Origin: Patescibacteria group bacterium
GTDB lineage: Bacteria; Patescibacteriota; Minisyncoccia; UBA6257; GWB1-50-10
Direction: 5' to 3'
Assembly: GCA_038065455.1 (NCBI GenBank)
Contig: JBBTQX010000008.1
Location: forward strand, 4,257-68,256
Length of the DNA stretch: 64,000 nucleotides
Part shown: positions 1 through 64,000 of the stretch, piece by piece
Numbering within the stretch: position 1 is the first letter of the stretch
Layout: the number at the start of each line of letters is the position of its first letter
The notes under the pieces: model-generated
The model's database searches: none
Seen by the model: only the letters and a program-made list of their open reading frames with translations
What the model was told of the DNA's origin: nothing
Program-made: the position numbers and the translations under genes

Positions 1-676
1 TTTAGATATAAGTTTGGCAGTAGATGCAATGCGCATTTTGCCATCGTTAAAAAATTTCGTATTAGTTTCGGGAGATAGTGATTTTGTAGCTCTCCTTCAA
101 CAAACTAGACAGGCCAAAGTTAATACTTATGTAATTGCTCTACCTTTTTCAATGGGGTATCTTCTAAGACAAATTGCAAATACTTTTTTAAATCTAGAAA
201 CTTTAATAGTTGAGCATAAGCCAACAAGATTAAAAAAGAAGGCGAAAATAGCAAAATTTGTAGATCAAAATTATATAAAGAAAGGAGATTCCTTTCAGTC
301 GTATATTAAACTCCGAAATTTAATGAAATCCACGAAAAACAGTATTATTATCATTGATTCATATATAGATGACCAAATCCTTTTAATGATTCAACTGTTA
401 AAACCAGGGATTAAAAAGATTATTATTACTGACACCAATAAAATCACCCCAGCAGATTTTTTTATACAGGTTGAAAAATTAAAAAATGACGGACACTTGA
501 TAGATATTTATGAAAGCAAAAAATTCCATGATAGGTTCATTTGCATAGATGATATTTGGTGGCACAGCGGACATTCGTTTAAAAATTTCGGAGAGAAAGA
601 TTCTATGTTTAATAAAGTTACCAAAGAAGCCGCCCAAAACATAAATAATAGAATGGCCGAAGTGAAGAAAAAATAA
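1..676 (+). CDS. NYN/LabA-like nuclease domain protein, 5'-truncated by the window edge, with a C-terminal extension carrying a PLD/HKD-like motif
   Basis: Frame reads LDISLAVDAMRIL...FVLVSGDSDF, matching NYN motifs (D..ia.D, SGDsDf). The C-terminal part has HDRFICIDDIWWHSGHSFKN, resembling H-x-K-x4-D-x6-G-S-x-N of PLD nucleases with K replaced by R. The reading frame is open to position 1. Confidence 0.6.
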   Translation, partial: LDISLAVDAMRILPSLKNFVLVSGDSDFVALLQQTRQAKVNTYVIALPFSMGYLLRQIANTFLNLETLIVEHKPTRLKKKAKIAKFVDQNYIKKGDSFQSYIKLRNLMKSTKNSIIIIDSYIDDQILLMIQLLKPGIKKIIITDTNKITPADFFIQVEKLKNDGHLIDIYESKKFHDRFICIDDIWWHSGHSFKNFGEKDSMFNKVTKEAAQNINNRMAEVKKK

Positions 677-774
677 TATGACTTGGCTAACAAACCCCGA
701 AGGAAAGCCTACGGCTTCCTACGGGGCAAGAAAATTAGAAAAATAAAGGTCAAAAAAATTAACGAATAAAAAAT

Positions 775-957
775 ATGATAAAACCAATTAACATAACTCC
801 TCTAAATACAACAAACACTCTGCAATACAAATGTGAAAAGTGTGGCGATTACGGAACAATTACTTTAAAGAACATTATTATCAATACTGATAATGCTGGA
901 AATTCATTGGTGCCTCTGGATGATTACGAATGTCAGAAATGTGGAGAAGAATTATGA
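775..957 (+). CDS. small zinc-ribbon protein (two CxxC pairs)
   Basis: 60 aa with CEKCGDYG...CQKCGEEL. Overlaps the next gene by 28 nt, so it sits in the operon. Confidence 0.5.
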   Translation: MIKPINITPLNTTNTLQYKCEKCGDYGTITLKNIIINTDNAGNSLVPLDDYECQKCGEEL

Positions 958-1367
958 ACACGACACTACAATTTATTATTACATTATTACTTAGCGGCGT
1001 TATCGCTGCCTTAGTATCAGCAGTAATGCAAAAAAGAAACGAAAAAGAGTCGCGCCTTTTTAACGCAAAACTGGAGGCATACAAAGAATTCGCTGCTCAC
1101 TTGGAAAGCAAGTTTGTTTCGCTCACAAAAGAAGGAAAAAGTTTGAATATTACGACACTGGCAGAAGTAAGTGCAAAATGCCTTTTGATTTCAAGCCCTA
1201 TTGTAAATAAAGAACTAAAAGCATTTCTTGTATATGTTAGCGAAGTTTATAAAAGATGCTGTGCGCCCGATTATGATAAGAATAAAGAATCGGAAATGTT
1301 TGATAAATTATGGAGTGACGCCGATAAAATTGAGGATTTAATGAGGCAAGATTTAGGATTTAAATAA
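930..1367 (+). CDS. small membrane protein (single N-terminal TM helix), hypothetical
   Basis: Hydrophobic segment FIITLLLSGVIAALVSAV. Tightly packed between the Zn-ribbon gene and hsdS. Confidence 0.45.
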   Translation: MSEMWRRIMNTTLQFIITLLLSGVIAALVSAVMQKRNEKESRLFNAKLEAYKEFAAHLESKFVSLTKEGKSLNITTLAEVSAKCLLISSPIVNKELKAFLVYVSEVYKRCCAPDYDKNKESEMFDKLWSDADKIEDLMRQDLGFK

Positions 1368-1369
1368 AT

Positions 1370-2593
1370 ATGACTTGGCCAATAAAAAAATTAGGGGAAA
1401 TTGCGGAAGTGGTTATGGGACAATCACCACCATCTTCCAGCTACAACGAGCAAGGTATTGGTTTGCCATTTTTTCAAGGCAAGGCGGAATTTGGAGAAAT
1501 TTATCCTATCCCAGTTAAATATTGCTCATCTCCAAATCGAATCGCGGAAGCGAACGATATTTTGATATCGGTTCGTGCTCCCGTAGGAAATATCAATATT
1601 ACAAAAGAAAAATCTTGTGTTGGTCGCGGTTTGGGAGCTCTCCGCGCAAAGGAGGACATTTTAAATCAAATGTTCCTATTCTATTTCATGAAAAAGAATG
1701 AAAATAATTGGTCTAGACTTTCAACTGGAAGCACATTCTCTGCAATCAAAGGAAGTAGTTTAAGAAATTTTGAAATCCCGGTTCCTCCTCTTGCAATCCA
1801 AACCCAAATTGTTGAGCGGTTGGATAAAATCGCCAAGGCGCAGAAATTGAATGATGGGCTTATCCAGAAAACTGACGAGCTTTTTCAATCGCTTTTGCAT
1901 AAGGAATTAAACCCCGTTAGAGATAGCAAACACTCTAACGGGGTAAATCCGGCCGGCCCCGCCGACGCTTCCGCCTTCGTTAAAACTTCGGCGGATAAAA
2001 AAGCTATGGCGGGCAAGAAGAATTGGGAGATTAAAAAATTGGGAGATATTATCAAACCACAGTATGGATACACTACATCGGCAAAAGACTCAGGAAATTA
2101 TAGGTTTATAAGAATTACCGACATTGGTGATGAGGGCGAATTAAGAGATTCTGATAAAAAATATGTGGCCATTAGCCAAGACGAAGCAAAAAGCTATCAA
2201 TTACGAAACGGTGATCTGCTACTGGCACGGACTGGCGCAACGTTCGGCAAGATTCTCTATTTCGAAGAAGGCGAACCGGCAATTTTTGCATCGTTTTTGA
2301 TTCGCTTAAACCCTGATACTTCAATTGATCCATTTTACATTTGGTTATTTTCTCGATCCCAGGACTATTGGCAACAAGCTAGATCGCTGATGACCGGCTC
2401 AGGGCAACCACAATTTAACGCAAATAGGCTAAAGCAGATTAAAATTCCTCTTCCACCCCTCGAAATTCAAAAGCAAATCGTCGCCAAACTTTCCGCGATT
2501 CAGAATTACAAAAAACAGCTTCTTGGACAAAAAGCAAAACTCAAAGAGCTTTTTGACTCGGCTTTGGCGAAATCAATGTCGAAAGATGCCTAA
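1370..2593 (+). CDS. hsdS: type I restriction-modification specificity subunit (HsdS), two target-recognition domains
   Basis: Duplicated architecture with conserved segments IPVPPLAIQTQIVERLD and IPLPPLEIQKQIVAKLS following each TRD, and a coiled-coil spacer. No hsdM/hsdR are seen in the window. Confidence 0.85.
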   Translation: MTWPIKKLGEIAEVVMGQSPPSSSYNEQGIGLPFFQGKAEFGEIYPIPVKYCSSPNRIAEANDILISVRAPVGNINITKEKSCVGRGLGALRAKEDILNQMFLFYFMKKNENNWSRLSTGSTFSAIKGSSLRNFEIPVPPLAIQTQIVERLDKIAKAQKLNDGLIQKTDELFQSLLHKELNPVRDSKHSNGVNPAGPADASAFVKTSADKKAMAGKKNWEIKKLGDIIKPQYGYTTSAKDSGNYRFIRITDIGDEGELRDSDKKYVAISQDEAKSYQLRNGDLLLARTGATFGKILYFEEGEPAIFASFLIRLNPDTSIDPFYIWLFSRSQDYWQQARSLMTGSGQPQFNANRLKQIKIPLPPLEIQKQIVAKLSAIQNYKKQLLGQKAKLKELFDSALAKSMSKDA

Positions 2594-2613
2594 AATTTTG
2601 ATAAAATAAATTT

Positions 2614-2829
2614 ATGCAAAGAACGCCGGTTTCATCAACAAATATTAGTTCAATTGGCTACGATCCACAGTCGGCTACTTTAGAGGTGGAGTTTACTTCG
2701 GGCGATGTGTATCAGTATTTTAATGTACCGGAGCGTTTATATGACGGATTGCTTAAGGCGGCGTCGCCTGGGCAATTTTTGAATATAAATATTATTCAAT
2801 ATGGCTATCGGTATCAGAAAAGAAGTTAA
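2614..2829 (+). CDS. KTSC domain protein
   Basis: IGYDPQSATLEVEFTSGDVYQYFNVPERLYDGLLKAASPGQFLN matches the KTSC (lysyl-tRNA synthetase C-terminal-like) domain consensus. Confidence 0.7.
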   Translation: MQRTPVSSTNISSIGYDPQSATLEVEFTSGDVYQYFNVPERLYDGLLKAASPGQFLNINIIQYGYRYQKRS

Positions 2830-3610
2830 TTTTATGTTTACGCCAAAAACACAAAGAATAAAAGACATCGCAGAAAATAAACAGGAAGTCATCAAACGAC
2901 TTGAAAGTGTTTTTGATGCAAACACTCGCGTTTATATTGATTATGCCAATGTCAGACCGTGGAGTGAAAAACTTGGGTGGCATATTGACCTAAAGCGTCT
3001 CAAACAGTTTTTGGATTCTTTCAGCACTATAGAGGCAATCAATTTCTATAATGGATATCTTGCGGGCAATGAGCGCTCGGAAAAAGAAAAATCAGAAGCA
3101 GAAAATTACAAATATATTCTTCGAACGAAGCCAGTCAAAATACTCAATTTTTCTATCAATGCCTCAAGCGTCTCGTCAGATTCGACGGTTCTTGTAAAGC
3201 AGTTTATTCGCCGCGCGTTACTGAAGAAGTACGAAGTTGGGACAATTGAATACTTAAATCAGCGTTTTGCCGACATGAACAAGAAGGGCGAATATTTTAT
3301 TGAGGATATGAAATGTAATTTTGATGTTGAAATCGGCGTTGATATGCTCCTTGATTGCGAACGAAACAGCGCGGAAACTTTTATATTATGGAGCGGAGAC
3401 AGTGATTTTGCCGATCCAATTAAAAAATTAATAGCCGCCGGCAAACAAGTTTATTTGTTTGCGACAGCCGGTAGAATTTCCAGCGAATTGAACGAACTTA
3501 GAGAAAACGGTCTCAAAATAGTAGATATTTTTGATCTCAAAGAGTTTATTTGTTGGTTAAAAGAATCGGCTTATAAAAGCACAAAAGACCCCGTTGCCGA
3601 GGCCCTTTAG
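2801..3610 (+). CDS. NYN/LabA-like nuclease domain protein (probable start at internal Met, ~2834)
   Basis: RVYIDYANV...CNFDVEIGVDML...ILWSGDSDFADPIKKL are NYN catalytic motifs. Overlaps the KTSC gene end. Confidence 0.75.
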   Translation: MAIGIRKEVNFMFTPKTQRIKDIAENKQEVIKRLESVFDANTRVYIDYANVRPWSEKLGWHIDLKRLKQFLDSFSTIEAINFYNGYLAGNERSEKEKSEAENYKYILRTKPVKILNFSINASSVSSDSTVLVKQFIRRALLKKYEVGTIEYLNQRFADMNKKGEYFIEDMKCNFDVEIGVDMLLDCERNSAETFILWSGDSDFADPIKKLIAAGKQVYLFATAGRISSELNELRENGLKIVDIFDLKEFICWLKESAYKSTKDPVAEAL

Positions 3611-3689
3611 CTCTAAAATCCGTGATCTTACGATCAATTACACTATAGCATAAGACAAAGAAAATTGTCCACAGGTGGTAAATATATGG

Positions 3690-3995
3690 AAATCGAATCA
3701 AAACAACCCCATACCAGTTCGCTACGGGGCAGGCAAGGGCAACCCCGCCTTCGCACTAGGCTACGGACGGGCAGGCAGTCAAAAGTTCGAAAATCGTTGA
3801 GCAGGGCGAGCAAGCGAGCGAAATATAAGAGCGCCTTCGGGCGCTTTTATATTTCCGAGCGCGCTCCTCGGGGTATAGCGAGTTTGCGAGCTATACCGAG
3901 GAGCTGACGAGTGAAGTGCAAGGCCGCCGTAAGGCGGTTTTGAATTTCCGAAGCGGCGACTCGGAGTATTCTCTGAATACCCGAGGAGCAAACAA
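3690..3995. ncRNA. candidate structured RNA or repeat element of unknown class (multiple tetraloop-capped hairpins and internal direct repeats)
   Basis: GC-rich island in an AT-rich intergenic region. Hairpin aaatataagagcgcc-UUCG-ggcgcttttatattt (UUCG tetraloop), hairpin gccgcc-GUAA-ggcgg (GNRA), a long hairpin ctcctcgg..tatagc..gctata..ccgaggag, and a second hairpin with the same outer ctcgg/ccgag arms. Direct repeats gctacggggcaggca / gctacggacgggcaggca. The strand is not determined. Confidence 0.4.
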
Positions 3996-4049
3996 TTTCC
4001 ATCCTTTGTAAGAGCTGTAAATTCTCTCATATTTAGTATAATTTTAGAT

Positions 4050-4358
4050 ATGGGTATAGAACAAATTTCATCAGATCAGGAGAAAAAAGCCATGTTTAAT
4101 GTAGGCGAAGGTGTAATGCCAAGGTGGTCAACTGACGAGAACCGTGAAGAAATGATGCCCGCCATGAAACTGGACAAAAATTATTATGTTGTCGATCAGG
4201 TTGATGAAAGTGCTGGTAGTATCCATCTTAAAGGAACGTCATTGGATGACTGGTATGAAGCCAAATTTTTTGTCAAAGCTTTAGATCCGAAATTCAGACA
4301 ACCTAGCGAGAGAGAAAAACGAGCAAGTCCTGAGGGTTATGATACTCTAGCTCCTTAA
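4050..4358 (+). CDS. hypothetical protein
   Basis: 102-aa ORF with no recognisable motif. Confidence 0.35.
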   Translation: MGIEQISSDQEKKAMFNVGEGVMPRWSTDENREEMMPAMKLDKNYYVVDQVDESAGSIHLKGTSLDDWYEAKFFVKALDPKFRQPSEREKRASPEGYDTLAP

Positions 4359-4504
4359 TGAATGGATAATTCAAGATTAGAGCAAGTTCGGTTATAAACT
4401 GAATCTGCTTTTTTATTCTTCCAAAACCATTCCAATACATTCGCTTCGCTCAGTATCTACAACATCGTCCCACTCGGAGAGCAACGACTTTTGACAATAT
4501 AACA

Positions 4505-5134
4505 CTAACCAATCATCTTCAAATATTGTTGCAATTCTTCTTTTATTTTTTCTAATATTTTTCTAGTTTCATTTTTTTCAACTTCATTTATCTGATTAAA
4601 AGTTTTTTTAAATTGTGGATAGTACCAAACATGCCCCATCCACCCATAAGAAGGAATGTCGGTATTTTGCGGTTTTTCAACTATACAACCAAAATCCGTA
4701 GTGTCCTCAAGCGACCACAAAAGATTACCACCCTTAGCTAAAGCCAGTGCTAAATGATGGGAACATCTTCTATCATCTCCTTTTAGACCGCTCATCAGAG
4801 AAATAAGAGTATCTACTTTTTCTTTATCGGTTTTGGTTTCTCCCACTATTCTTTGATTTTTTAAAATATCCCATTTATCGCCTAGACCCGGAATATCTAC
4901 ACCCACATCTGAAGCAAAAACGTACCAGTCCGTATGTTTTGAAAGTTCCACTGCTTTTTTTCTAGCGTTGGCTTCTAAACTGTTCTGGTCTTCTTCAATA
5001 ACTATTTGGCTCGATATTTCGTCCAAATAATGAATTTTAATATCCTTAACCTCATCCAAGAGGCTCATCATTTCAGCCACCTTATATTGATTTCTTGTCC
5101 CGATTAATAGATCCATATTTAGAGGATATAACAT
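4505..5134 (-). CDS. Ham1/RdgB-family (ITPase-like) non-canonical purine NTP pyrophosphatase homolog
   Basis: LLIGTRNQYKV aligns with the ATGNxxKxxE start of Ham1. ASDVGVDIPGLG matches DSGLxVxALxGxPG. The SYGWMGHVWYYPQFKKTF region matches GFGYDPIF...KTFAE. Confidence 0.5.
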   Translation of the reverse strand: MLYPLNMDLLIGTRNQYKVAEMMSLLDEVKDIKIHYLDEISSQIVIEEDQNSLEANARKKAVELSKHTDWYVFASDVGVDIPGLGDKWDILKNQRIVGETKTDKEKVDTLISLMSGLKGDDRRCSHHLALALAKGGNLLWSLEDTTDFGCIVEKPQNTDIPSYGWMGHVWYYPQFKKTFNQINEVEKNETRKILEKIKEELQQYLKMIG

Positions 5135-5316
5135 TTTCTAGTGTTTCCCTACCCCAACCAACATTCCAACACCTGCCTCCTGCATGCGCAGGCATGGCAC
5201 AGACAGGTCCCACTCGGAAAAACAAAACAAATCTTGCGTCCGGGCGAGTTTTATTCAATAATTCAAACAGTACTATTTTCAACAAACTAAAAATCAAATA
5301 ACAACTGGAGGTTCCA

Positions 5317-5757
5317 ATGAACATCTTTTTTGCTGTATTGCTGATTTTTTTCGCGGCATTTTCAAGACTAATCCCCCACGCGCCGAACTTCACTCCGATG
5401 ATATCCGTAGCGCTCTTCGCTGGAGTCTATCTCGAGAAAAGGCTCGCGCTCGCTATTCCCCTTTTGGCGCTCCTTCTAAGCGATATCTTCTTGGGCTTCT
5501 ACGGCCCACTTATGGCAATCGTCTACGGGAGTACGCTTCTCGTTTCCGTTTTCGGATTCCTAATGAAAGGTAAAGTTTCAATCGGAAGAATCGCCGGAAC
5601 GTCTTTCGCCGGGGCCGTCTTCTTCTTTGTCACAACGAACTTCGGAGTCTGGGCACTCTCGGGTCCGGCTTATCCCAAAACATTCGCGGGCTTGGCCGAA
5701 TGCTACACCGCGGCAATACCGTTTTTCAGAAACACTCTCGCAAGTACGCTTATATAG
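5317..5757 (+). CDS. polytopic membrane protein, hypothetical
   Basis: Four or five hydrophobic helices. Followed by the terminator at 5833..5861. Confidence 0.5.
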   Translation: MNIFFAVLLIFFAAFSRLIPHAPNFTPMISVALFAGVYLEKRLALAIPLLALLLSDIFLGFYGPLMAIVYGSTLLVSVFGFLMKGKVSIGRIAGTSFAGAVFFFVTTNFGVWALSGPAYPKTFAGLAECYTAAIPFFRNTLASTLI

Positions 5758-5832
5758 CGCGACGCTTTTCGGAGTCTATGAAATAGCGGCAAAATACGCC
5801 TGGAAAACAGAAGTAATATAATTCAATACGCA

Positions 5833-5861
5833 GCGGCACCTGTAAATAGGTGCCGTTTTTC
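5833..5861 (+). terminator. rho-independent terminator
   Basis: cggcacct-gtaaat-aggtgccg followed by ttttt. Confidence 0.6.
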
Positions 5862-5943
5862 TATTTGACAAAAATACTGTTGTTTGATAGCATAAGCATC
5901 AGTTTAGAGACGGGGTCGGGTTTCTAGAAGTATAAACACAAAC

Positions 5944-6141
5944 ATGACGGGAAAAATCAAAACATTGACGGACCGGGGGTTTGGATTCATTGCTCGCGAT
6001 GGCGAGGAAAAGGATCTTTTCTTCCATTCCAAAGATTTGAACGGCGTGACGTTTGATGAACTCAAGGTAGGCGATGAGCTTTCTTTTGAGATCGTGCAGG
6101 GCGACAAAGGCCTGAGCGCAAAGAACGTTTCGCGCGCTTAA
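5944..6141 (+). CDS. cspA: cold-shock protein (CspA family, S1-like CSD)
   Basis: MTGKIKTLTDRGFGFIARDGEEKDLFFHSKDL..GDKGLSAKNV carries the RNP-like motifs of cold-shock domains. Confidence 0.9.
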   Translation: MTGKIKTLTDRGFGFIARDGEEKDLFFHSKDLNGVTFDELKVGDELSFEIVQGDKGLSAKNVSRA

Positions 6142-6154
6142 GCGCCAAATCAGA

Positions 6155-6190
6155 ACCCAGCCAGTCCATTGGACTGGCTGGGTTGTTTTT
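6155..6190. terminator. bidirectional rho-independent terminator between cspA (+) and nrdJ (-)
   Basis: acccagccagtcc-att-ggactggctgggt followed by tgttttt, with A/T on the other side. Confidence 0.65.
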
Positions 6191-6206
6191 ATCCATCTTT
6201 CTCTGT

Positions 6207-8966
6207 TTAGGAGCAACCTCCCGAAGAACTGCCGCACTGAAGGCAGGTCAGGCAGGTGCCGGTGCGCACCATCATTCCCCCGCAACTCCGGCAAACCGTA
6301 TCTCCGGCGACCGATTTGACGCTCTTTTTGGGAGTATCGACATTCGCCTCCGGAGAAGAACTCTTAACCGAAGCGGCCACCGCCACTCGAGCCGGTTCTT
6401 TCGATTCCTCCTTCATTTCAATGAGATGATTATTATGGGATTCGCGGGACATTCCGAATTCAGAAAGATCGTCTTCCGAAAGGAAGTCGATGGCCAGATA
6501 CCGGAACATATAATCAATAATACTCGTCGCAATCCGAATATCGGGATTTTCGGTAAAGCCAGCCGGCTCGAATCGGCTATAGATGAATTTGTTGGCGAGC
6601 GCCTTGAGCGGCACGCCATACTGAAGCGCCATGGAAACGGAAATGGCGAATGCATCCAAAAGCCCCGAGAGCGTGCTTCCCTGCTTGGCCATCTTCACAA
6701 ACATCTCCGCCAAACTGCCGTCTTCATAAATGCTGTAGGTGAGATAGCCTTCGTGGCCCGCGATGGAGAATTTATGCGTTTTGGAAATTCTGGTCGGAGG
6801 CAGACGTCTTCGAAACGCTTCGCCCGCCAATTTCAATTCCTTATTGTCTTTGGACTTACTTTCCGACGTATTCAAAGGCTGGGCGGACTTGGAGCCGTCG
6901 CGATAAACGGCGAAGGCTTTAATACCCATCTTCCAAGCCATTACGTAAGCTTCCTCGATTTCCCCCTTTGTCACGTCGTGGGACATATTGAAAGTTTTGG
7001 ATATCGCGCCCGAAATAAAAGGCTGGACGGCGGCGACAATTCTTATATGCCCGCGCCAGGAGATTTCCCGCGTGCCCTTCTGGGCTTTGACCGCGCAATC
7101 GAATATCGCCAGATGCTCGTCCTTCATACCCGGCGCGTTTTCCACCGTGCCGTTTTCCGCCACGTAATCAATGATGTTTTTTGCGTCCGTCGCCGAGTAG
7201 CCGAGCTTCAAGAGCGCGTTCTCCACGCCGGCATTCACGATTTTCATCCAGCCGCCGCCGACGAGCTGTTTCATTTTCACAAGCGAGAAATCCGGCTCAA
7301 TGCCCGTGGTGTCGCAATCCATCATAAAAGCAATCGTGCCGGTCGGCGCAATGACCGTCGACTGGGAATTCCGGAAACCGTGCTCTTCCCCGAGCGCGAG
7401 CGCTTCGTCCCAAATCTTTTGAGCCTCCGTTCCGAGCTTCTTATCATCGAGGAAATTAAGATTGATTTTCTTCGATTCCGAACCATGGTGTTTTATGACC
7501 TCAAGCATCGGCTCGCGATTCGCGGCATATCCTTCGAAAGGCTTCACGCGTTCCGCAATCTTCGCCGAAAATCGATAGGCCTCGCCGGCCATCAAAGACG
7601 CGATGGCTCCGCTCCAAGCGGCGCCTTCTTCGGAATCGTACGGAATGCCCTTAGTCATCAGAAGCACTCCCAGATTGGCGAAACCGAGGCCCAATTCGCG
7701 GAATTTACGGGCGTTTTCCCCGATTTTCTCCGTCGGATAGGATGAACCGCCTACAATAATGTCTTGGGCCAAGATAAAAACATCCACGGCATGTTTGAAG
7801 TCATTCACCATAAAAGTGCCGTCTTCGCGGAGGAATTTCATTAAATTAATGGAAGCGAGATTACAGGCCGAATTATCCAAATGCATATACTCTGAGCAGG
7901 GATTCGAGGCATTGATGCGGCCGGAATTCGGACAGGTGTGCCATCGATTAATAGTGGAATCGAATTGAACGCCCGGGTCGCCGCAATCCCAAGCCGCCTG
8001 CGCAATTTCGGAAAGCATTTCCCGAGCCTTGTATGTCTTGGCCGGCTGGCCATCCGTGACGCGTTTCGTCTGCCATTCACCGTCGCGCTCCGCCGCTTCC
8101 ATAAAATCATCGGTAAGCCGAACGGAATTATTGGCATTCTGGAATTGAATGGAATTCCAGGCATCGTTATTCAAATCGGCCATATTATAGCCCGCATCGA
8201 TGAAAGCTTTGACCTTCTTCTCCTCCTCCGCTTTGGTGCGGATGAAATCCATTACATCGGGATGATCGATATTCAAAACCACCATCTTCGCGGCGCGGCG
8301 CGTCGTACCGCCGGATTTGATCATGCCCGCGACGGAATCAGCGCCGCGCATAAATGATACCGGACCGGAAGAATACCCTCCGCCGGACAAATTTTCCGTT
8401 CTGGAACGGAGATTGGAAAGATTTACGCCTGCGCCGGAACCGCCTTTAAAAATAATTCCTTCGGTTTTGATCCAATCCAAAATTGAATTTATGCTGTCTT
8501 CCACCGAAAGAATAAAACAGGCGGAACACTGCGGATGTTCCCGCGCGCCGACATTGAACCAGACCGGACTGTTAAATGAACCTTTCTGGTTGAGAAGAAT
8601 ATATTTCAATTCGTCTTCAAATATTTGCGCTTGATTCGCGGTCGCGAAGTAGCCGAATTTTTCGCCCCAGCCGCGGATGACACTCGTGACCCGCGTAATC
8701 ATTTGCTTCAAACTTTCTTCGCGCACCGGCGTGCCGAGCTTGCCGCGGAAATATTTCGCCACGGTGATGTTCACCGCGTTCAACGACCAGAAATCCGGAA
8801 ACTCCACTTCTTTTTGTTCAAAAACTTTTTTGTCGCCGCTGCCTACGACTGCGTCGCGTTTCACCCACTTCACTTCGGAGAACGGATCTGTGCCCGCCTT
8901 GGTAAAAATTCTCTTCAAAGGAATGACCTTTTTATCTTTTTTGGAGACCGTTTTTTTTCCGCTCAT
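6207..8966 (-). CDS. nrdJ: ribonucleotide reductase, class II (adenosylcobalamin-dependent, NrdJ-type) with a C-terminal Cys-rich zinc ribbon
   Basis: 919 aa. RNR active-site region NPCSEYMHLDNSACNLASINL and PTGTIAFMMDCDTTGIEPDFSLV. No adjacent nrdB. C-terminus has CRSCGG...CLTCLQCG. Confidence 0.85.
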   Translation of the reverse strand: MSGKKTVSKKDKKVIPLKRIFTKAGTDPFSEVKWVKRDAVVGSGDKKVFEQKEVEFPDFWSLNAVNITVAKYFRGKLGTPVREESLKQMITRVTSVIRGWGEKFGYFATANQAQIFEDELKYILLNQKGSFNSPVWFNVGAREHPQCSACFILSVEDSINSILDWIKTEGIIFKGGSGAGVNLSNLRSRTENLSGGGYSSGPVSFMRGADSVAGMIKSGGTTRRAAKMVVLNIDHPDVMDFIRTKAEEEKKVKAFIDAGYNMADLNNDAWNSIQFQNANNSVRLTDDFMEAAERDGEWQTKRVTDGQPAKTYKAREMLSEIAQAAWDCGDPGVQFDSTINRWHTCPNSGRINASNPCSEYMHLDNSACNLASINLMKFLREDGTFMVNDFKHAVDVFILAQDIIVGGSSYPTEKIGENARKFRELGLGFANLGVLLMTKGIPYDSEEGAAWSGAIASLMAGEAYRFSAKIAERVKPFEGYAANREPMLEVIKHHGSESKKINLNFLDDKKLGTEAQKIWDEALALGEEHGFRNSQSTVIAPTGTIAFMMDCDTTGIEPDFSLVKMKQLVGGGWMKIVNAGVENALLKLGYSATDAKNIIDYVAENGTVENAPGMKDEHLAIFDCAVKAQKGTREISWRGHIRIVAAVQPFISGAISKTFNMSHDVTKGEIEEAYVMAWKMGIKAFAVYRDGSKSAQPLNTSESKSKDNKELKLAGEAFRRRLPPTRISKTHKFSIAGHEGYLTYSIYEDGSLAEMFVKMAKQGSTLSGLLDAFAISVSMALQYGVPLKALANKFIYSRFEPAGFTENPDIRIATSIIDYMFRYLAIDFLSEDDLSEFGMSRESHNNHLIEMKEESKEPARVAVAASVKSSSPEANVDTPKKSVKSVAGDTVCRSCGGMMVRTGTCLTCLQCGSSSGGCS

Positions 8967-9112
8967 ATTTTTTGTTTTTTATCCGACTGATTTTTATTTT
9001 TTTGTTCGTAAGCTAATTTTAAGGTAGTTGCCAAAACAAGCAACGGTGGATAACTCACTAGGAAACTAAAAAAATGGACTTTTGTCCATCCCTTAGCCGC
9101 ACCATGCAACCT

Positions 9113-10342
9113 TTATCTCTTTTTCTTCCTTAGAAAAGTGGGAATGTCCCAAGGCTCGTTCTTTTCCGACTTCGGCGAGGCCGATTTCGGACCCTTTTCG
9201 CTTTCCTCATCGAACATATCGTCATTCTTTTCGGCTTTATCCAATCCCGCTTCAGGTTTTACCTCCTTTTTCATTCCTTCGCCACTCATAAAAAGGGTTG
9301 GAATCATCGAACGCTGAGGAAAAACGCCGTTAAAGCCAGTCGCAATGACCGTCACTTTGATGGCCTTATCCTTCAAACTCCGGTCATGATAGGCGCCGAA
9401 GATGACGCGCGCATTCGAGTCCAGATTAGCCGATATGGCTTTCGCAATATCGTTGATTTCGGACATTTTAAGGTCTTTAGCGCCCGCTATACTAAAAACA
9501 ATACCCTTCGCGCCATCCAAAGAGACTTCCAAAAGCGGCGAATTGATTGCGGCATTCACGGCTTTAATGCTCCGATCCTGGCCCGAGGCCATACCAATAC
9601 CTATTAACGTGGTGCCGGCATCCTTCAATATCGTCTTGATATCGGCGAAGTCCACGTTAATGATACCCGGATTGTTTATAAGTTCGGTAATCGCCTGCAC
9701 CGACTGTTTCAAAATATCATCGATTGAAGCAAAAGCTTTCAAGATTGGCGTGTCTTTATCGATAAGGGAAAAAATACGGTCGTTCGGTATCACGACGAGC
9801 GCGTCCACTTTTTCTTTGAGACGGCTCAATCCTTCTTGAGCGATATTCATCCGTTGAGCGCCTTCAAAGGCGAAAGGTTTTGTGACGACTGCAACCGTAA
9901 GAATTCCTTTTTCCTTCGCGATTTCCGCAACCACTGCGGAGGCCGAAGTGCCCGTGCCGCCGCCCATGCCGGCCGTGATGAAAGCGATGTCAGTGCCTTC
10001 GAGCATCTCGCCGATTTCCGAACGATTCTCTTCGGCGGCCTGTTTGCCGATTTCCGGATTCATGCCCGCGCCCAAACCGCGCGTCAAAGCTTTCCCGATG
10101 TAAATCTTTTTATGCGCCGCCGCGTAATCCAAATCCTGAGCGTCGGTGTTTACCGCGACGAATTCGACGCCGCGCGGCCGGTCGCCATTCATCATTCGCG
10201 TAACGGCATTGCCGCCGCCGCCGCCCACGCCGATCACTTTGACACAGGTCAACCCGTTCTTACTTTCTTTGGGTTTCAGCTTAAGATTCTTTTTAATTTT
10301 TTTATGGTTCTTTTTTGACATTTCGGTTTTCAACTTTATCAA
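9113..10342 (-). CDS. ftsZ: cell division GTPase FtsZ
   Basis: GVGGGGGNAVTRMM tubulin signature and a full FtsZ core. Confidence 0.97.
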   Translation of the reverse strand: MIKLKTEMSKKNHKKIKKNLKLKPKESKNGLTCVKVIGVGGGGGNAVTRMMNGDRPRGVEFVAVNTDAQDLDYAAAHKKIYIGKALTRGLGAGMNPEIGKQAAEENRSEIGEMLEGTDIAFITAGMGGGTGTSASAVVAEIAKEKGILTVAVVTKPFAFEGAQRMNIAQEGLSRLKEKVDALVVIPNDRIFSLIDKDTPILKAFASIDDILKQSVQAITELINNPGIINVDFADIKTILKDAGTTLIGIGMASGQDRSIKAVNAAINSPLLEVSLDGAKGIVFSIAGAKDLKMSEINDIAKAISANLDSNARVIFGAYHDRSLKDKAIKVTVIATGFNGVFPQRSMIPTLFMSGEGMKKEVKPEAGLDKAEKNDDMFDEESEKGPKSASPKSEKNEPWDIPTFLRKKKR

Positions 10343-10360
10343 GTGTAATGAAAATAAAAA

Positions 10361-11578
10361 TTAAGGCAATAAATTGCGGAGGAATTTCTTGACCGCGCCT
10401 ATACCCGAAACGGGCGTCTCATTTTCCGTCTTGCCCCAAATGACAAGCCCCGCCGCTACGGAAAATTCCGGATCATCCATCATCTCCCGATGAGCCGGAT
10501 TCAAAATCTCGAATTCGGAAAGATTCGGAAAGCCGATTTGAACCGGAAGTTTGAGTTCCTGCTTCACGAGATCGGCCAAGCCGGCCAGTTTTACTCCCCC
10601 GCCCGTCAAAACTGCGCCAGCCGGAAAACGAGCATCGCGCCCGATTGTTTTCAATTCCCCGGCGACCAAGTCGAGTATTTCTATCAGCCGGCTTTCGATT
10701 ATCTCCGCCAAAAAATGACGGGAAACCTCACCTCCACTCTTCCCATCCACCTCCGAGAGTTTTATCGTCTCCCGCCGATTGATATCTTTCGCCAGCGCGC
10801 AACCGAAAGAAGTTTTGAGCTTTTCCGCCACCTCGACGGAAATTTTTAATCCAATTGCGATGTCATTCGTAACATAACTAGAACCCACGGGCAGACTTCG
10901 AACGTGGAGTATCTTACTATCCTCATAGACCGCCAAAGTCGTCGTGCTCGCGCCAAAATCAATAACAAAACTGCCGAGTTCTTTTTGTTTTTTTGAAAGA
11001 ACCGAACGGGCGGCGGCCAAAGGATTGAAAATCACTCCGCCTACGCCGACGTTCAAACGCTCCAGAGTTTTCAAAAGAAGGCTTACTTGGGGTAAAAATC
11101 CTTCCATAATAAGCGTCGAAACCTCCAGCCGACTGCCGTTCATTCCCAAAGGATTAGAAATATCTCCCACATCGTCTACGAGGTATTCCTTTATTATATT
11201 ATGAAGCACGATTGAATTAGGCAGAATCTTTACCGCCTGGGAAAACTGAATCGCCCGCTCGATATCTTCGGTTTGAATCTCCTTGTCGCCCCGCGCGACA
11301 GCCGCCACCCCCCGGGAAACCCGGGCTTTCACCCGCTCGCTGTTCGCGTTCACAAAAATATTCTGAACGGCTTTCTTGGATATTTTTCTGAGGTCAACAA
11401 AAAGATTGTGGAGCACCTTGGTGGATTCTTCAACATCTACCAACACGCCTTTTCGAAAACCGGCCATCGGCTGTTTGAAAACCGAGATGACCGAAAGGGT
11501 CCCGTCCTTCTTCACTTCCGCCACTATCCCCTTTACCTGGGACGTGCCGATATCCAACCCGGTAATGATTTGAGACAT
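10361..11578 (-). CDS. ftsA: cell division protein FtsA
   Basis: Actin-like ATPase beginning ITGLDIGTSQVKGIV. Lies immediately upstream of ftsZ. Confidence 0.93.
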   Translation of the reverse strand: MSQIITGLDIGTSQVKGIVAEVKKDGTLSVISVFKQPMAGFRKGVLVDVEESTKVLHNLFVDLRKISKKAVQNIFVNANSERVKARVSRGVAAVARGDKEIQTEDIERAIQFSQAVKILPNSIVLHNIIKEYLVDDVGDISNPLGMNGSRLEVSTLIMEGFLPQVSLLLKTLERLNVGVGGVIFNPLAAARSVLSKKQKELGSFVIDFGASTTTLAVYEDSKILHVRSLPVGSSYVTNDIAIGLKISVEVAEKLKTSFGCALAKDINRRETIKLSEVDGKSGGEVSRHFLAEIIESRLIEILDLVAGELKTIGRDARFPAGAVLTGGGVKLAGLADLVKQELKLPVQIGFPNLSEFEILNPAHREMMDDPEFSVAAGLVIWGKTENETPVSGIGAVKKFLRNLLP

Positions 11579-11967
11579 AGTTCTTCTTCGAGTATTTCCA
11601 TTCTTATCCTATCACGTTTGCCCTTGTGGGTATATCCCAAAAGATGCAAAAAACCGTGGATAAAAAGGAAACCGATGTTTTCCCCGCGGGCGCGGATATA
11701 ATCCGGCGCGAGAAATATTTCGCCCAGAAAACGGCGCCCGCTTCCCAGATCGGGCCGAAGCGAGCCTTTTTCCGCCTCGAAGCTCAAAACGTTCGTCGGC
11801 CGATTTTTACCCTTGAATTTCCGGTTTATTTTTTTCATCTCCGAGTCGGAAACAAGAAAAACCTCAAGAGAGAGGTTTTTTTTTTCGGCCAGCTTCGGCA
11901 GCTTCCGAACGAGCGATTCCACTATTTCAGTTTCCTTCGCGAATTTTTTATTTCGATTAAAGACCAA
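11533..11967 (-). CDS. ybeY: rRNA maturation endoribonuclease YbeY
   Basis: IHGFLHLLGYTH matches the metal-binding H-x-x-x-H-x-x-x-x-x-H motif. Confidence 0.85.
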   Translation of the reverse strand: MVFNRNKKFAKETEIVESLVRKLPKLAEKKNLSLEVFLVSDSEMKKINRKFKGKNRPTNVLSFEAEKGSLRPDLGSGRRFLGEIFLAPDYIRARGENIGFLFIHGFLHLLGYTHKGKRDRIRMEILEEELCLKSLPGWISARPR

Positions 11968-12424
11968 TTTTTTCCTTGATAATTTTGGTTACGAGCCCCG
12001 CGTCGGCGATGCCCTTCAATTTTTTCATGGCCTCATTCATTACCTTACCGAAATCCTTGGGACCGGCCGGCAAAACTTTATCCACGGCTTCCTGGACAAT
12101 TTTTTCCACGGCGGCGGAATCAAGCTGGGGCGGCAAATAATCCTCCAGAATTTTAAGCTCTTTTTGTTCTTTAGCGGCCAGCTCGGGACGATTACCTTTG
12201 AGATATACTTCGATGGATTCCTTTCTTTTCTTGATTTCCCTCCTCAAGATTTCCGACAAATCGTCGTCGGTAAGATTGGCGTCTTCCCCGCGCCCTTTCT
12301 TTTCAATTTCCCGATTATGGGCGGCGGAGAGAAAAAGGCGCAAGGTGCTGACCTTCGTCTCATTTTTATCCTTCTGCGCTTGAACCAGCTCTTTGCTCGT
12401 CTGGTCTTTCAAGTTATCCATCAT
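11957..12424 (-). CDS. GatB/YqeY domain protein
   Basis: N-terminal MMDNLKDQ..LRLFLSAAHNREIEKK is typical of the YqeY family. Confidence 0.75.
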   Translation of the reverse strand: MMDNLKDQTSKELVQAQKDKNETKVSTLRLFLSAAHNREIEKKGRGEDANLTDDDLSEILRREIKKRKESIEVYLKGNRPELAAKEQKELKILEDYLPPQLDSAAVEKIVQEAVDKVLPAGPKDFGKVMNEAMKKLKGIADAGLVTKIIKEKIGL

Positions 12425-12648
12425 TATTTTTTCTGGATACGGCCGTATTTCTTTGATTTGGCCATCTCGTCCTTCTTCTTCATCCGATAAAGAGCGCTCA
12501 ATTTGCGCTTCCTTTTATTCTCGGGGCGCGAACGAACACGGCGCTTTCTCACTTCTTTCAAAACGCCGCTCTGCTGAATGCGTTTCGAAAAACGGTAAAG
12601 AAAAGAACCGACGTTCTCATTTTTCCTCCTTCTGACTTCCATTGGCAT
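12424..12648 (-). CDS. rpsU: 30S ribosomal protein S21
   Basis: MPMEVRRRKNENVGSFLYRFSKRIQQSGVLKEVRKRR matches the S21 consensus. Confidence 0.9.
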   Translation of the reverse strand: MPMEVRRRKNENVGSFLYRFSKRIQQSGVLKEVRKRRVRSRPENKRKRKLSALYRMKKKDEMAKSKKYGRIQKK

Positions 12649-12710
12649 AATATTATTAAATTCTAATTTCTAAATACTAAATTCTAAACACTGGTATAAT
12701 TTCGACCGTT

Positions 12711-14018
12711 TTAATGAATTCTTTTTTTCACCTCTTCCACCAGCCTGTCGGTCACGATCGTTTCTTGAACACTGGAAGTCATATCTCGCACGATAACAGT
12801 CCCTTCATAAACTTCTTTTTGGCCCAGTATGAGCGCGAGAGATATATTCATTCTTTCGGCAATTTTGAGCTGGGCTTTCAAAGTCTTCTTGCCGACCACT
12901 TCGACGACCGCAACGCCCGAAGAACGCAATTGATTCATAAGCCTCAAGGCGGATTTTTTTGCCTGATCGCCGATAACGACGAAGAAAACTTTCGGTTTCA
13001 GTTTTGCGTGTGGCGCAACCTCCTGTCGTTTCATCGCTTCCACGACCCGCTCCAAACCCAAAGCGCCTCCCACCGCCGGAATGGCCCGACCGCAAACCTT
13101 TTCGGCTAAATAGTCGTAGCGGCAACCCGAGGCGACCGGTAACTCGAAGGGCGGAGCGAAAACCTCGAAAACGGTGCGATTCGAAGAATCATTTTCGGGA
13201 AAAAGGTACGGGTCAGGCTCATAGCCGATGCCATTATCCTCCACCAATTCTAAAACAGCTTTAAGATGATTATTACAATTCTGGCAGAGATAATCAAGAA
13301 CAATGGGCGATTTTTCCCGAAGTGATCGGCAAGCCGGTTCTTCACACCGGACGAGCGCTAAAGGATTACCATCCAAGCCGCGCTCGCAATTCTTGCAAAG
13401 TTCGTCCTTACACCCGCGGTAATAATTCTTGAGCTTTTGCTTGAATATCGGCCGGCAAACTCGGCAACCCGATGTGTTTATTTTCAGAATTGGATTTTTT
13501 ATTTTTAAAGCTCTTAAAAAATCGAAAATAGCGAGAATGATTTCGCCGTCATAAATGGAATCGGCTTCGCCCACCACCTCAAAACCCCAAACATGAAATT
13601 GCCGGCTGAAACCCGGCTTAATTTTTATATGCCGAAAAAATGGGCCGGTGTGGTAAACCTTGAGCGGCGAAGAAAAATAAGCCAAACGATTTTCAAGATA
13701 ACTCCTTAAAATCGGCGTATGAGCGTCAAAACGCAAAGCGAGCTTTTCCTCCTCCCTAGTCTTCAGAGTGTAAAGTTTTTTCTCGAAATCAGCCGGATCG
13801 TTCGCGACGGAAGTGAAAAGTTCGGAATTTTCCAAAAGCGGCGTTTCGATGAAATAAAAATCGTGGAGTTCGCTCACTGCTTGGCCGGTTTGCCAAATCA
13901 TTCTCCGCCACTCCTGCTCCCGGGGTAGAATATCGCTCATTCCATTAACCCCTTTAAAAATGAGGTCTTTGGCCGGCTTCGGAGACTTATTAACCTTAAT
14001 CTTTGGTTTATTGAACAT
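12711..14018 (-). CDS. hisS: histidyl-tRNA synthetase
   Basis: N-terminal RDILP..ELFTSV class IIa motifs and the HisRS-specific Cys-rich insertion (CRVCRP...CKNC..NPLALVRCEEPAC). Confidence 0.85.
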   Translation of the reverse strand: MFNKPKIKVNKSPKPAKDLIFKGVNGMSDILPREQEWRRMIWQTGQAVSELHDFYFIETPLLENSELFTSVANDPADFEKKLYTLKTREEEKLALRFDAHTPILRSYLENRLAYFSSPLKVYHTGPFFRHIKIKPGFSRQFHVWGFEVVGEADSIYDGEIILAIFDFLRALKIKNPILKINTSGCRVCRPIFKQKLKNYYRGCKDELCKNCERGLDGNPLALVRCEEPACRSLREKSPIVLDYLCQNCNNHLKAVLELVEDNGIGYEPDPYLFPENDSSNRTVFEVFAPPFELPVASGCRYDYLAEKVCGRAIPAVGGALGLERVVEAMKRQEVAPHAKLKPKVFFVVIGDQAKKSALRLMNQLRSSGVAVVEVVGKKTLKAQLKIAERMNISLALILGQKEVYEGTVIVRDMTSSVQETIVTDRLVEEVKKRIH

Positions 14019-14563
14019 TATCGGTAAGCAGGAGCAGAGAACGCCATTGCTTCATTGAATGGCCAAAGACGGAAACGAACCACTCCGACCAAATCATCTT
14101 CCGGCAAAGGCCCCCAATTTCTGGAATCGAAGCTGAAATCCCGATTATCTCCCATCACAAAGTATTCGCCCGCCGCGAGCGTTTTTTCCATCTCGGCGCC
14201 CTGGGATTCCCGGGAAACGTATGATTCATTCAAAGCTATCGTTTCTCCGTCTTTCTTCAATATTTCCACTCGGCCGCCGCCCGCTCTTACCGTTTCGCCG
14301 GGCAAGCCGATTATCCTTTTTATGAAATAGGAATTGGTATCGTTAGGATACTTGAAAACCACCACCTCGCCCCGTTCGGGAGCCCGAAAACGATAGGTAA
14401 GCTCGTCTACCAGGAGATAATTACCATTCTTAAAGCTCGGTTCCATGCTGGAACCGCTCACAAGAAAAGGCTGCGCGACAAAGGAACGCACTATAAACAC
14501 GGCGACAACGGCGACAACGACTGTCTCCGCTACTTCGAAAATGGACCAGAGTATTTTTTTCAA
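14018..14563 (-). CDS. lepB: signal peptidase I
   Basis: FLVSGSSMEPSF (Ser box) and GDNRDFSFDSRNWGP (box E). Confidence 0.9.
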   Translation of the reverse strand: MKKILWSIFEVAETVVVAVVAVFIVRSFVAQPFLVSGSSMEPSFKNGNYLLVDELTYRFRAPERGEVVVFKYPNDTNSYFIKRIIGLPGETVRAGGGRVEILKKDGETIALNESYVSRESQGAEMEKTLAAGEYFVMGDNRDFSFDSRNWGPLPEDDLVGVVRFRLWPFNEAMAFSAPAYR

Positions 14564-14717
14564 TTTACCAGGCAGTGAAAATGCGACCGCGATTCAAAAT
14601 TGAATCGATGATTTTGAAAAGCATCCAGTTGTATTTCTAAAATTGATGTTTTTGTCATTAATAACATTAATTGGCCGCATTTCTACTGCCCGGTGAATCC
14701 TATATAATATATATGAG

Positions 14718-15248
14718 ATGAATGGAGTTTTCAACCCCGAGAAAATAAAGCTGATTGTCGGCCTGGGTAATCCGGGCTCCGACTACGAAAACACTTACCA
14801 TAACGCCGGATTTTTGGCGCTCAAATATCTTTCGGAGAACGCACCGGAAACCGATTGGCGGCAAGCGAAAAAATTCTCCTATATTAAGACAAGCCGCTTC
14901 ATTCTCGTGAAACCGGAAGAATTCATGAATGAATCAGGCAACGCCGTCAAAGAAGCTTTGAAATATTTCAAATCGAAGAAATTCGAGCTTCTTCTCGTTC
15001 ACGACGACTCCGATTTGGAATCGGGCAAATGGAAATTAAGCTTCGGCCGGGGCGCCGCCGGACACCGCGGAGTCGAGTCCATAATCGCATCCGTGAAAAG
15101 TCCGGATTTCTGGCGGGCGAGAATCGGCGTGAGAAATCGGAAAGGCAAAGCCGGCGATTTCGTGCTGAAAAAGATATCTTCGGCCGACCGGAAAAGCCTT
15201 ATTTTGGCGTTCCGGGAATTAAAAGACGTTTTAAGCGTCAACGGCTGA
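14718..15248 (+). CDS. pth: peptidyl-tRNA hydrolase
   Basis: LIVGLGNPGSDYENTYHNAGF is the Pth signature. Confidence 0.92.
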   Translation: MNGVFNPEKIKLIVGLGNPGSDYENTYHNAGFLALKYLSENAPETDWRQAKKFSYIKTSRFILVKPEEFMNESGNAVKEALKYFKSKKFELLLVHDDSDLESGKWKLSFGRGAAGHRGVESIIASVKSPDFWRARIGVRNRKGKAGDFVLKKISSADRKSLILAFRELKDVLSVNG

Positions 15249-16740
15249 CATTGAACTGAAAAGATAAATTGAAAGAAACCGAATTGTCGGGCGCAATCGA
15301 TATCTGGGTCAAAGGAAGGTTCACATTCAAAAATTCCGGATCTGATGAAAGGGTGTTTTTGAAATCAAGTACGGTATTATAATCCGCCGCCGTTCCGAAA
15401 AGACTGATAGGCGAATTTAAAGACAAAATGTTCACGCTTTTTAGCTTCACATGGCTCGCCTCCGCCACATTTCCCAAATGATTCAAAACATCGTACCAAG
15501 GAAGCGAGTTTCCCCGAACGCTCTTAATGGTCGAGATTAAAGTATTGAATTCGGAAACTTTCGCGGTCAAATCCGCCAATTCCTGCTGACGGCCGGAATA
15601 GGTAAATTCGTTCAATTGATTCGCCAGATCTTTCGAGCGGGAAACGAGGAAACTCGCGGCGAGTATGAAAGTGACGAGCATTATAGAAAAGACTCCTACC
15701 GCGATATTTCGCCAAAGAGAGAGGAAATTCAGAATCTGGTCATTGTAGATATTATTCACGAGATCTTCTCCTCCCAGATTAACGATTTTAAGCCCCCCTT
15801 CCCCCAATTCCATTCTTCCCCGCAAAGCCGCTCCCAACGCGACATAGAAAACGGGCGCGATATCATTCAGCACGAGCGGCACCGCCCTCAAACCAAAGTT
15901 TTTTTCCAAAAGTCCGACAATTTCCGATTCGAATCCCGGCGCAACAACGAACGCTCCGCTGGGCGTTTCATGGAAACGGCTCACGGAAAAATTAATCACT
16001 TTTCTCACCTCATCGATTACCTCTGCATCGAAGACCGGTCGCGAAATGGCGCGCGCATCGCCTTGAATGGATTGCCAAGAACGGAAATAATTGAAATAAA
16101 GTTTCCCGTTTCTCAAAATAATGATACTTAGGCCTTCGCTTGAAACATGGGCAACCAAGGTGGAATTCTGATTCAGTTTCGTCAACTGATCGATGACACG
16201 AGTGAGCGCCAAAGCCGGAAATTCCAGCGCTACGGGAGAAAATCCTCCCTGAACCAATAAGTCGCGGAACTGGCCAGAACTATTCTTATCCACAAAAGCT
16301 CCCAGAAGATCATAACGATCCGGCGTCTCTCCGATAATCTGGGCGCCCATATTCGCGTTCGCCGCCGGAATCGGGGAAATCATCTGCAGATTCAACTCTG
16401 CCGTTTCTTTTATTTTATCCGCTCCCACATTCGGAATATTGAAGCTCTGGGTATAGACCAAGGCGGCCGGCAAAGCCACCGTGACCCGGAGCATTTTTTC
16501 CGGCTCGTTGGGCAATATCATATCGTGGAATTTTTTGACGTATCCGAGAAATTGCGCCGAATCCTCCAATTTGCCGTTCTTCAGTATTCCCGGCGGCAAA
16601 CGGAGCGCCACGGTTTTCGGTTTTTCGTATTCGAAAAAAACGTACTCCAACCCGGCATCACTCAACTGCAATCCGTCGATTCTGGGCTTGGAGCTCAATT
16701 TATCGAGGAGGGATTTTATTCTTTTGAAAAGATTGTCCAT
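15238..16740 (-). CDS. PilM-like actin-fold domain fused to a TM segment and PilN-like C-terminal domain (pilus/secretion assembly protein)
   Basis: N-terminal 300 aa resemble PilM (GLQLSDAGLEYVFF...ALRLPPGIL...). Followed by a TM helix IAVGVFSIMLVTFILAASFLV and a coiled-coil tail. Confidence 0.5.
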   Translation of the reverse strand: MDNLFKRIKSLLDKLSSKPRIDGLQLSDAGLEYVFFEYEKPKTVALRLPPGILKNGKLEDSAQFLGYVKKFHDMILPNEPEKMLRVTVALPAALVYTQSFNIPNVGADKIKETAELNLQMISPIPAANANMGAQIIGETPDRYDLLGAFVDKNSSGQFRDLLVQGGFSPVALEFPALALTRVIDQLTKLNQNSTLVAHVSSEGLSIIILRNGKLYFNYFRSWQSIQGDARAISRPVFDAEVIDEVRKVINFSVSRFHETPSGAFVVAPGFESEIVGLLEKNFGLRAVPLVLNDIAPVFYVALGAALRGRMELGEGGLKIVNLGGEDLVNNIYNDQILNFLSLWRNIAVGVFSIMLVTFILAASFLVSRSKDLANQLNEFTYSGRQQELADLTAKVSEFNTLISTIKSVRGNSLPWYDVLNHLGNVAEASHVKLKSVNILSLNSPISLFGTAADYNTVLDFKNTLSSDPEFLNVNLPLTQISIAPDNSVSFNLSFQFNVSR

Positions 16741-16743
16741 TTT

Positions 16744-17166
16744 TTATTGGAGTGCTTGATCCGTGACCGACTGAAGTTGAATTTGGCCGGTATCCCGATT
16801 GACGATGGCTTTTCCGAAAATGCTTCTTTCTCTGGTTCCGGCCGTCCCAAGCGAAGTAATCGAATAGACATACACATTGGCTCCGATGTCGAGCGTCCGA
16901 GAAACATTTATTGTCGCGCTATCGTTGTCTATTGTAAGGCCATAAGGATTGGAGCTGGGCAGAAAATCCCGGTTTTTCGAAATTCTCGCGAGCGCGTCCC
17001 ATAGTCCGGAATAGGCGGCGGTAACTGCTCGGGATTCCAACCGTTCACCCAAACCGGAATTACTCAAAAAATAAGTTACGAAAGAACCCGCGATCACGAT
17101 CTCAACAATGACGCCGCTCACGAGAAGCACGAATGAGAGGGCAATCTGACCTTTTTTTAAAAACAT
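16744..17166 (-). CDS. small membrane-anchored protein, hypothetical
   Basis: N-terminal TM segment. Co-directional with the PilM/N-like gene. Confidence 0.4.
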   Translation of the reverse strand: MFLKKGQIALSFVLLVSGVIVEIVIAGSFVTYFLSNSGLGERLESRAVTAAYSGLWDALARISKNRDFLPSSNPYGLTIDNDSATINVSRTLDIGANVYVYSITSLGTAGTRERSIFGKAIVNRDTGQIQLQSVTDQALQ

Positions 17167-17237
17167 CTTTCTCTAATGATAGCAAAAATCCCCTCTCGCG
17201 TTAATGAAAGGGGATTTTTTCGAAAATATCCGACGGA

Positions 17238-17678
17238 CTATTTGCTTTCCGGGGCGGACGAGCCGCTCTTCGGGGCAACGTTCGTAGCCGGTTGCTGGGC
17301 CTGATTGGCCTGCGCAGGCATGAGATCCGGATTCGTTTGGATCAATTTGATCAACTGGCTGTCGCTCTTCAGTTTCGTGTACCAAGCCACTTCGTCGCGG
17401 TTGATTTTCATGGAATCTTCCGGACCCCAAAAGACATTGGAGAATTTCTGGACATTCACGGGATTCTCCTTATCCTGGGCATTCACCTGCAAAAGGTAAA
17501 CATGGCTCAAGCTGAAGGACGGAAAGCGGCTCAATTGGCCAAAGTACAAATCTCCCGTCTTGAGGTAAACGGCGTAATAGGAGGGGCTGCTGAACCAAGT
17601 CTGCCAAACCAACACTCCTCCGAGCGCGAGAACCAAAACGACGAGAACGATTAAAATTACTTTATTCACGTTTCGCAT
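17238..17678 (-). CDS. membrane-anchored hypothetical protein
   Basis: N-terminal TM helix ILIVLVVLVLALGGVLVW and a Q/A-rich tail. Confidence 0.4.
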   Translation of the reverse strand: MRNVNKVILIVLVVLVLALGGVLVWQTWFSSPSYYAVYLKTGDLYFGQLSRFPSFSLSHVYLLQVNAQDKENPVNVQKFSNVFWGPEDSMKINRDEVAWYTKLKSDSQLIKLIQTNPDLMPAQANQAQQPATNVAPKSGSSAPESK

Positions 17679-17828
17679 TGATTGATTATGGATAAAAATA
17701 AAAACGACCTTTATATATGTAATAGATTATATCATACCCGGTATTACAATACTAAAAATTGTATGTAAATCGTCTTTATTTCTTTTTGTAGTACCTGGCA
17801 TATCCGCCCTTCTGTTATAATTTATAGG

Positions 17829-18812
17829 ATGAGAATGGTGAAAATAATCTTTTGGATTTTCGTGGTCGCAATTGTCGTGCTCGCGCTCATACTTGGTTTA
17901 AACTCCCCGAAAAGCCGCGCCGCCGGCACTAACATAAATTCTTCCGCGACGAGTTCCGTTGCCTGGGACGATATAATCGGCTGGCTGGATTTCTACAGTA
18001 CCGGAATCGTGCAGGTAAAAGGTACCCGACTCGAGGGCTATGCCAGTTCTTCTGTTGGAGACATATCGCTTGATTGCGCGACGACCAGAAGCGGAAATAT
18101 CTGCGGCAGTTCCAATTACGGAGTTTGCAACGGACCGGGCCCAAAAGATCCAACAAATCTTGACGGTACATGCGACGCAGGCGATGCAAGCGGTGAACTT
18201 ACCGGCTATGCATGGAACGACACAACTGGCTGGATCAGTTTTAATTGCGACCAGAGCTCTCATAGTGGCTCGAATGATTGCGCTAGTTCCAATTATAAGG
18301 TGTTAATAAACCAAAACACCGGCGATTTTTCCGGTTATGCCTGGAACGATACCAATGGCTGGATCAGTTTCAATTGCGCAAATAATACCAGTTGCGGAGT
18401 GAATAATTTTAAAATGAATACCTTGTGGCGGGCTACGAGCACTTTCGGTTATCTCGAATCTTCCATCTTCGATACCCAGGATCCCCAAGGCACCATCCTC
18501 AAAAGTTTTATTTGGAACGGAAGTGCTCCGGCCAGCACTTGCACCAATTTCCAGATTGCGGCCTCGAACGATACGAGCGGTCCATGGAATTATTTAGGGC
18601 CCTCCGGAGATGCAAGCAGTTACTATGGCGCCTCCTGCTCTCAAAGCCCTAACGGCGGTCTGGGCTGCGCTTCGGCCGACACGCCGATTTGCGTGAACTC
18701 CAGCCAATTCAACAATTATCGTTATTACCGATATAAAGCCCAGCTCCAAAGCAATTTAATTCAGACCCAGACGCCGAGGGTAGACGATGTTATACTTAAT
18801 TTCAGCAGATAA
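17829..18812 (+). CDS. secreted repeat protein with four GYAWND..GWISFNC-type repeats
   Basis: Signal peptide. Repeats DDIIGWLDF, GYAWNDTTGWISFNC, GYAWNDTNGWISFNC. The same repeat type occurs in the 815-aa protein at 50055..52502. Confidence 0.6.
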   Translation: MRMVKIIFWIFVVAIVVLALILGLNSPKSRAAGTNINSSATSSVAWDDIIGWLDFYSTGIVQVKGTRLEGYASSSVGDISLDCATTRSGNICGSSNYGVCNGPGPKDPTNLDGTCDAGDASGELTGYAWNDTTGWISFNCDQSSHSGSNDCASSNYKVLINQNTGDFSGYAWNDTNGWISFNCANNTSCGVNNFKMNTLWRATSTFGYLESSIFDTQDPQGTILKSFIWNGSAPASTCTNFQIAASNDTSGPWNYLGPSGDASSYYGASCSQSPNGGLGCASADTPICVNSSQFNNYRYYRYKAQLQSNLIQTQTPRVDDVILNFSR

Positions 18813-18815
18813 CTT

Positions 18816-19724
18816 ATGACCGAGAAAACGAATATAAATAAAATCACCTGGATTCGTATCCTCTCCCCTTCCGAAAAGGAAGTAAAAAGTCTGGATGGTC
18901 TTTTCAAAATTCACCCCATTATTCAGGAGGAGATCTATCGCCCATCCGACCGGAGTAAGGTGGAAAATTACGACGGCTATGTCTTCGCTGTCTATCATTT
19001 GCCCGTTTATAATCCGAAAGAGCGCACCTCCCGCCGAGTTGAGCTTGATTTCATCGCGACCAAAGATCTGCTCATTACGGTAAGCTACGAAAAAATAGAG
19101 CCGCTCCTCGAATTTGCAAAAAAACTCGAGAAAAGCGCCGAACTCAAAAAGAATATCCAAAACCCGGCTCAGCTCATTTATTACATCCTTCAGGAGGCGA
19201 ATGTTTTTTCTTTGCGGCAGTTGCGCCACGTGGAAGAAAAGGTGAAAAATGTCGGAAAAGAACTCTTTAAGCATCCCGACCAGGAACTTCTGGAAGAGAT
19301 ATCGCACATCAAAAGAGACTTATTAGAATTCGGCATAATCGCCGCCGCCCAAAAAACCACCTTGGAATCTTTAATCCATGTGGGCACCGGCTTCTGGGGC
19401 CAAAGTATGAAAGTTTATTTTTCGGACCTGCTGGGCGATTTTTTGAAGACACACTATCTTCTGGAAAATCTCCGCGCCACCATCATCTCATACAGCGAAA
19501 CGATCTCGGAAATCTTCCAATTTAACACCTCAAACATTGTCCGGCGCTTTTCCATTCTCGGCTTTTTGAGCTTTCCCCTTCTTCTTTTCGCCACGATTAC
19601 GCTTCAACCGGAAATCGCCCCCACGCTCTTTGCAAACCCGCTGGAATTCTGGCTCATCTTCGCACTCATCTTTATGGTAATGGTCTGGATTCTGATGATT
19701 TTCAGGAGGAAGAAGTGGTTTTAG
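18816..19724 (+). CDS. CorA-like divalent cation transporter with a non-canonical GMN position
   Basis: Two C-terminal TM helices and a terminal RRKKWF as in CorA (KKKKWL). The MPEL-like QPEIAP is present, but G-M-N is replaced by T-L-Q. Confidence 0.5.
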   Translation: MTEKTNINKITWIRILSPSEKEVKSLDGLFKIHPIIQEEIYRPSDRSKVENYDGYVFAVYHLPVYNPKERTSRRVELDFIATKDLLITVSYEKIEPLLEFAKKLEKSAELKKNIQNPAQLIYYILQEANVFSLRQLRHVEEKVKNVGKELFKHPDQELLEEISHIKRDLLEFGIIAAAQKTTLESLIHVGTGFWGQSMKVYFSDLLGDFLKTHYLLENLRATIISYSETISEIFQFNTSNIVRRFSILGFLSFPLLLFATITLQPEIAPTLFANPLEFWLIFALIFMVMVWILMIFRRKKWF

Positions 19725-19732
19725 AAAAAACA

Positions 19733-19761
19733 GACCCCATCGATTATTGATGGGGTTTTTA
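19733..19761. terminator. bidirectional rho-independent terminator
   Basis: ccccatc-gattatt-gatgggg followed by ttttt, between convergent genes. Confidence 0.65.
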
Positions 19762-19768
19762 GAACTTT

Positions 19769-20695
19769 TTATTTTAGAGGTATTTGCCAATCTACCTGAA
19801 TTTCATATTCAAAACCAAAACCACAGGTTTTCTCGGCATCCAGAATCACATCCACGCATTTTTTCAGTTCAATAAAAACTCCTTTCGTCGAATATTCCAT
19901 AAGCGGCGCGATGACACGAAGAATTTGGGAAGTATCTTTGCATTCTTTGGATTTAATCCAGGCATGGAGGAATATTTCCCCCACATTAACCAGATAATCA
20001 TAATGATTATCGAATTTATAATGTGGTAGATTGGGACCGGTATAATCCAAACCGATTCTCAGAAAATGCCTAAGCAGTCGGTTCTCCGAAGGACAATTGG
20101 ATTTAAGATAGGTTATTTCCGTCGCATTCCTGAATATATCCAAATGCATTTTGACCTCTTCTCTATCATAACTTGGCTTTAAAGAACAGAGAAAATCGAA
20201 AAGTTCATCGGCCTCTTCTTCATTTTTTGTCGAATGATAACAAGTGGATATGCTCAAAAGAGCTTTTTCTTTGGTCTTAGGCATCCAAAAAGATACGCCA
20301 TTACTAACCGGAATTCTAAAATACATCTTCTGGACGGCTTTCGCTCTGCAACTTCCCAGCGACAAATAACTTCGATTTTCATCTGAATCAACCCATGCTT
20401 GAATAAGCCAATCGAGAAACAACTGGCCTTTTTCGTCATTATTCTTCTCACAAGCAAGATCAAACCATTTGCATATCAAATCGACACGCTGGAGAGGATC
20501 GAGATCTTTCAAGGTCTTATAAGCCTCAAAATGGCCACTAAAAATAAGGTTATCAACGAAAGATTCCATACAAACCATCCTTTCTTTCCGGCCGCAGCCA
20601 GTATTACCCTTCCTCGCAAGGAACGGCTTCGGAAAATACCCGCGGGCATTCCCGAATTTTTTAAAATTGCGCCTTGGAGATTTTCCCCTCGGCAT
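19769..20695 (-). CDS. hypothetical protein (no recognisable domain)
   Basis: 308-aa ORF, preceded by a copy of the YerC-associated palindrome. Confidence 0.4.
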   Translation of the reverse strand: MPRGKSPRRNFKKFGNARGYFPKPFLARKGNTGCGRKERMVCMESFVDNLIFSGHFEAYKTLKDLDPLQRVDLICKWFDLACEKNNDEKGQLFLDWLIQAWVDSDENRSYLSLGSCRAKAVQKMYFRIPVSNGVSFWMPKTKEKALLSISTCYHSTKNEEEADELFDFLCSLKPSYDREEVKMHLDIFRNATEITYLKSNCPSENRLLRHFLRIGLDYTGPNLPHYKFDNHYDYLVNVGEIFLHAWIKSKECKDTSQILRVIAPLMEYSTKGVFIELKKCVDVILDAEKTCGFGFEYEIQVDWQIPLK

Positions 20696-20737
20696 TTAAT
20701 TACTACACCCGCAAGCCTATACCCGTCAACACAACAC

Positions 20738-20765
20738 TAGGTGCTATCGTCAACTATAGCACCAT
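20738..20765. promoter_or_regulatory. palindromic box ctaggtgctatcgtcaactatagcacca (copy 1), candidate operator
   Basis: Near-identical to copy 2 at 21196..21223. Inverted repeat gtgctat(a/c)g-tcaac-tatagcac. Located between the yerC-like stop and the next gene's start. Confidence 0.4.
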
Positions 20766-21164
20766 TTATTTAGACCTATTGACCGCCGCCCGAATCCGAC
20801 TAGCCTGTCCGGAAAGTGCGAATATGCCAGAATGACTGCTTTTATTCTTTGTTTTATCAGATTGTATTAAGCTGTTTTTTCTACGAACGACCGGTTTTTT
20901 GGTCAAATTACTTTTTACGAAACTGATGGTGTTCGGACCCACATCAATAATTTCTCCAATAGACCGATAACTCAATCCTTGCTTAAGAAGGATGGGTATT
21001 GCCAACCGTTTTTCCAATATAGCCAATTCCTTTGCCGTGAAAAATTTCTTCAGATTCAAGACTAGGGACTCTTCCGAACCCGACTGCTTCACGACATCAA
21101 CGAAGTTTTTCCAAGCTTTACTGCTTAGTTCCTTATTGAGATGTTTTTTAATCACGTTAGCCAT
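20766..21164 (-). CDS. TrpR-like (YerC/YecD family) DNA-binding protein
   Basis: LAILEKRLAIPILLKQGLSYRSIGEIIDVGPNTISFVKSNL is the HTH of the TrpR/YerC family. Confidence 0.7.
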   Translation of the reverse strand: MANVIKKHLNKELSSKAWKNFVDVVKQSGSEESLVLNLKKFFTAKELAILEKRLAIPILLKQGLSYRSIGEIIDVGPNTISFVKSNLTKKPVVRRKNSLIQSDKTKNKSSHSGIFALSGQASRIRAAVNRSK

Positions 21165-21195
21165 GTGTTTTCATTAAAATTATATCACATTTCGA

Positions 21196-21223
21196 CTAGG
21201 TGCTATAGTCAACTATAGCACCA
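21196..21223. promoter_or_regulatory. palindromic box ctaggtgctatagtcaactatagcacca (copy 2) in the yerC-like promoter region
   Basis: Perfect 8-bp arms. A third partial copy ctaggtgac lies at 21231. Confidence 0.4.
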
Positions 21224-21295
21224 TAAATTAACTAGGTGACGAAATGTACAGAGGTTTGATAACCTTATTCAAAAGCTTTAATCTATATAGAATCG

Positions 21296-22744
21296 ATGAA
21301 AATTTTCAACACTCTAACGAGAAAAAAAGATGAAATTATAAAGACCGAAGGCCAGCCGCTTCATCTTTTCGTCTGCGGACCGACGGTCTACGACTACTCC
21401 CATATCGGCCACGCCCGCACCTATATCGTCTTCGATACCTTCGTCCGTTGGCTCCGGCATGCCAATCTGCCGGTCTTCTACCTCCAGAATATCACGAATG
21501 TGGATGATAGAATTATCGCTCGGGCAAAAGAAGAAAACAATAATCCCATAAAGCTCGCCGATTTCTTCTATAGTGCCCATCTGAAGGATATGAAAGCACT
21601 CGGCATCGATTCGGTGGATAAATACGCTCCGGCGACCGATTTCATTCCCGATATCGTAAAACAGGTGAAAACGCTTCTGGAAAAAGGTTTCGCCTACGAA
21701 ATTGCGGACGACGGCATCTATTTCGACGTGGCGAAATTTCCGGAATACGGGAAACTTTCCGGCCGCACCGCAGCCCAGGCCGAAGATTCGATATCGCGAA
21801 TAGACGAAAGCGTGAAAAAACGGAATAAGGCGGACTTCGCGCTCTGGAAATTCCCAAAGACAATTATTCCGAATACTTTTCTCAATAAATTCCGCAGATT
21901 CATCATCACCCGCGACGGCGAACCGGTCTGGCGCACCGAGCTCGGCTGGGGCCGGCCCGGCTGGCATATCGAGGACACGGCAATATCGGAGCGCTACTTC
22001 GGCCCGCAATACGATATTCACGGCGGCGGCATAGATATAAAATTCCCCCATCACGAAGCGGAGATCGCCCAGCAGGAAACGGCCTCGGGCAAAAAGCCGT
22101 TCGTGAAGATATGGATGCACGCCGGCCATCTGACGATAAACGGAAAGAAAATGTCCAAGAGCCTAGGGAACTTCATCACCATCCGCGACGCGCTTCAAAA
22201 ATATTCGCCGGATATTCTCCGCTGGTTCTTCCTCTCCGCGCATTACCGGACGCCGTTGGACTACTCGCCCGAATCAGCGGATCAGATAAAAACTATTTAT
22301 AATCGAACGGGAATATTCATCGAAAAACTTGCGCGCGCCGCCGCGATGAAGACGGTAAAAAAGAATGCGGCGGAATTAAATACCGCTGAATCGATTCTAA
22401 AAGCCTCCGATGAATTTGGAAAAGCAATGAATGACGATTTTAACACTCCTCTGGCGCTCGCTTCCCTTCTCGGTCTCGCGGGCATTTTCCAGGAACGGAT
22501 TTGGAAATTAGCGCCGAAGGATGCCTCAGAAATCAAACGATTTTTGGAAAACAGCTTCAAAACTCTCGGTATCGGATTCAAAACCGGAAAGATACCCCAA
22601 AATGCAAGAAAACTGGCCGAGGAACGCGAGTTATACAGAGGCCGTAAACAGTTTGTCCAATCCGACGCCTTGAGGGAGAAAATCCGCGTGCTAGGATATG
22701 AAGTAGACGATACGCCCGAAGGACCGTTTATATACAAAGAGTAA
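21296..22744 (+). CDS. cysS: cysteinyl-tRNA synthetase
   Basis: HIGHARTY (HIGH motif) and KMSKSLGN (KMSKS). Confidence 0.93.
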   Translation: MKIFNTLTRKKDEIIKTEGQPLHLFVCGPTVYDYSHIGHARTYIVFDTFVRWLRHANLPVFYLQNITNVDDRIIARAKEENNNPIKLADFFYSAHLKDMKALGIDSVDKYAPATDFIPDIVKQVKTLLEKGFAYEIADDGIYFDVAKFPEYGKLSGRTAAQAEDSISRIDESVKKRNKADFALWKFPKTIIPNTFLNKFRRFIITRDGEPVWRTELGWGRPGWHIEDTAISERYFGPQYDIHGGGIDIKFPHHEAEIAQQETASGKKPFVKIWMHAGHLTINGKKMSKSLGNFITIRDALQKYSPDILRWFFLSAHYRTPLDYSPESADQIKTIYNRTGIFIEKLARAAAMKTVKKNAAELNTAESILKASDEFGKAMNDDFNTPLALASLLGLAGIFQERIWKLAPKDASEIKRFLENSFKTLGIGFKTGKIPQNARKLAEERELYRGRKQFVQSDALREKIRVLGYEVDDTPEGPFIYKE

Positions 22745-22755
22745 TTTAACCAATT

Positions 22756-24129
22756 ATGCCTGAAAGAAAATCTGTAAAAAAATCTTCGGAATTGAAGCTC
22801 CCGCCGCAGGATTTGGAATCCGAACGCTCCGTTTTGGGCGCGCTCCTTTTGGACAAGAACGCGGTAATCCAAGTCGCCGACTCCATCGCACCTTCGGATT
22901 TCTACGAAACGAAAAATCAGCGGGTCTACGAAGCCGTTCTGGAACTCTTCAGTAAAGGGGAACCGATTGATATTCTGACGGTCTCCCATATTCTCAAGGA
23001 AAAGAAAGAACTCGCTTCGATCGGCGGCGTGGAATACCTGACGGAACTTGTTTCGTCTACGCCGACCTCGGCCCACGTGAGCCACTATGCCAATATTGTA
23101 AAGGAACAGCGGGTGCGCCGCGACCTCATCCAGGCCGCCTTTGAAATAAATGAAAGGACCTTCGACGAGAGGAATTTCGAAGACCTTCTCGAATCCGTCG
23201 AGCAAAAAATATTCAGCATCTCCCAGCGCTCGCGTCCGCAAAAATTCGTCCAATTGAAAGACGAATTGCCCGCCGCCTATGAGCGCCTGGAGAAACTTCA
23301 TCAGGGCGAGAAGGGCACGCTCCGCGGCGTCGCCACCCAATTCACCGAATTGGACAATATGCTCTCCGGGCTCCAACCCTCCGACCTTATTATCTTGGGC
23401 GCCCGGCCTTCTTACGGAAAAACCTCGCTTGTATTGGATATTGCGAGGCAGGCCGCCACGGTTAGCAAAAAATCCGTGGCAATATTCTCGATTGAAATGT
23501 CCCGCGAACAGATAATCGATCGGCTCATTTCCGGCCAGGCCCAGATTCCCCTCTGGCGGCTTCGAACCGGCCGATTGAACGACGAAATGGAATTCTCGCT
23601 GGTCCAGCAGGCTCTCGATGAACTCTCCAAATCGAGGATTTTCATCGATGACACCGCTTCCCCTACCCTCCTTCAAATGCGCTCCATGGCTCGCCGACTC
23701 CAAATCGAGCATGGCATCGACCTTATTATCATCGACTATCTCCAACTCATTCAGCCGAGAACTTCTTCCGACAATATCGTTCAGCAGGTAACCGAAATTT
23801 CCCGGGGACTGAAAGCGCTCGCCCGAGAATTGAATGTTCCCGTTCTCGCCGTCTCCCAGCTTTCGCGCGACGTCGAAAAACGGGAGGTGAAAATTCCCCG
23901 CCTCTCCGACTTGCGGGAATCCGGCAGTTTGGAACAGGACGCCGATGTTGTGCTCCTTATATATCGCAAAGACCGCGACCGCTTGGACACTCCCGAAAGC
24001 GACAAAAATATCACCGAGATAATTATCGCCAAGCACCGGAACGGCCCGGTCGGAAGCATAAAACTTATGTTCGACCCGGAAAAAGTCGGATTCAAAAATC
24101 TCGACAACCGGCATTCCATCGAGCAATGA
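22756..24129 (+). CDS. dnaB: replicative DNA helicase DnaB
   Basis: N-terminal LPPQDLESERSVLGALL and RecA-like Walker motifs GARPSYGKTS. Confidence 0.93.
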   Translation: MPERKSVKKSSELKLPPQDLESERSVLGALLLDKNAVIQVADSIAPSDFYETKNQRVYEAVLELFSKGEPIDILTVSHILKEKKELASIGGVEYLTELVSSTPTSAHVSHYANIVKEQRVRRDLIQAAFEINERTFDERNFEDLLESVEQKIFSISQRSRPQKFVQLKDELPAAYERLEKLHQGEKGTLRGVATQFTELDNMLSGLQPSDLIILGARPSYGKTSLVLDIARQAATVSKKSVAIFSIEMSREQIIDRLISGQAQIPLWRLRTGRLNDEMEFSLVQQALDELSKSRIFIDDTASPTLLQMRSMARRLQIEHGIDLIIIDYLQLIQPRTSSDNIVQQVTEISRGLKALARELNVPVLAVSQLSRDVEKREVKIPRLSDLRESGSLEQDADVVLLIYRKDRDRLDTPESDKNITEIIIAKHRNGPVGSIKLMFDPEKVGFKNLDNRHSIEQ

Positions 24130-24148
24130 TCCCGTTAGAGACATTTCT

Positions 24149-24412
24149 ATGTATTACAATTACGTTTTAAGAAGCAAAAAAGATGGGAAATGGTATACTG
24201 GCTACACGAATGATCTACGGAAGCGCTTTAGCCAGCACAATAGCGATAAATTCCCTCAATGGACCAAAAATCGGGGTCCTTTTGAAATCATATACTATGA
24301 AGCCTGCAAAGATCTGCAAGATGCAAGGTCGAGGGAATATTATCTAAAAACAGGAATGGGTAAACGTTATATCAAAAATAGGTTAAAGCGCTTCCTGTCT
24401 CTAACGGGATGA
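24149..24412 (+). CDS. GIY-YIG nuclease family protein (UPF0213-like)
   Basis: YYNYVLRSKKDGKWYTGYTNDLRKRFSQH shows GIY..YIG spacing. Confidence 0.75.
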   Translation: MYYNYVLRSKKDGKWYTGYTNDLRKRFSQHNSDKFPQWTKNRGPFEIIYYEACKDLQDARSREYYLKTGMGKRYIKNRLKRFLSLTG

Positions 24413-25005
24413 TTCCGAAACCGATAAAGAAATTCATCGATGCCTTTTCCCAACTGCCCGCTCTGGGGCCGCGCCAGGCCACCCGGCTTGCTTTCTATCT
24501 CACTTCCCTTCCCAAAGCGACGCTCCACGAATTGGAAATGTCGCTTAAGGGACTGAAGGATTTGGGCCGATGTGAACGGTGCTTTTTTCTCAAAGAGAAT
24601 GAATTAAAAGTTTGTCGGATTTGCGGCGACCCCAAGCGGGATAAGGAAATAATCGCGATTATCGAGAAAGAAACGGATCTGCTTTCGCTCGAAAAGCTCG
24701 GCGCCTATACCGGCCACTACTTCATTTTGGGAAAACTGGCCGAAAAGGGCGTGCTCGAGATCGCCCAAAAACTAAGACTGGAACATTTGAAATCACGGAT
24801 AAAAAGCGAGGGTGGTATCATAAAAGAGTTGATTATCGCCCTTAATCCCAGTGCCATCGGGGATTTCACCGCCGATATGATAAAGCGGGAATTCAGAGAA
24901 TTAGCCGGTAAGATTACCCGCTTGAGCCGCGGACTCCCGACCGGCGGAGAGATAGAGTTCGCCGACGAAAGTACGCTCGAAAGCTCGTTTGAGCATAGAG
25001 AATAA
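24409..25005 (+). CDS. recR: recombination protein RecR
   Basis: LPALGPRQATRLAFYL (HhH), CxxC zinc finger and Toprim. Confidence 0.9.
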   Translation: MIPKPIKKFIDAFSQLPALGPRQATRLAFYLTSLPKATLHELEMSLKGLKDLGRCERCFFLKENELKVCRICGDPKRDKEIIAIIEKETDLLSLEKLGAYTGHYFILGKLAEKGVLEIAQKLRLEHLKSRIKSEGGIIKELIIALNPSAIGDFTADMIKREFRELAGKITRLSRGLPTGGEIEFADESTLESSFEHRE

Positions 25006-25011
25006 TAAAAA

Positions 25012-25032
25012 CTCCCCGAATTGGGGATTTTT
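25012..25032. terminator. weak bidirectional terminator hairpin
   Basis: tcccc-gaatt-gggga followed by ttttt, between recR and rplU. Confidence 0.4.
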
Positions 25033-25342
25033 ATTTAATTTCTTTTATCTTAAGTTCCGTGAAAGGCTGGCGGTGCGTCTTGAATTTCCGGTATCTCGTT
25101 TTGGAGTGATAACGGAAGATTATCTTTTTGTCGTCGCGAACCTGGCCTAAAATCTCCGTCTCAACCGCCGCCCCCTTCACAAAAGGCGCGCCGATTTCGA
25201 TTTTATCGCCTTCCGCTTTGAGAAGAATTTCGTTGAATTTCAAAGCGTCGCCGGCCACCCCAGCCAGTTTTTCAACCCTGACTTTATCGCCTTCTTTCAC
25301 CTTATATTGCTTGCCTCCGGTTTGAATGACTGCGAATTTCAT
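25031..25342 (-). CDS. rplU: 50S ribosomal protein L21
   Basis: MKFAVIQTGGKQYKVKEGDKV is the L21 N-terminus. Confidence 0.92.
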   Translation of the reverse strand: MKFAVIQTGGKQYKVKEGDKVRVEKLAGVAGDALKFNEILLKAEGDKIEIGAPFVKGAAVETEILGQVRDDKKIIFRYHSKTRYRKFKTHRQPFTELKIKEIK

Positions 25343-25421
25343 AACTTCCTAAAGATACCAAACCCCCTAAAAAAAATCCAGCCCTTTGCGGGGCCGGATA
25401 TTTTTCCTCCAAAAGAAGAAA

Positions 25422-26102
25422 TTAGTGCTCGGTATGCTCCCGCAATTTGCCGATAAGGGATGCCGCGTAATCCTTGCCGCCCAAGCCGAAGGCCAAGCCA
25501 AAAGCCAAAGCGAGCATCGCGATCAAACCCGTTATCAAAGCATTCACCACCGCCACAGCGATTCCCAACTGGGAGAAAGCCGCGAGCAAACCAAAGATTA
25601 TGACTGCCCACCACGTAAGCGAAGCTAAAAACCCGGCGCCATGCAAATGAGCGCTTTTTACCGAAGCGCGCACCACGTTGCGCAAGAAATGGCCGATTAC
25701 GAAAGCGGCAAGCATAATCAATACCGCCACGATTACATTCGGAATATATATCAGAATATCTCTCAAAAAACCGGAAAGCGAGTAGAAACCCAGAATGTCG
25801 GTTGCCGCCAATGCGAAAACGACGACTAGGAACCAATAAACCAGTTTCCGAAAGAATTTTCCGCTATTTACGGTCATATTGGCGCGTTCAAAATACTCCT
25901 GAAGTCCGAGACTCACGAGCAACTTGTCCAATTTGATAAAGTTGACTAGTTTCTCCACGAGCGCTCCAATACCAGCCGCCACAATCAATCCGATAATAAG
26001 GATGACTAAAGCGCCTACTATGCTCGCGAGAGTGCTGATGAAACCGAACCAAAGATTCTGCATAGAACCCACTACGACCGAAGCCCAATCTTGAATGAAC
26101 AT
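25422..26102 (-). CDS. polytopic membrane protein (conserved TM-helix repeat, MscS-associated-like)
   Basis: Several TM helices. Resembles the conserved TM_helix family. No catalytic motif. Confidence 0.4.
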   Translation of the reverse strand: MFIQDWASVVVGSMQNLWFGFISTLASIVGALVILIIGLIVAAGIGALVEKLVNFIKLDKLLVSLGLQEYFERANMTVNSGKFFRKLVYWFLVVVFALAATDILGFYSLSGFLRDILIYIPNVIVAVLIMLAAFVIGHFLRNVVRASVKSAHLHGAGFLASLTWWAVIIFGLLAAFSQLGIAVAVVNALITGLIAMLALAFGLAFGLGGKDYAASLIGKLREHTEH

Positions 26103-26223
26103 AATTTAGATTTAATTTAAATACCGACCTTTATTTGATACGTGAAGTTATTATAGCAAAAAAGCCCTATTGAAGCTATAAAAATATCGGAAGGTGTCTT
26201 GAGCGGGGGTCGGGGTTTTCGTT

Positions 26224-26297
26224 TGGTGGACCTGGGGGGAATCGAACCCCCGACTCGGCAATGCGAATGCCGCGTAATACCACTTTACTACAGGCCC
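26224..26297 (-). tRNA. tRNA-Ala (CGC), CCA encoded
   Basis: Manual cloverleaf: G3:U70 identity pair, anticodon loop UUCGCAU, T-arm GGGGGTTCGATTCCCCC, terminal CCA. Confidence 0.85.
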
Positions 26298-26333
26298 ATA
26301 AGGAACAGGGGAAATCCCGGCTCCAATATTTTG

Positions 26334-26404
26334 TCGGGATGCCGGGAATTGAACCCGGTCTACACGCACCCGAAGCGTGCGTACTACCGACATACTCCAT
26401 CCCG
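26334..26404 (-). tRNA. tRNA-Pro (CGG), CCA not encoded
   Basis: Cloverleaf with anticodon loop UUCGGGU (G37), T-arm CCGGGTTCAATTCCCGG, discriminator A followed by AAA. Confidence 0.8.
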
Positions 26405-26417
26405 AAGTTTCCTTATG

Positions 26418-26861
26418 CTACTCCTTGCTTACTTTCTTTTCAATCGTTTCCAGCCTGTCGGATATCTTATGGAGTTCCTTATGAATCAAAGAAAGAGAGC
26501 CCGCTTCTTCCGTCACCTCTTCCTCTGTTTTCTCGGCTACCTTCTTCTCGTGCTTGATGCCGGAAATGATTATATGATCGCCGATGAAACTCGCGACGAA
26601 GAGCCCGGTTATAAGAAGAATAATCACGCCGACAACCAAAGAAATAAATCCATCCAGGAAAAAAGGATAATCAATGGTGCCGAGAACGGCCTCCGAGCCG
26701 CCGCGGATATAGTAGGCGGAAAGAAAATCGGCTGTGTGCCATATGCCCCGCCAGACAAGCACGGTTCCTATTCCCCCTATCACGCCGTAAAAAATGGGGT
26801 GATGACTCAAGAAACCCCGGACCTTATCTTCAAGCTTGTCGAAAAATTTGATGATTTTCAT
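26418..26861 (-). CDS. membrane protein, hypothetical
   Basis: Two or three TM helices and an acidic coiled-coil tail. Confidence 0.4.
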   Translation of the reverse strand: MKIIKFFDKLEDKVRGFLSHHPIFYGVIGGIGTVLVWRGIWHTADFLSAYYIRGGSEAVLGTIDYPFFLDGFISLVVGVIILLITGLFVASFIGDHIIISGIKHEKKVAEKTEEEVTEEAGSLSLIHKELHKISDRLETIEKKVSKE

Positions 26862-26862
26862 A

Positions 26863-28338
26863 TTACTTCACATAATACTTGCTCTTCATCTTCTCTTCAA
26901 CTCCGGACTCGAACTCTTCTTTGGTTTCTTTGGCTTTTTTCGCCATTTCATCGAGCACCTTATCCGAAAGACTGCCTAAATCTTCCACGCGCGTTTTTAG
27001 ATATTCCTTGTCGTTCTTCTTCGGCTCATCGAGCACCTCTTCGAGAAGAATGCCAAGAATCTTGCCGATCTTGGGGCACGGCTCGATTTTCAATATTTTC
27101 ATAACATCATCTCCCCGCACTTTGAGCAATTTGGGATGGATTGGATCGTGTTTCACTTTTTCTATCATAAAAAGGAGATGGCGGAGTTTGTACGGAAAAG
27201 CCTTCGGGACGCCCGAACCGATGCGGTCCGCTTCCCGCACTTTCAAAAGGTCATCGATATTTTCCGGCCCCACTCGCGAAAGGAAGCGCCGAACGCCCGC
27301 GGCCGTCACTTCGCCGACGTTGTAGTAAAAAAGATGATTGCGGACCAGGTGGCTCACTTTATCCACGGTCTCCTTCGAGAAGCGGAGATTATCCAGAATC
27401 TTTACCGCCATCCGCGCGCCGACCACTTCATGGTTGTAAAAAGTGGAATCAGGACCGTCGCCGCCCTTGGTCCGAGGTTTTCCCACGTCGTGCAAGAGCG
27501 AAGCAAGCCGAACGATAAACGAATAGTTTTTTTCGGCGGTGTAGTTCAAGGCCCGCACGTTATGGTCGAAAACCGTATAGATATGGTGCTTATTCTGCCC
27601 GCAACCGATTCCCTCCCGAAGCTCCGGCATAATATGCTTCAAAAGGCCGGTATCCTCCAGAAGGATTATCCCTTCGGCCGCTCGGGGCGCCATAATTATT
27701 TTGGCGAGCTCATCTTGAATGCGCTCCTTTGCAATCATCTGGAGCAGGCCGCTCTGATTTTTCACGGCTTTGAGCGTCGCTTCATCTATGCCGAAACCGA
27801 GCTCGACGGAAAATCTCACCACGCGCATCAAACGCAAGGCGTCTTCTTCGAAGCGCTTGTCGGGATTGCCCACGGTCTTCACGATTTTATCCTTCAAATC
27901 TTTCTGGCCGCCGTAAGGATCAATAATATTCTTCTCTTCCACGCCGAGCGCCATCGCGTTAACGGTAAAGTCGCGCCGGCCCAAATCCTCCTCGATGGTT
28001 TTTGCGAACTTCACTTCGTCGGGATGCCGCTTATCGCTATACTTCCCTTCCAGCCGGAAGGTGGTCACCTCCACGATTTTCAGCTTCTCATCCTTGGAAT
28101 CGGTTTTTACGCCTACTGTGCCAAAACTGTTCTCATAAACGCTGTCGGAAAATATTTTTTGCACCTCCGCCGGCGTCGCATCCGTCGCGATATCCCAATC
28201 CTTTGGTTCGACAAGCTCACCATGAACGGTTCTACGCAAAAGGTCGCGCACGCAGCCGCCCACCAGATAGGCCTGGTGGCCGTTTTTTTCCAGCTCTTTG
28301 GCGATGGTTTTCGCTTCCTTGGGAATCTTCAGCTCCAT
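26863..28338 (-). CDS. cca: CCA-adding tRNA nucleotidyltransferase (PolA-head + HD domain)
   Basis: GGCVRDLLRR..DWDIATDATP head motif and HD domain (HDVGK). Confidence 0.85.
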   Translation of the reverse strand: MELKIPKEAKTIAKELEKNGHQAYLVGGCVRDLLRRTVHGELVEPKDWDIATDATPAEVQKIFSDSVYENSFGTVGVKTDSKDEKLKIVEVTTFRLEGKYSDKRHPDEVKFAKTIEEDLGRRDFTVNAMALGVEEKNIIDPYGGQKDLKDKIVKTVGNPDKRFEEDALRLMRVVRFSVELGFGIDEATLKAVKNQSGLLQMIAKERIQDELAKIIMAPRAAEGIILLEDTGLLKHIMPELREGIGCGQNKHHIYTVFDHNVRALNYTAEKNYSFIVRLASLLHDVGKPRTKGGDGPDSTFYNHEVVGARMAVKILDNLRFSKETVDKVSHLVRNHLFYYNVGEVTAAGVRRFLSRVGPENIDDLLKVREADRIGSGVPKAFPYKLRHLLFMIEKVKHDPIHPKLLKVRGDDVMKILKIEPCPKIGKILGILLEEVLDEPKKNDKEYLKTRVEDLGSLSDKVLDEMAKKAKETKEEFESGVEEKMKSKYYVK

Positions 28339-28422
28339 ACATCCATTCTAAGCGACCTTGAAAGATTTTCCCAATGGGCGGTTTATATTTTTTTAAAGCC
28401 GGGATACAATCATTATTGAAAC

Positions 28423-28494
28423 GCCCTCATGGTGAAATGGATATCACGTCAGGCTTCGAACCTGAAACTCTAGGTTCAATTCCTAGTGAGGGCA
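28423..28494 (+). tRNA. tRNA-Arg (TCG)
   Basis: Cloverleaf GCCCTCA../..TGAGGGC-A, anticodon loop CUUCGAA, T-arm CTAGGTTCAATTCCTAG. Confidence 0.85.
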
Positions 28495-28766
28495 CACTTC
28501 GAAAATCTCAGTGCGGGCAAAACAATGAAGTTACCGAAAACATCAAATCTTTCCGTCCACAAAGCAAGAAATGGTCTTGGGGTATTTACAAGAAGACAAT
28601 TCAATAGTGGAACTATAAAAATACGCGTTAGCAAAAGAACAGATATGAGACACAGGATTTTTGGATGGATAAAAGCGTCTTTACAAGACATGAAACCGAA
28701 AGTAGAATTAAAACAAAATAAATGGATGAGGCTGACTGAGAATCAGCGTCCTCCTGCAAATTTATA

Positions 28767-28839
28767 GCCCTCATAGCTCAGTTGGTAGAGCAGCTGCCTC
28801 TTAAGCAAATGGTCCCAGGTTCGAATCCTGGTGGGGGCA
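28767..28839 (+). tRNA. tRNA-Lys (CTT); anticodon stem has two non-Watson-Crick top pairs
   Basis: Acceptor, D and T arms canonical (AGGTTCGAATCCTGG). Anticodon loop CUCUUAA. Stem GCUGC/GCAAA gives only 3 WC pairs. Confidence 0.65.
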
Positions 28840-28842
28840 CAA

Positions 28843-29514
28843 TCAGCCGCGAGGTTTCTTCCACTCCGTAATCTTCCCCGCTTTTATTTCTATCTTATCC
28901 GCCGGACGGAGATCCCGAATCGTTTTTTTATCCAAGACACTGAAATGTTTTGAGGCCATAAAGTCATCAAAGAGCTTCCATAAGTTCTTTTTTGAAACTA
29001 GCCAATCGCTCCCGTATTTGGACAAACCGAACGGGGCGGAGTAGCTCCGCATGGTCTTCTTGCCGCTGTCCAAGAAATATTCGTTGAAGTAGGACATCGC
29101 GAGCTCCCGAACGGAAGTATAGACCGGGTCGCGGTAACGCAAAACGGCATGATTGGTCTTGGTTAACGCGCCCCAACGACCTCTGCGTTTAAAGATCGCG
29201 AGAACGTGGCCGTAATCGTCATCCGTAGTCCTTAAATTCAAAAGAATAGGTGGTTCGCCGTTGTGCCACAAGACGGCCGCCGCCAAGAGCGCTCCCTCCA
29301 TACAATGGGCTTCTTTATTCTTCAGAACCTGGAGCGGCGACCGGCACGTTCGCTTCCCCACCTCGAAGTTTATCGGAATTCCGTTGACGAAATCCTGGAT
29401 TTTGGCAGGAGTATTCATTTTTTTAAAAACGGAGAATTCTTTTTTCAGCGAAATGGGAAACTTCTTCATATAACAATGATAACAAAGCCGCGCTAAAGAT
29501 GGGGAAAATACCAA
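28843..29514 (-). CDS. transglutaminase-like (Cys-His-Asp fold) domain protein, hypothetical
   Basis: AHCMEGALLAAAVLW ... DYGHVLAIFKRRGRWGALTKTN resembles the C..H..D core of transglutaminase-like cysteine peptidases. Confidence 0.4.
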   Translation of the reverse strand: MVFSPSLARLCYHCYMKKFPISLKKEFSVFKKMNTPAKIQDFVNGIPINFEVGKRTCRSPLQVLKNKEAHCMEGALLAAAVLWHNGEPPILLNLRTTDDDYGHVLAIFKRRGRWGALTKTNHAVLRYRDPVYTSVRELAMSYFNEYFLDSGKKTMRSYSAPFGLSKYGSDWLVSKKNLWKLFDDFMASKHFSVLDKKTIRDLRPADKIEIKAGKITEWKKPRG

Positions 29515-29536
29515 AAATCGGGTATAATATGCGGCA

Positions 29537-31663
29537 ATGTTAGACTTTCACACGCCTCTCGCCGAAGTGAACGGCATCGGCCAGAATTTCATCGCGAAAC
29601 TGAAGAGGATGGGCATTTCGACGGCGGGCGAACTTCTATCCCATTTTCCCGCTCGCTACGAAGATTTTTCGCAAATCTACAATATCGCCGATTTAATCCC
29701 CAATCAGGAAGCGACCATCCGGGGGCAAGTGGAAGAAATCGAGGGTCGCCGCGCCTGGCATCGCCGGAATCTCCACATCACCGAATGCCTTATTACCGAC
29801 GATACCGGTTCCATTAAAGCCGTCTGGTTCAATCAACCCTATATCAAAAATACTCTTCAGCCGGGGCGTCTGGCGAATTTCTCGGGCAAAGTGTCGAAAA
29901 GCAAGGACGGAGATATCCATCTTTCAAGCCCCACTTACGAAGTGATAACCAATGACCGAATGGACACAAAGCACACGGCGAGGATTGTCGGCATTTATCC
30001 CGAAACCCGCGGCCTCACTTCCAAAGGCATCCGTTATCTCATAAAACCCCTACTGGAAAACCTGGAAGAAATTCCCGACCCCTTGCCGAAAGATATTTTA
30101 AAAAAATGGGATTTAATCGGAATAAACCGCGCCTTCAGCCAAATCCATTTTCCCGAAAAATTGGAAGACGCGTTTGAGGCGAAAAAACGCTTTGCTTTCG
30201 AGGACTTATTCCTACTCCAGATTTACAACCTGAAACAGAAGAGTGCGCTTGCTCGGAAAAAAGCGCCCAGCGTGGCGACTGATATTCTTTTTATCAAAGA
30301 TATCCTGAATCATCTTCCTTTTACCCTAACCCTTTCGCAGAAAAAATCTCTTTGGGAAATCGTTCAAGATACGGCGAAAGGCCAACCGATGAACCGCTTG
30401 CTTCAAGGAGACGTCGGCTCGGGAAAGACGGTGATAGCCGCGATTGCCGCTCTGAATGCCGCTCATCAAAACTATCAAACGGCACTTATGGCGCCCACCG
30501 AAATACTCGCCCGCCAGCATTTCAATACCTTCATCAGATTTTTTCCGGAATTCGACGGCGGCGTGGCGCTCATAACCGCAAGCAAACGGGAAGTCTTTTA
30601 CGGCCACGGCCTCGCGGCCGAGCTCAAGAAAAAACAGGCCGAGGAAGAAGTTCGAAGCGGGAAAATAAAAATAATCGTCGGGACGCACGCGCTTATCCAA
30701 AAGGGGCTGGATTTCAAATCGCTGGCACTCGTTATCGTGGACGAACAGCACCGTTTCGGCGTAAACCAAAGAGCGGAGCTCCTGAATAGGAATGGGGCGT
30801 TAACACCCCATTTTCTCTCAATGTCCGCCACCCCCATTCCCCGCACTCTTTCCTTGACCATCTTCGGCGACCTTGATCTCTCCATAATCACCGAGATGCC
30901 GAAAGATCGGAAGCCCATCGTCACCAAATCGGTTGATCCAAAAGAAAGAACGGCGACCTACCAATTTATTCGCGGGGAGATCAAAAAAGGACGACAGGTT
31001 TTCGTTGTTTGCCCGCGCATCGAGCCGAACGAAAAGATTGAAGCTCCGATCACGAGATTGGAGTGGCAAAAACTAGAGTTGAAATCCGTAAAAGAGGAGT
31101 ACGAAAAATTATCGAAGAAGGTTTTCCCTGATCTCAAGATCCTCATGCTCCACGGCAAGATGAAGGCGACGGAGAAAGAAAAAGTGATGCGCGATTTTTT
31201 AGAAAAACGCGGCGATATTTTGGTAACGACATCCGTCGTCGAGGTCGGCGTGGATGTGCCGAACGCGACCGTCATGATGATTGAGGGCGCCGACCGTTTC
31301 GGCCTGGCCCAGCTTTACCAGTTCCGCGGCCGGGTCGGCCGGAGCGAGCACCAATCCTACTGCTTTCTCTTCACCGATTCATCGTCCAGAACCACCAAAC
31401 AAAGAATGAAATCTATTGTTGAGGCTAAGAACGGCTTTGAATTGGCTGAAAAAGACCTAAAAACACGGGGCCCCGGCGAGTTCTTCGGTCAGACCCAATC
31501 CGGAATGCCGGATCTGGCGATGATTGCCATCCAAAATCCGGAGATGGTTAAGGAATCCCGGGAAGCGGCGGTTAGGATAATCAAAGCAGATCCGGCGCTA
31601 AAGAAAAATCCGGGGCTTGCCCGGAAGATGACTGAATTCCAAAAGCAAATTCACTGGGAGTAA
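29537..31663 (+). CDS. recG: ATP-dependent DNA helicase RecG
   Basis: Wedge domain plus SF2 helicase motifs GDVGSGKT, DEQHRFG. Confidence 0.92.
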   Translation: MLDFHTPLAEVNGIGQNFIAKLKRMGISTAGELLSHFPARYEDFSQIYNIADLIPNQEATIRGQVEEIEGRRAWHRRNLHITECLITDDTGSIKAVWFNQPYIKNTLQPGRLANFSGKVSKSKDGDIHLSSPTYEVITNDRMDTKHTARIVGIYPETRGLTSKGIRYLIKPLLENLEEIPDPLPKDILKKWDLIGINRAFSQIHFPEKLEDAFEAKKRFAFEDLFLLQIYNLKQKSALARKKAPSVATDILFIKDILNHLPFTLTLSQKKSLWEIVQDTAKGQPMNRLLQGDVGSGKTVIAAIAALNAAHQNYQTALMAPTEILARQHFNTFIRFFPEFDGGVALITASKREVFYGHGLAAELKKKQAEEEVRSGKIKIIVGTHALIQKGLDFKSLALVIVDEQHRFGVNQRAELLNRNGALTPHFLSMSATPIPRTLSLTIFGDLDLSIITEMPKDRKPIVTKSVDPKERTATYQFIRGEIKKGRQVFVVCPRIEPNEKIEAPITRLEWQKLELKSVKEEYEKLSKKVFPDLKILMLHGKMKATEKEKVMRDFLEKRGDILVTTSVVEVGVDVPNATVMMIEGADRFGLAQLYQFRGRVGRSEHQSYCFLFTDSSSRTTKQRMKSIVEAKNGFELAEKDLKTRGPGEFFGQTQSGMPDLAMIAIQNPEMVKESREAAVRIIKADPALKKNPGLARKMTEFQKQIHWE

Positions 31664-31667
31664 TAAT

Positions 31668-31700
31668 AGGTGGTGTCTTCAAAGACACCACCTATTTCAT
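31668..31700. terminator. bidirectional terminator hairpin
   Basis: aggtggtgtct-tcaa-agacaccacct (11-bp stem) between convergent recG and pheS-like. Confidence 0.6.
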
Positions 31701-31719
31701 TATTCGGATTTATTTCAAT

Positions 31720-32889
31720 CTAACGGACTTCTGCCTTGAACTGCTTTTTCGTTTCTTCAATAATCTTGTTCTGAATGGGTGTAATTTCTTCCAGAGTCAG
31801 CGTGCGCTCGTTGGAACGATAAACAATGCGGTAGGTATAGCTCATCTTCCCCGCGCCGAATTTAGCCGCGTTCTCATATTTGTCCAAAAGCGAAACCTGC
31901 TCCACCAAATCGCCGCCGATGTCGCGAATGAGATCAAAATAATCGTTGGGAACGAAGCCGCTGTTTACGACAAATGAGATATCCCTCGTAATGGGCGGAT
32001 ACTTGCTGACCTCCGTGAATTTCTTGCCGAGTTGGAGCTGTTTCGTTATGCGGGGGTCTTCCGACCATAAGAGGCGTATATCTGGCAAACTCATACTCAC
32101 TATCGCCAGGCGTTCCAAACCAAAGCCGAAAGCCCAGCCGGTATAATTGGACGAATCAACCCCGAGCTTTTCGAGCACGCTGCCCTTTACCACGCCGCAG
32201 CCGACCACCTCCACCCATTTGCCTTCTATTTCAACCTCCATTTCCAAAGACGGTTCTGTGTAAGGGAAGGTGTCTTTGTTCAGGCGATATTTGACGTTCG
32301 GCCCGAATACCGCGATTGCGATATTGCCCAGAGCTTCCTCCAATTCTTTTATCCCTATCGTTTTTAACGATTTGGGCGCCAGATACCAGCCGTCGATTTG
32401 GTGGAAAACGTTCATATGATTCCGGTCGATTTCATCCCGGCGATAAACTTTGCCGAAGCTGAAAGCGCCCACCGGCTCGTTTTTCGCAATTCGTTTTTTT
32501 ATATCCTCGTCCAAAAGATAGTAGTACCACATAATCGTGGTGTGAGTGCGCAAAATATTCCTATCATCCACATAATACGTGTCCGAGCGGCTTCGGGCCG
32601 GATGATCGACAGGAAAATCGAACAAATCGAAGCTTATGCTCGCCGGCACGATTTCGGGAGTCTTGATTACATCCAAATCCTTGAAATACGGGCTTTTGAG
32701 TATCCGACTCACGATTTCGGCAATCGGATTCCCCTTCATCCGCGAAAGATCCGGCATATCCATGAATCTTTTCATACGCAAACCGTCCGCATCCGTTCTT
32801 TTTTGGAGCTCGGCTATCAGCATTTTCTCTTCAAGCATATCAATTAATATTTCCGCCATAATTAAAACATCATACCAATTTTCTATCAA
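31720..32889 (-). CDS. single-chain (mitochondrial-type, monomeric) phenylalanyl-tRNA synthetase: class II catalytic core fused to a C-terminal FDX-ACB anticodon-binding domain
   Basis: Motif 3 GWAFGFGLERLAIV. C-terminal KYPPITRDISFVVNSGFVPNDYFDLIRDIGGDLVEQVSLLDKY..YRIVYRSNERTLTLEEI closely matches the FDX-ACB domain of monomeric mitochondrial PheRS. No pheT nearby. Confidence 0.7.
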   Translation of the reverse strand: MIENWYDVLIMAEILIDMLEEKMLIAELQKRTDADGLRMKRFMDMPDLSRMKGNPIAEIVSRILKSPYFKDLDVIKTPEIVPASISFDLFDFPVDHPARSRSDTYYVDDRNILRTHTTIMWYYYLLDEDIKKRIAKNEPVGAFSFGKVYRRDEIDRNHMNVFHQIDGWYLAPKSLKTIGIKELEEALGNIAIAVFGPNVKYRLNKDTFPYTEPSLEMEVEIEGKWVEVVGCGVVKGSVLEKLGVDSSNYTGWAFGFGLERLAIVSMSLPDIRLLWSEDPRITKQLQLGKKFTEVSKYPPITRDISFVVNSGFVPNDYFDLIRDIGGDLVEQVSLLDKYENAAKFGAGKMSYTYRIVYRSNERTLTLEEITPIQNKIIEETKKQFKAEVR

Positions 32890-32978
32890 ATATCAAACAA
32901 CAAAAAATCTGCCGAAATGACAGACTTTTTGATTCTTGTTGCGGGGGCAGGATTTGAACCTGCAGCCTTCTGGTTATG

Positions 32979-33700
32979 CTTACCACTACAATTTTCATTG
33001 CTTCCATCCGTCAACTGACGAAGAATTTGTGGTCTGGACTATCCTTTGTTCCTAAAATAGGAACCCTACCCTCTAGTCTCTACACCTTCTCTAACACAAT
33101 GTCGGAGCTTGGCTCGGGATTGTCTGTCTCATTGCTGAGATTGGGATTTCCCCGAATTTGGCAGGTTATCTTTCCAACAATTACTCATCGGAACGCCCTA
33201 TGCATTTCATTTGAACACGAACTAATGGTATACTACCAGAAGATGCCTAAATCTCTCACACGAAGCGAAAGTGTTTATAAATTCCTTAATCCTAAAGGTG
33301 ATCCGTTTTCCTATAGTCCGAAAAGTAATAGATCTCTCGAAATCATCGGATTAATTCTTTGGATAACAGAAGGTGATAAAACCCAACTTTCTCTTTCTAA
33401 TGGTAATTTTTCGATTATCAAACAATACCTAACTTTTTTGAGAAAGGTATGCAAGTTAAAAGAAGAAAAAATCAAAGCTGTTATCCACTGTCATGATTCT
33501 TTATCTTACGAATCTTGTTTGTCTTATTGGTCAAAAATAACCAATATCCCAAAGAACCGTTTTACCAAGCCATATATCAAAAAGGATCACGGTGGAGCCA
33601 GAAAATACCCCTATGGAATAATCAGGATTGCAGCAACTAATATGAAATTAATTCGTATTTTTAATGAACGCTTGAAAGATTTCGGTCTTTCAAGAAGTTG
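32979..33700 (-). other. group I-like intron inserted after U33 of the tRNA(CAU)
   Basis: 5' exon ends in U, the intron ends in G (..GTAAG|CAT), and the position in the anticodon loop matches known bacterial tRNA group I introns. Intron core P1-P9 not verified. Confidence 0.5.
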
Positions 33701-33701
33701 A
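33225..33701 (+). CDS. putative LAGLIDADG-like homing endonuclease, encoded antisense to the tRNA intron (ORF open from 32976)
   Basis: The 241-codon ORF exactly spans the intron on the opposite strand. LEIIGLILWITEGDKTQLSLSNGNFSI resembles a single LAGLIDADG motif. The start codon is uncertain. Confidence 0.4.
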   Translation: MVYYQKMPKSLTRSESVYKFLNPKGDPFSYSPKSNRSLEIIGLILWITEGDKTQLSLSNGNFSIIKQYLTFLRKVCKLKEEKIKAVIHCHDSLSYESCLSYWSKITNIPKNRFTKPYIKKDHGGARKYPYGIIRIAATNMKLIRIFNERLKDFGLSRS

Positions 33702-33824
33702 GCCAGACGAGCGACCGGGTTGCTCCTCCCCGCAAATGCATATTATCAAGAAAAAACGGAAAATACAATTGTTTTAAAATCGTTGGCATTTATGGGATAC
33801 TGTTTTATAATCAGCATCAGAAAT

Positions 33825-33896
33825 GGCTGGGTAGCTCAGTGGTAGAGCAGACGTTTCATAAGCGTCGGGTCGTGAGTCCGATTCTCACCTCAGCCA
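33825..33896 (+). tRNA. tRNA-Met/Ile2 (CAT), elongator type
   Basis: Cloverleaf GGCTGGG../..CTCAGCC-A, anticodon loop UUCAUAA. T-loop UCCGAUU is unusual with C at position 55. No CCA encoded. Confidence 0.75.
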
Positions 33897-33904
33897 CAAA
33901 ATAA

Positions 33905-33937
33905 AAAACGTCTCAATTTGCGAAACGTTTTTTTTGT
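33905..33937. terminator. rho-independent terminator
   Basis: aaaacg-(13 nt loop)-cgtttt followed by a T-run, downstream of the tRNA. Confidence 0.5.
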
Positions 33938-33943
33938 TATTTT

Positions 33944-34345
33944 TTATTGAAGCGGAGCCGTTAACTCGGATGCCACTTGTTTTAGTATCATTTCCATTAC
34001 ATCCAGGGAAAACGGCTTAATGATAGCTCCGTTGAAAATCGGAGCAGGTTTCTTCATCATCGGATGATTCTCGTCCGATGACATTGCGAATATTTTAACG
34101 AATGGGTTGTCGGCCCGGAGCTTGTCTATAACATACCAATTTCCAAGTTTAAGCTCGGGGCAAAGGTTCAAAAAAGCCACATCTATGAATCTGAAATTCC
34201 TTTTTAGACTTTCGTTGATCCAGACAATCTCTCCAACAGAGGAACAGGTATGGACTTCGCATCCGAGCTGTTTTTGAATGATTTCTTCCCAAGTTTCGAC
34301 AAGTCCCCTATGCCTGTCAAAAAATAAAACTGTGAGCTTTTCCAT
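33944..34345 (-). CDS. CheY-like receiver-domain protein with a degenerate phosphoacceptor pocket
   Basis: (beta-alpha)5-like pattern, conserved K (IIKPF) and D in IDVAFLNL. The N-terminal DD pair is replaced by FFDRH. Confidence 0.45.
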   Translation of the reverse strand: MEKLTVLFFDRHRGLVETWEEIIQKQLGCEVHTCSSVGEIVWINESLKRNFRFIDVAFLNLCPELKLGNWYVIDKLRADNPFVKIFAMSSDENHPMMKKPAPIFNGAIIKPFSLDVMEMILKQVASELTAPLQ

Positions 34346-34504
34346 TTGACTTGACTCCTATTTAATTAATTGAAAGGTTGATTAAATAAATTGCTGATTT
34401 GATAATATGATGTAACTTGGGATAAAGTCAACTGGGCGATATTATCCCACATGGATTACTTGCGGTACTTGGGAATTTAAAATAAACTAAAAAAACGATC
34501 GTTT

Positions 34505-34578
34505 GCGGGCGTAGCTCAGCTGGTTAGAGCGTCCCCCTGTCACGGGGAAGGTCGTGGGTTCGAGTCCCATCGCCCGCG
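34505..34578 (+). tRNA. tRNA-Asp (GTC)
   Basis: Cloverleaf GCGGGCG../..CGCCCGC-G, anticodon loop CUGUCAC. Confidence 0.88.
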
Positions 34579-34602
34579 CAAAGGACTCGAACGGAACTTT
34601 AT

Positions 34603-36054
34603 TTAGATTTTTTCGTATTGCTTCCCGATCCCGAAAATGTCCGCTTCGCGGAAGTGTTTGCCAATCAATTGAAAGCCAATCGGCAATTCTTTGCCGCCAA
34701 TCTCGTATTTTTTGACCGGTATGGAAATGCCCGGCAGGCCGGCCAAATTCACCGGAATCGTGAAAATATCCGAAAGATACATCGCAAGCGGATCGTCCGC
34801 TTTCTCCCCTATTTTGAAGGCACTTGTAGCCGTAACCGGAGTCAGAATAACATCCACTTTTTTGAAAGCTTCATCAAAATCATTCCGAACCAATTGGCGA
34901 ACTTTTTGCGCTTTGGCATAATAGGCGTCGTAATAGCCGGCCGAAAGAACAAACGTGCCCAATAAAATTCGCCGGCGAACCTCGGCACCAAAACGTTCGC
35001 CGCGATTTTTGAAATAAATCTCTTGAAGCATTGAGCGCCCGTTCTTGGATTCGGAAATATCTTTTATCCGATCGTATCTAATACCGTCGAATCTCGCCAA
35101 ATTTGCGCTCACTTCTGCCGGCATAATAATGTAATAAACCGATAGTGCGTACTTCGTATGAGGCAAACTGATTTCCTTGAATTTAAAACCTAATGTTTTC
35201 AGCTTGGCAATCGCTTCCTCCACGCCGTTTTTCACATCGGCGCTTAAACCGTCGATAAAATATTCTTTCGGCAAGCCAATTCTCAATTCTTTTATCTTTT
35301 TCAAATCATTTTCGGGGAAAAAGTCTTTCTTGACGCTTGTCGCATCAAACGGATCTTCGCCACGGACGGCATCAAAGAGAATTTCCGCATCTTCAACGGT
35401 TTTGGCAAAAGGCCCGATTTGATCCAAACTGGAGGCCATTGCGATAAGACCGAACCTGGAAACGCTGCCATAGGTCGGTTTAAACCCCACCACCCCGCAG
35501 AAAGCCGCCGGTTCGCGGATAGAACCTCCGGTATCCGATCCAAAGGCACCTAGGGCGAAATTAGCCGCCACGGCGGCCACCGAGCCGCCCGAAGAACCGC
35601 CAGGCACCCTTTCCAAATCATAGGGATTGCGCGTCACGCCAAAGGCCGAATTTTCGGTCGAAGAACCCATTGCGAACTCATCCATATTTGTTTTGCCCAA
35701 GAATATCGCCCCTTCTTTTTTCAACTTCCCGACCACAGTCGCATCATAGCTGGAGACATAATTTTCCAGGATTCTGGAGCCAGCGGTCGCCCGCGAACCT
35801 TCAATCAGCATATTGTCTTTTATGGCCAAAGGGACGCCGGACAAAATACTGATATTTTTGCCGGATGCTAAATCCAAATCCACTCTCTCGGCTTGTTCGA
35901 CTGCTTCTTCTTCCAAAAGCGTAAGAAAAGAATGGATTTTGACGTCCTCTTTCTTTATTTTATCGAAAAGCTCCCGGACAACTTCAAGTGCCTTGAATTC
36001 TCCATTCTTCAAGCTATCATGGAAACTTTTTATCGTTATGTCATTAAAATGCAT
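34603..36054 (-). CDS. gatA: Glu/Asp-tRNA(Gln/Asn) amidotransferase subunit A
   Basis: Amidase signature GGSSGGS and Ser-cisSer-Lys triad context. Confidence 0.92.
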   Translation of the reverse strand: MHFNDITIKSFHDSLKNGEFKALEVVRELFDKIKKEDVKIHSFLTLLEEEAVEQAERVDLDLASGKNISILSGVPLAIKDNMLIEGSRATAGSRILENYVSSYDATVVGKLKKEGAIFLGKTNMDEFAMGSSTENSAFGVTRNPYDLERVPGGSSGGSVAAVAANFALGAFGSDTGGSIREPAAFCGVVGFKPTYGSVSRFGLIAMASSLDQIGPFAKTVEDAEILFDAVRGEDPFDATSVKKDFFPENDLKKIKELRIGLPKEYFIDGLSADVKNGVEEAIAKLKTLGFKFKEISLPHTKYALSVYYIIMPAEVSANLARFDGIRYDRIKDISESKNGRSMLQEIYFKNRGERFGAEVRRRILLGTFVLSAGYYDAYYAKAQKVRQLVRNDFDEAFKKVDVILTPVTATSAFKIGEKADDPLAMYLSDIFTIPVNLAGLPGISIPVKKYEIGGKELPIGFQLIGKHFREADIFGIGKQYEKI

Positions 36055-36063
36055 ATGGGTGCG

Positions 36064-36345
36064 TTAAAATACGGGCGGAACTTTGAGATATCCGCCGCTG
36101 TTTTCCGGAAAAGCTTCGATGGCTTTGTTTTTATCCACATTCAAATCCGCCGAGTCTTCTCTAAAAATATTTTCGGATGCCGTTCCTCCAGCCATCGGAA
36201 CAATACCCTCGGTATTCGCTTCTTTCAGTTCTCCGAAATAATCGAGGATTTTATCCAAATCTTTGAGCAGTTTTTCTTCCCCTTTGCCGTCCAGATCCAT
36301 TCGGGCCAATTCGGCCAATTTTTCCAAATCTTTCTTTTTAAGCAT
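36064..36345 (-). CDS. gatC: amidotransferase subunit C
   Basis: 93 aa, LAELARMDLDGKGEEKLLKDLDKILDYF is typical of GatC. Confidence 0.85.
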   Translation of the reverse strand: MLKKKDLEKLAELARMDLDGKGEEKLLKDLDKILDYFGELKEANTEGIVPMAGGTASENIFREDSADLNVDKNKAIEAFPENSGGYLKVPPVF

Positions 36346-36459
36346 TATAATTCGATTATATCAGGAAAAAATTAGGATAGAAAACCGGAATGGATTGCGA
36401 TGGGCCGGGAAGGTAAAAAGTGGGTAAGACTTGGCCTAGCGGCCCGGAGCGCACACTTT

Positions 36460-38891
<2,432 letters not shown>

Positions 38892-38896
38892 TTTTA

Positions 38897-39547
38897 TTAA
38901 ATCTCAGACGGCAAAATGCGGGCGCTTACCGTCGTTTCCAGATTCACGGTGTTCTCGGGCGCCGATTCGGTCCGGGAACCTACATTCATAAAAATAGATG
39001 CTCTCCAGGGCGCTAAAATATAGGTTCGGGGAAATAGATAAAAACTTAATTTGTTTACTTTCACTCCGGAAGCGGTAAGAAGCGAAAACGGGGACGTTCC
39101 TTCGGTTCTTTTAACGCCAAAATTCGCCTGGTCCCACTCATAAATGACTGACACGGGCGTCGCTCCGCGAATCCGGGTGAATTTAAGCGAATCGCCGAAG
39201 CCGCCAGCGAGATCAGGACTGCACGTTCCCAAACTGCAGATTTCAAAACCATAGCCGAGTCTGATTTCACGCATTATTTGTTCCAAAGCCAAACTTGAGT
39301 TGCTTTGGATTGCCATCATGTCGGTCACGAGCCGCTGGGTCCGGAAAGAACGGATAAAAATGCCAGAGGCCACCGTCACCACGCTGAGAAATACGGCAAT
39401 GGCGACAATAAGCTCGACAAGTGTGAATCCCGTTAGAGATCGCGCCCGCGCGCTTGCGCGCGCCCCGAAGGGGCCTGCGGGGCGGGCTATCTCTAACGGG
39501 ATGAACCCGCTATTTTTGGAATTTGGATATTTTATAAAATGTTTCAT
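38897..39547 (-). CDS. prepilin-type N-terminal cleavage/methylation domain protein (PilW-like minor pilin)
   Basis: GFTLVELIVAIAVFLSVV is a class III signal peptide. Confidence 0.65.
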   Translation of the reverse strand: MKHFIKYPNSKNSGFIPLEIARPAGPFGARASARARSLTGFTLVELIVAIAVFLSVVTVASGIFIRSFRTQRLVTDMMAIQSNSSLALEQIMREIRLGYGFEICSLGTCSPDLAGGFGDSLKFTRIRGATPVSVIYEWDQANFGVKRTEGTSPFSLLTASGVKVNKLSFYLFPRTYILAPWRASIFMNVGSRTESAPENTVNLETTVSARILPSEI

Positions 39548-39557
39548 TGCGTCGCGC

Positions 39558-40085
39558 TTATCTCCAGTTAAAAAAATGATCTTCCAAATTCACTTCCTTG
39601 GCCTCATTTTTATCCGCCCACTGGACGATGGAATTTATCGTTATCTCCTTATTGTCGGTGCTGTTCACTATTTTAATTGTTCTTTTGAATATGGTCGACA
39701 CGCTGCCGGAGCCGGAGATGTAGTCGTAGATACCCGTCCCGGAATGAAAAATGAGGGGATTAGAATTGAAACTGGTCACACTAATCAAACTACTATTGGA
39801 AGAATTGTAAGTCGCTTCATAATTCCCATTCGACAAAACGGCGCCCCATGGTTTTCCTTGCGTATAGTTCTCATCCGCGATGCTTTTCATTACCTCAATA
39901 CCTTCCGCGGCAAGATAGGTCGCGGTGAGCTTGTTTGCCGCGTTCCGATTGAAAGCGATTGAGTTGGAAAGCAGGGTGAGTATTCCCAAGAGGCCGATGA
40001 CCACTAGACTCATGGCAACCACCGACTCGATGAGTACTTGACCCTTCTGACTTTTCAATTCGTCTTTGGGGGAAAATTTTTTCAT
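39558..40085 (-). CDS. minor pilin (prepilin-like)
   Basis: GQVLIESVVAMSLVVIGLLGIL has a prepilin-like N-terminus with E at +5. Confidence 0.55.
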   Translation of the reverse strand: MKKFSPKDELKSQKGQVLIESVVAMSLVVIGLLGILTLLSNSIAFNRNAANKLTATYLAAEGIEVMKSIADENYTQGKPWGAVLSNGNYEATYNSSNSSLISVTSFNSNPLIFHSGTGIYDYISGSGSVSTIFKRTIKIVNSTDNKEITINSIVQWADKNEAKEVNLEDHFFNWR

Positions 40086-40657
40086 TGCGTACTTATTTGA
40101 CCAGTATCGTTTATAATAACGGTTTTCGAATTTCCGCCTGCGGGAGTAGAAATTTTCAAATTAACGGGCAAGGCCACAGTCGAAACGACGCCGAGTTCCG
40201 GCGGAACGAACATAATATCAACCATACCCCCGGCCGCAATCTGCGTCTGCGTTCCGGCCAAGTTAGACGAAATCGAAATTTCAAAAATCAGGCCTTTTTC
40301 AAGAGCAAAATCTTGAATCGATTCACCGGAATTATAAGTAAAACTACCATTATAAGTGCCATCGAATTCTTTGCAGAATTTTTTAGTCGATGACTTCAAA
40401 TCCTGAAAAAGCGAAAAGTCCAGCGAACCGGCCGTGAAATGGATGCCGAAAGCGCAGGAATCGGGACTTTTATTGTATTTTTCGGCGGCCAGCGCCCGGG
40501 CCCGGTTCAAAAGACCCACCACCATCGCTTCCTCCTTAAAAAGCTTCAACTGCTCCGCACCGGAACGATTATAAATCAAAGTCATGCCGGAAAGAATGCC
40601 GATAATGGCGATAACGACGAGCATTTCAATAATGGTAGAACCTCCTTTCTTCTTCAT
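40082..40657 (-). CDS. prepilin-type minor pilin (PilV-like)
   Basis: GSTIIEMLVVIAIIGILSG. Confidence 0.65.
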   Translation of the reverse strand: MKKKGGSTIIEMLVVIAIIGILSGMTLIYNRSGAEQLKLFKEEAMVVGLLNRARALAAEKYNKSPDSCAFGIHFTAGSLDFSLFQDLKSSTKKFCKEFDGTYNGSFTYNSGESIQDFALEKGLIFEISISSNLAGTQTQIAAGGMVDIMFVPPELGVVSTVALPVNLKISTPAGGNSKTVIINDTGQISTQ

Positions 40658-40691
40658 TACTCCTAATTATACTATAAGTCCCTTAAGAGAG

Positions 40692-41594
40692 TTATATTCC
40701 AAAAAGGGAGAAATACCAACCGATAATGCCGTGGCCAAAAAATACCGTGGCAAAAACAGCGAGCACAAAAAACGGAGCGAAGGGAAGCTTGTCTTTCATT
40801 TCTTTCTTACCAGAAACGAGAAAACCGCCGCCTATAATGCCGCCAAAAAGAAAGGATAACATAATCGCAAGGGCGATATCCGGCCAACCCAAGACTAAGC
40901 CGGAAGCGATCGCCAGCTTCACATCGCCCATGCCCATTCCCCGGCCCCGGCTTGCGAAAACCAAAAAACCGAAAAAGAGCCCTCCGGCAGCCATACCCAG
41001 CAATCTGTTCAAAATAACACTTTGGAATGGCGAGAAAATGAGCCGGTACTGTTCCAAAAATGAATCTCGAAACGGGAATAATTTGTCGCCATAGACGAGA
41101 ATTAACACTCCAATCAGAACGCCCAAAAACGCGAGAAGAAAGTTTAATTCGTTTGGAATTATGTATTCCCGGAGATCGATTGCCGCGATTACGAGCCAAG
41201 CGAGAAAAACGGCAATCCAGGCGAGTAAAAGGGCATAATACCACCACTCCAAACCGAGACTCATGAAAGATTGTAGGCCTACGTTGTAAAAACCGTTCAA
41301 AAACCAGGGCAGGCCGGCGAATATCGCTCCGCTCAAGAATTCGATGACGGGATACTGGAAAGAAAGTTTATGACCGCACTCCCGGCATTTTCCTTTCTGG
41401 ATAAAAAAACTCCAGAGTGGGACAAGTTCCCCTGCTTTTAGTTCATGATTACAATGTGGGCAATGCGATCGGCCGCTAAGCCTTTTGATATTCCAAAGAT
41501 TTTCCTCGGAATTATACCGAAAAATTAAAACGTTTAGGAAACTCCCTATCGCCAATCCGAAGACGAAAAGGGCAATAAAAAAAACTGTTATCAT
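40692..41594 (-). CDS. pilD: prepilin peptidase (A24 family) with N-terminal tetra-Cys zinc motif
   Basis: CPHCNHEL...CRECGHKL, polytopic, conserved Asp boxes. Confidence 0.88.
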   Translation of the reverse strand: MITVFFIALFVFGLAIGSFLNVLIFRYNSEENLWNIKRLSGRSHCPHCNHELKAGELVPLWSFFIQKGKCRECGHKLSFQYPVIEFLSGAIFAGLPWFLNGFYNVGLQSFMSLGLEWWYYALLLAWIAVFLAWLVIAAIDLREYIIPNELNFLLAFLGVLIGVLILVYGDKLFPFRDSFLEQYRLIFSPFQSVILNRLLGMAAGGLFFGFLVFASRGRGMGMGDVKLAIASGLVLGWPDIALAIMLSFLFGGIIGGGFLVSGKKEMKDKLPFAPFFVLAVFATVFFGHGIIGWYFSLFGI

Positions 41595-41609
41595 TATCGA
41601 ATATTGGAA

Positions 41610-42065
41610 TTACTGAACGGGACAGATCGAAGAGCTCGGCTCGACGGTCGTAGTCACGGAATGTCCTACGGAATCAATACAGTAATATTGAAACACCGGA
41701 TTCGATGAATCCCCCGTCGTGGTATTTAATTTGGAATAGGCGGTATAAGCCTTATAGGGCGACGGATTAATAATTGTGAGGGTTCCCCCTTGAAGGGTTA
41801 TGTCGTCCGCCAACTCCTTAAGATTTTGATTGTTTATTTCAATAACGGATGGTAATTGGGGTAAAGTATTATAGGTCCCGTTATACATCGTCTCAGCCAA
41901 AGAACGGACTTGATTCACCTCCTGGATAATTCGCGAATCCTTAGCTTTATCCTTGGCAGGCCCGAGAGCCGTAAGAACAACTGATGAAAGGAGGCCAATC
42001 ACGGCTACCACGACGAGCATTTCTATTAAAGTAAAACCTTTTTGGCTCTTAATTCCGATAGTCAT
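41610..42065 (-). CDS. type IV pilin
   Basis: KGFTLIEMLVVVAVIGLLSSVVL is a class III signal peptide. Confidence 0.85.
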   Translation of the reverse strand: MTIGIKSQKGFTLIEMLVVVAVIGLLSSVVLTALGPAKDKAKDSRIIQEVNQVRSLAETMYNGTYNTLPQLPSVIEINNQNLKELADDITLQGGTLTIINPSPYKAYTAYSKLNTTTGDSSNPVFQYYCIDSVGHSVTTTVEPSSSICPVQ

Positions 42066-42124
42066 TGTTTAATTATACCACAAAGCACCCCAACGGGAGT
42101 GCTTTGTTTTCTTTGTCGATAATT

Positions 42125-42538
42125 TTAATTGCAAGTTCCATCCGCCGCAGATGTAATAGAAGCGATTTCACCACCGAAACCGTCGCTATCCAGACAATAT
42201 ATCTTGGTTGAATTGAGAGTGGCGTAAAACGCGACCGTAGTCGCTCCCGTCGCCGGCATAACAGCAAAACCTGTTCCCCCATTAGCTGTAATGTCCGTCG
42301 AAGCGATTGTGACGCTGGCATTCGCTTTCAAAGCGGTTGAATCAGGGTATTTTCCCGTCGTTCCGTTGTATAAAGTTTCAGCTATCACTTGAATCTGCCG
42401 AAGATCGGAGATAATCCTCGTGTCTTTCGCTTTTGTCCTTGACGGACCCAAAGCCACCAAAACCACGGAAGACAAAAGCCCGATAATCGCGATAACGACC
42501 AGCATTTCTATCAGCGTAAAACCTTTATTGTTTTTCAT
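42125..42538 (-). CDS. type IV pilin (paralog)
   Basis: KGFTLIEMLVVIAIIGLLSSVVL, near-identical N-terminus to the adjacent pilin. Confidence 0.85.
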   Translation of the reverse strand: MKNNKGFTLIEMLVVIAIIGLLSSVVLVALGPSRTKAKDTRIISDLRQIQVIAETLYNGTTGKYPDSTALKANASVTIASTDITANGGTGFAVMPATGATTVAFYATLNSTKIYCLDSDGFGGEIASITSAADGTCN

Positions 42539-42591
42539 ATGTTTGATTTTTTTCGACCCTTTAGATTAATACTCTTATTATAGCATATTGT

Positions 42592-43800
42592 TCAGAAAAT
42601 CTTGGACAGGTTGTAGATGGGGAGAAGTATGGAGGCGAAGAGAATGGCCACGACGACGCCGATCACGACCATGAGCACGGGCTGAAGGAGTGTTACCAGA
42701 TTATTGACCGTATCGTCCACCTGCCGAGTGTAGAAGTCATTTATTTTGGACATCAAGTCTTCCAATCGTCCAGTGGACTCCCCGACGCTCAAGAGTTGGG
42801 AAACCAGAAGCGGGAATTCGGGCATTGCCGCGAGCGCCTGAGAAAGAAGCTTGCCTTTCCTGATTTGCTGGGCCACATCGTGGAGCAATTCCGCATAAAC
42901 CGTGTTTCCGATGGTATGGGATGAAATCTCGACCGCCTGCGGGATAGTGAGTCCTCCCTTGATCAAAACCCGGGCCGATTCGGCAAAGCGGGAAATGTAG
43001 AGTTTTTGGAAAAGCGGACCGACAATCGGTATCTTCAGAATCAGCGTATCAAATACCACCTTGCCCTCGTCGGTCTGGAAGTAGTCAACCAGAAGTATCA
43101 CGACTGCCAAGATAGCAATAACAAAAAAGAACCACCAATCGGACATAAAATTACCGACCCCGAGAAGAACTTTGGTAAAAAACGGCAATTCGATATTGGC
43201 CTGGGAAAAAATCGGCGTAATCTGCGGAAAAACCATCGTAACCATTACAACAACCACAACGATGAAAAGTCCGATAACAAAAGCCGGATACATTAATGCA
43301 TTTTTCACCTTAGAAACCAGGGCATCCTGCTTTTCGAGATAGTCGGCGAGGAAGTTCAGCACCTCGGAAAGCCGGCCGGTTACCTCGGCGGATTTGACCA
43401 TATTCACATAAAAATCGGAGAAAATGCCGCGATGGCGTTCCAGTGCCTGCGAAAGAGAAAAGCCTGCATCTATGTCATTCGCGATTTCGTAAACCGCTTC
43501 TTTGAGAACGGGTTTCGCTGTTTGCTTGTAAAGATTAGCCAAACTGTCCGAGAGCGGCACTTGGGAAGCCAGAAGCGTCGCGAACTGCCTCGTGAAAATC
43601 ATAAGATCGGTGGTCTTGACCCGTTTGAAAAATTCCAATATGCGATTATACCAGGCATTTTCCACGATAGGCTCGACTGAGAGAACATAAAGTTCGTGGC
43701 TCAAAAGAATCGAGAGCACGGCTTCGCGGCTTACCGCCTCCACGTTGCCCACTTGGAGCTCGCCGTCCTTCGTTCTGGCTTTGTAGTTGAATTTCGCCAT
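42592..43800 (-). CDS. pilC: type IV pilus platform protein (GspF family)
   Basis: 402 aa, two GspF repeats, three TM helices. Confidence 0.85.
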   Translation of the reverse strand: MAKFNYKARTKDGELQVGNVEAVSREAVLSILLSHELYVLSVEPIVENAWYNRILEFFKRVKTTDLMIFTRQFATLLASQVPLSDSLANLYKQTAKPVLKEAVYEIANDIDAGFSLSQALERHRGIFSDFYVNMVKSAEVTGRLSEVLNFLADYLEKQDALVSKVKNALMYPAFVIGLFIVVVVVMVTMVFPQITPIFSQANIELPFFTKVLLGVGNFMSDWWFFFVIAILAVVILLVDYFQTDEGKVVFDTLILKIPIVGPLFQKLYISRFAESARVLIKGGLTIPQAVEISSHTIGNTVYAELLHDVAQQIRKGKLLSQALAAMPEFPLLVSQLLSVGESTGRLEDLMSKINDFYTRQVDDTVNNLVTLLQPVLMVVIGVVVAILFASILLPIYNLSKIF

Positions 43801-43817
43801 TGTTCTTTAATTATATC

Positions 43818-44891
43818 CTAGCTCCGTTCCAAAAGTATCCTTAACTCGGACGGATTCAAGGAATGGGCTTCCGCCTGTTCGAGCGAGATTTCCTTACGCT
43901 TCAAAAGATTCACGAGCGAACGATTTAAAGACATCATGCCTTCCTGGACGTTTGTTTCGATTACGAGGTCAATCTGGTAGATTTTCTTCTCGCGGATGAG
44001 ATTGCGAATAGCCGGATTCATCAGCATTATCTCCGTTGCCGGAATACGCCCGCCGCCCACCCGCGGGATGAGCCTTTCGGAAATGATGCCCACTAAAGTC
44101 GAGGCGAGTTGGGAAATAATCTGGCCTTGCTGACTTGGCGGAAAACTGTCAATAATGCGGTCGATCGTCTGGGAAGCGGAGTTGGTATGGAGCGTGGAAA
44201 AAACCAAATGCCCCGTCTCGGCCGCAGTCATCGCAGTCGCGATCGTTTCCGGGTCGCGCATCTCGCCTATCATAATAACATCGGGGTCCTGCCTTAAGAC
44301 CGCCCGCAAAGCGTCGTTAAAAGAAAGAGTATCCATACCTACTTCCCGCTGGGAGATAATGCACCGGTCCTGGGAGAAAATATATTCAATCGGGTCCTCG
44401 ACAGTGATTATATGAACGTTTCGCTTATGGTTCACTTCATCCAAGAGCGCCGCGAGCGTGGTGGATTTGCCATGACCGGCCGGGCCCACAACCAAAACGA
44501 AACCTTGGTTCAGTTTCGCGAAGTCGTGCAGTAAAGGCGGCATATTCAATTCCTCGATAGTTTTAATCTGCGCCGGAATCAGCCGCAGGGCCGCCGCCGC
44601 GAAACCGCGCTGGAGATAAACATTGACCCGGAAACGAGCCTTGTCTTCGTAGTTGAAAGAGAAGTCCACCTGTTTCTTTTCCAAAAAAGTTTTCTTTTGG
44701 TCTTCCGTCAGAAGCGCGAAAATCAGCCCCTCGGCTTCTTCTTTTGTTAAGATGGATTCCTGGGCGAGCGGTATCAAAACGCTATCGACTCTGATAGTCG
44801 GCCGCCGGCCGACCGCCAAATGGATGTCGGAGGCATTTTGTTTCGCCGTCGCGAGAAGCAACTCGTTCAGTTTTTGTTTATAGTCGGTCAT
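43818..44891 (-). CDS. pilT: twitching-motility retraction ATPase
   Basis: 357 aa, Walker A GPAGHGKST, Asp/His boxes. Lacks the N-terminal GSPII_E N domain. Confidence 0.85.
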   Translation of the reverse strand: MTDYKQKLNELLLATAKQNASDIHLAVGRRPTIRVDSVLIPLAQESILTKEEAEGLIFALLTEDQKKTFLEKKQVDFSFNYEDKARFRVNVYLQRGFAAAALRLIPAQIKTIEELNMPPLLHDFAKLNQGFVLVVGPAGHGKSTTLAALLDEVNHKRNVHIITVEDPIEYIFSQDRCIISQREVGMDTLSFNDALRAVLRQDPDVIMIGEMRDPETIATAMTAAETGHLVFSTLHTNSASQTIDRIIDSFPPSQQGQIISQLASTLVGIISERLIPRVGGGRIPATEIMLMNPAIRNLIREKKIYQIDLVIETNVQEGMMSLNRSLVNLLKRKEISLEQAEAHSLNPSELRILLERS

Positions 44892-44898
44892 TTTAAAA

Positions 44899-46629
44899 TT
44901 ATTCCGTCTCTCTCAAGACTTCTTCCAGTATAACCTCACCTGCCAATGCTTTCAAAATGCCGTCTTGGCGCAAAGTCACCATTCCCTGGCGCTTTGCCTC
45001 ATCTACAAGCGCGCTTTCCGAAAAACCTTTATTAATTACATCGCTCAATTCCCGAGTCATTTTGAATATTTCGAAGATTGCCACCCGGCCGGACGTTCCT
45101 TTGCCTTTGCAGGTTTTGCAATTTAAATCATTGCCCGCCCGCCAAACGGCGAACGGCGCTTTTCCTTTGACGGCGGCGCGGAGAATTTCCGGCAATTTTT
45201 CCGTTTCTTCCTTGATTATTTTTTGGAGTTCGGCGGATGGAACGGCTTCTTTTTTGCAATCGGGACAGAGCCGGGAAACCAGGCGCTGGGCCAGCATCAA
45301 ATTCAAGGATGATGAAAGGAGGAAATTCGGCACGCCCAAATCAACAAGCCTAGGAATGACTCCGATGGCATTATTCGTATGGAGCGTCGAGAGCATCAAA
45401 TGGCCGGTTAAAGCGGCGTTCACCGCCAAGCTCGCTGTTTCGGAATCGCGAATCTCGCCGACCATCACGATATCGGGATCCTGCCGCAATATTTGGCGCA
45501 AACCGGACGAAAAATCATAGCCGATTTCCGGCTTCACCTGCGACTGGTTCACGCCTTCCATAAAATATTCCACCGGATCTTCGAGCGTGAGAATATTCAC
45601 CCGATCGGAATTCAATCTCTGCATCATGGCGTAAAGGGTCGTGCTTTTTCCGGAACCGGTGGGACCCGTGATTAATATCATTCCGAAAGGCGATTCCGCG
45701 GCGGCATCCAAAAGCCGAAAATTATATTCGTTTAATCCCAACTCCTTAAGACCCTTGAGGCCGGTTACGGGGTCCAAAACCCGGATGGCTACCTTCTCAC
45801 CGTTGGGCGTGGGGAAAGTGGCGACGCGGAAATCGATATCCCGCCCGGAAATAACGGCCCGGAAACGGCCATCCTGGGGTTTTCTCGTTTCATCTAATCT
45901 CAATCTCGAAAGCACTTTCACTCTGGAGACAATCGGCTGATTCAAAGTCGAAGGCAAAGAAGCCGCCTCTTCAAGCTCTCCGTCTACGCGAAAACGAATC
46001 CGCAAGCGGGCGCGCTGGGGCTCAATATGAATATCCGATGCCTTGAGTTCCACCGCTTCCCTTAAAGTCGATGCCACTACTTTTATAATCGGGGCGTCTT
46101 CCGCCGTTTGAGCCCCTTCTTCCAAAACCACCAGCAATTCATCCCGATTGCGGCTTTCTCCGATATCCTTGACGGCCGCTTCTATTTCCGTCCGATAAGG
46201 AGCATAGAGCCGCCAGACGAGCGCGAGATCGCCGGGGGTCACGATATAAACCCCTAAGCTCAAGCGCTCCCGTTTTGCGATGAATCTCAGGGCTTCTTGC
46301 GCCCGAACGTCGTCGGGCCTCAGCATCCCCACAATAAAAATGTCTTTCCTCTTTTCGAGGGGAATGACGCGGTAAGCCCGGGAGGTTTCCTGAGGAATGA
46401 GCGAAAGAAGCTCGAGCGGAATGGCCGCCGAATCAACTTTCTTGTATGGAATTTTCAGAAGCTCGCTCTTTGTTTCGGCCGCGGCAACTTCATCAACCAA
46501 TCGTTCTTCATAAAGAATGTCCTCCGGAAGGCGACCCCGCGCTCCGGCTTCTTTTAAAGCTTTATCCCCGATAGATTGGGAAAGCAGTCCTTTTTTGACT
46601 AACGCCTGGATAAATATTTGGTCGGTCAT
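44899..46629 (-). CDS. pilB: type IV pilus assembly ATPase (GspE family)
   Basis: 576 aa with N1/N2 domains, Walker A GPTGSGKST, tetra-Cys motif. Confidence 0.9.
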   Translation of the reverse strand: MTDQIFIQALVKKGLLSQSIGDKALKEAGARGRLPEDILYEERLVDEVAAAETKSELLKIPYKKVDSAAIPLELLSLIPQETSRAYRVIPLEKRKDIFIVGMLRPDDVRAQEALRFIAKRERLSLGVYIVTPGDLALVWRLYAPYRTEIEAAVKDIGESRNRDELLVVLEEGAQTAEDAPIIKVVASTLREAVELKASDIHIEPQRARLRIRFRVDGELEEAASLPSTLNQPIVSRVKVLSRLRLDETRKPQDGRFRAVISGRDIDFRVATFPTPNGEKVAIRVLDPVTGLKGLKELGLNEYNFRLLDAAAESPFGMILITGPTGSGKSTTLYAMMQRLNSDRVNILTLEDPVEYFMEGVNQSQVKPEIGYDFSSGLRQILRQDPDIVMVGEIRDSETASLAVNAALTGHLMLSTLHTNNAIGVIPRLVDLGVPNFLLSSSLNLMLAQRLVSRLCPDCKKEAVPSAELQKIIKEETEKLPEILRAAVKGKAPFAVWRAGNDLNCKTCKGKGTSGRVAIFEIFKMTRELSDVINKGFSESALVDEAKRQGMVTLRQDGILKALAGEVILEEVLRETE

Positions 46630-46637
46630 ATGTTTAT

Positions 46638-46703
46638 CTACGAATTACGAATCTTTTACGAATATACGAATTCGTATATTCGCGCGTTATTCGTAATTCG
46701 TAG
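46638..46703. promoter_or_regulatory. nested palindromes upstream of pilB: outer 15-nt inverted repeat ctacgaattacgaat/attcgtaattcgtag enclosing the 24-nt palindrome cgaatatacgaattcgtatattcg
   Basis: Perfect inverted repeats seen directly in the sequence, located in the pilB 5' region. Confidence 0.45.
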
Positions 46704-46708
46704 CTATT

Positions 46709-46999
46709 TTAATATGGCAAAAATGGATTGGAACGCCCCGGAGTGGGAATCTCTAATGACGCGCCGTAGTTATTCGTGAAATATTTATTGAGGGAATTCA
46801 CGACCGGCGCGGGGTCCACCTGCACCTGGGAAAGCTGATTAATGTTTGAAAGACTGCCCGGCACCACGACATCAATAAGTTCGGGTTTTTTGAAAAAAAT
46901 GAAATACAAAACCAGAAAAACTATTCCGATTACCGACGCAATGACGATAATATTGAACCAATTGACCGGCTTTTTATCTTGTTCGATTATAATGGCCAT
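46709..46999 (-). CDS. small membrane-anchored protein in the pilus operon, hypothetical
   Basis: TM helix IIVIASVIGIVFLVLYFIFF. Lies between pilO-like and pilB. Confidence 0.4.
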   Translation of the reverse strand: MAIIIEQDKKPVNWFNIIVIASVIGIVFLVLYFIFFKKPELIDVVVPGSLSNINQLSQVQVDPAPVVNSLNKYFTNNYGASLEIPTPGRSNPFLPY

Positions 47000-47014
47000 T
47001 TTATTTTTACCTGG

Positions 47015-47620
47015 TTAATTTTCCTGATAGAACGCGACGACGTTCAGTTCCAAAGAATAGGTCGGATTTCTGCCCAAACCTGCCTGCGCAGGCAGGCCCG
47101 TTTGGCTTCCCGGAGTAGTCCGAAAAGTAAATGAGGTAACGTTCATCACCCGCGCGTTCGTCTCTATCGAATTCAGGAATTGCTTGAGCGCGCCATAGCC
47201 GCCCGTAGCACTCACCTTGGTCGGAATATTCTGGAGCTTTTTGACCAAAGATTGGGCAACAACTTTCTGCTTGGATATCTTGTCGGATTGGATGTCGAGC
47301 GACTGCAGATTCACCTGGTTTGCGACCGAGATCGCCTGCCACTGATTAAGGGCCTGAGTGGTATTCGGCCCGATAGGCACGGCAAGACCGACTGTTTCCT
47401 GAAGTTTGGCGGCGGATTTAAATTGACTGATAAGGCTGGCTACTTGAGCAACAGCCGCTTTCTGACTGTTATAGAGATTTATTTTTGAAGCAACAACTGA
47501 TTGGAGCGCGCTTGAAGCCGTAATCTCCGGTTGAATCAGGCTCCCGTAAACGACGAGCGTCGCCATCAGAAAGAAGGCCGAGAGGAGGATGCTTAAAATT
47601 CTTTTGCTGGAAGTTTTCAT
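47015..47620 (-). CDS. pilO: PilO-like pilus assembly protein
   Basis: N-terminal TM, coiled-coil then beta domain. Position after pilN. Confidence 0.6.
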   Translation of the reverse strand: MKTSSKRILSILLSAFFLMATLVVYGSLIQPEITASSALQSVVASKINLYNSQKAAVAQVASLISQFKSAAKLQETVGLAVPIGPNTTQALNQWQAISVANQVNLQSLDIQSDKISKQKVVAQSLVKKLQNIPTKVSATGGYGALKQFLNSIETNARVMNVTSFTFRTTPGSQTGLPAQAGLGRNPTYSLELNVVAFYQEN

Positions 47621-47624
47621 TTTC

Positions 47625-48182
47625 CTATATTGGCTTAGCTAGATATTCCGGTTGGAAATTCAACGATACCGAAAAATCCACCGTCCCGCTCGGATTGAAA
47701 TTAGTGGATTCAAGCATTGCGGAGTGAACTTCCGGTGCTTTTTCGAATTGCGCCAGTTGCTGAGCGAGCGCTTGAAGGGAAGGTGCCCGACCATTTAGTT
47801 CCAAATTATACGAGATAGAATTGAAATTTGCCTCCGTAAAGAAAGTTTGCGGCAAAGTGTTTTTTTCGAGGAAGGGGAAAATATTCGCCGAGAATATATG
47901 CTGACCAAGAACAGTCTTTAAATTCGCAATTTGGGAATAGAAGCCGACGAATTTCTGCTGTTCTTTTTGGCTGATGGAATTTGAAAGCTCTTCGAGTTGA
48001 GTATCCATACCCGCGGACCTGGTGTTTAAATAAGATTCGTATCCGATACTCATTCCAAAATAAATAAGGATGGAAAGAGCGAAAAGCACTCCGGAAAAAA
48101 CCATCAGACGCCAAGGCAGGCCGATAGATGTGGTCTCCGAGACGAATTGTTCATTTAGGCTTTTGGGTTGTCCTTCTGGCAT
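47625..48182 (-). CDS. pilN: PilN-like pilus assembly protein
   Basis: TM helix plus periplasmic coiled-coil. Position after pilM. Confidence 0.6.
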   Translation of the reverse strand: MPEGQPKSLNEQFVSETTSIGLPWRLMVFSGVLFALSILIYFGMSIGYESYLNTRSAGMDTQLEELSNSISQKEQQKFVGFYSQIANLKTVLGQHIFSANIFPFLEKNTLPQTFFTEANFNSISYNLELNGRAPSLQALAQQLAQFEKAPEVHSAMLESTNFNPSGTVDFSVSLNFQPEYLAKPI

Positions 48183-48192
48183 ATGTTTATTT

Positions 48193-49293
48193 TTATTGAG
48201 CGAAATATCTTTCGGCTAACCCGATTGCGACCGGCAATTCATTGTTTAATTTTTCGATTACCGGTTCCAATTTAATGTCGTAACCGACATTTCGAAAAAG
48301 ATTCTGGCTGATAATCGGCACGCTTATTTGGGAACCAAAATGTTCCGTTATCCCAAGCAGATTCGCTCCGCCGCCTATGAGCGAAACTTTTTCCACCTTC
48401 TTTCCGTAACGCCGTTCGTAAGCGTCTTTAGCGTGATTCACCTCCTGTATTATAACATCCAAGAACGGTTGGGTTAAAGTTGATAACTCCGATTCTGCTC
48501 CGCCCGAGAGAAGCCCCCGTCGGCGTTTCAATTCCTCCGCCCGCGCCACGCTTATGCCGAGACTCCGCGCAATCGCCTGCGTGAGATAAATGCCGCCGTA
48601 ATCCGTCTGACCGGAATAAAAAATATCGGCGCCTTCGCTTAAAAAAATATTGGTCGTTTCCGCGCCCAAATCCACAAAAAGCGTCGGCTTTTCCGCCGGA
48701 AGCGAGCGAATAATAGACAAACCGTCCATCTCCAAAGCGACAAGTTTGAGTCCCGCTTCCCTGAAAATAGTTTTGTATCTTTGAATAATTTCCTTGGGAA
48801 TGCCGATGAGAAATATTCTTTGGTAACGGACGCGGTCGGCATTGTCATATTCCCCCGCTTTCACCCAATCCAAAATCACCTCGCTCATCGGAAGCGGAAT
48901 ATATTGGGGCGCCTGAAACTCCACCGCCTTGCGGGTTTCTTCCGGAGAAAGAACCGGCATATCGAGCATTGTCGTAAAAGCGGTAAAAGCCGGAATAGAC
49001 CCGACGGCGATGCGCGACTTTGTTTTCATTTCCCGCAGGAGGATTTTGAGCGTTTCCGCCGTCTCTTTCTCGGAAATCTTGAGTGAACTGGATTGAATAA
49101 CCTGATTCGGATGAGCTAGATAATCTTTGGTTTCCAGAATACCGTAATTTATTAGAACCGGGCGCTCTTCTTTCCGGGAAAGTTCTGCTATCTTTATTGA
49201 AGTAGTACCGATATCGACACCTAGAACCGACCGGCCCCCAAAAAAATTGCCGATATCCGCGAAAAAATTGGAGATAGGATTTAAAAATTTCAT
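48193..49293 (-). CDS. pilM: type IV pilus assembly ATPase-fold protein PilM
   Basis: VLGVDIGTTSIKIAEL actin-like fold. Confidence 0.85.
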   Translation of the reverse strand: MKFLNPISNFFADIGNFFGGRSVLGVDIGTTSIKIAELSRKEERPVLINYGILETKDYLAHPNQVIQSSSLKISEKETAETLKILLREMKTKSRIAVGSIPAFTAFTTMLDMPVLSPEETRKAVEFQAPQYIPLPMSEVILDWVKAGEYDNADRVRYQRIFLIGIPKEIIQRYKTIFREAGLKLVALEMDGLSIIRSLPAEKPTLFVDLGAETTNIFLSEGADIFYSGQTDYGGIYLTQAIARSLGISVARAEELKRRRGLLSGGAESELSTLTQPFLDVIIQEVNHAKDAYERRYGKKVEKVSLIGGGANLLGITEHFGSQISVPIISQNLFRNVGYDIKLEPVIEKLNNELPVAIGLAERYFAQ

Positions 49294-49301
49294 TCTATTT
49301 T

Positions 49302-50042
49302 ATGAGTTTATCACAATATCTCCTTAACATCATCTTCCCGCCCATCTGCCTCTCCTGCAAAAAATATATCGTTCCCGATAAAGAGAAGAAATTCCTTGTT
49401 TGCCCGGATTGTCTTTCCAAACTCTCCTTTATGCCGGGTTTTTTGTGCCCCGTCTGTTTCAGAAGATTGCCCGAAGGGAAAATTCCTCCAGCCGGCGGAT
49501 GTCATTCCGACTCCCAGTTTATACTTGCCACTCCTCTCAAATATTCCGATCCAACGACTCGGGAACTTATCCATATGTTCAAATATGCCAAGCTCAAAGC
49601 CGCCGCCGAGCCGCTCGTCTCCATTCTCGGGGATTATTTGAATTCGTCCATTTGTAATTTGTCATTAGACATTAGGAATTTTGTTTTTATTCCCATTCCA
49701 TTACATCCGAAAAAACAAAGGGAACGCGGTTTTAACCAGGCGCTCGTCATTGCCGAAGGATTGAAAACTCGACTGAATATCTTTCGGGAGGTTCCCATTA
49801 TTTCCAACACGCTTTTCAAAAAAGAATCGACCAATTCCCAGACCGAACAGAAAGATTACGCGTCGCGGGAGAATAATGTCCGCGGCGGCTTCGGCCTGAG
49901 AAATCCGGAACTCGTTGTTGAAAAGAATGTTTTTATTGTTGACGATGTTTTCACTTCCGGCGCCACGATGCGGGAGGCCGTCCGAGTTTTGAAATCCGCC
50001 GGCGCGAAAAAGATTGTCGCGATTACTATCGCAAAGGCGTAG
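49302..50042 (+). CDS. comF: ComF-family phosphoribosyltransferase-domain protein
   Basis: N-terminal Cys cluster (CLSCKK..CPDC..CPVC) and PRT motif VFIVDDVFTSGATM. Confidence 0.8.
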   Translation: MSLSQYLLNIIFPPICLSCKKYIVPDKEKKFLVCPDCLSKLSFMPGFLCPVCFRRLPEGKIPPAGGCHSDSQFILATPLKYSDPTTRELIHMFKYAKLKAAAEPLVSILGDYLNSSICNLSLDIRNFVFIPIPLHPKKQRERGFNQALVIAEGLKTRLNIFREVPIISNTLFKKESTNSQTEQKDYASRENNVRGGFGLRNPELVVEKNVFIVDDVFTSGATMREAVRVLKSAGAKKIVAITIAKA

Positions 50043-50054
50043 GGGATTTTAATC

Positions 50055-52502
50055 TTATCGCTCTCTAAAGATACGGCGCCTAAGAAGAGGGGTACTGTCA
50101 GCCGAAATTGTTTTTTCCGCTACACAGGAATTCCCATCCGAATCGGTTACCGTGAGCGAAACATCTAATGGCATCTTTTTAACGGTTTCTTTCGTCGGAG
50201 TAACCGAGGGGTTTTTTGGCTCGGCATCAAGAAATTCCCAAAAAATGCTCCCGGGCGTACTGGAACGATAATCCGTAGTATTGGTAAATGTTACGACTGA
50301 TTCTTTCGCAAATTTAAGGGGCGTCCAAGTAAAATCTACTAACGGATAATAACGCGCCGGAGTTGTCATTGTTGCGGGGTTGGCAGAATCTTCCCAATCG
50401 GAGAATCCGGCGATGCCGTCCGAAGCCTGAACCGACACAAAAAATTCCGTACTGGCTCCTATATTGGCTATCGGGTTGTTTAACCTTCCAAACCGGTCGC
50501 TCCCTACTGAAACGGTGTCAATCGTCAAATTGTCGGAAGATTTAATTATTTTTATATCGGCGGACGTTTGTGGGTTGCCATCCGGATCGGAATAATCCCA
50601 AGTTACCCGATAGAAAGGATTTGCTTGGCACCAAGCATCCGCCTCCCGGATAATCTGTACGTTAGAAACGACTGGCGGTTGATTTAAAATAACGGCGCTC
50701 ACTGTGCAATTACTCGCTTTACTGACAGTACATTCCGGCTTGGTGAACGCCAGCCAGCCAACGATATCCCCGCCCCAGGCCGAACCTACAAAATTAATTG
50801 AATCAAAAGAAACTCCATATAAACTGCCGTCTGCCGCTGTTCCACCCAAACTCACCCAGCCGTCCCAATTCGGATTGCCGGTATTTTTCGGCGCGAGAAA
50901 ACGCGCCCAGCCGGTAACGGCGCCGGTATTAAGATCTTTTCTTGCTTCGCAAATCCCTGATGGACAGTCAGCTAAATCGCTCTTATTAAAAGAGAGCCAG
51001 CCATAATCTTCATTGCTATCAATCGCCGCCCAAGCGGAACCCGAGAAAAGCCCGGCGCGGTCAATCTGAACGCTGTATTGAGGATCGCCGGTATTCCATG
51101 CCGGAATTTGATAATCGGAATTGAAATTCACCCACCCAACGCCTTTTCCATCGATTGTCGCCCAAGCATTACCCCGAAGGGAAAGCGCCATATTCAGATT
51201 TACGGAAACTAGTGTGGAATATTCGGAGTAAGAACCGCCAAAATCAGCTCTCACGCGATAGGTATATGTATGACCAAACGCCAAATTATCATCGAGATAC
51301 TCCGCTCGAGCTTTAGCAGACGGCGGAAGAGCGATTTTCCCCGCCAGAGTTTCAGGGCCACCGCCAATAGACCGGTAAATATTGTAATTCCCAGAGTAGA
51401 GCGGATTCGGAAAAGTGTTATCCCAAGAAATTCTGACATTGCCCTTGGTTCCATTCACATAATAAATCTGGGCCGTCGGATTCTGGGGCGCATTCGCGAT
51501 TGTAACGGAAGAAATATTTGAAAAATCGGAACAGCCGCCGCTTGTCGTACAACCCCGCACTTTATAGGAATACTTCTGATTGGTGATAATACTGGAATCT
51601 TCATAATGAATCGTTCCACCGTTAGCCGTTTTCCCAAGAAAATTGGGTGAACCACCGAAAGGAGCGCGATGAATCTCGTAGTAATCCTGACCGGTGCCCG
51701 CCGTCCAACTCAAATTAACTTGACTTGGCCGAAATTGGTAAGGCGCGATAAGATCGGTCGGTGTTGTCGGCACCCCGATAGGCGTTGAAGGAATTTTATC
51801 GGAATAAATTTTATCTCCAGTCGCGCAGCCGTAATCGCTTTCAAAACTCCTAACTTGGTAATAGTAAACGCCCGCCGGGCTAATATTCCCGGTATAGAAA
51901 TAGTGTCCGTTAATATCTTTGTTGCCAACGAGAGAAGTATAAAAATAAGTAAGATTTGAATCTGTCGTTCCGCGCCAAATTTCGAATCCGCCATACTGTG
52001 AGCTTGGCGGTGTTGCGTCATCCCAAATCAAATCAACTTGGCTGTCACCGCTCTTACCGGTTACAACAAGATTTGACGGATTAGTTGGTTTGGTTAAGAT
52101 TATTGTTTTTATCGTCAACGGACTTGAATCAACCCAATTTGAAACAGTTCCGTTGCTATTGTCCACCGCTTGAATGTGATATCGGTAATTCGAAAAGGAG
52201 TTGACGGGATTAATAGGTAAATTTAAATGTTCGGCGGTCAGGTTGGGCGTGGTCGCGACGGGTTTTACGCCGGTGTTGAAATCCCCAGCCGTCGTGTATT
52301 CGATAGAATAGGTAACGGTCGAAGGATTCCCATTCGCTTCCCAATTCAAATCAATCGCGCAGGCTGATTTGGCAGTGATATTAAAACCCACCGGCGGCTG
52401 AACTGCCGCGGAAACTAAAGTCGCCGAGGAGACGAAAAATCCCGAGAATAAAAAGAGAAGTATCGCGCGCTTGCTCATTGAATTAATTATAGCAAAATTC
52501 AT
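50055..52502 (-). CDS. large secreted surface protein with Fn3-like modules and GW..SFN-type repeats
   Basis: Signal peptide, repeats AWATIDGKGVGWVNFNSD / AWAAIDSNEDYGWLSFNKSD / GDIVGWLAFTKPEC. Shares the repeat type with 17829..18812. Confidence 0.6.
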   Translation of the reverse strand: MNFAIINSMSKRAILLFLFSGFFVSSATLVSAAVQPPVGFNITAKSACAIDLNWEANGNPSTVTYSIEYTTAGDFNTGVKPVATTPNLTAEHLNLPINPVNSFSNYRYHIQAVDNSNGTVSNWVDSSPLTIKTIILTKPTNPSNLVVTGKSGDSQVDLIWDDATPPSSQYGGFEIWRGTTDSNLTYFYTSLVGNKDINGHYFYTGNISPAGVYYYQVRSFESDYGCATGDKIYSDKIPSTPIGVPTTPTDLIAPYQFRPSQVNLSWTAGTGQDYYEIHRAPFGGSPNFLGKTANGGTIHYEDSSIITNQKYSYKVRGCTTSGGCSDFSNISSVTIANAPQNPTAQIYYVNGTKGNVRISWDNTFPNPLYSGNYNIYRSIGGGPETLAGKIALPPSAKARAEYLDDNLAFGHTYTYRVRADFGGSYSEYSTLVSVNLNMALSLRGNAWATIDGKGVGWVNFNSDYQIPAWNTGDPQYSVQIDRAGLFSGSAWAAIDSNEDYGWLSFNKSDLADCPSGICEARKDLNTGAVTGWARFLAPKNTGNPNWDGWVSLGGTAADGSLYGVSFDSINFVGSAWGGDIVGWLAFTKPECTVSKASNCTVSAVILNQPPVVSNVQIIREADAWCQANPFYRVTWDYSDPDGNPQTSADIKIIKSSDNLTIDTVSVGSDRFGRLNNPIANIGASTEFFVSVQASDGIAGFSDWEDSANPATMTTPARYYPLVDFTWTPLKFAKESVVTFTNTTDYRSSTPGSIFWEFLDAEPKNPSVTPTKETVKKMPLDVSLTVTDSDGNSCVAEKTISADSTPLLRRRIFRER

Positions 52503-53560
52503 GCCTTTTTGACGGAATAGTTTTCAGCGGCAAACTTATACTGTTCCAAAAAAATCTTCTTGAATGGCTGGATAGAATTCAATTCATAAAAGACGAGGGT
52601 TGCTTCCCGATAGTCGCTTTCTTCCACACTCCGGTAAGAAAGTGGCGCTAAATTATTAGCCAAAAGAATGGCATTCGCGATTAATCGTCCAGTACGCTTG
52701 TTGCCATCTTCAAAGGGCTGGATATAGCTTATGCCCAACAAAGCGAAAAAAGCTTTGGCATAAGGATCCTTCTGTTTCCCTATCGAGGCAATGAAAGACT
52801 CAACTGCCTCCTCTATCTGAAATCTGTTGTCCAGAGGCATGTATTTGGATCCAGCAACTCCGACTGCGGAACTGCGCCAACCCGTCTTTACGTTCAAATT
52901 TTTAACCAAAAGCTTGTGAACTTCCCTCATATTAACCTTGGTCAGTTTCTTAAATTCCTTGACGTTATTAAAAACCAGGTTAAACGCTTCCTTATGATTC
53001 AATATCATTTGTGCTTCTTCTCTCCCGTGGCCAGCCGCTTTCTCTCCCCTAATCAAAAGTTTTTCCGTATCCAGCAAGGTATATGTATTACCTTCTATTT
53101 TGGAAGACTTCCAAGACAGTTCTATCACAAACCTTTCCAGTTCTTTTTTGGATATCGCAGGAGAAAGATTTTTTATTTTTTTCCCATACTCCAAAGTTTT
53201 AACCTCCAAGAGGTTCTTTTCTTCTTTTTGGAAAGGGTTAAGCTTAAAATATTCAAGCAGATTAAAATTGAACTTGGAATCGCCGAATCTCTTATCGGGT
53301 TCTCCGAAACAATATTCCTTTGCGTTAATCTCCGCGCTAAAGCGTCCTGGAACGGCTATTTTATAAACGGTGGATCTGCCGAATCCGGAAACCTCCAAAA
53401 ACCCGACCCGACTCATCTCCGAAAGGCTTCTTTTTACCGTAACCAAAGATGTTTTCTCGCCGGATTTTAAAAGTAAGTCATGGACGCCGGATGATTGCTG
53501 ATTTCCGTTCTTTAAAAACAGAAGAATTATCAACTGTTGGTTTTTGGTTAATTTATCCAT
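52499..53560 (-). CDS. Fic/Doc family protein with N-terminal wHTH
   Basis: Fic motif HPFEDGNKRTGR. Confidence 0.85.
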   Translation of the reverse strand: MDKLTKNQQLIILLFLKNGNQQSSGVHDLLLKSGEKTSLVTVKRSLSEMSRVGFLEVSGFGRSTVYKIAVPGRFSAEINAKEYCFGEPDKRFGDSKFNFNLLEYFKLNPFQKEEKNLLEVKTLEYGKKIKNLSPAISKKELERFVIELSWKSSKIEGNTYTLLDTEKLLIRGEKAAGHGREEAQMILNHKEAFNLVFNNVKEFKKLTKVNMREVHKLLVKNLNVKTGWRSSAVGVAGSKYMPLDNRFQIEEAVESFIASIGKQKDPYAKAFFALLGISYIQPFEDGNKRTGRLIANAILLANNLAPLSYRSVEESDYREATLVFYELNSIQPFKKIFLEQYKFAAENYSVKKA

Positions 53561-53564
53561 TTCT

Positions 53565-53612
53565 TTCGTATCTTTTTAACCATATAATCGTATCATATTG
53601 ATACGATTATTT
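53565..53612. repeat. 47-nt repeat containing the palindrome aatcgtatcatattgatacgatt (copy 1; copy 2 at 58784..58830)
   Basis: Near-identical to ttcgtatctttttgactaaataatcgtatcatattgatacgattatt at 58784. Confidence 0.7.
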
Positions 53613-53807
53613 AAAATGGGGTTAGAACTTATATGTTTTTTCCGATCTTTTTTCCAGCGCGATGATAAAAATGCTGTTTTTGTCCGAAACGCGGAAGATA
53701 ACACGCATATTCCCCTTTCTGACTCGGAATAAATCATCCCGCCCTTTGAGTTTTTTAATATCTAAGGTGGCAATATCGCTTTTATGGCAAAAAGTATATC
53801 GTGATCT
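53576..53807 (-). pseudogene. RelE/ParE-like toxin gene remnant (N-terminally truncated, no start codon, run-on C-terminus)
   Basis: Minus-strand frame reads ..LDIKKLKGRDDLFRVRKGNMRVIFRVSDKNSIFIIALEKRSEK.., collinear with LDLKKLRGGGDIFRIRKGSMRIIFRILGNGDVFILAVERRAEK of the intact toxin at 58868..59107. Begins directly at the AbiEii stop codon. Confidence 0.6.
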
Positions 53808-54563
53808 CTATGCAATTTGTCTTTTCATTTCGTCTTCGAGCATCCGGCTGAAATCCCGGATTATGGCCTGCTGATCGGCCGGCAGAAACGCCCCCAATTC
53901 TCCGTGAAAATCTATTTCTCTCGCGTTTTTTGTTATTTCATCCTTCACATCCGCCAACTTCCTTTTTTGTTCGGATGAAAGCATTCTCTTTCTCATCAAA
54001 AAATACAAATCATAAAAGTCGCGGGGCTTCTTCCGTTCCAAAAGAGCACCGAATATTTTTTCTTCAACCAGCTCCATTTGCGACAGATGAACCGCCGTAT
54101 AGGGGGGAATGAAATCGCTTGCCACGCTGTCTATCTCGGCCTTGATTTCCCTGCCATTTCGGGCGGAAACGTTTATTTCTACCCCCACCGGCGGATAGTC
54201 GAGCGCGCGGAGGGTCGCCAATCCGAAATAACCGCCGCTCGTCGTTCCGAAGCGTTCGCCGAGTTCCACGCGAACGCCAAAATTTTCCATGGTAGCCAGA
54301 ATCTTGATAAATAAGCTTTCCACGAAATATTTCGTTTTATTCGAATGAACCTGTGTCAGTGAAAAATCCAAATCCTCGGAAAAACGCGGACTGCCATAAA
54401 TGATGCGTAGAGCCGTGCCGCCCTTGAAAAGCAATTTTTCCGATTCCGGCAGTTTGTAAAGCTCGCTTAAAAAAATGTGCTGGAAATATTCCCGGATGAT
54501 ATTCGGAAAAACGCCTGTCTGGCATTGGGCGGCCAATTTTTCCAAACTTTCCGATGAAATCAT
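53808..54563 (-). CDS. AbiEii-type nucleotidyltransferase toxin (type IV TA)
   Basis: LLFKGGTALRIIYGSPRFSEDLDFSL is the NTase motif of AbiEii/DUF1814. Confidence 0.75.
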   Translation of the reverse strand: MISSESLEKLAAQCQTGVFPNIIREYFQHIFLSELYKLPESEKLLFKGGTALRIIYGSPRFSEDLDFSLTQVHSNKTKYFVESLFIKILATMENFGVRVELGERFGTTSGGYFGLATLRALDYPPVGVEINVSARNGREIKAEIDSVASDFIPPYTAVHLSQMELVEEKIFGALLERKKPRDFYDLYFLMRKRMLSSEQKRKLADVKDEITKNAREIDFHGELGAFLPADQQAIIRDFSRMLEDEMKRQIA

Positions 54564-55159
54564 TTTAGAGTCCTTTTTATAATACCTATAAGTTCCCGGT
54601 TTTGAAACAATGAGGCGTATTGAATCGCTTTATTCGGATTTATTCTTTCCTTATTGAACCGCGACAGCGGCTTCAATCTATCCAGCATCCTAAAGTAGTT
54701 GGTGTCAACGAAAGCTTTTTCCGGACTGGCGATGAAAAACCCCATTCCTTTTTGTTTTACAATGCCATAGCCGGCGAACGCCGTTTTTTTCACTCGCCGA
54801 TATGAATAAATCTTGCCTAGAATTTTGAAGCGCCGGGGATTTTTCGAGGTGATCGAGGTAATCTCGTAAACGTTTTCCGGAATGACGCGATGGTAAGACA
54901 AGGCCAATTCGAGAGAAATATAGGATGGTTCGCACATTTTGTTCGCGATGAAAAATTCCGTCGGCAAAGCGTCGGGGAAAGCGTAAATCCCCCGTTTCAA
55001 CCGGACAATGAAGCCTTTCTTGGTATACCGATAAAGAAGGAAACTGGCCGCAATTTTGGAACTCCCGAACAACCGGCAAACATCCAGAGCAGAGAAGACA
55101 AGTAGTTTTTTCCCTTTTATTTCCTTGTTAAAACTATGCCAATTCACTAATTTAGCCAT
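54560..55159 (-). CDS. AbiEi-type antitoxin/transcriptional regulator
   Basis: Overlapping start/stop with AbiEii. N-terminal wHTH-like segment. Confidence 0.6.
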   Translation of the reverse strand: MAKLVNWHSFNKEIKGKKLLVFSALDVCRLFGSSKIAASFLLYRYTKKGFIVRLKRGIYAFPDALPTEFFIANKMCEPSYISLELALSYHRVIPENVYEITSITSKNPRRFKILGKIYSYRRVKKTAFAGYGIVKQKGMGFFIASPEKAFVDTNYFRMLDRLKPLSRFNKERINPNKAIQYASLFQNRELIGIIKRTLK

Positions 55160-55239
55160 ATTGCTAACTTACTGGAATGACGTTAAAAAGTCAAGCAATT
55201 ACCGAGATTAATGGTTGTTAATGGGTCAGCCACCATTGT

Positions 55240-55668
55240 TTGTTCTCGGTCTTCCTACCCCTCTTAATGTCTGTTCAAGGTCAAATTTTTTCACCGTACT
55301 GCCTATCCAATTATCACCGCCATAAGGATTCCCTTTATCTTACGAAGTCGGACTTCGTAAAATTCGATAAAATGGGTGGAAAAACAAGGAGAAGGGAAAG
55401 GATGAAAATAAAATTTAATGACGGCTGGGCTTTTGCGATCGTGAACGGCCGTTTGGCTGAAATTCACTTTGATAAAAAATACGGCCCTTGGGGCCATTGC
55501 TATGTTAATAAAGAAGAATATAAAACAAAGCGAGAACAAAAATGGATTAAAGAAGACACCCTAAAATATCAATTTTCTTATAGGAGCGGTTATTACTTTG
55601 ATAAAATTAGGAAAATAAGATTTAAAATACCAAGCCGACAGAAATTATTTTCTGATTCAATTTTGTAA
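55240..55668 (+). CDS. hypothetical protein (probable true start near 55372)
   Basis: ORF; upstream part overlaps the 20-bp palindrome. Confidence 0.3.
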   Translation: MFSVFLPLLMSVQGQIFSPYCLSNYHRHKDSLYLTKSDFVKFDKMGGKTRRRERMKIKFNDGWAFAIVNGRLAEIHFDKKYGPWGHCYVNKEEYKTKREQKWIKEDTLKYQFSYRSGYYFDKIRKIRFKIPSRQKLFSDSIL

Positions 55669-55670
55669 GA

Positions 55671-55916
55671 TCACTTCGGATGCGTTCTGATATCAAGGAG
55701 AATATAAGTATTACCTTCAATTAAAAAATAAAAGCGGATATTTCTATCTACTCTGGCCTGCCAAATCCCGCGGGCCTCTTCGTATTTCTTTGCGCGCAGA
55801 GAAGGGTGCCGCAAATCCCGAAGAAGAAAACTAACTTGTTTATAGAATTTATTTCTAACTTCCGGAGAAAACTTTTTCAAGCTCTCCTTAAATCCGATAT
55901 AATACCAAACGATCAT
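55671..55916 (-). CDS. RelE/ParE-family toxin
   Basis: KKYEEARGIWQARVDRNIRFYFLIEGNTYILLDIRTHPK is a RelE-fold C-terminus. Start overlaps the antitoxin stop. Confidence 0.7.
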   Translation of the reverse strand: MIVWYYIGFKESLKKFSPEVRNKFYKQVSFLLRDLRHPSLRAKKYEEARGIWQARVDRNIRFYFLIEGNTYILLDIRTHPK

Positions 55917-56128
55917 TACCTCTCTAATGAGTATCTAAGAGCTTTTACGGAAGAAAATGGCCCTTTTATCTTCTCTTTCTTTACTTCTCTGATCACCTTA
56001 TCCAAATCAACGTCTAATTTTGTATATTTTTTTTTCACTACACGCAAAAACCGCTCATACTCTTTACGAGGAATAGCCACAAGCTCTTCGCCTTTGGTTA
56101 TTTTTTGAGGAATAGTAATAGTAGTCAT
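55916..56128 (-). CDS. putative antitoxin of the RelE/ParE-like toxin
   Basis: 70 aa, directly upstream, overlapping ATGA junction. Confidence 0.5.
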   Translation of the reverse strand: MTTITIPQKITKGEELVAIPRKEYERFLRVVKKKYTKLDVDLDKVIREVKKEKIKGPFSSVKALRYSLER

Positions 56129-56244
56129 GCATTTACCTTACCATGGTCAAACAAACGAAATCAAACTGTCAAAAGGAGGGCGGATTCACAAAAAACACCG
56201 TCACCCCGAAACAAAAGCGCAGAAAATTATCTCTCATCTTCATT

Positions 56245-57375
56245 TATTATGCATAAGGCCACATACATATTGCACTCGGTGAAGCCAGCGCTTCACCATG
56301 AAAATCCATTGTAAATATGCCGGCATCAAGGGGAGTATGACTGTCTATCGGGACGCGCTACGCTACCGGTATATGATCCGACCCCAAGCGTTGCGGAAGG
56401 CAAAAATCCTCGCCTTCGCTGAAAAGCACGGCACCTTGACTGCGCTCGAGGCCTTTGAGGTGAAGCGGCGCACGTTCTTTGACTGGAAAAAGAAGTGGGT
56501 AGCGGGCGGGAAGATTCCCGAGACACTCAACGGGAAATCACGGGCGCCGAGGACAAAACGGAAGCGCCGGTGGTCCGATGAGGTGATTGCCGAGATCAAG
56601 CGGCAGCGCTGGGAGCATCCCAATCTCGGCAAGGATAAACTGCATCCGCTTCTTGCCGAATTCTGCGCCGAGAAGAAGCTGGCTTGCCCTCAGTCAAAGA
56701 CCATCGGACGGTTGATCGCGGATCTGGGCGGATTGCGGATGCACCCCAAAAAGATCTCGCACTTCGGAAAAATCAAGATCGCCAACCGTCAAAAAGTGTT
56801 GAGAAAACCTATGGATTTCAAGGCCGAGTATCCTGGCCACTGCGTGGCCCTGGACACCATTGAGAAGCACGTTGGGGGCAGACGCTATTACGTGATCACG
56901 TTTGAAGACCTGTTTACACGATTTTGCTTCGCCTGGGAAACGACCTCGCACGCATCGCTTGCGGCAAAAGAGTTTTTTACGCTTTGCCTTAAGGTTTTTC
57001 CGTTCCCGATTTCTTTTGTCCTTACGGACAACGGCAGCGAGTTCATGAAACACTTTGACGCAGAGCTCCGCCGGCTCCACCTCGTCCATTATCATACTTA
57101 TCCGAAGACGCCAAAGATGAATGTGCACATGGAGCGGTTCAATCGCACCGTCCAAGACGAGTTTGTGGATTATCACACAGCTGATCTGCAAACGCCGGAT
57201 GCGTTCAACCGCAAGCTCGTGGACTATCTCGTCTGGTACAATACGAAGCGTGTGCACTATGCTTTCAAAAACAAATTATCACCCGTGCAGTTCATGCTAC
57301 AATTACCACAACTAGCAGTCGCAAAAATGCCCACCGAGTGCAAAAGTGGGTGGCCTCATACATATTATAGCAAAA
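56245..57375 (+). mobile_element. IS481-family insertion sequence with ~30-40 bp imperfect terminal inverted repeats
   Basis: Left end tatgcataaggccacatacatattgcactcggtg vs reverse complement of right end tatgtatgaggccacccacttttgcactcggtg. Internal DDE transposase. Visibly more G+C-rich than the flanks. Confidence 0.65.
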
Positions 57376-57437
57376 TGACCAAATTTATGGTAAAATTAAA
57401 GTATGGAGAAATATTTTTGGGATACGAATCCCGATAA
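56298..57437 (+). CDS. IS481-family DDE transposase (integrase core)
   Basis: ALDTIE ... VLTDNGSEF ... ERFNRTVQDE form the D,D(35)E triad, with an N-terminal HTH. The ORF reads through the right IR into the flank. Confidence 0.75.
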   Translation: MKIHCKYAGIKGSMTVYRDALRYRYMIRPQALRKAKILAFAEKHGTLTALEAFEVKRRTFFDWKKKWVAGGKIPETLNGKSRAPRTKRKRRWSDEVIAEIKRQRWEHPNLGKDKLHPLLAEFCAEKKLACPQSKTIGRLIADLGGLRMHPKKISHFGKIKIANRQKVLRKPMDFKAEYPGHCVALDTIEKHVGGRRYYVITFEDLFTRFCFAWETTSHASLAAKEFFTLCLKVFPFPISFVLTDNGSEFMKHFDAELRRLHLVHYHTYPKTPKMNVHMERFNRTVQDEFVDYHTADLQTPDAFNRKLVDYLVWYNTKRVHYAFKNKLSPVQFMLQLPQLAVAKMPTECKSGWPHTYYSKMTKFMVKLKYGEIFLGYESR

Positions 57438-57618
57438 ATTGGATTTTAAAACAAATAAAAAATATATTATAGAACGTATCCTGGAAATGGGCGACGAAGA
57501 GGCGGTTCGTCGGCTTTTCGGCATATTTTCAAAAAAAGATATCCTTGAAGTTGTTGGGAACAACCGCCGAATTTCCCCAAAAAGCGCTAATTATTGGAGG
57601 TTGTTGCTAACTCGCTAA
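57403..57618 (+). CDS. small conserved protein (FWDTNPDK family), probable partner of the downstream NTase; paralog at 58450..58680
   Basis: MEKYFWDTNPDKLDFKTNKKYIIERI vs LFWDTDPQKIDLKKNAQYVIERI in the paralog. Confidence 0.45.
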   Translation: MEKYFWDTNPDKLDFKTNKKYIIERILEMGDEEAVRRLFGIFSKKDILEVVGNNRRISPKSANYWRLLLTR

Positions 57619-57630
57619 CCCCGCACAAAA

Positions 57631-58257
57631 ATGGACTTCCATAAAGAAATTCTTCCGGCTGGCACGTTGGAAACATTTTCTAAATTGTCCCATTCTTCCT
57701 TGATTGGAAATTTCTATTTAGCCGGCGGGACGGGTCTGGCGCTTCAACTGGGACACCGTTTTTCAAACGATCTGGATTTTTTTACGCCTAAAAAATTCAA
57801 CGAGGAAACAACGCTTCAGGAAATAATTTCTTTGGGAAAATTAAGACTTGAAAAGAAAGAAGCACAAGCCATTGTGTGCCAATTAGATGAAACGAAACTG
57901 TCGTTTTTGGGATATGGATATCCCCTACTTGAACCGCTTAAACATTTTGACGGCATATCTGTGGCTGAAATATCTGATATCGCCTGTATGAAAATTGACG
58001 CCATCGCCAGTCGGGGAACAAAGAGAGATTTTATTGATGTGTACTTCGTTATGAAAGAGATAATGCCACTCAATGAGATACTGGCTAATTTCAAAAAAAA
58101 ATATGCTAAGTTGAATTATAATACCGTGCATATCAAAAAAAGTTTGGTATATTTCAACGACGCAGAAAATGACGCAATGCCGCGGATGATAAAGCCGGTC
58201 TACTGGGAGAAAGTGAAAGAAACATTCGAAAGCGAGGTAAAAAAACTCGGACTATAG
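57631..58257 (+). CDS. AbiEii-like nucleotidyltransferase (DUF1814-type)
   Basis: FYLAGGTGLALQLGHRFSNDLDFF is the NTase GS..D.D motif. Confidence 0.7.
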   Translation: MDFHKEILPAGTLETFSKLSHSSLIGNFYLAGGTGLALQLGHRFSNDLDFFTPKKFNEETTLQEIISLGKLRLEKKEAQAIVCQLDETKLSFLGYGYPLLEPLKHFDGISVAEISDIACMKIDAIASRGTKRDFIDVYFVMKEIMPLNEILANFKKKYAKLNYNTVHIKKSLVYFNDAENDAMPRMIKPVYWEKVKETFESEVKKLGL

Positions 58258-58449
58258 ACTTTTCGTATCATTTTAATTCAAGATTTAGGGATGGGTTCAC
58301 AGAAAACACCGTCACTCCGAAACAAAAGTGGAAAAGGTTTTTCCTCACCTGATAATATTATCGGCTCCGGATCGCTTTCGGCATCTTCAAAATAAACCAA
58401 GCTTTTCAGAATATGACGGTAGTCATGAGCAATATATCAAAATACAAGC

Positions 58450-58680
58450 TCAATTTGCCCTTAGAATTAGGGTCCATAGGTTTTTAGTATCGGGTCTTAA
58501 ACACCTTGACTTGGAGATTATCTTCCGAAGCAACGTTTTATCATAAAAATCCAGAACCCAGCGGGCTTCTTGATCATTGCCGAAATCGGCGATGCGTTCA
58601 ATAACGTATTGAGCGTTCTTTTTCAGGTCTATTTTTTGGGGATCAGTGTCCCAAAATAACGCCTGCCTTAGCTTTATCAC
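58450..58680 (-). CDS. small conserved protein, paralog of 57403..57618
   Basis: Shared N-terminal motif, opposite orientation. Confidence 0.45.
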   Translation of the reverse strand: MIKLRQALFWDTDPQKIDLKKNAQYVIERIADFGNDQEARWVLDFYDKTLLRKIISKSRCLRPDTKNLWTLILRAN

Positions 58681-58783
58681 CCTCTAACTATACCAGAATT
58701 CGCCAAATCCTGCCACCGGCGCCGTTTCTCAAAAACGAGAGGAAAACCGATTGTTGGAATTTGGTCAAATTAGCCACTCTATT

Positions 58784-58830
58784 TTCGTATCTTTTTGACT
58801 AAATAATCGTATCATATTGATACGATTATT
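58784..58830. repeat. 47-nt palindromic repeat, copy 2
   Basis: See copy 1 at 53565..53612. Lies downstream of the intact RelE-like toxin. Confidence 0.7.
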
Positions 58831-58867
58831 CAAGATGACCGAATCAATATGATAAATCAAACGCTGA

Positions 58868-59107
58868 TCAGCGGTAGGTTTTTTCGGCTCTCCGCTCTAC
58901 GGCCAGAATAAAAACGTCGCCGTTCCCTAGAATACGAAAGATTATCCGCATACTGCCTTTTCGTATTCTGAATATGTCTCCTCCGCCCCGTAATTTCTTC
59001 AGATCCAAGCCTAGAAATTTCCCTTGTTGAATCTTATTAAGAAGTTTTTTTAGCTTCTCGCGTTCTTTTACCGTGAGTTTCCCGAGCTCCTTAGCTATCC
59101 GATCCAT
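58868..59107 (-). CDS. RelE/ParE-like toxin
   Basis: DIFRIRKGSMRIIFRILGNGDVFILAVERRAEKTY. Confidence 0.65.
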   Translation of the reverse strand: MDRIAKELGKLTVKEREKLKKLLNKIQQGKFLGLDLKKLRGGGDIFRIRKGSMRIIFRILGNGDVFILAVERRAEKTYR

Positions 59108-59114
59108 CTTGGTT

Positions 59115-59330
59115 TTACAACCTGGAGAGTAAATCCCTTATCTTTACACCCCCCCTCTTTATCCGCATAAAATCAGCCGCCTTTTCCCACCCCATTTCTT
59201 CATCTATTGAAGAGACACGAAACATTGGTTTGGAGCGGCGCACCACTATAACCGGCGTTCCGGCCCGGGCCGCACGGGCGTATTTTTCCACGTTCATTCT
59301 AAACTCTTTTAACCCGACAATATTTTCCAT
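59115..59330 (-). CDS. Phd/YefM-like antitoxin
   Basis: LKEFRMNVEKYARAARAGTPVIVVRRSKPMFRV. Confidence 0.6.
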   Translation of the reverse strand: MENIVGLKEFRMNVEKYARAARAGTPVIVVRRSKPMFRVSSIDEEMGWEKAADFMRIKRGGVKIRDLLSRL

Positions 59331-59689
59331 ACCTATAAGTTAATCTAAAGGTAAACCAAAGTCAATCCTTCAAGAATTAGCCGTGGAATAATGGATTACA
59401 CACAGTTATCTCGCTATGGCGAGATAACTGTGTGTAGGAATTTCAATAAGAACATTCTCCATTTCAATCCGTGCCACTGCCGCCTAAAATGGGAGATGTA
59501 ATTGATAAATCACTACCCTATATACACGATCGTGTATATAGGGTAGTGAAAATTTAAATGATTGAAATAAGATACCTCAAAGTAATTGAGTGATGGCTGA
59601 AAGAGAGGGATGATAATTCGGAGAGAATAGAAAAAATTACTTTAGAATAATATCTATCGGAGTTCAACTTCGTAAGATTTATAGATTAA

Positions 59690-59899
59690 CTAAAAAGAGT
59701 CCGGGGCAAGACCGGTATGTTTTGCGATGCGGGCGAGCATTCGTGGACCTATTTCTTCTCTATCATGAAAGGCGAAAGTAAAATCGGGGTAGTCAACTCT
59801 TTCAAGAATTCTATGCGATCCTCTCTGTCTTTTTATTCTCCAACCAAGTTTAAGTAAGGTCTTCAAAACTTCTCGGGCTTTAACGGCGCGCCATTGCAT
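59690..59899 (-). CDS. hicA: HicA toxin (mRNA interferase)
   Basis: LLKLGWRIKRQRGSHRIL. Confidence 0.7.
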   Translation of the reverse strand: MQWRAVKAREVLKTLLKLGWRIKRQRGSHRILERVDYPDFTFAFHDREEIGPRMLARIAKHTGLAPDSF

Positions 59900-60155
59900 G
59901 TTCCATCAAACGCAAAATGACCGTGGGAGCATTGCCATGCTCTAGGTCATCAGCCATCGTTCGAAGAGCGACTGCATACGCTTTTCGTGTCGCCTCATTT
60001 TTTGTTTTTCCGTAGGCCATGGCGCCCGCGATTTTTGGAATTTCCGCGATCCACCGTCCGTCTTCTTCTTGGTCTAACTCAACAGCAAAAAACGGTGCTG
60101 GTCCCCTCTTTTTTAATTCTTTTGTCATGCTCAAACTATACAACCAAAAAATCAA
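59880..60155 (-). CDS. hicB: HicB antitoxin
   Basis: RNase H-like fold N-terminus FFAVELDQEEDGRWIAEIPKIAGAMAYGKTKNEA. Confidence 0.6.
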   Translation of the reverse strand: MIFWLYSLSMTKELKKRGPAPFFAVELDQEEDGRWIAEIPKIAGAMAYGKTKNEATRKAYAVALRTMADDLEHGNAPTVILRLMEHAMARR

Positions 60156-60277
60156 AAGTCAAAATTCGGCATTGCCACCTCAAGACAAAGCACAATCGCA
60201 TCACGAACTCGCTTTTTTAATATTGATTGTAGCGCCCAGAATTAAAGAGGAAATAAATGATTAGTGTCCGACATCAA

Positions 60278-60496
60278 TCAGATTTTAGTCCACCCCTCTC
60301 TCGCGATATCCGCTTGCCGGAGAATTCGTTTAAGAAGATCAACGCTTATTTCTTTCTCATGAGGGTTAGGAATGGTAAAGACTAAATCCCCTTTTATCAT
60401 GTAGGGATGTTTACTTTCTTGAAAAGGACCTTCAAAACCGAATTTCTTTAACTTCCGCACTAACTGCCGCCAAGAGATTGGCGCCAGCTTAGACAT
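60278..60496 (-). CDS. HicA/YcfA-family toxin (second copy)
   Basis: LKKFGFEGPFQESKHPYMIK. Confidence 0.6.
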   Translation of the reverse strand: MSKLAPISWRQLVRKLKKFGFEGPFQESKHPYMIKGDLVFTIPNPHEKEISVDLLKRILRQADIAREGWTKI

Positions 60497-60758
60497 TGAT
60501 TTTAGCAGTAACTCGAGAACTTATTTTGAAGCTTGGAATAGGCAAGTTTTTCTTTAATCTCACAATCAACCAACCTTCCAAGGTTTCTAAAAGATTGTAA
60601 CGGCATTCCTCCAATGTTTTCCCCGCTGCCCAAACGCCTTTCAAACCGGAAATCTCGCCGTAATATCGCTTACCGCCATCAATAATTTCATAGCGAGCTT
60701 TTCCCAGATTGGAATAAATAAAATCTTGAAGCATATATTTGAAGTATACCACACTCAA
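60489..60758 (-). CDS. HicB/UPF0150-family antitoxin (second copy)
   Basis: YEIIDGGKRYYGEISGLKGVWAAGKTLEECRYNLLETLEGWL. Confidence 0.6.
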   Translation of the reverse strand: MSVVYFKYMLQDFIYSNLGKARYEIIDGGKRYYGEISGLKGVWAAGKTLEECRYNLLETLEGWLIVRLKKNLPIPSFKISSRVTAKINV

Positions 60759-60928
60759 AAATCGAAGTCAAAACAATGATCTCTAGAAAGTCGGACTTCT
60801 TTAAGCTTGCAAAAAACGGTACCTGACACTGTTTCCGCGAAGGCGGTTTACTAGTTTACGAAGTCGGACTTCGTAAGATTGTAATACGAAGAGAAAGGAT
60901 ATCTGACACTGTTTCCCCCTTTTGATTC

Positions 60929-63454
60929 TTACCAATAGATTTTTACAAAGCCATTATTTCCATCTTTACCGTATTGACTACTTCGACTTTTATGCCCACC
61001 CTCACCACCCCCAACTGGAGTACTGAAAACTGGCGTGTTGGGACTTGAAAAAATTAAATTGTTGGGGTCACTATTAAAATAATATCCACCTGCCCTTCCC
61101 ATTTTACATAATTCAACATTATTGTCTCCATTTTTATCTTTTTCATTACATCGATTTTTAGTACTTATACCACCACCGCCACCAGTATTATTTATTCCGT
61201 CTACCTGACCGCCGCCGCCGCCGTCCTTACCTTTTTCATCATAAATAGTACCACCACCGCCATTACCGCCATATTTACTATAGCCACCTCTACCAGGGAC
61301 GGCATCAGAAGTATAAACAATTTTTTCAGTAGCATCACCAAGAGCACTAAAAGCATAATAACCAACAGTACCACCAGCAATGGGGACGGCGGGTATAGGA
61401 AACCCAATAGCAACGGCAACAAAAGCGCCAATAATAGTGCCAATAACAGCGCCAATAGTGCCCAAAATAGTGGAAAAAAGACCACCTTTGCCATAACCAC
61501 CAGCACCACCACCGCCGCCACCGCCATTACCACCATAGCCACCCTCACCAGGATAATAATCACCAGAAGCTGGGGCACCACCACCACCGCCGCCACCACC
61601 AGCATAAATAGGCCTAAATTTTGATGATGGGTTTGATGATGGTTTAGTTGAAAAAAATGAGGAGCCACCACCGCCGCCACCACCAGCAGAAGACTGTCCA
61701 CCTTTAGCATTTGGTTCGCCGCCGCCGCCGCCAAGAGCAACATAAATAGCTATTTCACTATCAGGTATTACATTTACGAGCCCACTCCAAAAACCTCCGG
61801 AACCTCCAGAGCCTCCATAATGTTCACAAGAGGCGGCACACCCACCACCACCACCGCCGCCGCCAGACATTTCTACTCTTACAAGACGAGTATTTGGAGG
61901 AACTTTCCAAGTATAGTTATCATTAGATTTAAATTCTTTAATTTTACTGGGATCACAATCTAAAACATTTGAAGTTGTTTTTGGTCTATTTTCCTCTAAA
62001 AAATTGGAAAAATTATTTATATAGGAAGCCTTAATAGGAGTGTTTGGAGCAAAAGTAAAGCCTGGAGTTTTGAGCGTACACCCATACGCAAAAAGATCGG
62101 AAAAATTTTCGATATTTATAAAATTTGCGGCCTTGATTGGCTTGCCGGCAGTAGCATCATCCTTAATATAATTTATAAGATTGTTATAATCACCGGTCAC
62201 GCCAATATTCCTTAACGTGGCGCTAAAAACACCCGCAAGATTATAAACGTGCTCGGCCCTTACTGGATCCCCGGCCGATAAATCGCCCAATTTAACCACT
62301 GCTGAATAAAATTTATTAGAATAATAATTAAAGCCGGAAGCATAAGAAGACTTATTGAGAGCCAAAATGTCATTAAATATACCTTGGAATTTATATTCTT
62401 TCGCATAAGAGATATATCCATTATTTTTACGAATGTAGACTACCTTGGGCTTCATCGAGAGGCCAGAACTAAAACTAAAATTCGATATATGTCCCGCCAC
62501 TATCAAATAATCTTCGCCAACACCGATTGAACTGATAGAGCCAAGAGGTAGAAACTCATTGGTCAAATCCAGTACACCATTTGAGCCAAAACTCCCATCA
62601 GAGGCGTAGTCTTTATAATCTTCGTAATTTACGCATACATTGTTTTCGTAATCTGTGCATCTCTGCAAAGCCTGCAGGCTTATTTTGACTATCTTTTTCA
62701 CTCCAGCGTCGGTTTGAAAAGACAGATAAAGGCCGCTAGAGGCGCCTTCCACCCTCAATAAGTTGCCAAAATCAGAGTAAGGAACGAGATCTATACTTTG
62801 GGTAAGGGAGAGATCGGATAATTTTCTGATCTCCAGAAAATTTTTTGGAAACCCATCAACTATTTTTGTTCCGTAAAACAAGAAATTGCCGCTATCAAAA
62901 TAAGATATATCAAAATAGGCGACGTTATTATCTGGAATGAAATTTATTTCATCATCGGTTTTGATTATTCTGGATTCATAGTCACCAATATTGCCCGCCC
63001 TAATTAGAAGAAAATTTTTGTAATCTAGAATTTTATGATTCTTTGTGTAAAGAGGGAGAGGAAAAGAATCTGTGTAATTAAGATTCAGATCGTAACTCCG
63101 TATAGAAAATTGTTGTGTTAAGGCTATAGATGCTATAAATTCAAAACTCACATATAAATAAGTACCGTTGCTTATTATATCAGTGATTTTATATGTGGGG
63201 ATTTTTATCTCTTTTATTAATTCGCCCGATTGCGCGTTAAACTTTTTTATTTTGGAAAAATCGTTATTAATACCATTAACCGCTGTATATAGATAATCGC
63301 CGCTTATCGTTGAAGCCACAGCATACTCGCCGGCGTTCTCATTGGGTTTATTTTCCCAAATAGAGAAGAAAGCCGCGGAAACAGGGAAAGGCGCGACGCT
63401 AGAAATAAAAACTGAAACTATAAGAATTAGGGAAATCGGAAATTTTTTAAACAT
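60929..63454 (-). CDS. large secreted protein: N-terminal beta-rich region plus ~350-aa poly-glycine low-complexity C-terminal region with an embedded hydrophobic segment
   Basis: Signal peptide MFKKFPISLILIVSVFISSVAP. Runs of G7-G10 recur, and a hydrophobic stretch LFSTILGTIGAVIGTIIGAFVAVAIGF sits inside the Gly-rich part. Confidence 0.6.
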   Translation of the reverse strand: MFKKFPISLILIVSVFISSVAPFPVSAAFFSIWENKPNENAGEYAVASTISGDYLYTAVNGINNDFSKIKKFNAQSGELIKEIKIPTYKITDIISNGTYLYVSFEFIASIALTQQFSIRSYDLNLNYTDSFPLPLYTKNHKILDYKNFLLIRAGNIGDYESRIIKTDDEINFIPDNNVAYFDISYFDSGNFLFYGTKIVDGFPKNFLEIRKLSDLSLTQSIDLVPYSDFGNLLRVEGASSGLYLSFQTDAGVKKIVKISLQALQRCTDYENNVCVNYEDYKDYASDGSFGSNGVLDLTNEFLPLGSISSIGVGEDYLIVAGHISNFSFSSGLSMKPKVVYIRKNNGYISYAKEYKFQGIFNDILALNKSSYASGFNYYSNKFYSAVVKLGDLSAGDPVRAEHVYNLAGVFSATLRNIGVTGDYNNLINYIKDDATAGKPIKAANFINIENFSDLFAYGCTLKTPGFTFAPNTPIKASYINNFSNFLEENRPKTTSNVLDCDPSKIKEFKSNDNYTWKVPPNTRLVRVEMSGGGGGGGGCAASCEHYGGSGGSGGFWSGLVNVIPDSEIAIYVALGGGGGEPNAKGGQSSAGGGGGGGSSFFSTKPSSNPSSKFRPIYAGGGGGGGGAPASGDYYPGEGGYGGNGGGGGGGAGGYGKGGLFSTILGTIGAVIGTIIGAFVAVAIGFPIPAVPIAGGTVGYYAFSALGDATEKIVYTSDAVPGRGGYSKYGGNGGGGTIYDEKGKDGGGGGQVDGINNTGGGGGISTKNRCNEKDKNGDNNVELCKMGRAGGYYFNSDPNNLIFSSPNTPVFSTPVGGGEGGHKSRSSQYGKDGNNGFVKIYW

Positions 63455-63455
63455 T

Positions 63456-64000
63456 TTATTTAGCGTTCATACAAGATATTTGGAGAGAGATATCTTGGAC
63501 CAAGCTGCAAGAAATTTTATTGCTAGAAGCCGCTTTCTGAAAATTATCACAATCTTTTTTGTAGGAGCCATCCGCAAACACGAGGCAAGAGACTTTTTCT
63601 CCGGCGGCAAGTTTTTTGAACCAAATTGAATCGGTGCAATATTTGCGTGAATTCTCATCCGTAAGACTGGAACACTTTTGGGGGTTTTGAGCGACTAGGG
63701 CATTTTTTAATATGAACAATATCTTGCAATTGGAAATGTCTTCGGCCGATTGAAGCGTAGTACAAACCGACTCATCTTGTTTATTTTCTACCAAAAGATT
63801 TATTCCTATCTGACGACATTCTTTTTGGAAATTTTCGGCTACGCCGGAACACAGATTTATATCACCCCCGTTTTTCACCGCCTCCAAAATCGCGTTGTTC
63901 ACGCAAACCTCATGATAATTCACGCCATCCGGGGAAGTGTAATTTATTTCTTTACATCGAGAAGAATCACCACTCCGAGCCAATTCAAAAACTTTTGAAG
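63456..64000 (-). CDS. cysteine-rich secreted protein, probably 5'-truncated by the window edge
   Basis: About 18 Cys in 175 aa. The ORF runs to the window end. Confidence 0.4.
   Translation of the reverse strand, partial: SKVFELARSGDSSRCKEINYTSPDGVNYHEVCVNNAILEAVKNGGDINLCSGVAENFQKECRQIGINLLVENKQDESVCTTLQSAEDISNCKILFILKNALVAQNPQKCSSLTDENSRKYCTDSIWFKKLAAGEKVSCLVFADGSYKKDCDNFQKAASSNKISCSLVQDISLQISCMNAK

Follow-up and report, generated by a model that had tools for sequence, protein, structure and literature searches.

Tandem two-hairpin modules in a Patescibacteria defence island: a candidate structured boundary element between genes

Introduction

Between a gene for an NYN-domain protein and a 102-aa ORF, the 64-kb stretch of DNA analysed here (the window) contains a block at 3686-4006 with a GC content that reaches 0.56-0.60 in 150-nt windows, compared with about 0.37-0.39 in the flanks. 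The same arrangement of the block is present in the independent assemblies L006, L001, L055 and L056. This raises the question of what such a block is for, and whether it acts as RNA, as DNA or through an encoded protein. A first-pass annotation made from the sequence had proposed a single non-coding structured RNA of about 300 nt, composed of several hairpins, with UUCG and GNRA tetraloops as stability motifs at the RNA level. To our knowledge, almost no lineage-specific non-coding or regulatory elements have been described in Patescibacteria (candidate phyla radiation, CPR), and a search of the literature on intergenic repeats and structured RNAs of Saccharibacteria and CPR found nothing relevant.

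Results

Folded as the + strand, the block reached -128.8 kcal/mol, compared with -98.8 ± 4.8 kcal/mol for dinucleotide shuffles (z = -6.2), and none of 100 shuffles was as stable; the - strand gave z = -5.0. The hairpins, tetraloops, direct repeat and high GC content described in the first-pass annotation are all present where it had placed them. Its UUCG hairpin exists, although the stem comprises 16 bp including one G·U pair instead of the 14 bp given. The GUAA hairpin has the core CCGCC/GGCGG (3924-3928/3933-3937), extends to 3913-3948 and is in register with the UUCG hairpin. Two longer hairpins at 3863-3904 and 3960-3989 have common outer arms (CTCGG…CCGAGGAGC), and 3863-3872 is complementary over its full length to 3980-3989. 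The proposed single RNA of about 300 nt dissolved on closer analysis: the block is a composite, in which a gene stump with a duplication (3686-3785) precedes a head and a pair of tandem modules of about 92 nt (3785-3989), and such modules are also found singly and in other contexts. Of the claim for a structured RNA, the right part of the block thus retains a segment under selection for + strand pairing, whereas the left part consists of the stump and its duplication (Table 1).

Table 1. Positions of the features in and around the block
Feature	Position	Strand	Details
NYN-domain gene	2801-3610	+	upstream of the intergenic block
5' stump of a small ORF	3686-3736	+	ATG and 16 codons, MEIESKQPHTSSLRGRQ
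Imperfect direct repeat	3721-3777	+	gctacggggcaggca 3721-3735, gctacggacgggcaggca 3760-3777; part of a slipped duplication of the stump of about 40 nt
Head of the element	3785-3811	+	GTTCGAAAATCGTTGAGCAGGGCGAGC, about 27 nt
Module A	3805-3904	+	hairpin 1 3820-3835/3840-3855, UUCG loop; hairpin 2 3863-3904
Module A, hairpin 2 core	3867-3871, 3896-3900	+	CTCGG, CCGAG
Module B	3905-3989	+	hairpin 1 3913-3928/3933-3948, GUAA loop; hairpin 2 3960-3971/3975-3985
Module B, end	3985-3989	+	GGAGC
Promoter-like site of the 102-aa ORF	4015-4042	+	CTGTAA-16-TATAAT, ends 7 nt before ATG 4050; read from sequence
102-aa ORF	4050-4358	+	downstream of the intergenic block
Solo head and tail, zero modules	4461-4492	+	AACATCGTCCCACTCGGAGAGC then AACGACTTTT

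The left part (3686-3785) probably has no function of its own and may be debris of rearrangements that left an ORF stump and its duplication. The stump is identical to the start of a 73-aa protein (P0004), whose ORF continues normally in L027 and L028, two contigs of other metagenomes, and the window sequence departs from P0004 after GGCAGGCAA. No further copy of the direct repeat was found within the window, and its sole other copies reside in the same block of about 210 nt (3601-3811) after a DUF7695 gene in L018, L046 and L055. Structural conservation was not seen in the left part, whose copies all represent this one block and provide no variation for testing structure. An early guess that the left half is a widespread CPR "LRSGQA-type" GC-rich repeat was abandoned for the simpler explanation by stump and duplication.

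Two frames across the block are open and could encode a small basic protein, namely 73 aa on the + strand (ATG 3686 to 3907) and 83 aa on the - strand (3779-4030), the latter being annotated by gene callers in public assemblies. However, among 5.8 billion proteins the matches were restricted to the own locus and a 17-residue N-terminal match to P0004, Pfam matches were not obtained, in L018, where the left half has another copy, the + frame comprises only 41 aa, and the low-complexity sequence is rich in R, G and S. Module variants differ by indels, and their paired substitutions maintain the stems and not the codons. Homology searches with the 83-aa - strand ORF and with the 102-aa ORF also returned the own locus only. 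A protein product is hardly credible, and the annotation of the block as non-coding was borne out, as homologues of its ORFs were confined to the locus itself and the frames are lost in other copies. The "hypothetical protein" of 83 aa called in public assemblies is spurious and a consequence of the repeat.

The right two-thirds of the block consist of a previously uncatalogued intergenic element with two hairpins and about 92 nt, which is present twice in tandem. Hairpin 1 has 16 bp with a G+C-rich apex, a variable and often stable tetraloop, and a lower stem formed by pairing of an A-tract with a U-tract; hairpin 2 is bulged (CUCGG-r-GUAU…AUAC-c-CGAG). GGAGC bounds the module and is, together with GAGYGAAA and UUUCCGA, one of the conserved linkers. 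Modules A and B matched the covariance model with 67.8 bits (E = 2.7e-15) and 102.4 bits (E = 6e-24), respectively, and are 66% identical to each other, with 58 invariant alignment columns and compensatory changes. Tandem Repeats Finder did not report the array, as its units have diverged too far from each other, and blastn-short of the block against the window revealed no second copy. A third helix closing hairpin 1 by pairing of the linker GAGC… with …GC was rejected, as it consists of only two invariant pairs and shows no covariation.

Pattern scans identified copies in a Ca. Saccharibacteria MAG (L016) and in L017-L019, which are two more Hainich contigs and one JGI contig. The covariance model added a third, divergent copy in L019 (L019c, 29.3 bits) and, in the single genome represented by L055, two direct arrays separated by 2 kb. 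Near-identical copies of module A are embedded in unrelated flanks in L017/L016, L018 and array 1 of L055. The number of modules varies between none (the solo head and tail of the window, and the head alone in L018 and L046), one (L019a-c) and two (window, L017, L018 and L055). With the covariance model and filters off, the window contained one array, compared with two arrays in 20 kb of L055 and three modules in 2.7 kb of L019, and a strict pattern matched one contig among 185,579 species-representative genomes. Searches for more copies by BLAST against phages and plasmids gave chance matches of 39 nt or nothing, pattern scans of viral contigs gave chance matches or plain terminators only, and contigs sharing identical CSD, HsdS or window-last-gene proteins belonged to the same population only. 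From sequence comparison, the element is best read as lineage-specific, modular and intergenic in Patescibacteria/Saccharibacteria, with a head of about 27 nt followed by n (here two) tandem modules.

Both hairpins are kept in eight distinct modules from five loci and two environments. Pairing statistics, computed on seven distinct modules, showed that 97.7% of the cells are paired, compared with 30-53% when the partners were slid by 1-3 columns. Covariation among relatives, the check named in the first-pass annotation, was found for the module hairpins, with both-sided changes in five pairs (14 cells) and a covariation score of 0.286 versus 0.127 in shuffles, none of which (0 of 500) reached the score of the alignment. 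L019c was judged from its own fold, because a MAFFT alignment including it was out of register; it retains both hairpins despite sequence change, for example with CCCGG/CCGGG in place of CUCGG/CCGAG. In all 11 cells with G·U pairs, the G belongs to the 5' arm of the + strand, and the minimum free energy of the + strand was below that of the - strand in eight of eight modules, by 3-12 kcal/mol. Both G·U pairs and folding energy thus favour the + strand. The loop sequences vary among modules (UUCG, GUAA, UUUC, CAAG, GUGA, UUAUAG), indicating that the conserved feature is the stable stem and that the tetraloops look like generic stabilisers instead of recognition motifs.

The first-pass annotation had found no match to RNase P, SRP, tmRNA or 6S RNA, and this was upheld by the Rfam scan for which it had called, in which no Rfam 15 family matched the block. 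At gathering thresholds, the whole window contained six tRNAs only. A permissive scan of 3500-4200 yielded a rimP leader as best match (E = 0.64, 21 bits compared with a threshold of 47), matches inside the block had E ≥ 0.7 and covered only the terminator-like hairpin 1, and L018 and L019 gave nothing at E ≤ 1. The core of hammerhead ribozymes consists of CUGANGA … GAAA … UH in a three-helix junction. A hammerhead-like string noticed earlier, CUGACGAG, is indeed present at 3904-3911 and followed by GAA, and small ribozymes commonly occur in tandem and dispersed, so that tandem self-cleaving ribozymes of the hammerhead or another small class could be considered. However, models for hammerhead, twister, pistol, hatchet, HDV-like and RAGATH ribozymes had no match even at E ≤ 10, and a three-way junction is unsupported. 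The CUGAnGA string is not kept in other modules, where CAAGCGAG, CGAGUGAG and CGAACGAG are aligned with CUGACGAG, which itself occurs only between modules A and B. We regard self-cleavage as extremely improbable.

The surroundings of the element are a hypervariable defence island. Each of the seven arrays or single modules has the orientation of the gene that follows and is located upstream of the promoter predicted for that gene. The genes behind the modules encode Fic (twice), a PepT-like peptidase, the 102-aa ORFan and small ORFans. An array and an extra terminator precede the operator/promoter region of each of two different Fic toxin genes, and L019b begins directly after the stop codon of the PepT-like gene, which has no other terminator. 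Hairpin 1 has the form of an intrinsic terminator, with a G+C-rich stem-loop followed by a U-rich tract, and was picked up by a terminator scan in the window, L017, L018, L019 and L055 on the + and/or - strand; its + strand tails are UUUUAUAUUU, UUUUGAAUUU and GUUUGCGUUU.

The promoter-like site of the 102-aa ORF, of which L055 contains the variant TTGTAA-16-TATAAT (score 10/12), lies downstream of the array and ends shortly before the start codon, so that the array is predicted to be outside the mRNA of this ORF. This position argues against a riboswitch or attenuator specific for the 102-aa ORF. Such a leader would be compatible with the distance of 60 nt between array and ORF, with their joint occurrence in L004 and L055, with the terminator-like hairpin 1, and with CCGAG behind hairpin 1, which could pair with CUCGG in competition with the hairpin 2 3' arm. 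However, modules B and L019a have lost this alternative pairing, as they read CCGAA, conserved nucleotides are located in stems and linkers whereas the loops vary, the 102-aa protein is an ORFan without homologues, and the same modules precede unrelated genes, with predicted promoters downstream of the modules. A gene-specific leader is thus highly improbable. The element is not a hammerhead, not a riboswitch and not a protein.

Alternatively, the modules could be genes for small RNAs, standing alone or processed at the GGAGC boundaries, which act in trans or as partners of the defence and toxin cassettes. Examples would be a family of sibling sRNAs or an RNA that acts on Fic as a sponge or in the manner of an antitoxin. 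Modules A and B are old paralogues (66% identity) with compensatory changes and conserved single-stranded linkers, as is typical of functional RNAs, and the apparently low copy number, a TATAAT 14 nt ahead of the L017 array, a canonical terminator directly behind the last module in L017, L018/L055 and L019a, and the recurrence of the order array, terminator and Fic in two diverged versions would fit this explanation. However, a promoter scan placed no site immediately ahead of an array. None is visible in the window or in L019a/b, the TATAAT of L017 lacks an acceptable -35 element, L018 has only a weak TTTAAT, and L019b abuts a stop codon. In addition, the downstream genes are unrelated to one another, the Fic genes are predicted to be transcribed from a promoter of their own behind the terminator, and neither a ToxN/AbiQ-like nor another RNA-processing toxin was detected. 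We consider a trans-acting small RNA unlikely.

In a hand alignment, the head preceding the two window modules shares 19 of 28 positions with the sequence preceding the second L055 array, and it aligns only weakly (score 1) with the head of L019 and the solo copy (GTTCCAACATCGYCCCACTCGGAGAGC). In L018 and L046 the head is present without a module behind it, and homology to the window stops exactly at 3811. The solo head, a 22-mer with a single occurrence in the window and none expected by chance, is identical in 22 of 22 positions to the head preceding module L019c, although the metagenomes are unrelated, and the AACGACTTTT behind it is the 3' flank of module L019a. Derivation of the head from a tRNA 3' fragment or an att site was dismissed, since the head resembles none of the six tRNAs in the window. 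A terminal stem between head and tail was likewise discarded, since folding of head, module and tail gave no consistent helix and a pairing of 9 nt was seen in L019b only.

Flanking homology stops exactly at the edges of the element in at least five upstream contexts, and many contigs end inside the array (at window positions 3862, 3886, 3887 and 3899, at the start of L036 within module B and at the end of L056). Many short-read contigs of the population end here because of the repeat. These breakpoints raise the question whether the hairpins work as DNA, as folded single-strand sites at which a recombinase or transposase moves the modules or exchanges the cassettes between them; REP/RAYT, the ends of IS200/IS605 elements and integron attC sites could serve as models. 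The homology breaks, in at least five contexts, coincide with the constant (G)GAGC at both array edges and between modules, and the Fic-DUF7695 cassette of L055 is flanked by two direct arrays. In strain H51, the head (in a copy of 3601-3811) and the array are on opposite sides of the Fic-DUF7695 cassette, and they are fused in the window, where the junction of GGGCGAGC with AAGCGAGCG is that expected for an excised circle. L019 has co-oriented small genes with a module between each, hairpin 2 has bulged bases and strand asymmetry as in attC sites, and the locus is hypervariable among strains whose FtsA forms one protein cluster at 90% identity.

However, domains of tyrosine or serine recombinases, HUH/RAYT, IS200/IS605 and integrases are absent from the genes examined around the arrays. 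Terminal inverted repeats and a variable target-site duplication are absent as well, the flanks being constant GAGC, as are the attC core motifs (RYYYAAC/GTTRRRY), and every "cassette" has its own promoter. Ordinary homologous recombination between repeats of about 190 nt can explain the mosaicism, the other boundary of the replacement between H51 and the window (CSD promoter, 5862) has no module motif, and the clearest "recombinant", L004, may be a chimeric assembly across an identical stretch of 86 nt. A function as DNA-level recombination site is, on balance, rather doubtful. More specifically, modules and head might be the recombination sites of an undescribed cassette-exchange system of Patescibacteria, analogous in function to attC with a different core ending in …GAGC at the junction, which we consider very unlikely. 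Such a system would cover the swaps of Fic-DUF7695, NYN and the 102-aa ORFan at these boundaries between close strains, as well as the junction of head and array, the identity of 22 of 22 nt between heads and the better folding of one strand.

Discussion

Our tentative reading, to which we give somewhat less than an even chance, is that the modules form a lineage-specific structured boundary element resembling BOX and SPRITE repeats, which would act in cis as terminator or insulator, with a trans-acting small RNA and a folded-DNA recombination site as serious, though less probable, rivals. The element may act on RNA at the boundary of transcription units: transcription would enter from upstream, and the element would stop or attenuate read-through before the next promoter, possibly leaving a nuclease-resistant 3' end. 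Hairpin 1, with its lower stem of A-tract and U-tract, would provide the architecture of an intrinsic terminator. What the sequences show directly is a repeat family with conserved structure, a strand bias, defined positions relative to genes and promoters, and several contexts; that the element is transcribed, that it terminates or insulates and that the cell benefits from this is what we infer. The near-identical copies at several sites of one genome suggest that the element is also a substrate for recombination, and recombination between copies may help to shuffle neighbouring cassettes of the defence island, besides breaking short-read assemblies.

On the + strand, A-tract and U-tract of hairpin 1 pair with each other, and two of these lower-stem pairs co-vary (UA↔CG), which a plain terminator would not require. 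These covarying pairs suggest that the whole 16-bp helix, or a protein binding the helix, is under selection. L017 and L019c have a divergent gene upstream and hence no obvious upstream transcript to stop. The low apparent copy number is unlike that of BOX and REP families and looks more like that of a functional gene. The terminator model assigns no role to hairpin 2, to the conserved linkers or to the head, whose 22 nt are the same in unrelated metagenomes.

BOX elements are composed of boxA and boxC with boxB in variable number between them, and their extensive secondary structure may influence how co-transcribed genes are expressed (PMC3049150). Like BOX of S. pneumoniae, the element described here has a fixed 5' part followed by zero to n tandem internal modules, and is intergenic and co-oriented with genes. 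In both, each module folds alone, so that copy number is free to change without disturbing the rest. Unlike boxB with about 45 nt, the modules comprise about 92 nt and two hairpins; the copy number appears low, with one to two arrays per tens of kb compared with more than 100 BOX copies per genome, the terminal inverted repeats by which head and tail pair were not found here, and the host phylum differs. At the level of Rfam models, the window matched none beyond its tRNAs. SPRITE is an interspersed repeat that resembles a Rho-independent terminator, with a duplex of 18 bp followed by a U-rich tract (PMC3049150). The 16-bp hairpin 1 is similarly a long duplex before a U-rich tract, and with these features both SPRITE and our element resemble, and may act as, a terminator. 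In contrast to SPRITE, the modules are located upstream of the next co-oriented promoter and contain a second conserved, bulged hairpin, linkers and a head, and the U-tract itself is paired and covarying.

REP sequences and their clusters (BIME) of Enterobacteria and Pseudomonas, which go together with RAYT transposases, are also extragenic imperfect palindromes that are kept as hairpins and clustered between genes. They have been implicated in attenuation and protection of mRNA 3' ends, and they act as recombination substrates. REPs have about 35 nt and alternate in orientation, whereas our modules of about 92 nt are strictly direct, and no RAYT-like (HUH/Y1) gene was present among the neighbouring genes examined. 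Direct repeats, a terminator, a toxin-type gene (Fic, in L017, L018 and L055) and the location in a defence island are reminiscent of type III toxin-antitoxin systems (ToxIN, CptIN, TenpIN). However, these have 2-5.5 copies of about 36 nt instead of one to two copies of 92 nt, and Fic does not belong to the ToxN/AbiQ endoribonucleases, its gene is predicted to have a separate promoter, and non-toxin genes are preceded by the same modules. The downstream genes gave no match to ToxN/AbiQ or the PADLOC type III models, and an AlphaFold model of the 102-aa ORF, made with a view to ToxN-likeness, was unusable (pLDDT 39). With integron attC sites, the element shares a variable length, structure, conserved ends and a location between co-oriented small cassettes, as well as bulged bases, strand asymmetry and cassette content that differs between strains. 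In contrast to attC sites, it lacks the R''/R' core motifs and has two hairpins per unit, tandem units and cassettes with their own promoters, and IntI was not found in the flanking genes listed.

The element thus adds a new, compact, structure-conserved and strand-specific module that is absent from Rfam and located at transcription-unit boundaries ahead of toxin and defence genes, and a ready covariance model now exists for annotating such sites. A function as terminator or insulator would show how these tiny, gene-dense genomes isolate adjoining promoters and keep toxic genes from being expressed. Should the modules prove to be recombination sites, or RNAs that partner the cassettes, defence-island biology would gain a new component.

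Results

Composition of the block

The block at 3690-3995 has a G+C content of 0.56-0.60 compared with about 0.38 in its flanks, and it is enclosed by an NYN-domain gene and a 102-aa ORF (see table). Its + strand folds at -128.8 kcal/mol, compared with -98.8 ± 4.8 for shuffled sequences (z = -6.2), and the - strand reaches z = -5.0. The block is a composite, with a left part that is distinct from the tandem modules on its right. The structured non-coding RNA proposed in the first-pass annotation is supported for the right part, where base pairing is kept throughout a module family, but not for the left part, which gave no evidence of structure: RNAfold predicted little, and there were no diverged copies for comparison, the known ones being 98% identical.

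The left part opens with the start of P0004, a 73-aa protein whose ORF runs on normally in contigs of different metagenomes and is split there by a GIY-YIG gene with inverted repeats at its bounds. Past GGCAGGCAA the window departs from P0004, and a single repetition of the motif follows, a slipped duplication of ~40 nt; the direct repeat described at first pass is present at both positions. The stretch 3601-3811 recurs at 98% identity after DUF7695, another gene, in L018, L046 and L055, and we read the left part as rearrangement debris. That the block is a protein gene is exceedingly improbable: the open frames on both strands, already judged low-complexity at first pass, are spurious, without domains or homologues beyond the locus, and in L018 the copy of the + frame ends at 41 aa. 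The 83-aa gene called on the - strand across the array in public assemblies is one of these spurious frames.

In these contigs, L027 and L028, the small GIY-YIG nuclease gene splits a small ORF between inverted repeats CCCCCACACCAAA…TTTGGTGTGGGGG; in L007 these stand back to back without the gene, forming an 'empty' hairpin close behind the start of a TspO-like ORF. The gene with its repeats looks like a mobile cassette. The hairpin after the first NYN gene contains ctacggggcaag, similar to ctacggggcagg of the left half, which is probably a coincidence.

Features of the window and of compared contigs (window positions unless a contig is named)
Position	Feature	Detail
1-3610; L040	Gene order	HsdM, NYN (320 aa), zinc-ribbon ORF, 137-aa ORF, HsdS, KTSC, NYN (269 aa)
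Window	Order	HsdS, KTSC, NYN, left half with head, array, 102-aa ORF, solo head, Ham1, DUF6580, CSD
L055	Order	HsdR, OLD-like, …, DUF5667, array 1, Fic, DUF7695, left half with head, array 2, 102-aa ORF, …, CSD
H51 (Hainich strain; L018 + L046)	Order	array, Fic, DUF7695, left half with head, ~680 nt other sequence, CSD
686-730	Terminator-like hairpin	ccccgaaggaaagcc tac ggcttcctacgggg
2801-3610	NYN-domain gene	
3609→3582 (- strand)	Terminator-like hairpin	overlaps NYN stop codon
3671→3642 (- strand)	σ70-like promoter	TGGACA-18-TATAGT, upstream TG
3686-3736	Identical to P0004 start	ATG + 16 codons
3721-3735, 3760-3777	Direct repeat	gctacgg(g/ac)gggcaggca
3785-3811	Head	
3820-3835 / 3840-3855	Arms of UUCG hairpin	
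3863-3904, 3960-3989	Longer hairpins	shared arms CTCGG…CCGAGGAGC
3904-3911	Hammerhead-like string	CUGACGAG
3913-3948	GUAA-capped hairpin	CCGCC/GGCGG core
4015-4042	Promoter-like site	(C/T)TGTAA-16-TATAAT, ends 7 nt before ATG
4050-4358	102-aa ORF	
~4381-4415	Clean terminator of 102-aa ORF	
4461-4492	Solo head with tail	AACATCGTCCCACTCGGAGAGC joined to AACGACTTTT; head 22-mer at 4461-4482
L007 3965-3993	'Empty' hairpin	
L017 ~6646-6700; L018 ~343-392	Near-perfect hairpins	~19-20 bp stem
L017 6780-6840; L018 417-490	Operator-like inverted repeats	TTTGTTTACAT-N11-ATGTAAGCAAA
L017	Predicted promoter-like site	ahead of second, different Fic gene
L018/L055	Predicted promoter	TTGACC-17-TATACT, ahead of Fic
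L019, three modules	Promoter-like sites	11/12, 10/12, 10/12 matches; start 9 to ~60 nt past module
L027 290-600; L028 2300-2600	GIY-YIG gene splitting small ORF	
L055 10042-10226, 12048-12232	Arrays	near-identical, direct orientation
L055 10360-10447	Same promoter as at 3671→3642, then hairpin + U-tract	after DUF7695; different sequence

A family of structured modules

Alignment of 3800-3908 with 3905-3998 gave 58 invariant columns, and the two modules, A and B, are 66% identical. A module begins with GGAGC, three variable nucleotides and YGAGY; hairpin 1 (GAAA… at its foot, a G+C-rich apex, a 4-nt loop) is followed by a linker of CGA and ~8 variable nucleotides, hairpin 2 (CTCGG, r, GTAT, variable top and loop, ATAC, (C), CGAG) and a final GAGC. 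The hairpins of the first-pass annotation were recovered: the UUCG stem has 16 bp including one G·U rather than 14, the GUAA-capped hairpin extends in the same register, and the two longer hairpins do share their arms.

A strict pattern scan of 185,579 species-representative genomes matched one contig, L016, from a Ca. Saccharibacteria MAG of the same study, which carries module A, a diverged module B' and a terminator. With a looser pattern, metagenomes yielded a longer contig with this locus (L017), a further context from Hainich (L018) and L019, a JGI contig that belongs to a different project. R1, a covariance model based on seven distinct modules, detected only copies A and B in the 64-kb window (next best 12.5 bits, E = 0.18). 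In the 2.7-kb L019 contig it found three single modules at dispersed positions (101, 94 and 29 bits), and in L055/L056 two arrays of one genome that lie 2 kb apart and enclose a Fic-DUF7695 cassette. Genes for an OLD-like ATPase/TOPRIM protein, HsdR and DUF5667 lie in the same island. No module copies were found in phage, plasmid and viral collections, and neither Rfam 15 nor the literature searched contains the element. In agreement with the first pass, which had assigned the block to no known RNA, Rfam gave no match for the window, L018 or L019 copies. The hammerhead-like string is present as described, but a ribozyme is contradicted by our tests as well as by the absence of Rfam matches for any copy, and is hardly credible.

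In the seven-module alignment with 25 proposed pairs, standard pairs occupied 97.7% of cells compared with 30-53% when the 3' partners were slid by 1-3 columns, five pairs (14 cells) had changed on both sides compared with 0-1 in the slid versions, and the covariation score of 0.286 (0.127 in shuffles) was reached by 0 of 500 shuffles; the main caveat is the small sample: eight distinct modules, of which some are paralogues, drawn from five loci and from two environments. Double changes included UA↔CG, CG↔UA and GC↔CG in hairpin 1 and UA↔AU↔CG in the top of hairpin 2. L019c, which has diverged furthest, still forms both hairpins from altered sequence, for example with CCCGG/CCGGG replacing CUCGG/CCGAG. 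In each of the 11 G·U cells the G lies in the 5' arm when the + strand is read, and only two cells (A·C) favour the - strand; since G·U cells become C·A mismatches on the other strand, the + strand has the lower minimum free energy in 8/8 modules. The tetraloops reported at first pass are present, but loops are unconserved among modules (UUCG, GUAA, UUUC, CAAG, GUGA, UUAUAG) and look like stabilisers rather than recognition motifs.

A head of ~27 nt stands before the first module and reads GTTCCAACATCG(T/C)CCCACTCGGAGAGC in L019b and L019c. An identical 22-mer (0 expected by chance), shared with the unrelated L019, recurs in the window, flanked by the 102-aa ORF's terminator and the convergent Ham1 gene, and is followed there directly by AACGACTTTT, the 3' flank of L019a, with the module missing; this site is a zero-module version of the element. 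The heads of the window and of L055 array 1 are diverged versions, alike at 19/28 positions in a hand alignment. A canonical terminator follows the last module in L017, L018/L055 and L019a.

Genomic context

Exact protein matches assign the window to assemblies from Hainich groundwater, and NCBI labels the proteins 'MAG: Patescibacteria group bacterium'. The first ~5 kb of the window are A+T-rich and carry a type I restriction-modification operon in which NYN, KTSC and zinc-ribbon genes are interspersed, a defence-island context; the first NYN protein (320 aa) matches the PADLOC candidate defence family PDC-S05. Strains sharing one 90%-identity FtsA protein cluster differ upstream of the common CSD-RNR genes; the locus is a hypervariable island with the element at its seams. 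At the 5' edge, homology ends exactly between (G)GAGC and AAGCGAGCG, in five or more upstream contexts, and at the 3' edge exactly after …GGAGC. Many short-read contigs end in the array, as expected because the repeat exceeds k-mer length (breaks at window 3862, 3886, 3887 and 3899, the start of L036 inside module B, the end of L056). L004 joins the upstream flank of L017 to the window's module B and may be either a genuine recombinant or an assembly chimera formed over an 86-base identical stretch. The precise GAGC seams, the direct arrays on either side of a cassette and a junction in the window that matches the one predicted for a circle would suit a recombination or transposition site acting as folded DNA. 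However, no recombinase was found among the neighbouring genes examined and homologous recombination would suffice, so that we consider such a site unlikely.

All arrays and single modules have the orientation of the downstream gene and lie upstream of its predicted promoter. A gene-specific leader or riboswitch is thus very unlikely, the more so as the downstream genes are unrelated to one another. L019b begins directly after the stop codon of a PepT-like peptidase gene without another terminator, and the arrays of L017 and L019c lie between divergent genes. The 102-aa ORF is an ORFan (NCBI hypothetical protein AAB377_02650; AlphaFold model with pLDDT 39), for which the TATAAT so close to the ATG predicts a leaderless-type start. 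Two different Fic/DOC genes have operator-like repeats ahead of them, one in L017 and two in L018, and in both contigs a long, near-perfect hairpin comes before them. On the - strand, the σ70-like promoter and the hairpin behind it could specify an antisense RNA of ~60 nt directed at the 3' ends of the NYN and DUF7695 genes; a weak Rfam 'rimP leader' match (E = 0.64) corresponds to this hairpin.

Discussion

Because of the terminator-type hairpin, the position between units and the placement ahead of Fic genes, we tentatively favour, at somewhat less than even confidence, a cis-acting terminator/insulator that also protects 3' ends. The element would work as + strand RNA, a modular boundary element under structure constraint: a strong hairpin built like a terminator, in some cases doubled and in some backed by a further terminator, would separate the end of one transcription unit from the promoter of the next, notably ahead of Fic toxin genes with their own operator-like repeats, and its repetition would secondarily promote recombination. 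This model does not explain the co-varying U-tract/A-tract pairing, why the second hairpin and linkers are conserved, the strong conservation of the head or why some copies lie between divergent genes. A family of small RNA genes, or an RNA partner of the cassettes, would fit the structure kept by old paralogues, the apparently low copy number, the terminators after arrays and the recurring array-terminator-Fic order, but arrays lack a consistent promoter and their neighbouring genes are unrelated, which makes it a rather unlikely reading.

The element is similar in kind to the small interspersed structured repeats of other phyla. Its nearest analogues are the pneumococcal BOX elements, with fixed ends and variable tandem internal modules, and the SPRITE elements, interspersed terminator-like repeats (PMC3049150). 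Membership in either was rejected, given no homology evidence, no terminal inverted repeats and an apparently low copy number. The element would be of greater importance if it were instead an RNA partner or a recombination site.

Follow-up and report, generated by a model that had tools for sequence, protein, structure and literature searches.

A gene in a 64-kb stretch of Patescibacteria DNA (referred to below as the window) probably encodes the housekeeping phenylalanyl-tRNA synthetase (PheRS) of this lineage. Comparisons of its sequence suggest a single-chain, editing-free enzyme that replaces the (alpha-beta)2 form and is probably the sole PheRS. Reviews distinguish three forms of PheRS, with the single-chain form confined to mitochondria and the heterotetramer described as conserved throughout the prokaryotes (PMC3275996; AARS Online, PMC11580382). 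A full-text literature search returned no paper that connects CPR/Patescibacteria with a single-chain PheRS, and the enzyme is apparently undescribed in the literature searched; PheRS is mentioned in passing by Kantor 2013, Meheust 2019, and Mukai 2017. The architecture itself is already visible in databases, in the JGI name "alpha chain," in Pfam domain pairs, and in the neighboring SrmL model.

Gene and protein architecture

The features of the gene and its product are listed in Table 1. The 389-aa open reading frame reported in the initial annotation exists, but its TTG start is most likely an extension introduced by the ORF caller. The 379-aa coding sequence is preferred because the internal ATG is the start in all 120 of the best database homologs listed. 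The 379-aa product is 100% identical to a Patescibacteria protein from a metagenome-assembled genome (P0001, [quoted passage not shown]), and homologs are present in GTDB Patescibacteria, which bears out the earlier attribution of the gene to a bacterium. A promoter-like site stops 10 nt before the ATG, overlapping the TTG start; such sites are no commoner in the region than in shuffled sequence, and this candidate is therefore weak evidence for a promoter. The convergent recG and PheRS genes are 56 bp apart, and the hairpin in this gap is likely to be a bidirectional terminator.

Table 1. Location of the single-chain PheRS gene and its features within the window
Feature	Position	Strand	Description and basis
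Single-chain PheRS CDS	31720..32859	-	379 aa, ATG start, stop codon 31720-31722; coordinates checked by translation
Alternative in-frame TTG start at 32889	31720..32889	-	389-aa ORF; ORF list
Class II catalytic module, PheS homolog	32038..32745	-	Residues 39-274 of 379; PF01409, tblastn
HPAR motif	32593..32604	-	H86-R89; motif alignment; conserved in canonical PheS, lost in SrmL
Class II motif 2 region	32389..32445	-	YRRDEIDRNHMNVFHQIDG, residues 139-157; corresponds to E. coli YRNDYDQTHTPMFHQMEG
Phe-pocket motif FPYTEPS	32248..32268	-	Residues 198-204; motif alignment
Class II motif 3 GWAFGFGLERL	32107..32139	-	Residues 241-251; contains Ala aligned with E. coli PheS A294
Fusion junction	32008..32082	-	DIRLLWSEDPR (residues 260-270) and 14-aa linker ITKQLQLGKKFTEV (residues 271-284)
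FDX-ACB domain, equivalent to PheT domain B8	31723..32007	-	Residues 285-379; PF03147
Promoter-like site TTGATA-16-TATGAT	32869..32896	-	Consensus scan only, 10/12 matches, with TG
Hairpin, 14-bp stem	31665..31696		Terminator scan and the sequence itself

The proposal that a PheS catalytic core and an FDX-ACB domain are joined in one chain agrees with the Pfam results. PF01409 (tRNA-synt_2d) covers residues 49 to 284 in the 389-aa numbering (E = 1.7e-55) and PF03147 (FDX-ACB) covers residues 295 to 389 in the same numbering and on the same chain (E = 6.1e-24). The Pfam scan of the protein detected no further domain and no match to the PheS N-terminal domain (PF02912). In tblastn comparisons the catalytic module was 33% identical to residues 107 to 327 of E. 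coli PheS, and the C-terminal domain aligned with residues 699 to 794 of E. coli PheT, with 30% identity to domain B8. The C-terminal domain also matched positions 692 to 798 of the TIGR00472 pheT_bact profile. The E. coli references were verified, PheS being identical to PDB 3pco_A and PheT having been checked against 3pco_B.

The motifs HPAR, LRTHTT, YRRDxxDxxHxxxFHQIDG, FPYTEPS, GCG, and GWAFGFGLERL are retained and are invariant among 49 family members. Alignment with E. coli PheS placed class II motifs 2 and 3 and the Phe-pocket residues (FPF[TV] and the Ala of GFAFG) in the protein, and a bacterial-type DSSNYTG segment precedes motif 3. The Phe-pocket motif reads FPYTEPS here, FPFTEPS in E. 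coli, FPFTHPS in human mitochondrial PheRS, and HPYT in SrmL.

The enzyme thus resembles canonical (alpha-beta)2 PheRS (3PCO, 1PYS) in its PheS-like core, its PheT-B8-like C-terminal domain, and its class II and Phe-pocket motifs. However, canonical PheRS is built from chains of about 330 and about 800 aa, whereas this protein is one 379-aa polypeptide that lacks the tRNA-binding N-terminal coiled coil of PheS and the B1, B3/B4 (editing), B5, and B6/7 domains of PheT.

The AlphaFold model of the protein had a pLDDT of 90.5 and a pTM of 0.85. In Foldseek searches the best full-length structural matches were to human mitochondrial PheRS in the closed state (3CMQ/5MGH), with a TM score of 0.77 (for 3CMQ a TMq taken over about 388 columns) and an rmsd of 3.3 Å. 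The fit to the open, tRNA-bound state (3TUP) was poorer, at a TM score of 0.58. Canonical PheS chains scored about 0.55 and covered the core alone.

The chain runs from a PheS-type class II module, through the conserved C-terminal segment of PheS and the 14-aa linker, into an anticodon-binding domain of the PheT-B8 type. If the enzyme behaves like human mitochondrial PheRS, Phe-AMP would be made in the catalytic module and Phe then passed to tRNA-Phe, with the GAA anticodon recognized by the C-terminal domain and tRNA binding causing a swing from the closed to the open state. The protein is expected to be enzymatically active and monomeric. Editing in vivo is presumably lost; with no B3/B4 domain, fidelity would be left to the active-site pocket alone. 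In some sister lineages the enzyme may work with, or fused to, a stand-alone PheT-B2 (tRNA_bind) mini-protein.

Distribution, constraint, and genomic setting

The initial annotation considered a single-chain PheRS rare in bacteria, which is wrong for this clade. The fused PheRS is present in at least 324 GTDB species representatives of the Patescibacteria, at 65 to 88% identity. It is also carried on at least 532 metagenome contigs. The best 80 GTDB matches were all from CPR (Brenner-, Zambryski-, Doudna-, Yanofsky-, Giovannoni-, Nomura-, and Vogelbacteria and Minisyncoccia/Paceibacterota). Clustering at 50% collapsed the close family to essentially one representative, and the next-nearest relatives were mitochondrial-type PheRS, short phage-borne forms, a few bacterial paralogs, and SrmL. 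Related fused proteins were also found in Oligoflexia, in SrmL-bearing bacteria, and in huge phages. One divergent member contains 13 in-frame UGA codons that align with conserved glycines, which indicates that the fused form is also present in a CPR lineage that uses code 25.

Selection constrains the PheRS gene more strongly than the essential genes beside it. In syntenic genome pairs PheRS was 78 to 83% identical, compared with 66 to 68% for GatA and 54 to 66% for RecG. The dN/dS of PheRS was about 0.05, and its dN was below that of RecG and GatA. All 160 related loci contained one intact fused copy.

The window is a typical stretch of CPR chromosome in which the PheRS gene lies among housekeeping genes. 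It is flanked by recG (convergent) and by tRNA-Met/tRNA-Asp/gatA/ligA, and the window also encodes hisS, cysS, pth, ftsZ/ftsA, dnaB, recR, the CCA-adding enzyme, nrdJ, and type IV pilus genes. When E. coli PheS and PheT were compared with the window by tblastn, the sole match was the fused gene itself. The infC-rpmI-rplT operon, sought as an anchor for a missing pheST, was found neither in the window nor in the related loci. One minus-strand pair of genes (positions 50055 to 53560) resembles pheS-pheT in size and order, with products of 353 and 815 aa, but these encode a Fic-domain protein and a protein with fn3/Ig repeats.

Relation to SrmL and to mitochondrial and huge-phage enzymes

Existing family models do not capture the protein. 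It missed the curated cutoff of every PheRS model, scoring 165.9 bits on TIGR00468 (canonical PheS; cutoff, 237.45) and 246.1 bits on TIGR00469 (pheS_mito; equivalog cutoff, 258.35). NCBI entries of the family, where named, are called "hypothetical protein." The best NCBIfam match by E value was SrmL, a "PheS-related mystery ligase" (NF051887), at 246.9 bits. The fused PheRS shares with SrmL the two-domain architecture, the junction, the 14-aa linker, and a place in the bacterial fused clade of a neighbor-joining (NJ) tree, where that clade has 77% bootstrap support. The protein could on these grounds be a PheS-derived ligase like SrmL, acting on another substrate or acceptor, rather than a PheRS. 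However, 246.9 bits is below the NF051887 cutoff of 300, and true SrmL proteins score 375 to 415 bits. Furthermore, the motifs of SrmL have diverged to DSISRS, HPYT, PHQVDI, LEAG, and GLASG, with its HPAR, FPF, FHQxEG, GCG, and AFG positions all altered, whereas the protein described here is canonical at each of them (HPAR, FPYT, FHQIDG, GCG, and GWAFG). A function like that of SrmL is therefore very unlikely.

The protein closely resembles mitochondrial PheRS (human FARS2/yeast MSF1, "PheRS-M," TIGR00469, 3CMQ, 3TUP), and the likeness initially proposed was evident in sequence as well as in the predicted fold described above. In a phmmer search of the PDB, human mitochondrial PheRS ranked first (E = 1.2e-57); the best canonical PheS followed at 9e-36, and PheT matched at 1e-08 through the C-terminal domain alone. 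The C-terminal motifs singled out in the initial annotation, SKYPPITRDISFVV, DLIRDIGGDLVEQVSLLDKY, and YRIVYRSNERTLTLEE, aligned residue for residue with the human enzyme, and identity to the mitochondrial enzyme was about 42% over the C-terminal 200 residues. Both enzymes consist of a single-chain PheS module and B8 with the same junction, and both lack the PheS N-terminal coiled coil, B1 to B7, and the editing site.

The term "mitochondrial-type" holds for architecture and fold but not for descent. The score on the mitochondrial model was below its cutoff, and the protein clusters with bacterial fused forms. It has neither a targeting peptide nor the mitochondrial-type insertion between motifs 2 and 3. 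The DPxxY[ST]G segment before motif 3 is kept in CPR, Oligoflexia, and SrmL proteins but lost in most mitochondrial-type sequences; the window protein has DSSNYTG here and does not have the mitochondrial-type 2-residue deletion before motif 3. Its pocket reads FPYT rather than FPFT. The linker is 14 aa, within the 14 to 15 aa of bacterial fused forms, compared with 15 to 16 aa in phage forms and 18 to 19 aa in eukaryote-like forms. Bootstrapped NJ analysis, which was rooted on a single canonical PheS, was star-like in the mitochondrial/phage part, and is not informative on the direction of descent, placed the bacterial fused forms (77%) apart from the mitochondrial/phage group, with 83% support for CPR plus Oligoflexia and related branches and 100% for the CPR core.

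Short PheRS-M-like proteins are also encoded on huge-phage-like contigs (P0155, P0138/P0276). These have the same architecture and a similar size (348 to 354 aa), but they carry the mitochondrial-type 2-residue deletion and cluster with the mitochondrial group, neither of which is true of the window protein. Phage-borne P0138, P0155, and P0204 exceed the TIGR00469 cutoff, at 261 to 308 bits. The phage-type genes lie beside PcfJ-like genes on phage-like contigs of 160 to 340 kb; a viral collection scanned for phage-type and CPR-type genes yielded neither.

These comparisons bear on the possibility that the gene was recently gained from a mitochondrial FARS2-like or huge-phage source or reflects assembly contamination. 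The top rank of human mitochondrial PheRS among PDB matches and the occurrence of related genes on huge-phage-like contigs would fit such a gain. However, the CPR synteny with recG and gatA is conserved in many genomes, the CPR clade is fully supported and separate from the mitochondrial/phage group, the bacterial DPxxY[ST]G segment and 14-aa linker are kept, an N-terminal presequence is absent, and the scan of the viral collection detected no CPR-type copy. Recent gain or contamination is thus extremely improbable, and these features indicate that the CPR fused PheRS is a distinct bacterial branch with no recent import.

The junction (DIRxxWSxDxR, linker, SK[YF]PP) does not shift between groups (CPR, Oligoflexia, SrmL, phage, and eukaryote-like), an argument that the CAM-B8 fusion had a single origin. 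We tentatively suggest, as a possibility that is still doubtful, that the fusion was born once, in bacteria, and that the Patescibacteria enzyme is a free-living, housekeeping member of the lineage that also yielded mitochondrial PheRS and the PheRS-M-like proteins of huge phages.

Sole or accessory PheRS and implications

A housekeeping role does not follow from architecture alone, because SrmL shares it and because fused proteins that keep the PheRS motifs are encoded by an ordinary Oligoflexia chromosome (P0125) and by a Bacteroidota-like bacterium outside CPR (P0126). Those two genomes would be expected to carry canonical PheRS as well. In addition, canonical pheS-pheT is present within the same class (some Minisyncoccia/Paceibacteria) and in other CPR (Mukai 2017), and the window covers about 8% of a typical CPR genome. 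Thus, a canonical pheS-pheT pair might be located elsewhere in the genome, with the fused gene serving as a second PheRS, such as a stress-, antibiotic-, or analog-resistant copy.

Several observations make such an accessory role unlikely. CPR genomes are strongly reduced, and it would be unusual for hundreds of their species to keep a redundant aminoacyl-tRNA synthetase that is conserved above GatA. In Minisyncoccus archaeiphilus PMX_810_sub, for which the gene table is complete, canonical pheT and pheS are present with no second PF01409/PF03147 gene, and only a canonical pheS-pheT pair was found among the genes listed for PMX.50. The fused gene was therefore absent from both of these canonical-type gene sets, and it is possible that fused and canonical PheRS are mutually exclusive. 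No B3/4, B5, CLM, or PheS N-terminal domains were detected in the window or in the 1.46 Mb of sequence surrounding 161 fused genes; the flank result has weak power because only about 1.6 hits would be expected if each genome had a randomly placed pheT.

The PheT-like genes adjoining the fused gene are also relevant, as these were exclusively B2-only. An ORF of 128 to 173 aa that encodes only the B2 (tRNA_bind) domain of PheT is located directly upstream in 15 of the 160 related loci, and in some relatives the B2 domain is fused in frame at the N terminus of PheRS; the B2 ORF is absent from the locus in the window. The finding of B2 in both split and fused forms functionally ties it to the single-chain enzyme. 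The best 120 B2 matches listed were all B2-only proteins of 128 to 173 aa and none was a full-length PheT, although this list is saturated with mini-proteins, which limits its power to reveal full-length PheT of the same lineages. These sequences suggest that the B2-only ORFs are remnants of a lost PheT, consistent with the fused gene being the housekeeping PheRS.

Several of the B2-only proteins have locus tags adjoining the fused gene and bear the JGI name "phenylalanyl-tRNA synthetase beta chain." With the fused gene named as the alpha chain and B2 as the beta chain, surveys based on KO or marker genes would either miss the PheRS or wrongly report both subunits, and the split and fused association of B2 means that the disappearance of full-length PheT could go unnoticed in KO-based inventories. 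TIGR00468 and TIGR00472 are part of the GTDB bac120 set, which would be affected likewise.

Loss of PheRS editing has already been described in Mycoplasma (PMC7373986). If the fused gene is the housekeeping PheRS, then a bacterial radiation with a single-chain, editing-free enzyme would overturn the rule that bacterial PheRS is always (alpha-beta)2. It would also show that free-living or episymbiotic bacteria can naturally lose Tyr and m-Tyr proofreading, and it would offer a minimal bacterial PheRS scaffold for engineering. The origin of mitochondrial PheRS (FARS2) would become directly testable by phylogeny, and if a single bacterial origin of the fusion is correct, then eukaryotes would not have invented the single-chain, editing-free PheRS. 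Across a large part of bacterial diversity, Phe would be decoded with a 379-aa enzyme and an optional B2 mini-subunit, a subunit arrangement that would be previously undescribed.

Surroundings of the fused PheRS gene

The gaps on either side of the fused PheRS gene hold two further features (see table). The PheRS gene and recG converge, and the hairpin that separates them is probably a bidirectional terminator. The candidate ORF on the other side had no match in Pfam or NCBIfam.

Conservation of the neighborhood was discordant at one locus, L044, from the uncultured "Saccharibacteria" bin ERP119705_co3_567. Its RecG and GatA were 78% and 82% identical to the window proteins, whereas its fused PheRS was only 69% identical. 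In all other syntenic pairs this order of conservation was reversed. The L044 pattern may reflect exchange of the PheRS allele between CPR lineages.

Positions 50055-58257 of the window are likely to be an accessory or mobile stretch. At the start of the window (14-3610), two NYN-domain proteins are encoded on either side of the gene for the type I restriction-modification specificity subunit, in a region of low GC content (0.35 at 1-2000 versus ~0.46 in the rest of the window).

Features of the window and of related loci
Feature	Sequence	Coordinates	Strand	Remark
Specificity subunit, type I restriction-modification	window	1370-2593
Hairpin	window	31665-31696		perfect 14-bp stem; in 56-bp gap
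Candidate ORF, 241 aa	window	32976-33701	+	between PheRS gene and tRNA-Met (33825-33897)
fn3/Ig-repeat protein, 815 aa	window	50055-52502		next after Fic-domain gene
Fic-domain protein	window	52499-53560
AbiEii toxin-like gene	window	53808-54563
rve-type integrase	window	56298-57437
AbiEii toxin-like gene	window	57631-58257
B2-only ORF (example)	L017	2525-2881
Divergent fused PheRS P0129	L085	9463-10833
Short single-chain PheRS	L081	8001-9065		160-kb contig
Short single-chain PheRS	L083	8001-9047		340-kb contig

Single-chain relatives

In the gene for P0129, whose database protein was called with TGA as Trp, TGA occurs in frame 13 times, at positions where the family has conserved glycines, the motif 3 glycines among them. 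This placement implies that its locus uses genetic code 25, and thus that the single-chain form is also present in a Gracilibacteria/Absconditabacteria-type CPR lineage.

Representatives of SrmL, the curated "mystery ligase" (P0212, P0247, P0257, P0258), share the CAM-B8 architecture and 14-aa linker of fused PheRS, but their pocket and catalytic motifs are altered (FPF to HPY, GCG to E[AC]G, AFG to A[SLM]G, and HPAR lost). These changes suggest a substrate other than Phe.

Huge-phage-like contigs also encode short single-chain PheRS (348-354 aa) that score above the pheS_mito cutoff. The surrounding genes in L081 and L083 are tightly packed and mostly without assignable annotation; among them are genes for a phage metallopeptidase, a dNMP kinase, and a dCMP deaminase, and a PcfJ-like gene adjoins. 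No copies of this phage-type PheRS were found when the viral collection was scanned with the exact peptides.

PheT B2 mini-proteins

In ~10% of related loci (L010-L014, L017, L022, L023, L026, L055, L092, L106, L115, L141, L153), a separate ORF immediately upstream of the gene for fused PheRS encodes PheT B2 (tRNA_bind, PF01588) as the sole domain of a 128- to 173-aa mini-protein. Proteins P0280-P0399 are mini-proteins of this kind. In L028, P0062, P0109, and P0113, B2 is fused in frame to PheRS. The mini-proteins are named "phenylalanyl-tRNA synthetase beta chain" by JGI, a label that would keep KO-based surveys from noticing that PheT has been lost.

Follow-up and report, generated by a model that had tools for sequence, protein, structure and literature searches.

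A probable IC3 group I intron splits an initiator-type tRNA gene of Patescibacteria and carries an antisense gene for a putative LAGLIDADG-fold homing endonuclease

Introduction

What lies between the two halves of a tRNA(CAU) gene found 722 nt apart, and can the gene still supply a tRNA? The locus belongs to the window, by which we mean the whole 64,000-nucleotide stretch of Patescibacteria DNA that was analysed. The first-pass annotation described a group I-like intron in a gene for elongator tRNA-Met or tRNA-Ile2. The group I intron at position 33/34 has held up; the tRNA identity has not, and an ORF antisense to the intron had escaped notice. We consider it probable that a self-splicing IC3 intron interrupts a tRNA-fMet gene here, after U33 and before C34, and that this intron harbors the gene of a LAGLIDADG-fold homing endonuclease in antisense orientation.

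Anatomy and occurrence of the split gene

The features of the locus are collected in Table 1. Both tRNA halves are on the minus strand, and the gap between them is exactly 722 nt; their earlier placement was correct to the base. ARAGORN in default mode missed the split tRNA gene in the window, and an Rfam search of the whole window at gathering thresholds found neither the gene nor the intron. With introns allowed, ARAGORN reported tRNA(cat) i(35,722). Both this mode and the fold of the joined exons agree with the earlier proposal that splicing between U33 and C34 restores a cloverleaf with the anticodon loop CUCAUAA. The rule that U closes the 5' exon and G the intron had also been invoked, and both bases are present at the junction; CA repeats on both sides of it, so U33|C34 is the sole placement that provides them. 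The predicted spliced product around the junction is ...UCUGGCU|CAUAACCAGA..., and the intron-less target site reads ...GCTCGTCTGGCTCATAACCAGAAGGC.... The second CAU tRNA gene noted earlier is indeed intact, divergent and 90 nt away; it is of elongator type, either Met or Ile2.

About 55 Patescibacteria loci were retrieved, and every full-length locus carries the element. (The taxonomic labels come from database records, where some TPA labels, namely 'Gammaproteobacteria' and 'Saccharibacteria', look automatic and unreliable.) Chance is not the explanation, for about 55 independent contigs share the split gene and its junction. Since default ARAGORN and Rfam searches miss the gene, genomes of this kind would seem to lack an initiator tRNA.

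Table 1. Features of the split tRNA gene, its intron and the adjoining DNA, in positions of the window
Feature	Position	Strand	Remarks
Intrinsic-terminator-like hairpin and T run	32901..32931	-	directly after the tRNA 3' end
3' exon of tRNA-fMet	32939..32978	-	40 nt (CATAACCAGAAGGCTGCAGGTTCAAATCCTGCCCCCGCAA); C34 to discriminator A73; CCA unencoded
Group I intron, IC3-like	32979..33700	-	722 nt; starts CA; terminal G (omega-G) at 32979
P9 domain	32982..33033	-	P9, P9a and P9b covary
P9 outer helix	33033..33029 with 32986..32982	-	ACCAC/GUGGU
P9b	33001..32988	-	GAAA tetraloop
P9a	33025..33002	-	
Catalytic core	33036..33166	-	P3 to P8; pseudoknot of P3 and P7
P8	33063..33049	-	
P7	33080..33074 with 33041..33036	-	
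P4/P5/P6	33156..33085	-	
P3	33166..33160 with 33070..33064	-	
P2 hairpin	33173..33192	-	8 bp; GNRA tetraloop GUAA; compensatory changes at 8/8 pairs
Internal guide sequence A-GGGC	33195..33199	-	pairs with G31 C32 U33 | C+1 to form P1; U.G wobble at the splice site
P1-loop-closing helices, 3' strands	33202..33226	-	AUUAGUUCGUGU and AAUGAAAUGC; between ORF promoter and guide
Palindrome TGGTATACTACCA with extended -10 element	33226..33238	+	TG 33226-7; TATACT 33229..33234
ORF, divergent LAGLIDADG-fold protein, putative homing endonuclease	33243..33701	+	152 aa; antisense to the intron
P1-loop-closing long-range helices, 5' strands	33647..33671	-	intron nt 30-38 and 43-54
5' exon of tRNA-fMet(CAU)	33701..33734	-	34 nt (TGCGGGGAGGAGCAACCCGGTCGCTCGTCTGGCT); nucleotides 1-33, last = U33; U1, A8, A11; same exon in relatives
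Neighboring intact tRNA(CAU), elongator-type	33825..33897	+	divergent; outside the element

A group I ribozyme at position 33/34

Sequence comparison identifies the intron as a group I ribozyme of known type. As had been recommended, the Rfam group I model was run with Infernal. Intron_gpI (RF00028) matched 33213..33016 on the minus strand with 35.8 bits (E-value 2.7e-7 when the region alone was searched, 1.8e-5 for the whole window), a match seen only with an E-value threshold, as it lies below the gathering score of 50. Homologous introns in six of ten relatives sampled scored 54.7-76.9 bits, above that threshold. The search for the P1 guide and the P3-P9 pairings, also proposed at first pass, recovered the guide and all of P3-P9 with the P3/P7 pseudoknot.

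A structure model was built by hand and tested on 30 distinct relative sequences. Base-pair cells were paired in 94.9% of cases across this set, against 31-44% in controls with slid partners, and compensatory changes on both sides were detected at 31 of the 60 pairs. None of 500 shuffles reached the observed covariation score. The covarying helices are P2, P3, P6a, P7, P8, P9, P9a and P9b, so that covariation also supports the core of the group I intron first proposed from the letters alone. The window copy keeps 56/60 structural pairs and every invariant core position, and the intron-terminal G is found in all 30 aligned introns. Rfam places P2 wrongly: the hairpin it uses is part of the P1-loop closure, and the true P2 was located by comparison of the relatives.

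The guide element GGGC is invariant and stands 41-42 nt upstream of P4 in 37/37 sequences. P1 consists of the pairs G-C, C-G, U.G and C-G in 30/30 sequences, with U33 opposite the middle G of GGGC; because its exon-side pairs are invariant, they yield no covariation evidence. Most relatives have the guide UGGGC, which pairs A+2 as well, and in the window P1 is just 4 bp long, with A+2 opposite an A. P10 is unsupported: the introns allow 1-3 possible pairs with an invariant exon (a single pair in the window). An alternative guide, GUUGG (33178..33174), was rejected since P2 contains it and the relatives lack it.

Long-range helices appear, with moderate support from the aligned sequences, to close the P1 loop. 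Their register shifts between sequences, so the closing helix was tested per sequence as well as in fixed columns; RNAalifold predicted no consensus structure for the P1-loop ends. The 5' strands of the closure are also antisense to the C-terminal codons of the ORF. Many sequences also show a hairpin of variable register at intron nt 7-30, close behind the 5' splice site.

Identity of the interrupted tRNA

By its sequence features the interrupted gene is of the initiator type (tRNA-fMet). It had been stated that neither CAU tRNA shows initiator features and that the split one is Ile2 or elongator Met; both statements have to be revised for the interrupted gene. The spliced tRNA combines the CAU anticodon with A11:U24 and G2-C71/C3-G70, and over 73 nt it matches, at 86.3% identity, an E. 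coli tRNA-Met with a median of four loci per genome, one tandem triplet included. This triplet we take to be the metZWV initiator cluster. Exons of the relatives read CGCGGGGUGGAGCAG...GCUCG.CUGGCUCAUAACCAG.AGGUCGCGGGUUCAAAUCCCGCCCCCGCAAC, with A11:U24 and, in most of them, a C1xA72 mismatch (A1xA72 in one); a few relatives and the window copy carry U1-A72 instead, a weak but possible pair. Positions 29-31:39-41 of the window and of most relatives are occupied by U29-A41, G30-C40 and G31-C39. Having only two G:C pairs in the anticodon stem is a lineage-wide deviation from the three consecutive ones usual in initiators. The window tRNA also has A8 in place of U8. No intron-less initiator gene was found near the locus in any of the ~55 loci. 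If the split gene is the sole initiator tRNA gene of its genome, self-splicing would be essential for all translation initiation.

A conserved gene antisense to the intron

The first-pass annotation overlooked a gene within the intron. The majority of the intron is the reverse complement of conserved coding sequence: the 5' 460 nt, which form the P1 loop, correspond to a previously unannotated gene of 152 aa on the strand opposite to the tRNA. The gene ends in TGA (33699..33701), complementary to U33|C+1 A+2, so that its stop codon spans the 5' splice site; the same holds in all 36 distinct intron-resident loci. We found 108 homologs of 55-96% identity, nearly all 152-153 aa long, among which 45 residues are invariant. 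The ORF protein of L023, a locus from Hainich groundwater, is 99% identical to that of the window.

The extended -10 element is 8 nt upstream of the ATG, a spacing that implies transcription from a predicted promoter of the ORF's own (sigma-70-type) into a virtually leaderless antisense mRNA. Nearly all loci keep the motif TGnTATAaT a few nt (mostly 4-9) from the ATG, including those where the ORF is outside the intron.

The AlphaFold2 model of the protein (pLDDT 87.5) has the alpha-beta-beta-alpha-beta-beta-alpha core of LAGLIDADG homing endonucleases. No Pfam match was obtained for it at E<=10, LAGLIDADG_1/2/3 and PF11645 included; a distant relative (P0112) gave a faint LAGLIDADG_3 match (E 0.0088, below the cutoff). 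The motif LEIIGLxLWxTEGD, with E43, G44 and D45 invariant, falls where helix 30-43 ends at E43; the motif helix terminates in an acidic residue with Gly next to it. The modeled fold points to a putative homodimeric homing endonuclease that would cleave DNA and confer mobility; the ORF most likely serves to spread the intron that carries it into intact tRNA genes.

Each ORF homolog examined was at a tRNA-fMet intron. In two lineages the ORF is free-standing, just upstream of the tRNA gene; loci L021 and L053-55 combine such an adjoining ORF with an ORF-less intron in the tRNA gene. Locus L060 has a truncated ORF and an intact ribozyme. No group I core was found near the distant ORF relatives L065-67 (~30% identity).

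Weighing of alternative explanations

The split tRNA could be an elongator tRNA-Met or a lysidine-modified tRNA-Ile2, as first annotated. The window copy does have a pairable U1-A72 and an anticodon stem with just two G:C pairs in a row, and two related Microgenomatia genes bear the plain label 'Met (CAT) 33/34' in PMC13011429. The relatives, however, display the C1xA72 mismatch together with A11:U24, the best E. coli matches are to the multicopy tRNA with the tandem triplet, and each neighboring intact CAU tRNA belongs to a clearly different, elongator type. The host gene of a homologous Bacteroidota intron is moreover assigned to fMet in PMC13011429. We therefore regard an elongator or Ile2 identity as very unlikely. 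Still harder to credit, and in our judgment extremely improbable, is a dead tRNA pseudogene, broken by insertion of a mobile ORF cassette and an intron decayed beyond splicing. Such decay might be read from the score of the window copy under the Rfam threshold, from its weak P1 and P10 or from the odd tRNA positions A8 and U1. Yet the copy retains its 56 pairs and the whole invariant core, the tRNA gene has its own terminator, and strong purifying and compensatory selection acts on the whole element across the ~55 loci, where no other initiator gene was seen. The A8/U1 exon variant is also present in L023 and L024, and because these share it while differing elsewhere, it has been inherited and kept.

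For the initiator gene with a functional intron, which we prefer, there is the separate question of what the ORF does. It may be real without cutting DNA, or without doing so any longer, as a maturase or a domesticated DNA- or RNA-binding protein. This is rather unlikely, though it deserves more credit than the two readings above. Even distant lineages share E43 and 44 further residues without variation. The ribozyme stays intact where the ORF is truncated (L060) or lies outside the intron, which argues that the RNA has no obvious dependence on the protein, and free-standing copies beside the same target gene are typical of mobile endonuclease genes.

Proposed mechanism and implications

In the mechanism we propose, P1 would arise when the guide (A/U)GGGC pairs with G31-C32-U33|C+1, and its U.G wobble would fall at the 5' splice site. 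The compact core P2-P9, with its GNRA L2 and GAAA L9b, would take up guanosine and catalyze both transesterification steps. The 3' splice site would be set by the terminal G at 32979. From the structure we infer that self-splicing would release a mature initiator tRNA. The P1 loop of ~480 nt, presumably shut by the long-range helices, is the reverse complement of the 152-aa gene, which would be read from its own promoter on the other strand as a near-leaderless mRNA. The product, a minimal single-domain LAGLIDADG-fold protein, might act as a homodimer on the palindromic anticodon-stem DNA of an intron-less tRNA-fMet gene, and repair of the cut could then copy in the intron together with the ORF. 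An enzyme of the LAGLIDADG type would be expected to leave a 4-nt 3' overhang near 33/34.

A broader reading is decidedly tentative: an undescribed family of minimal (152-aa) LAGLIDADG-fold endonucleases, expressed as a leaderless mRNA from an intron-internal promoter, may have colonized the initiator-tRNA IC3 intron in antisense across Patescibacteria, with mutual regulation and with living intermediates. If so, the essential initiator-tRNA precursor and the endonuclease mRNA would be fully complementary over ~460 nt, and each could control the other, either by convergent transcription or via double-stranded RNA. The ORF copies standing free at L021 and L053-55 would then be living intermediates of endonuclease entry into the intron.

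The loci form a natural series of ORF-less intron, free-standing neighboring ORF, ORF in the P1 loop and decaying ORF, which allows a test of the proposed route by which group I introns gain mobility. The open antisense frame yields artefactual 'proteins' of 221-261 aa in databases. The ORF itself hints at a function for a large protein superfamily that lacks annotation and comprises at least 1545 representative clusters.

Comparison with known introns

The kind of intron described here is known; the antisense endonuclease arrangement is new. The Azoarcus tRNA-Ile(CAU) intron is an IC3 intron at position 36/37 without an ORF. It has a compact core of ~200 nt, a P1 with three exon base pairs, and L2-P8 and L9-P5 tetraloop contacts. 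The core strings GUCAAAUUCGG.GAAACC, CCGAGCCAAGC and GAAGGUGUAGAGACUAGA.GGCA are, we assume, near-identical in that intron and in the window.

The insertion site 33/34, rightly named at first pass as one used by known tRNA group I introns, is the published site of tRNA-fMet introns (PMC13011429). Introns of the IC3 lineage are known to occupy it in tRNA-fMet genes of cyanobacteria and Bacteroidota. Homology to one of these published introns places the window intron, as far as sequence can tell, in the IC3 lineage: its core is 62% identical to that of a Bacteroidota tRNA-fMet 33/34 intron labelled IC3 in a recent survey (GCA_951812585.1, Table S5 of PMC13011429). The Bacteroidota intron satisfies 49/60 pairs of our structure and has the same guide GGGC, P2-P9, GAAA L9b and 3' end, GUAGUGGU..G. 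Its P1 loop is also enlarged, but to ~100 nt; it differs further in its length of 303 nt, in having no ORF and in its phylum. Closer by taxonomy are the Microgenomatia 'Met (CAT) 33/34' introns (GCA_001029755.1, GCA_013426185.1; PMC13011429), which are at the same site in Patescibacteria. They share the TGCGGGG... tRNA(CAU) gene and the UGGGC guide with the window family, but are 190-216 nt long, 52-57% identical, and devoid of ORF and P9a. The survey assigned none of the Patescibacteria tRNA introns to subgroup IC, and the sole endonuclease genes it reported in them were HNH genes in tRNA-Asn (PMC13011429). Our results extend this picture with an IC3-like fMet intron and an endonuclease-like gene widespread in Parcubacteria-type lineages.

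The cyanobacterial tRNA-fMet intron with I-Ssp6803I (Synechocystis PCC 6803 and relatives) is in the same gene at the same site, 33/34, and is likewise of group I and equipped with an endonuclease gene (PMC13011429). I-Ssp6803I targets pseudo-palindromic anticodon-stem DNA (PMC3384342). It is a tetrameric PD-(D/E)XK protein (PF11645), whereas the Patescibacteria ORF encodes a predicted LAGLIDADG fold and shows neither a PF11645 match nor a restriction-enzyme-like fold. The latter ORF is also read from the other strand under a predicted promoter of its own, unlike the cyanobacterial one, which is reportedly in sense orientation.

An endonuclease gene on the strand opposite the ribozyme has likewise been described for nuclear rDNA L2066 introns (PMC9548176), which are eukaryotic and carry genes of His-Cys box enzymes that are expressed with spliceosomal introns. 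Here, by comparison, the host is bacterial, the interrupted gene encodes a tRNA, the fold is of LAGLIDADG type, and the promoter is a sigma-70-type extended -10 element. To our knowledge, within the literature searched, an antisense intron-encoded gene is a rare case in bacteria. A free-standing endonuclease gene paired with an ORF-less intron is said to characterize 'collaborative homing', reportedly proposed as a stage in the evolution of mobile introns, with cases in cyanophage psbA and genes of T-even phages. Loci L021 and L053-55 resemble this arrangement, with a free-standing ORF beside a target shielded by an ORF-less intron.

The interrupted tRNA gene

The group I-like intron that the first-pass annotation had placed in a tRNA(CAU) gene is real, and the main interpretation given there is correct. 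All of its coordinates were confirmed, including the minus-strand reading of the exons, the exact spacing between them and the distance to the neighboring tRNA. The split gene was missed by ARAGORN in default mode and by Rfam at gathering thresholds, whose output for the window was limited to six ordinary tRNAs. With introns allowed, ARAGORN called tRNA(cat) i(35,722). Joining the exons gave a cloverleaf of standard form with the loop CUCAUAA, as had been described. A CA dinucleotide flanks the junction on either side, so that three junction placements yield an identical product. A -10-like hexamer (GATAAT, TATAAT, TATTAT, or TAAAAT) ending about 5–7 nt upstream of tRNA nucleotide 1 was observed in the window and in three related loci (L012, L021, L024); given its position, the primary transcript may start at or beside the 5' end of the mature tRNA, leaving RNase P a short leader or none to remove.

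Features of the interrupted tRNA locus and its surroundings (window coordinates)
Feature	Position	Strand	Remarks
5' exon	33734..33701	-	reads TGCGGGGAGGAGCAACCCGGTCGCTCGTCTGGCT
3' exon	32978..32939	-	reads CATAACCAGAAGGCTGCAGGTTCAAATCCTGCCCCCGCAA
Intron	33700..32979	-	722 nt
Intron_gpI match	33213..33016	-	E 2.7e-7 (regional Rfam search), 1.8e-5 (whole window)
Open frame	32976..33701	+	spans the whole intron
Real antisense gene (ORF)	33243..33701	+	152 aa
Hairpin after 5' splice site	33671-33694	-	9 bp, CUUGAAAGA/UCUUUCAAG
-10-like hexamer of split gene	33735-33760	-	
Intact neighbor tRNA(CAU)	33825..33897	+	90 nt from split gene
Ysr141 match	30344-30595	-	35.7 bits, E 4.7e-6

Initiator features had been denied to both CAU tRNAs; for the interrupted one this has to be revised. 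In relatives the exon sequences are CGCGGGGUGGAGCAG..GGUAGCUCGCCUGGCU|CAUAACCAGGAGGUCGCGGGUUCAAAUCCCGCCCCCGCAAC, with a C1xA72 mismatch as well as G2-C71, C3-G70, and A11:U24. Over 73 nt, the spliced window tRNA shares 86.3% identity with an E. coli tRNA-Met gene that has a median of four locations per genome, of which three lie in tandem; this is the arrangement of the E. coli initiator genes, metY and the metZWV cluster. The window and two relatives (L023, L024) have U1-A72 and A8 instead of C1xA72 and the near-universal U8; being common to all three, this variant is inherited and not a sequencing error. Throughout the whole group U29-A41 replaces the third G:C pair. The intact CAU tRNAs beside these loci are all of another, elongator type. 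From these comparisons we concluded that the interrupted gene is that of the initiator tRNA. The elongator-type neighbor in the window has the T-loop UCCGAUU, where a C takes the place of U55; UCCGA is common to several relatives and is also present in the interrupted tRNA of L006.

The ribozyme core

The first-pass annotation had suggested checking the intron with Infernal and the Rfam group I models, and searching for the P1 guide, P7, and the P3-P9 pairings. The window copy matched Intron_gpI at 35.8 bits, short of the gathering score of 50, which was passed by six of 10 sampled relatives (54.7–76.9 bits). Comparison across relatives provided the decisive evidence for the predicted group I ribozyme. 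About 55 loci were gathered from genomes and metagenomes using the antisense ORF as a handle, and the split tRNA gene was present in every full-length locus. A structure was written by hand on an alignment of 30 distinct sequences and then tested: standard pairs occupied 94.9% of 1789 cells, compared to 31–44% when the 3' partners were slid by 1–3 columns, changes on both sides were found in 31 of the 60 pairs, and the observed covariation score was reached by none of 500 shuffles. Covariation was strong in P2 (all eight pairs), P3, P6a, P8, P9, P9a, and P9b. In P7, a helix of the classic GACUA/UAGUC form, one pair covaries (A-U in 20 sequences, G-C in 10), and P4 showed no variation. The tetraloops are of the GNRA type in L2 and GAAA in L9b. 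The guide, GGGC without variation, stands 41–42 nt 5' of P4 in each of the 37 sequences examined and pairs with G31-C32-U33|C+1, so that U33 faces G. An extra U before GGGC pairs with A+2 in 24 of 30 sequences; the window has A at this place, which leaves a P1 of 4 bp. For P10 only 1–3 pairs are possible, and its exon side is without variation. Of the 60 structural pairs, 56 are preserved in the window copy.

A further Rfam match in the window, to Ysr141, was weak (gathering score 196); it is antisense to a 708-aa plus-strand ORF and is probably a coding-sequence artifact.

The antisense gene

The open plus-strand frame starts at an ATG complementary to the CAU anticodon and runs through the whole ribozyme core, as a result of which gene callers yield artifactual database proteins of 221–261 aa (P0001, P0003, P0011). 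The 108 homologs of the real gene product (55–96% identity) are nearly all 152–153 aa long with a common start methionine, and an alignment of 32 members shows 45 residues without variation. At all 36 distinct loci with the ORF inside the intron, the stop TGA is complementary to U33|C+1 A+2, so that the reading frame closes right on the 5' splice site. In almost all loci the ATG is preceded, mostly by 4–9 nt, by the palindrome TGGTATA(A/C)TACCA, which is an extended -10 element (TGnTATAAT); no Shine-Dalgarno sequence was found there in the loci examined for this motif. This combination implies a putative leaderless mRNA read off the strand opposite the tRNA. Since the motif travels with the ORF outside the intron, it is a signal of the ORF and not a ribozyme element.

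The ORF occupies the P1 loop, which is 480 nt long and has ends complementary to each other. Intron nt ~30–55, which are also antisense to the ...LIRIFNERL... codons, form pairs with a stretch of 20–40 nt directly 5' of the guide sequence. Lineage differences compensate each other (ACGAAC/GUUCGU, GUGAAC/GUUCAC, CUGGA/UCCAG, CAUUGA/UCAAUG, GUUGGAC/GUCCAAC), duplex energies per sequence had a median z of -3.2 against shuffles, and in fixed columns 68.9% of cells were paired (31–49% when slid), with 22 compensatory cells where 10.9 were expected. On the opposite strand, the U.G pairs that this helix has in the window would become A.C mismatches, which assigns the helix to the intron RNA. It is likely real, with support less firm than that of the core. 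The hairpin directly after the 5' splice site corresponds on the opposite strand to the last codons of the ORF; similar hairpins occur in relatives in a shifted register.

Searches of the ORF product against Pfam, PDB sequences, and Foldseek gave no match. A profile search of 1.84 billion representatives recovered 1545 relatives at E<=1e-3, most of them 200–280 aa long with an HTH region followed by an ORF-like domain at the C-terminus; one gave a faint LAGLIDADG_3 match. A 295-aa protein from a high-GC genome (L066:812-1699; also L065, L067) has an HTH region at its N-terminus and, at its C-terminus, a domain with about 30% identity to the ORF product; it belongs to the large unannotated superfamily that these 1545 representative clusters make up. 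Its gene lies between tRNA-Pro and a five-tRNA cluster, with no intron or group I core nearby. We infer endonuclease activity for the ORF protein. A single-domain enzyme would work as a homodimer at a palindromic site, and the anticodon-stem DNA (TCTGG CTCATAA CCAGA) is a site of this kind. I-Ssp6803I, a cyanobacterial enzyme unrelated to the ORF protein, likewise has a pseudo-palindromic, 23-bp target (PMC3384342). Splicing, antisense transcription, and DNA cleavage are all predicted activities.

Variants of the element

In four loci (L021:1102-1960, L053:632-1760, L054, L055) the ORF is free-standing and divergent, about 95–120 nt upstream of the tRNA-fMet gene. This subtype (P0089, P0094, P0096) has N- and C-terminal extensions and a TAA or TAG stop. 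The adjacent introns lack the ORF; the one in L021 is 208 nt long, and those in L053-55, with a different loop content, are 474 nt. The arrangement looks like an intermediate of the 'collaborative homing' reportedly described by Zeng, Bonocora and Shub in 2009. In L060 (1048-1602) the intron is 481 nt long and the ORF is cut down to residues 64–152 with the ribozyme otherwise intact; this is a putative endonuclease gene in decay. Together with the ORF-less introns of Microgenomatia and Bacteroidota, these variants form the series expected of a cycle of endonuclease invasion and decay. The end of the ORF coincides with the expected cut site of the enzyme, which would fit an origin by insertion of an endonuclease gene into its own cleavage site; this is speculation. 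Among L008-L021, several third-party (TPA) assemblies with this Patescibacteria-type element are labeled 'uncultured Gammaproteobacteria' or 'Saccharibacteria', and these labels seem unreliable.

Relationship to known introns

The insertion site had been claimed to be that of known bacterial tRNA group I introns, and a 2026 survey indeed counts tRNA-fMet 33/34 among the well-characterized bacterial sites (PMC13011429). Its supplement lists a Bacteroidota tRNA-fMet 33/34 intron classed IC3. This sequence shares 62% identity with the window core and fits 49 of the 60 window-family pairs, among them those of the P9 domain, and likewise has GUAGUGGU..G at its 3' end. This places the window intron in the known tRNA-fMet 33/34 lineage, and the IC3 label would apply to it by homology only. 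Two ORF-less 'Met (CAT) 33/34' introns of 190–216 nt from Microgenomatia, also listed by the survey, are further from the window core (52–57% identity), and the ~720-nt form is absent from the part of this complete-genome data set that was covered. The survey classes no Patescibacteria tRNA intron as IC and gives their endonuclease genes as HNH, in tRNA-Asn only (PMC13011429). Both the lineage and the site are known, so the intron as such is no novelty. Compared to the literature searched, what is new is the antisense endonuclease-like gene with its own promoter, predicted LAGLIDADG fold, and stop overlapping the splice site, as well as the breadth of the element across Parcubacteria-type Patescibacteria and the free-standing intermediates.
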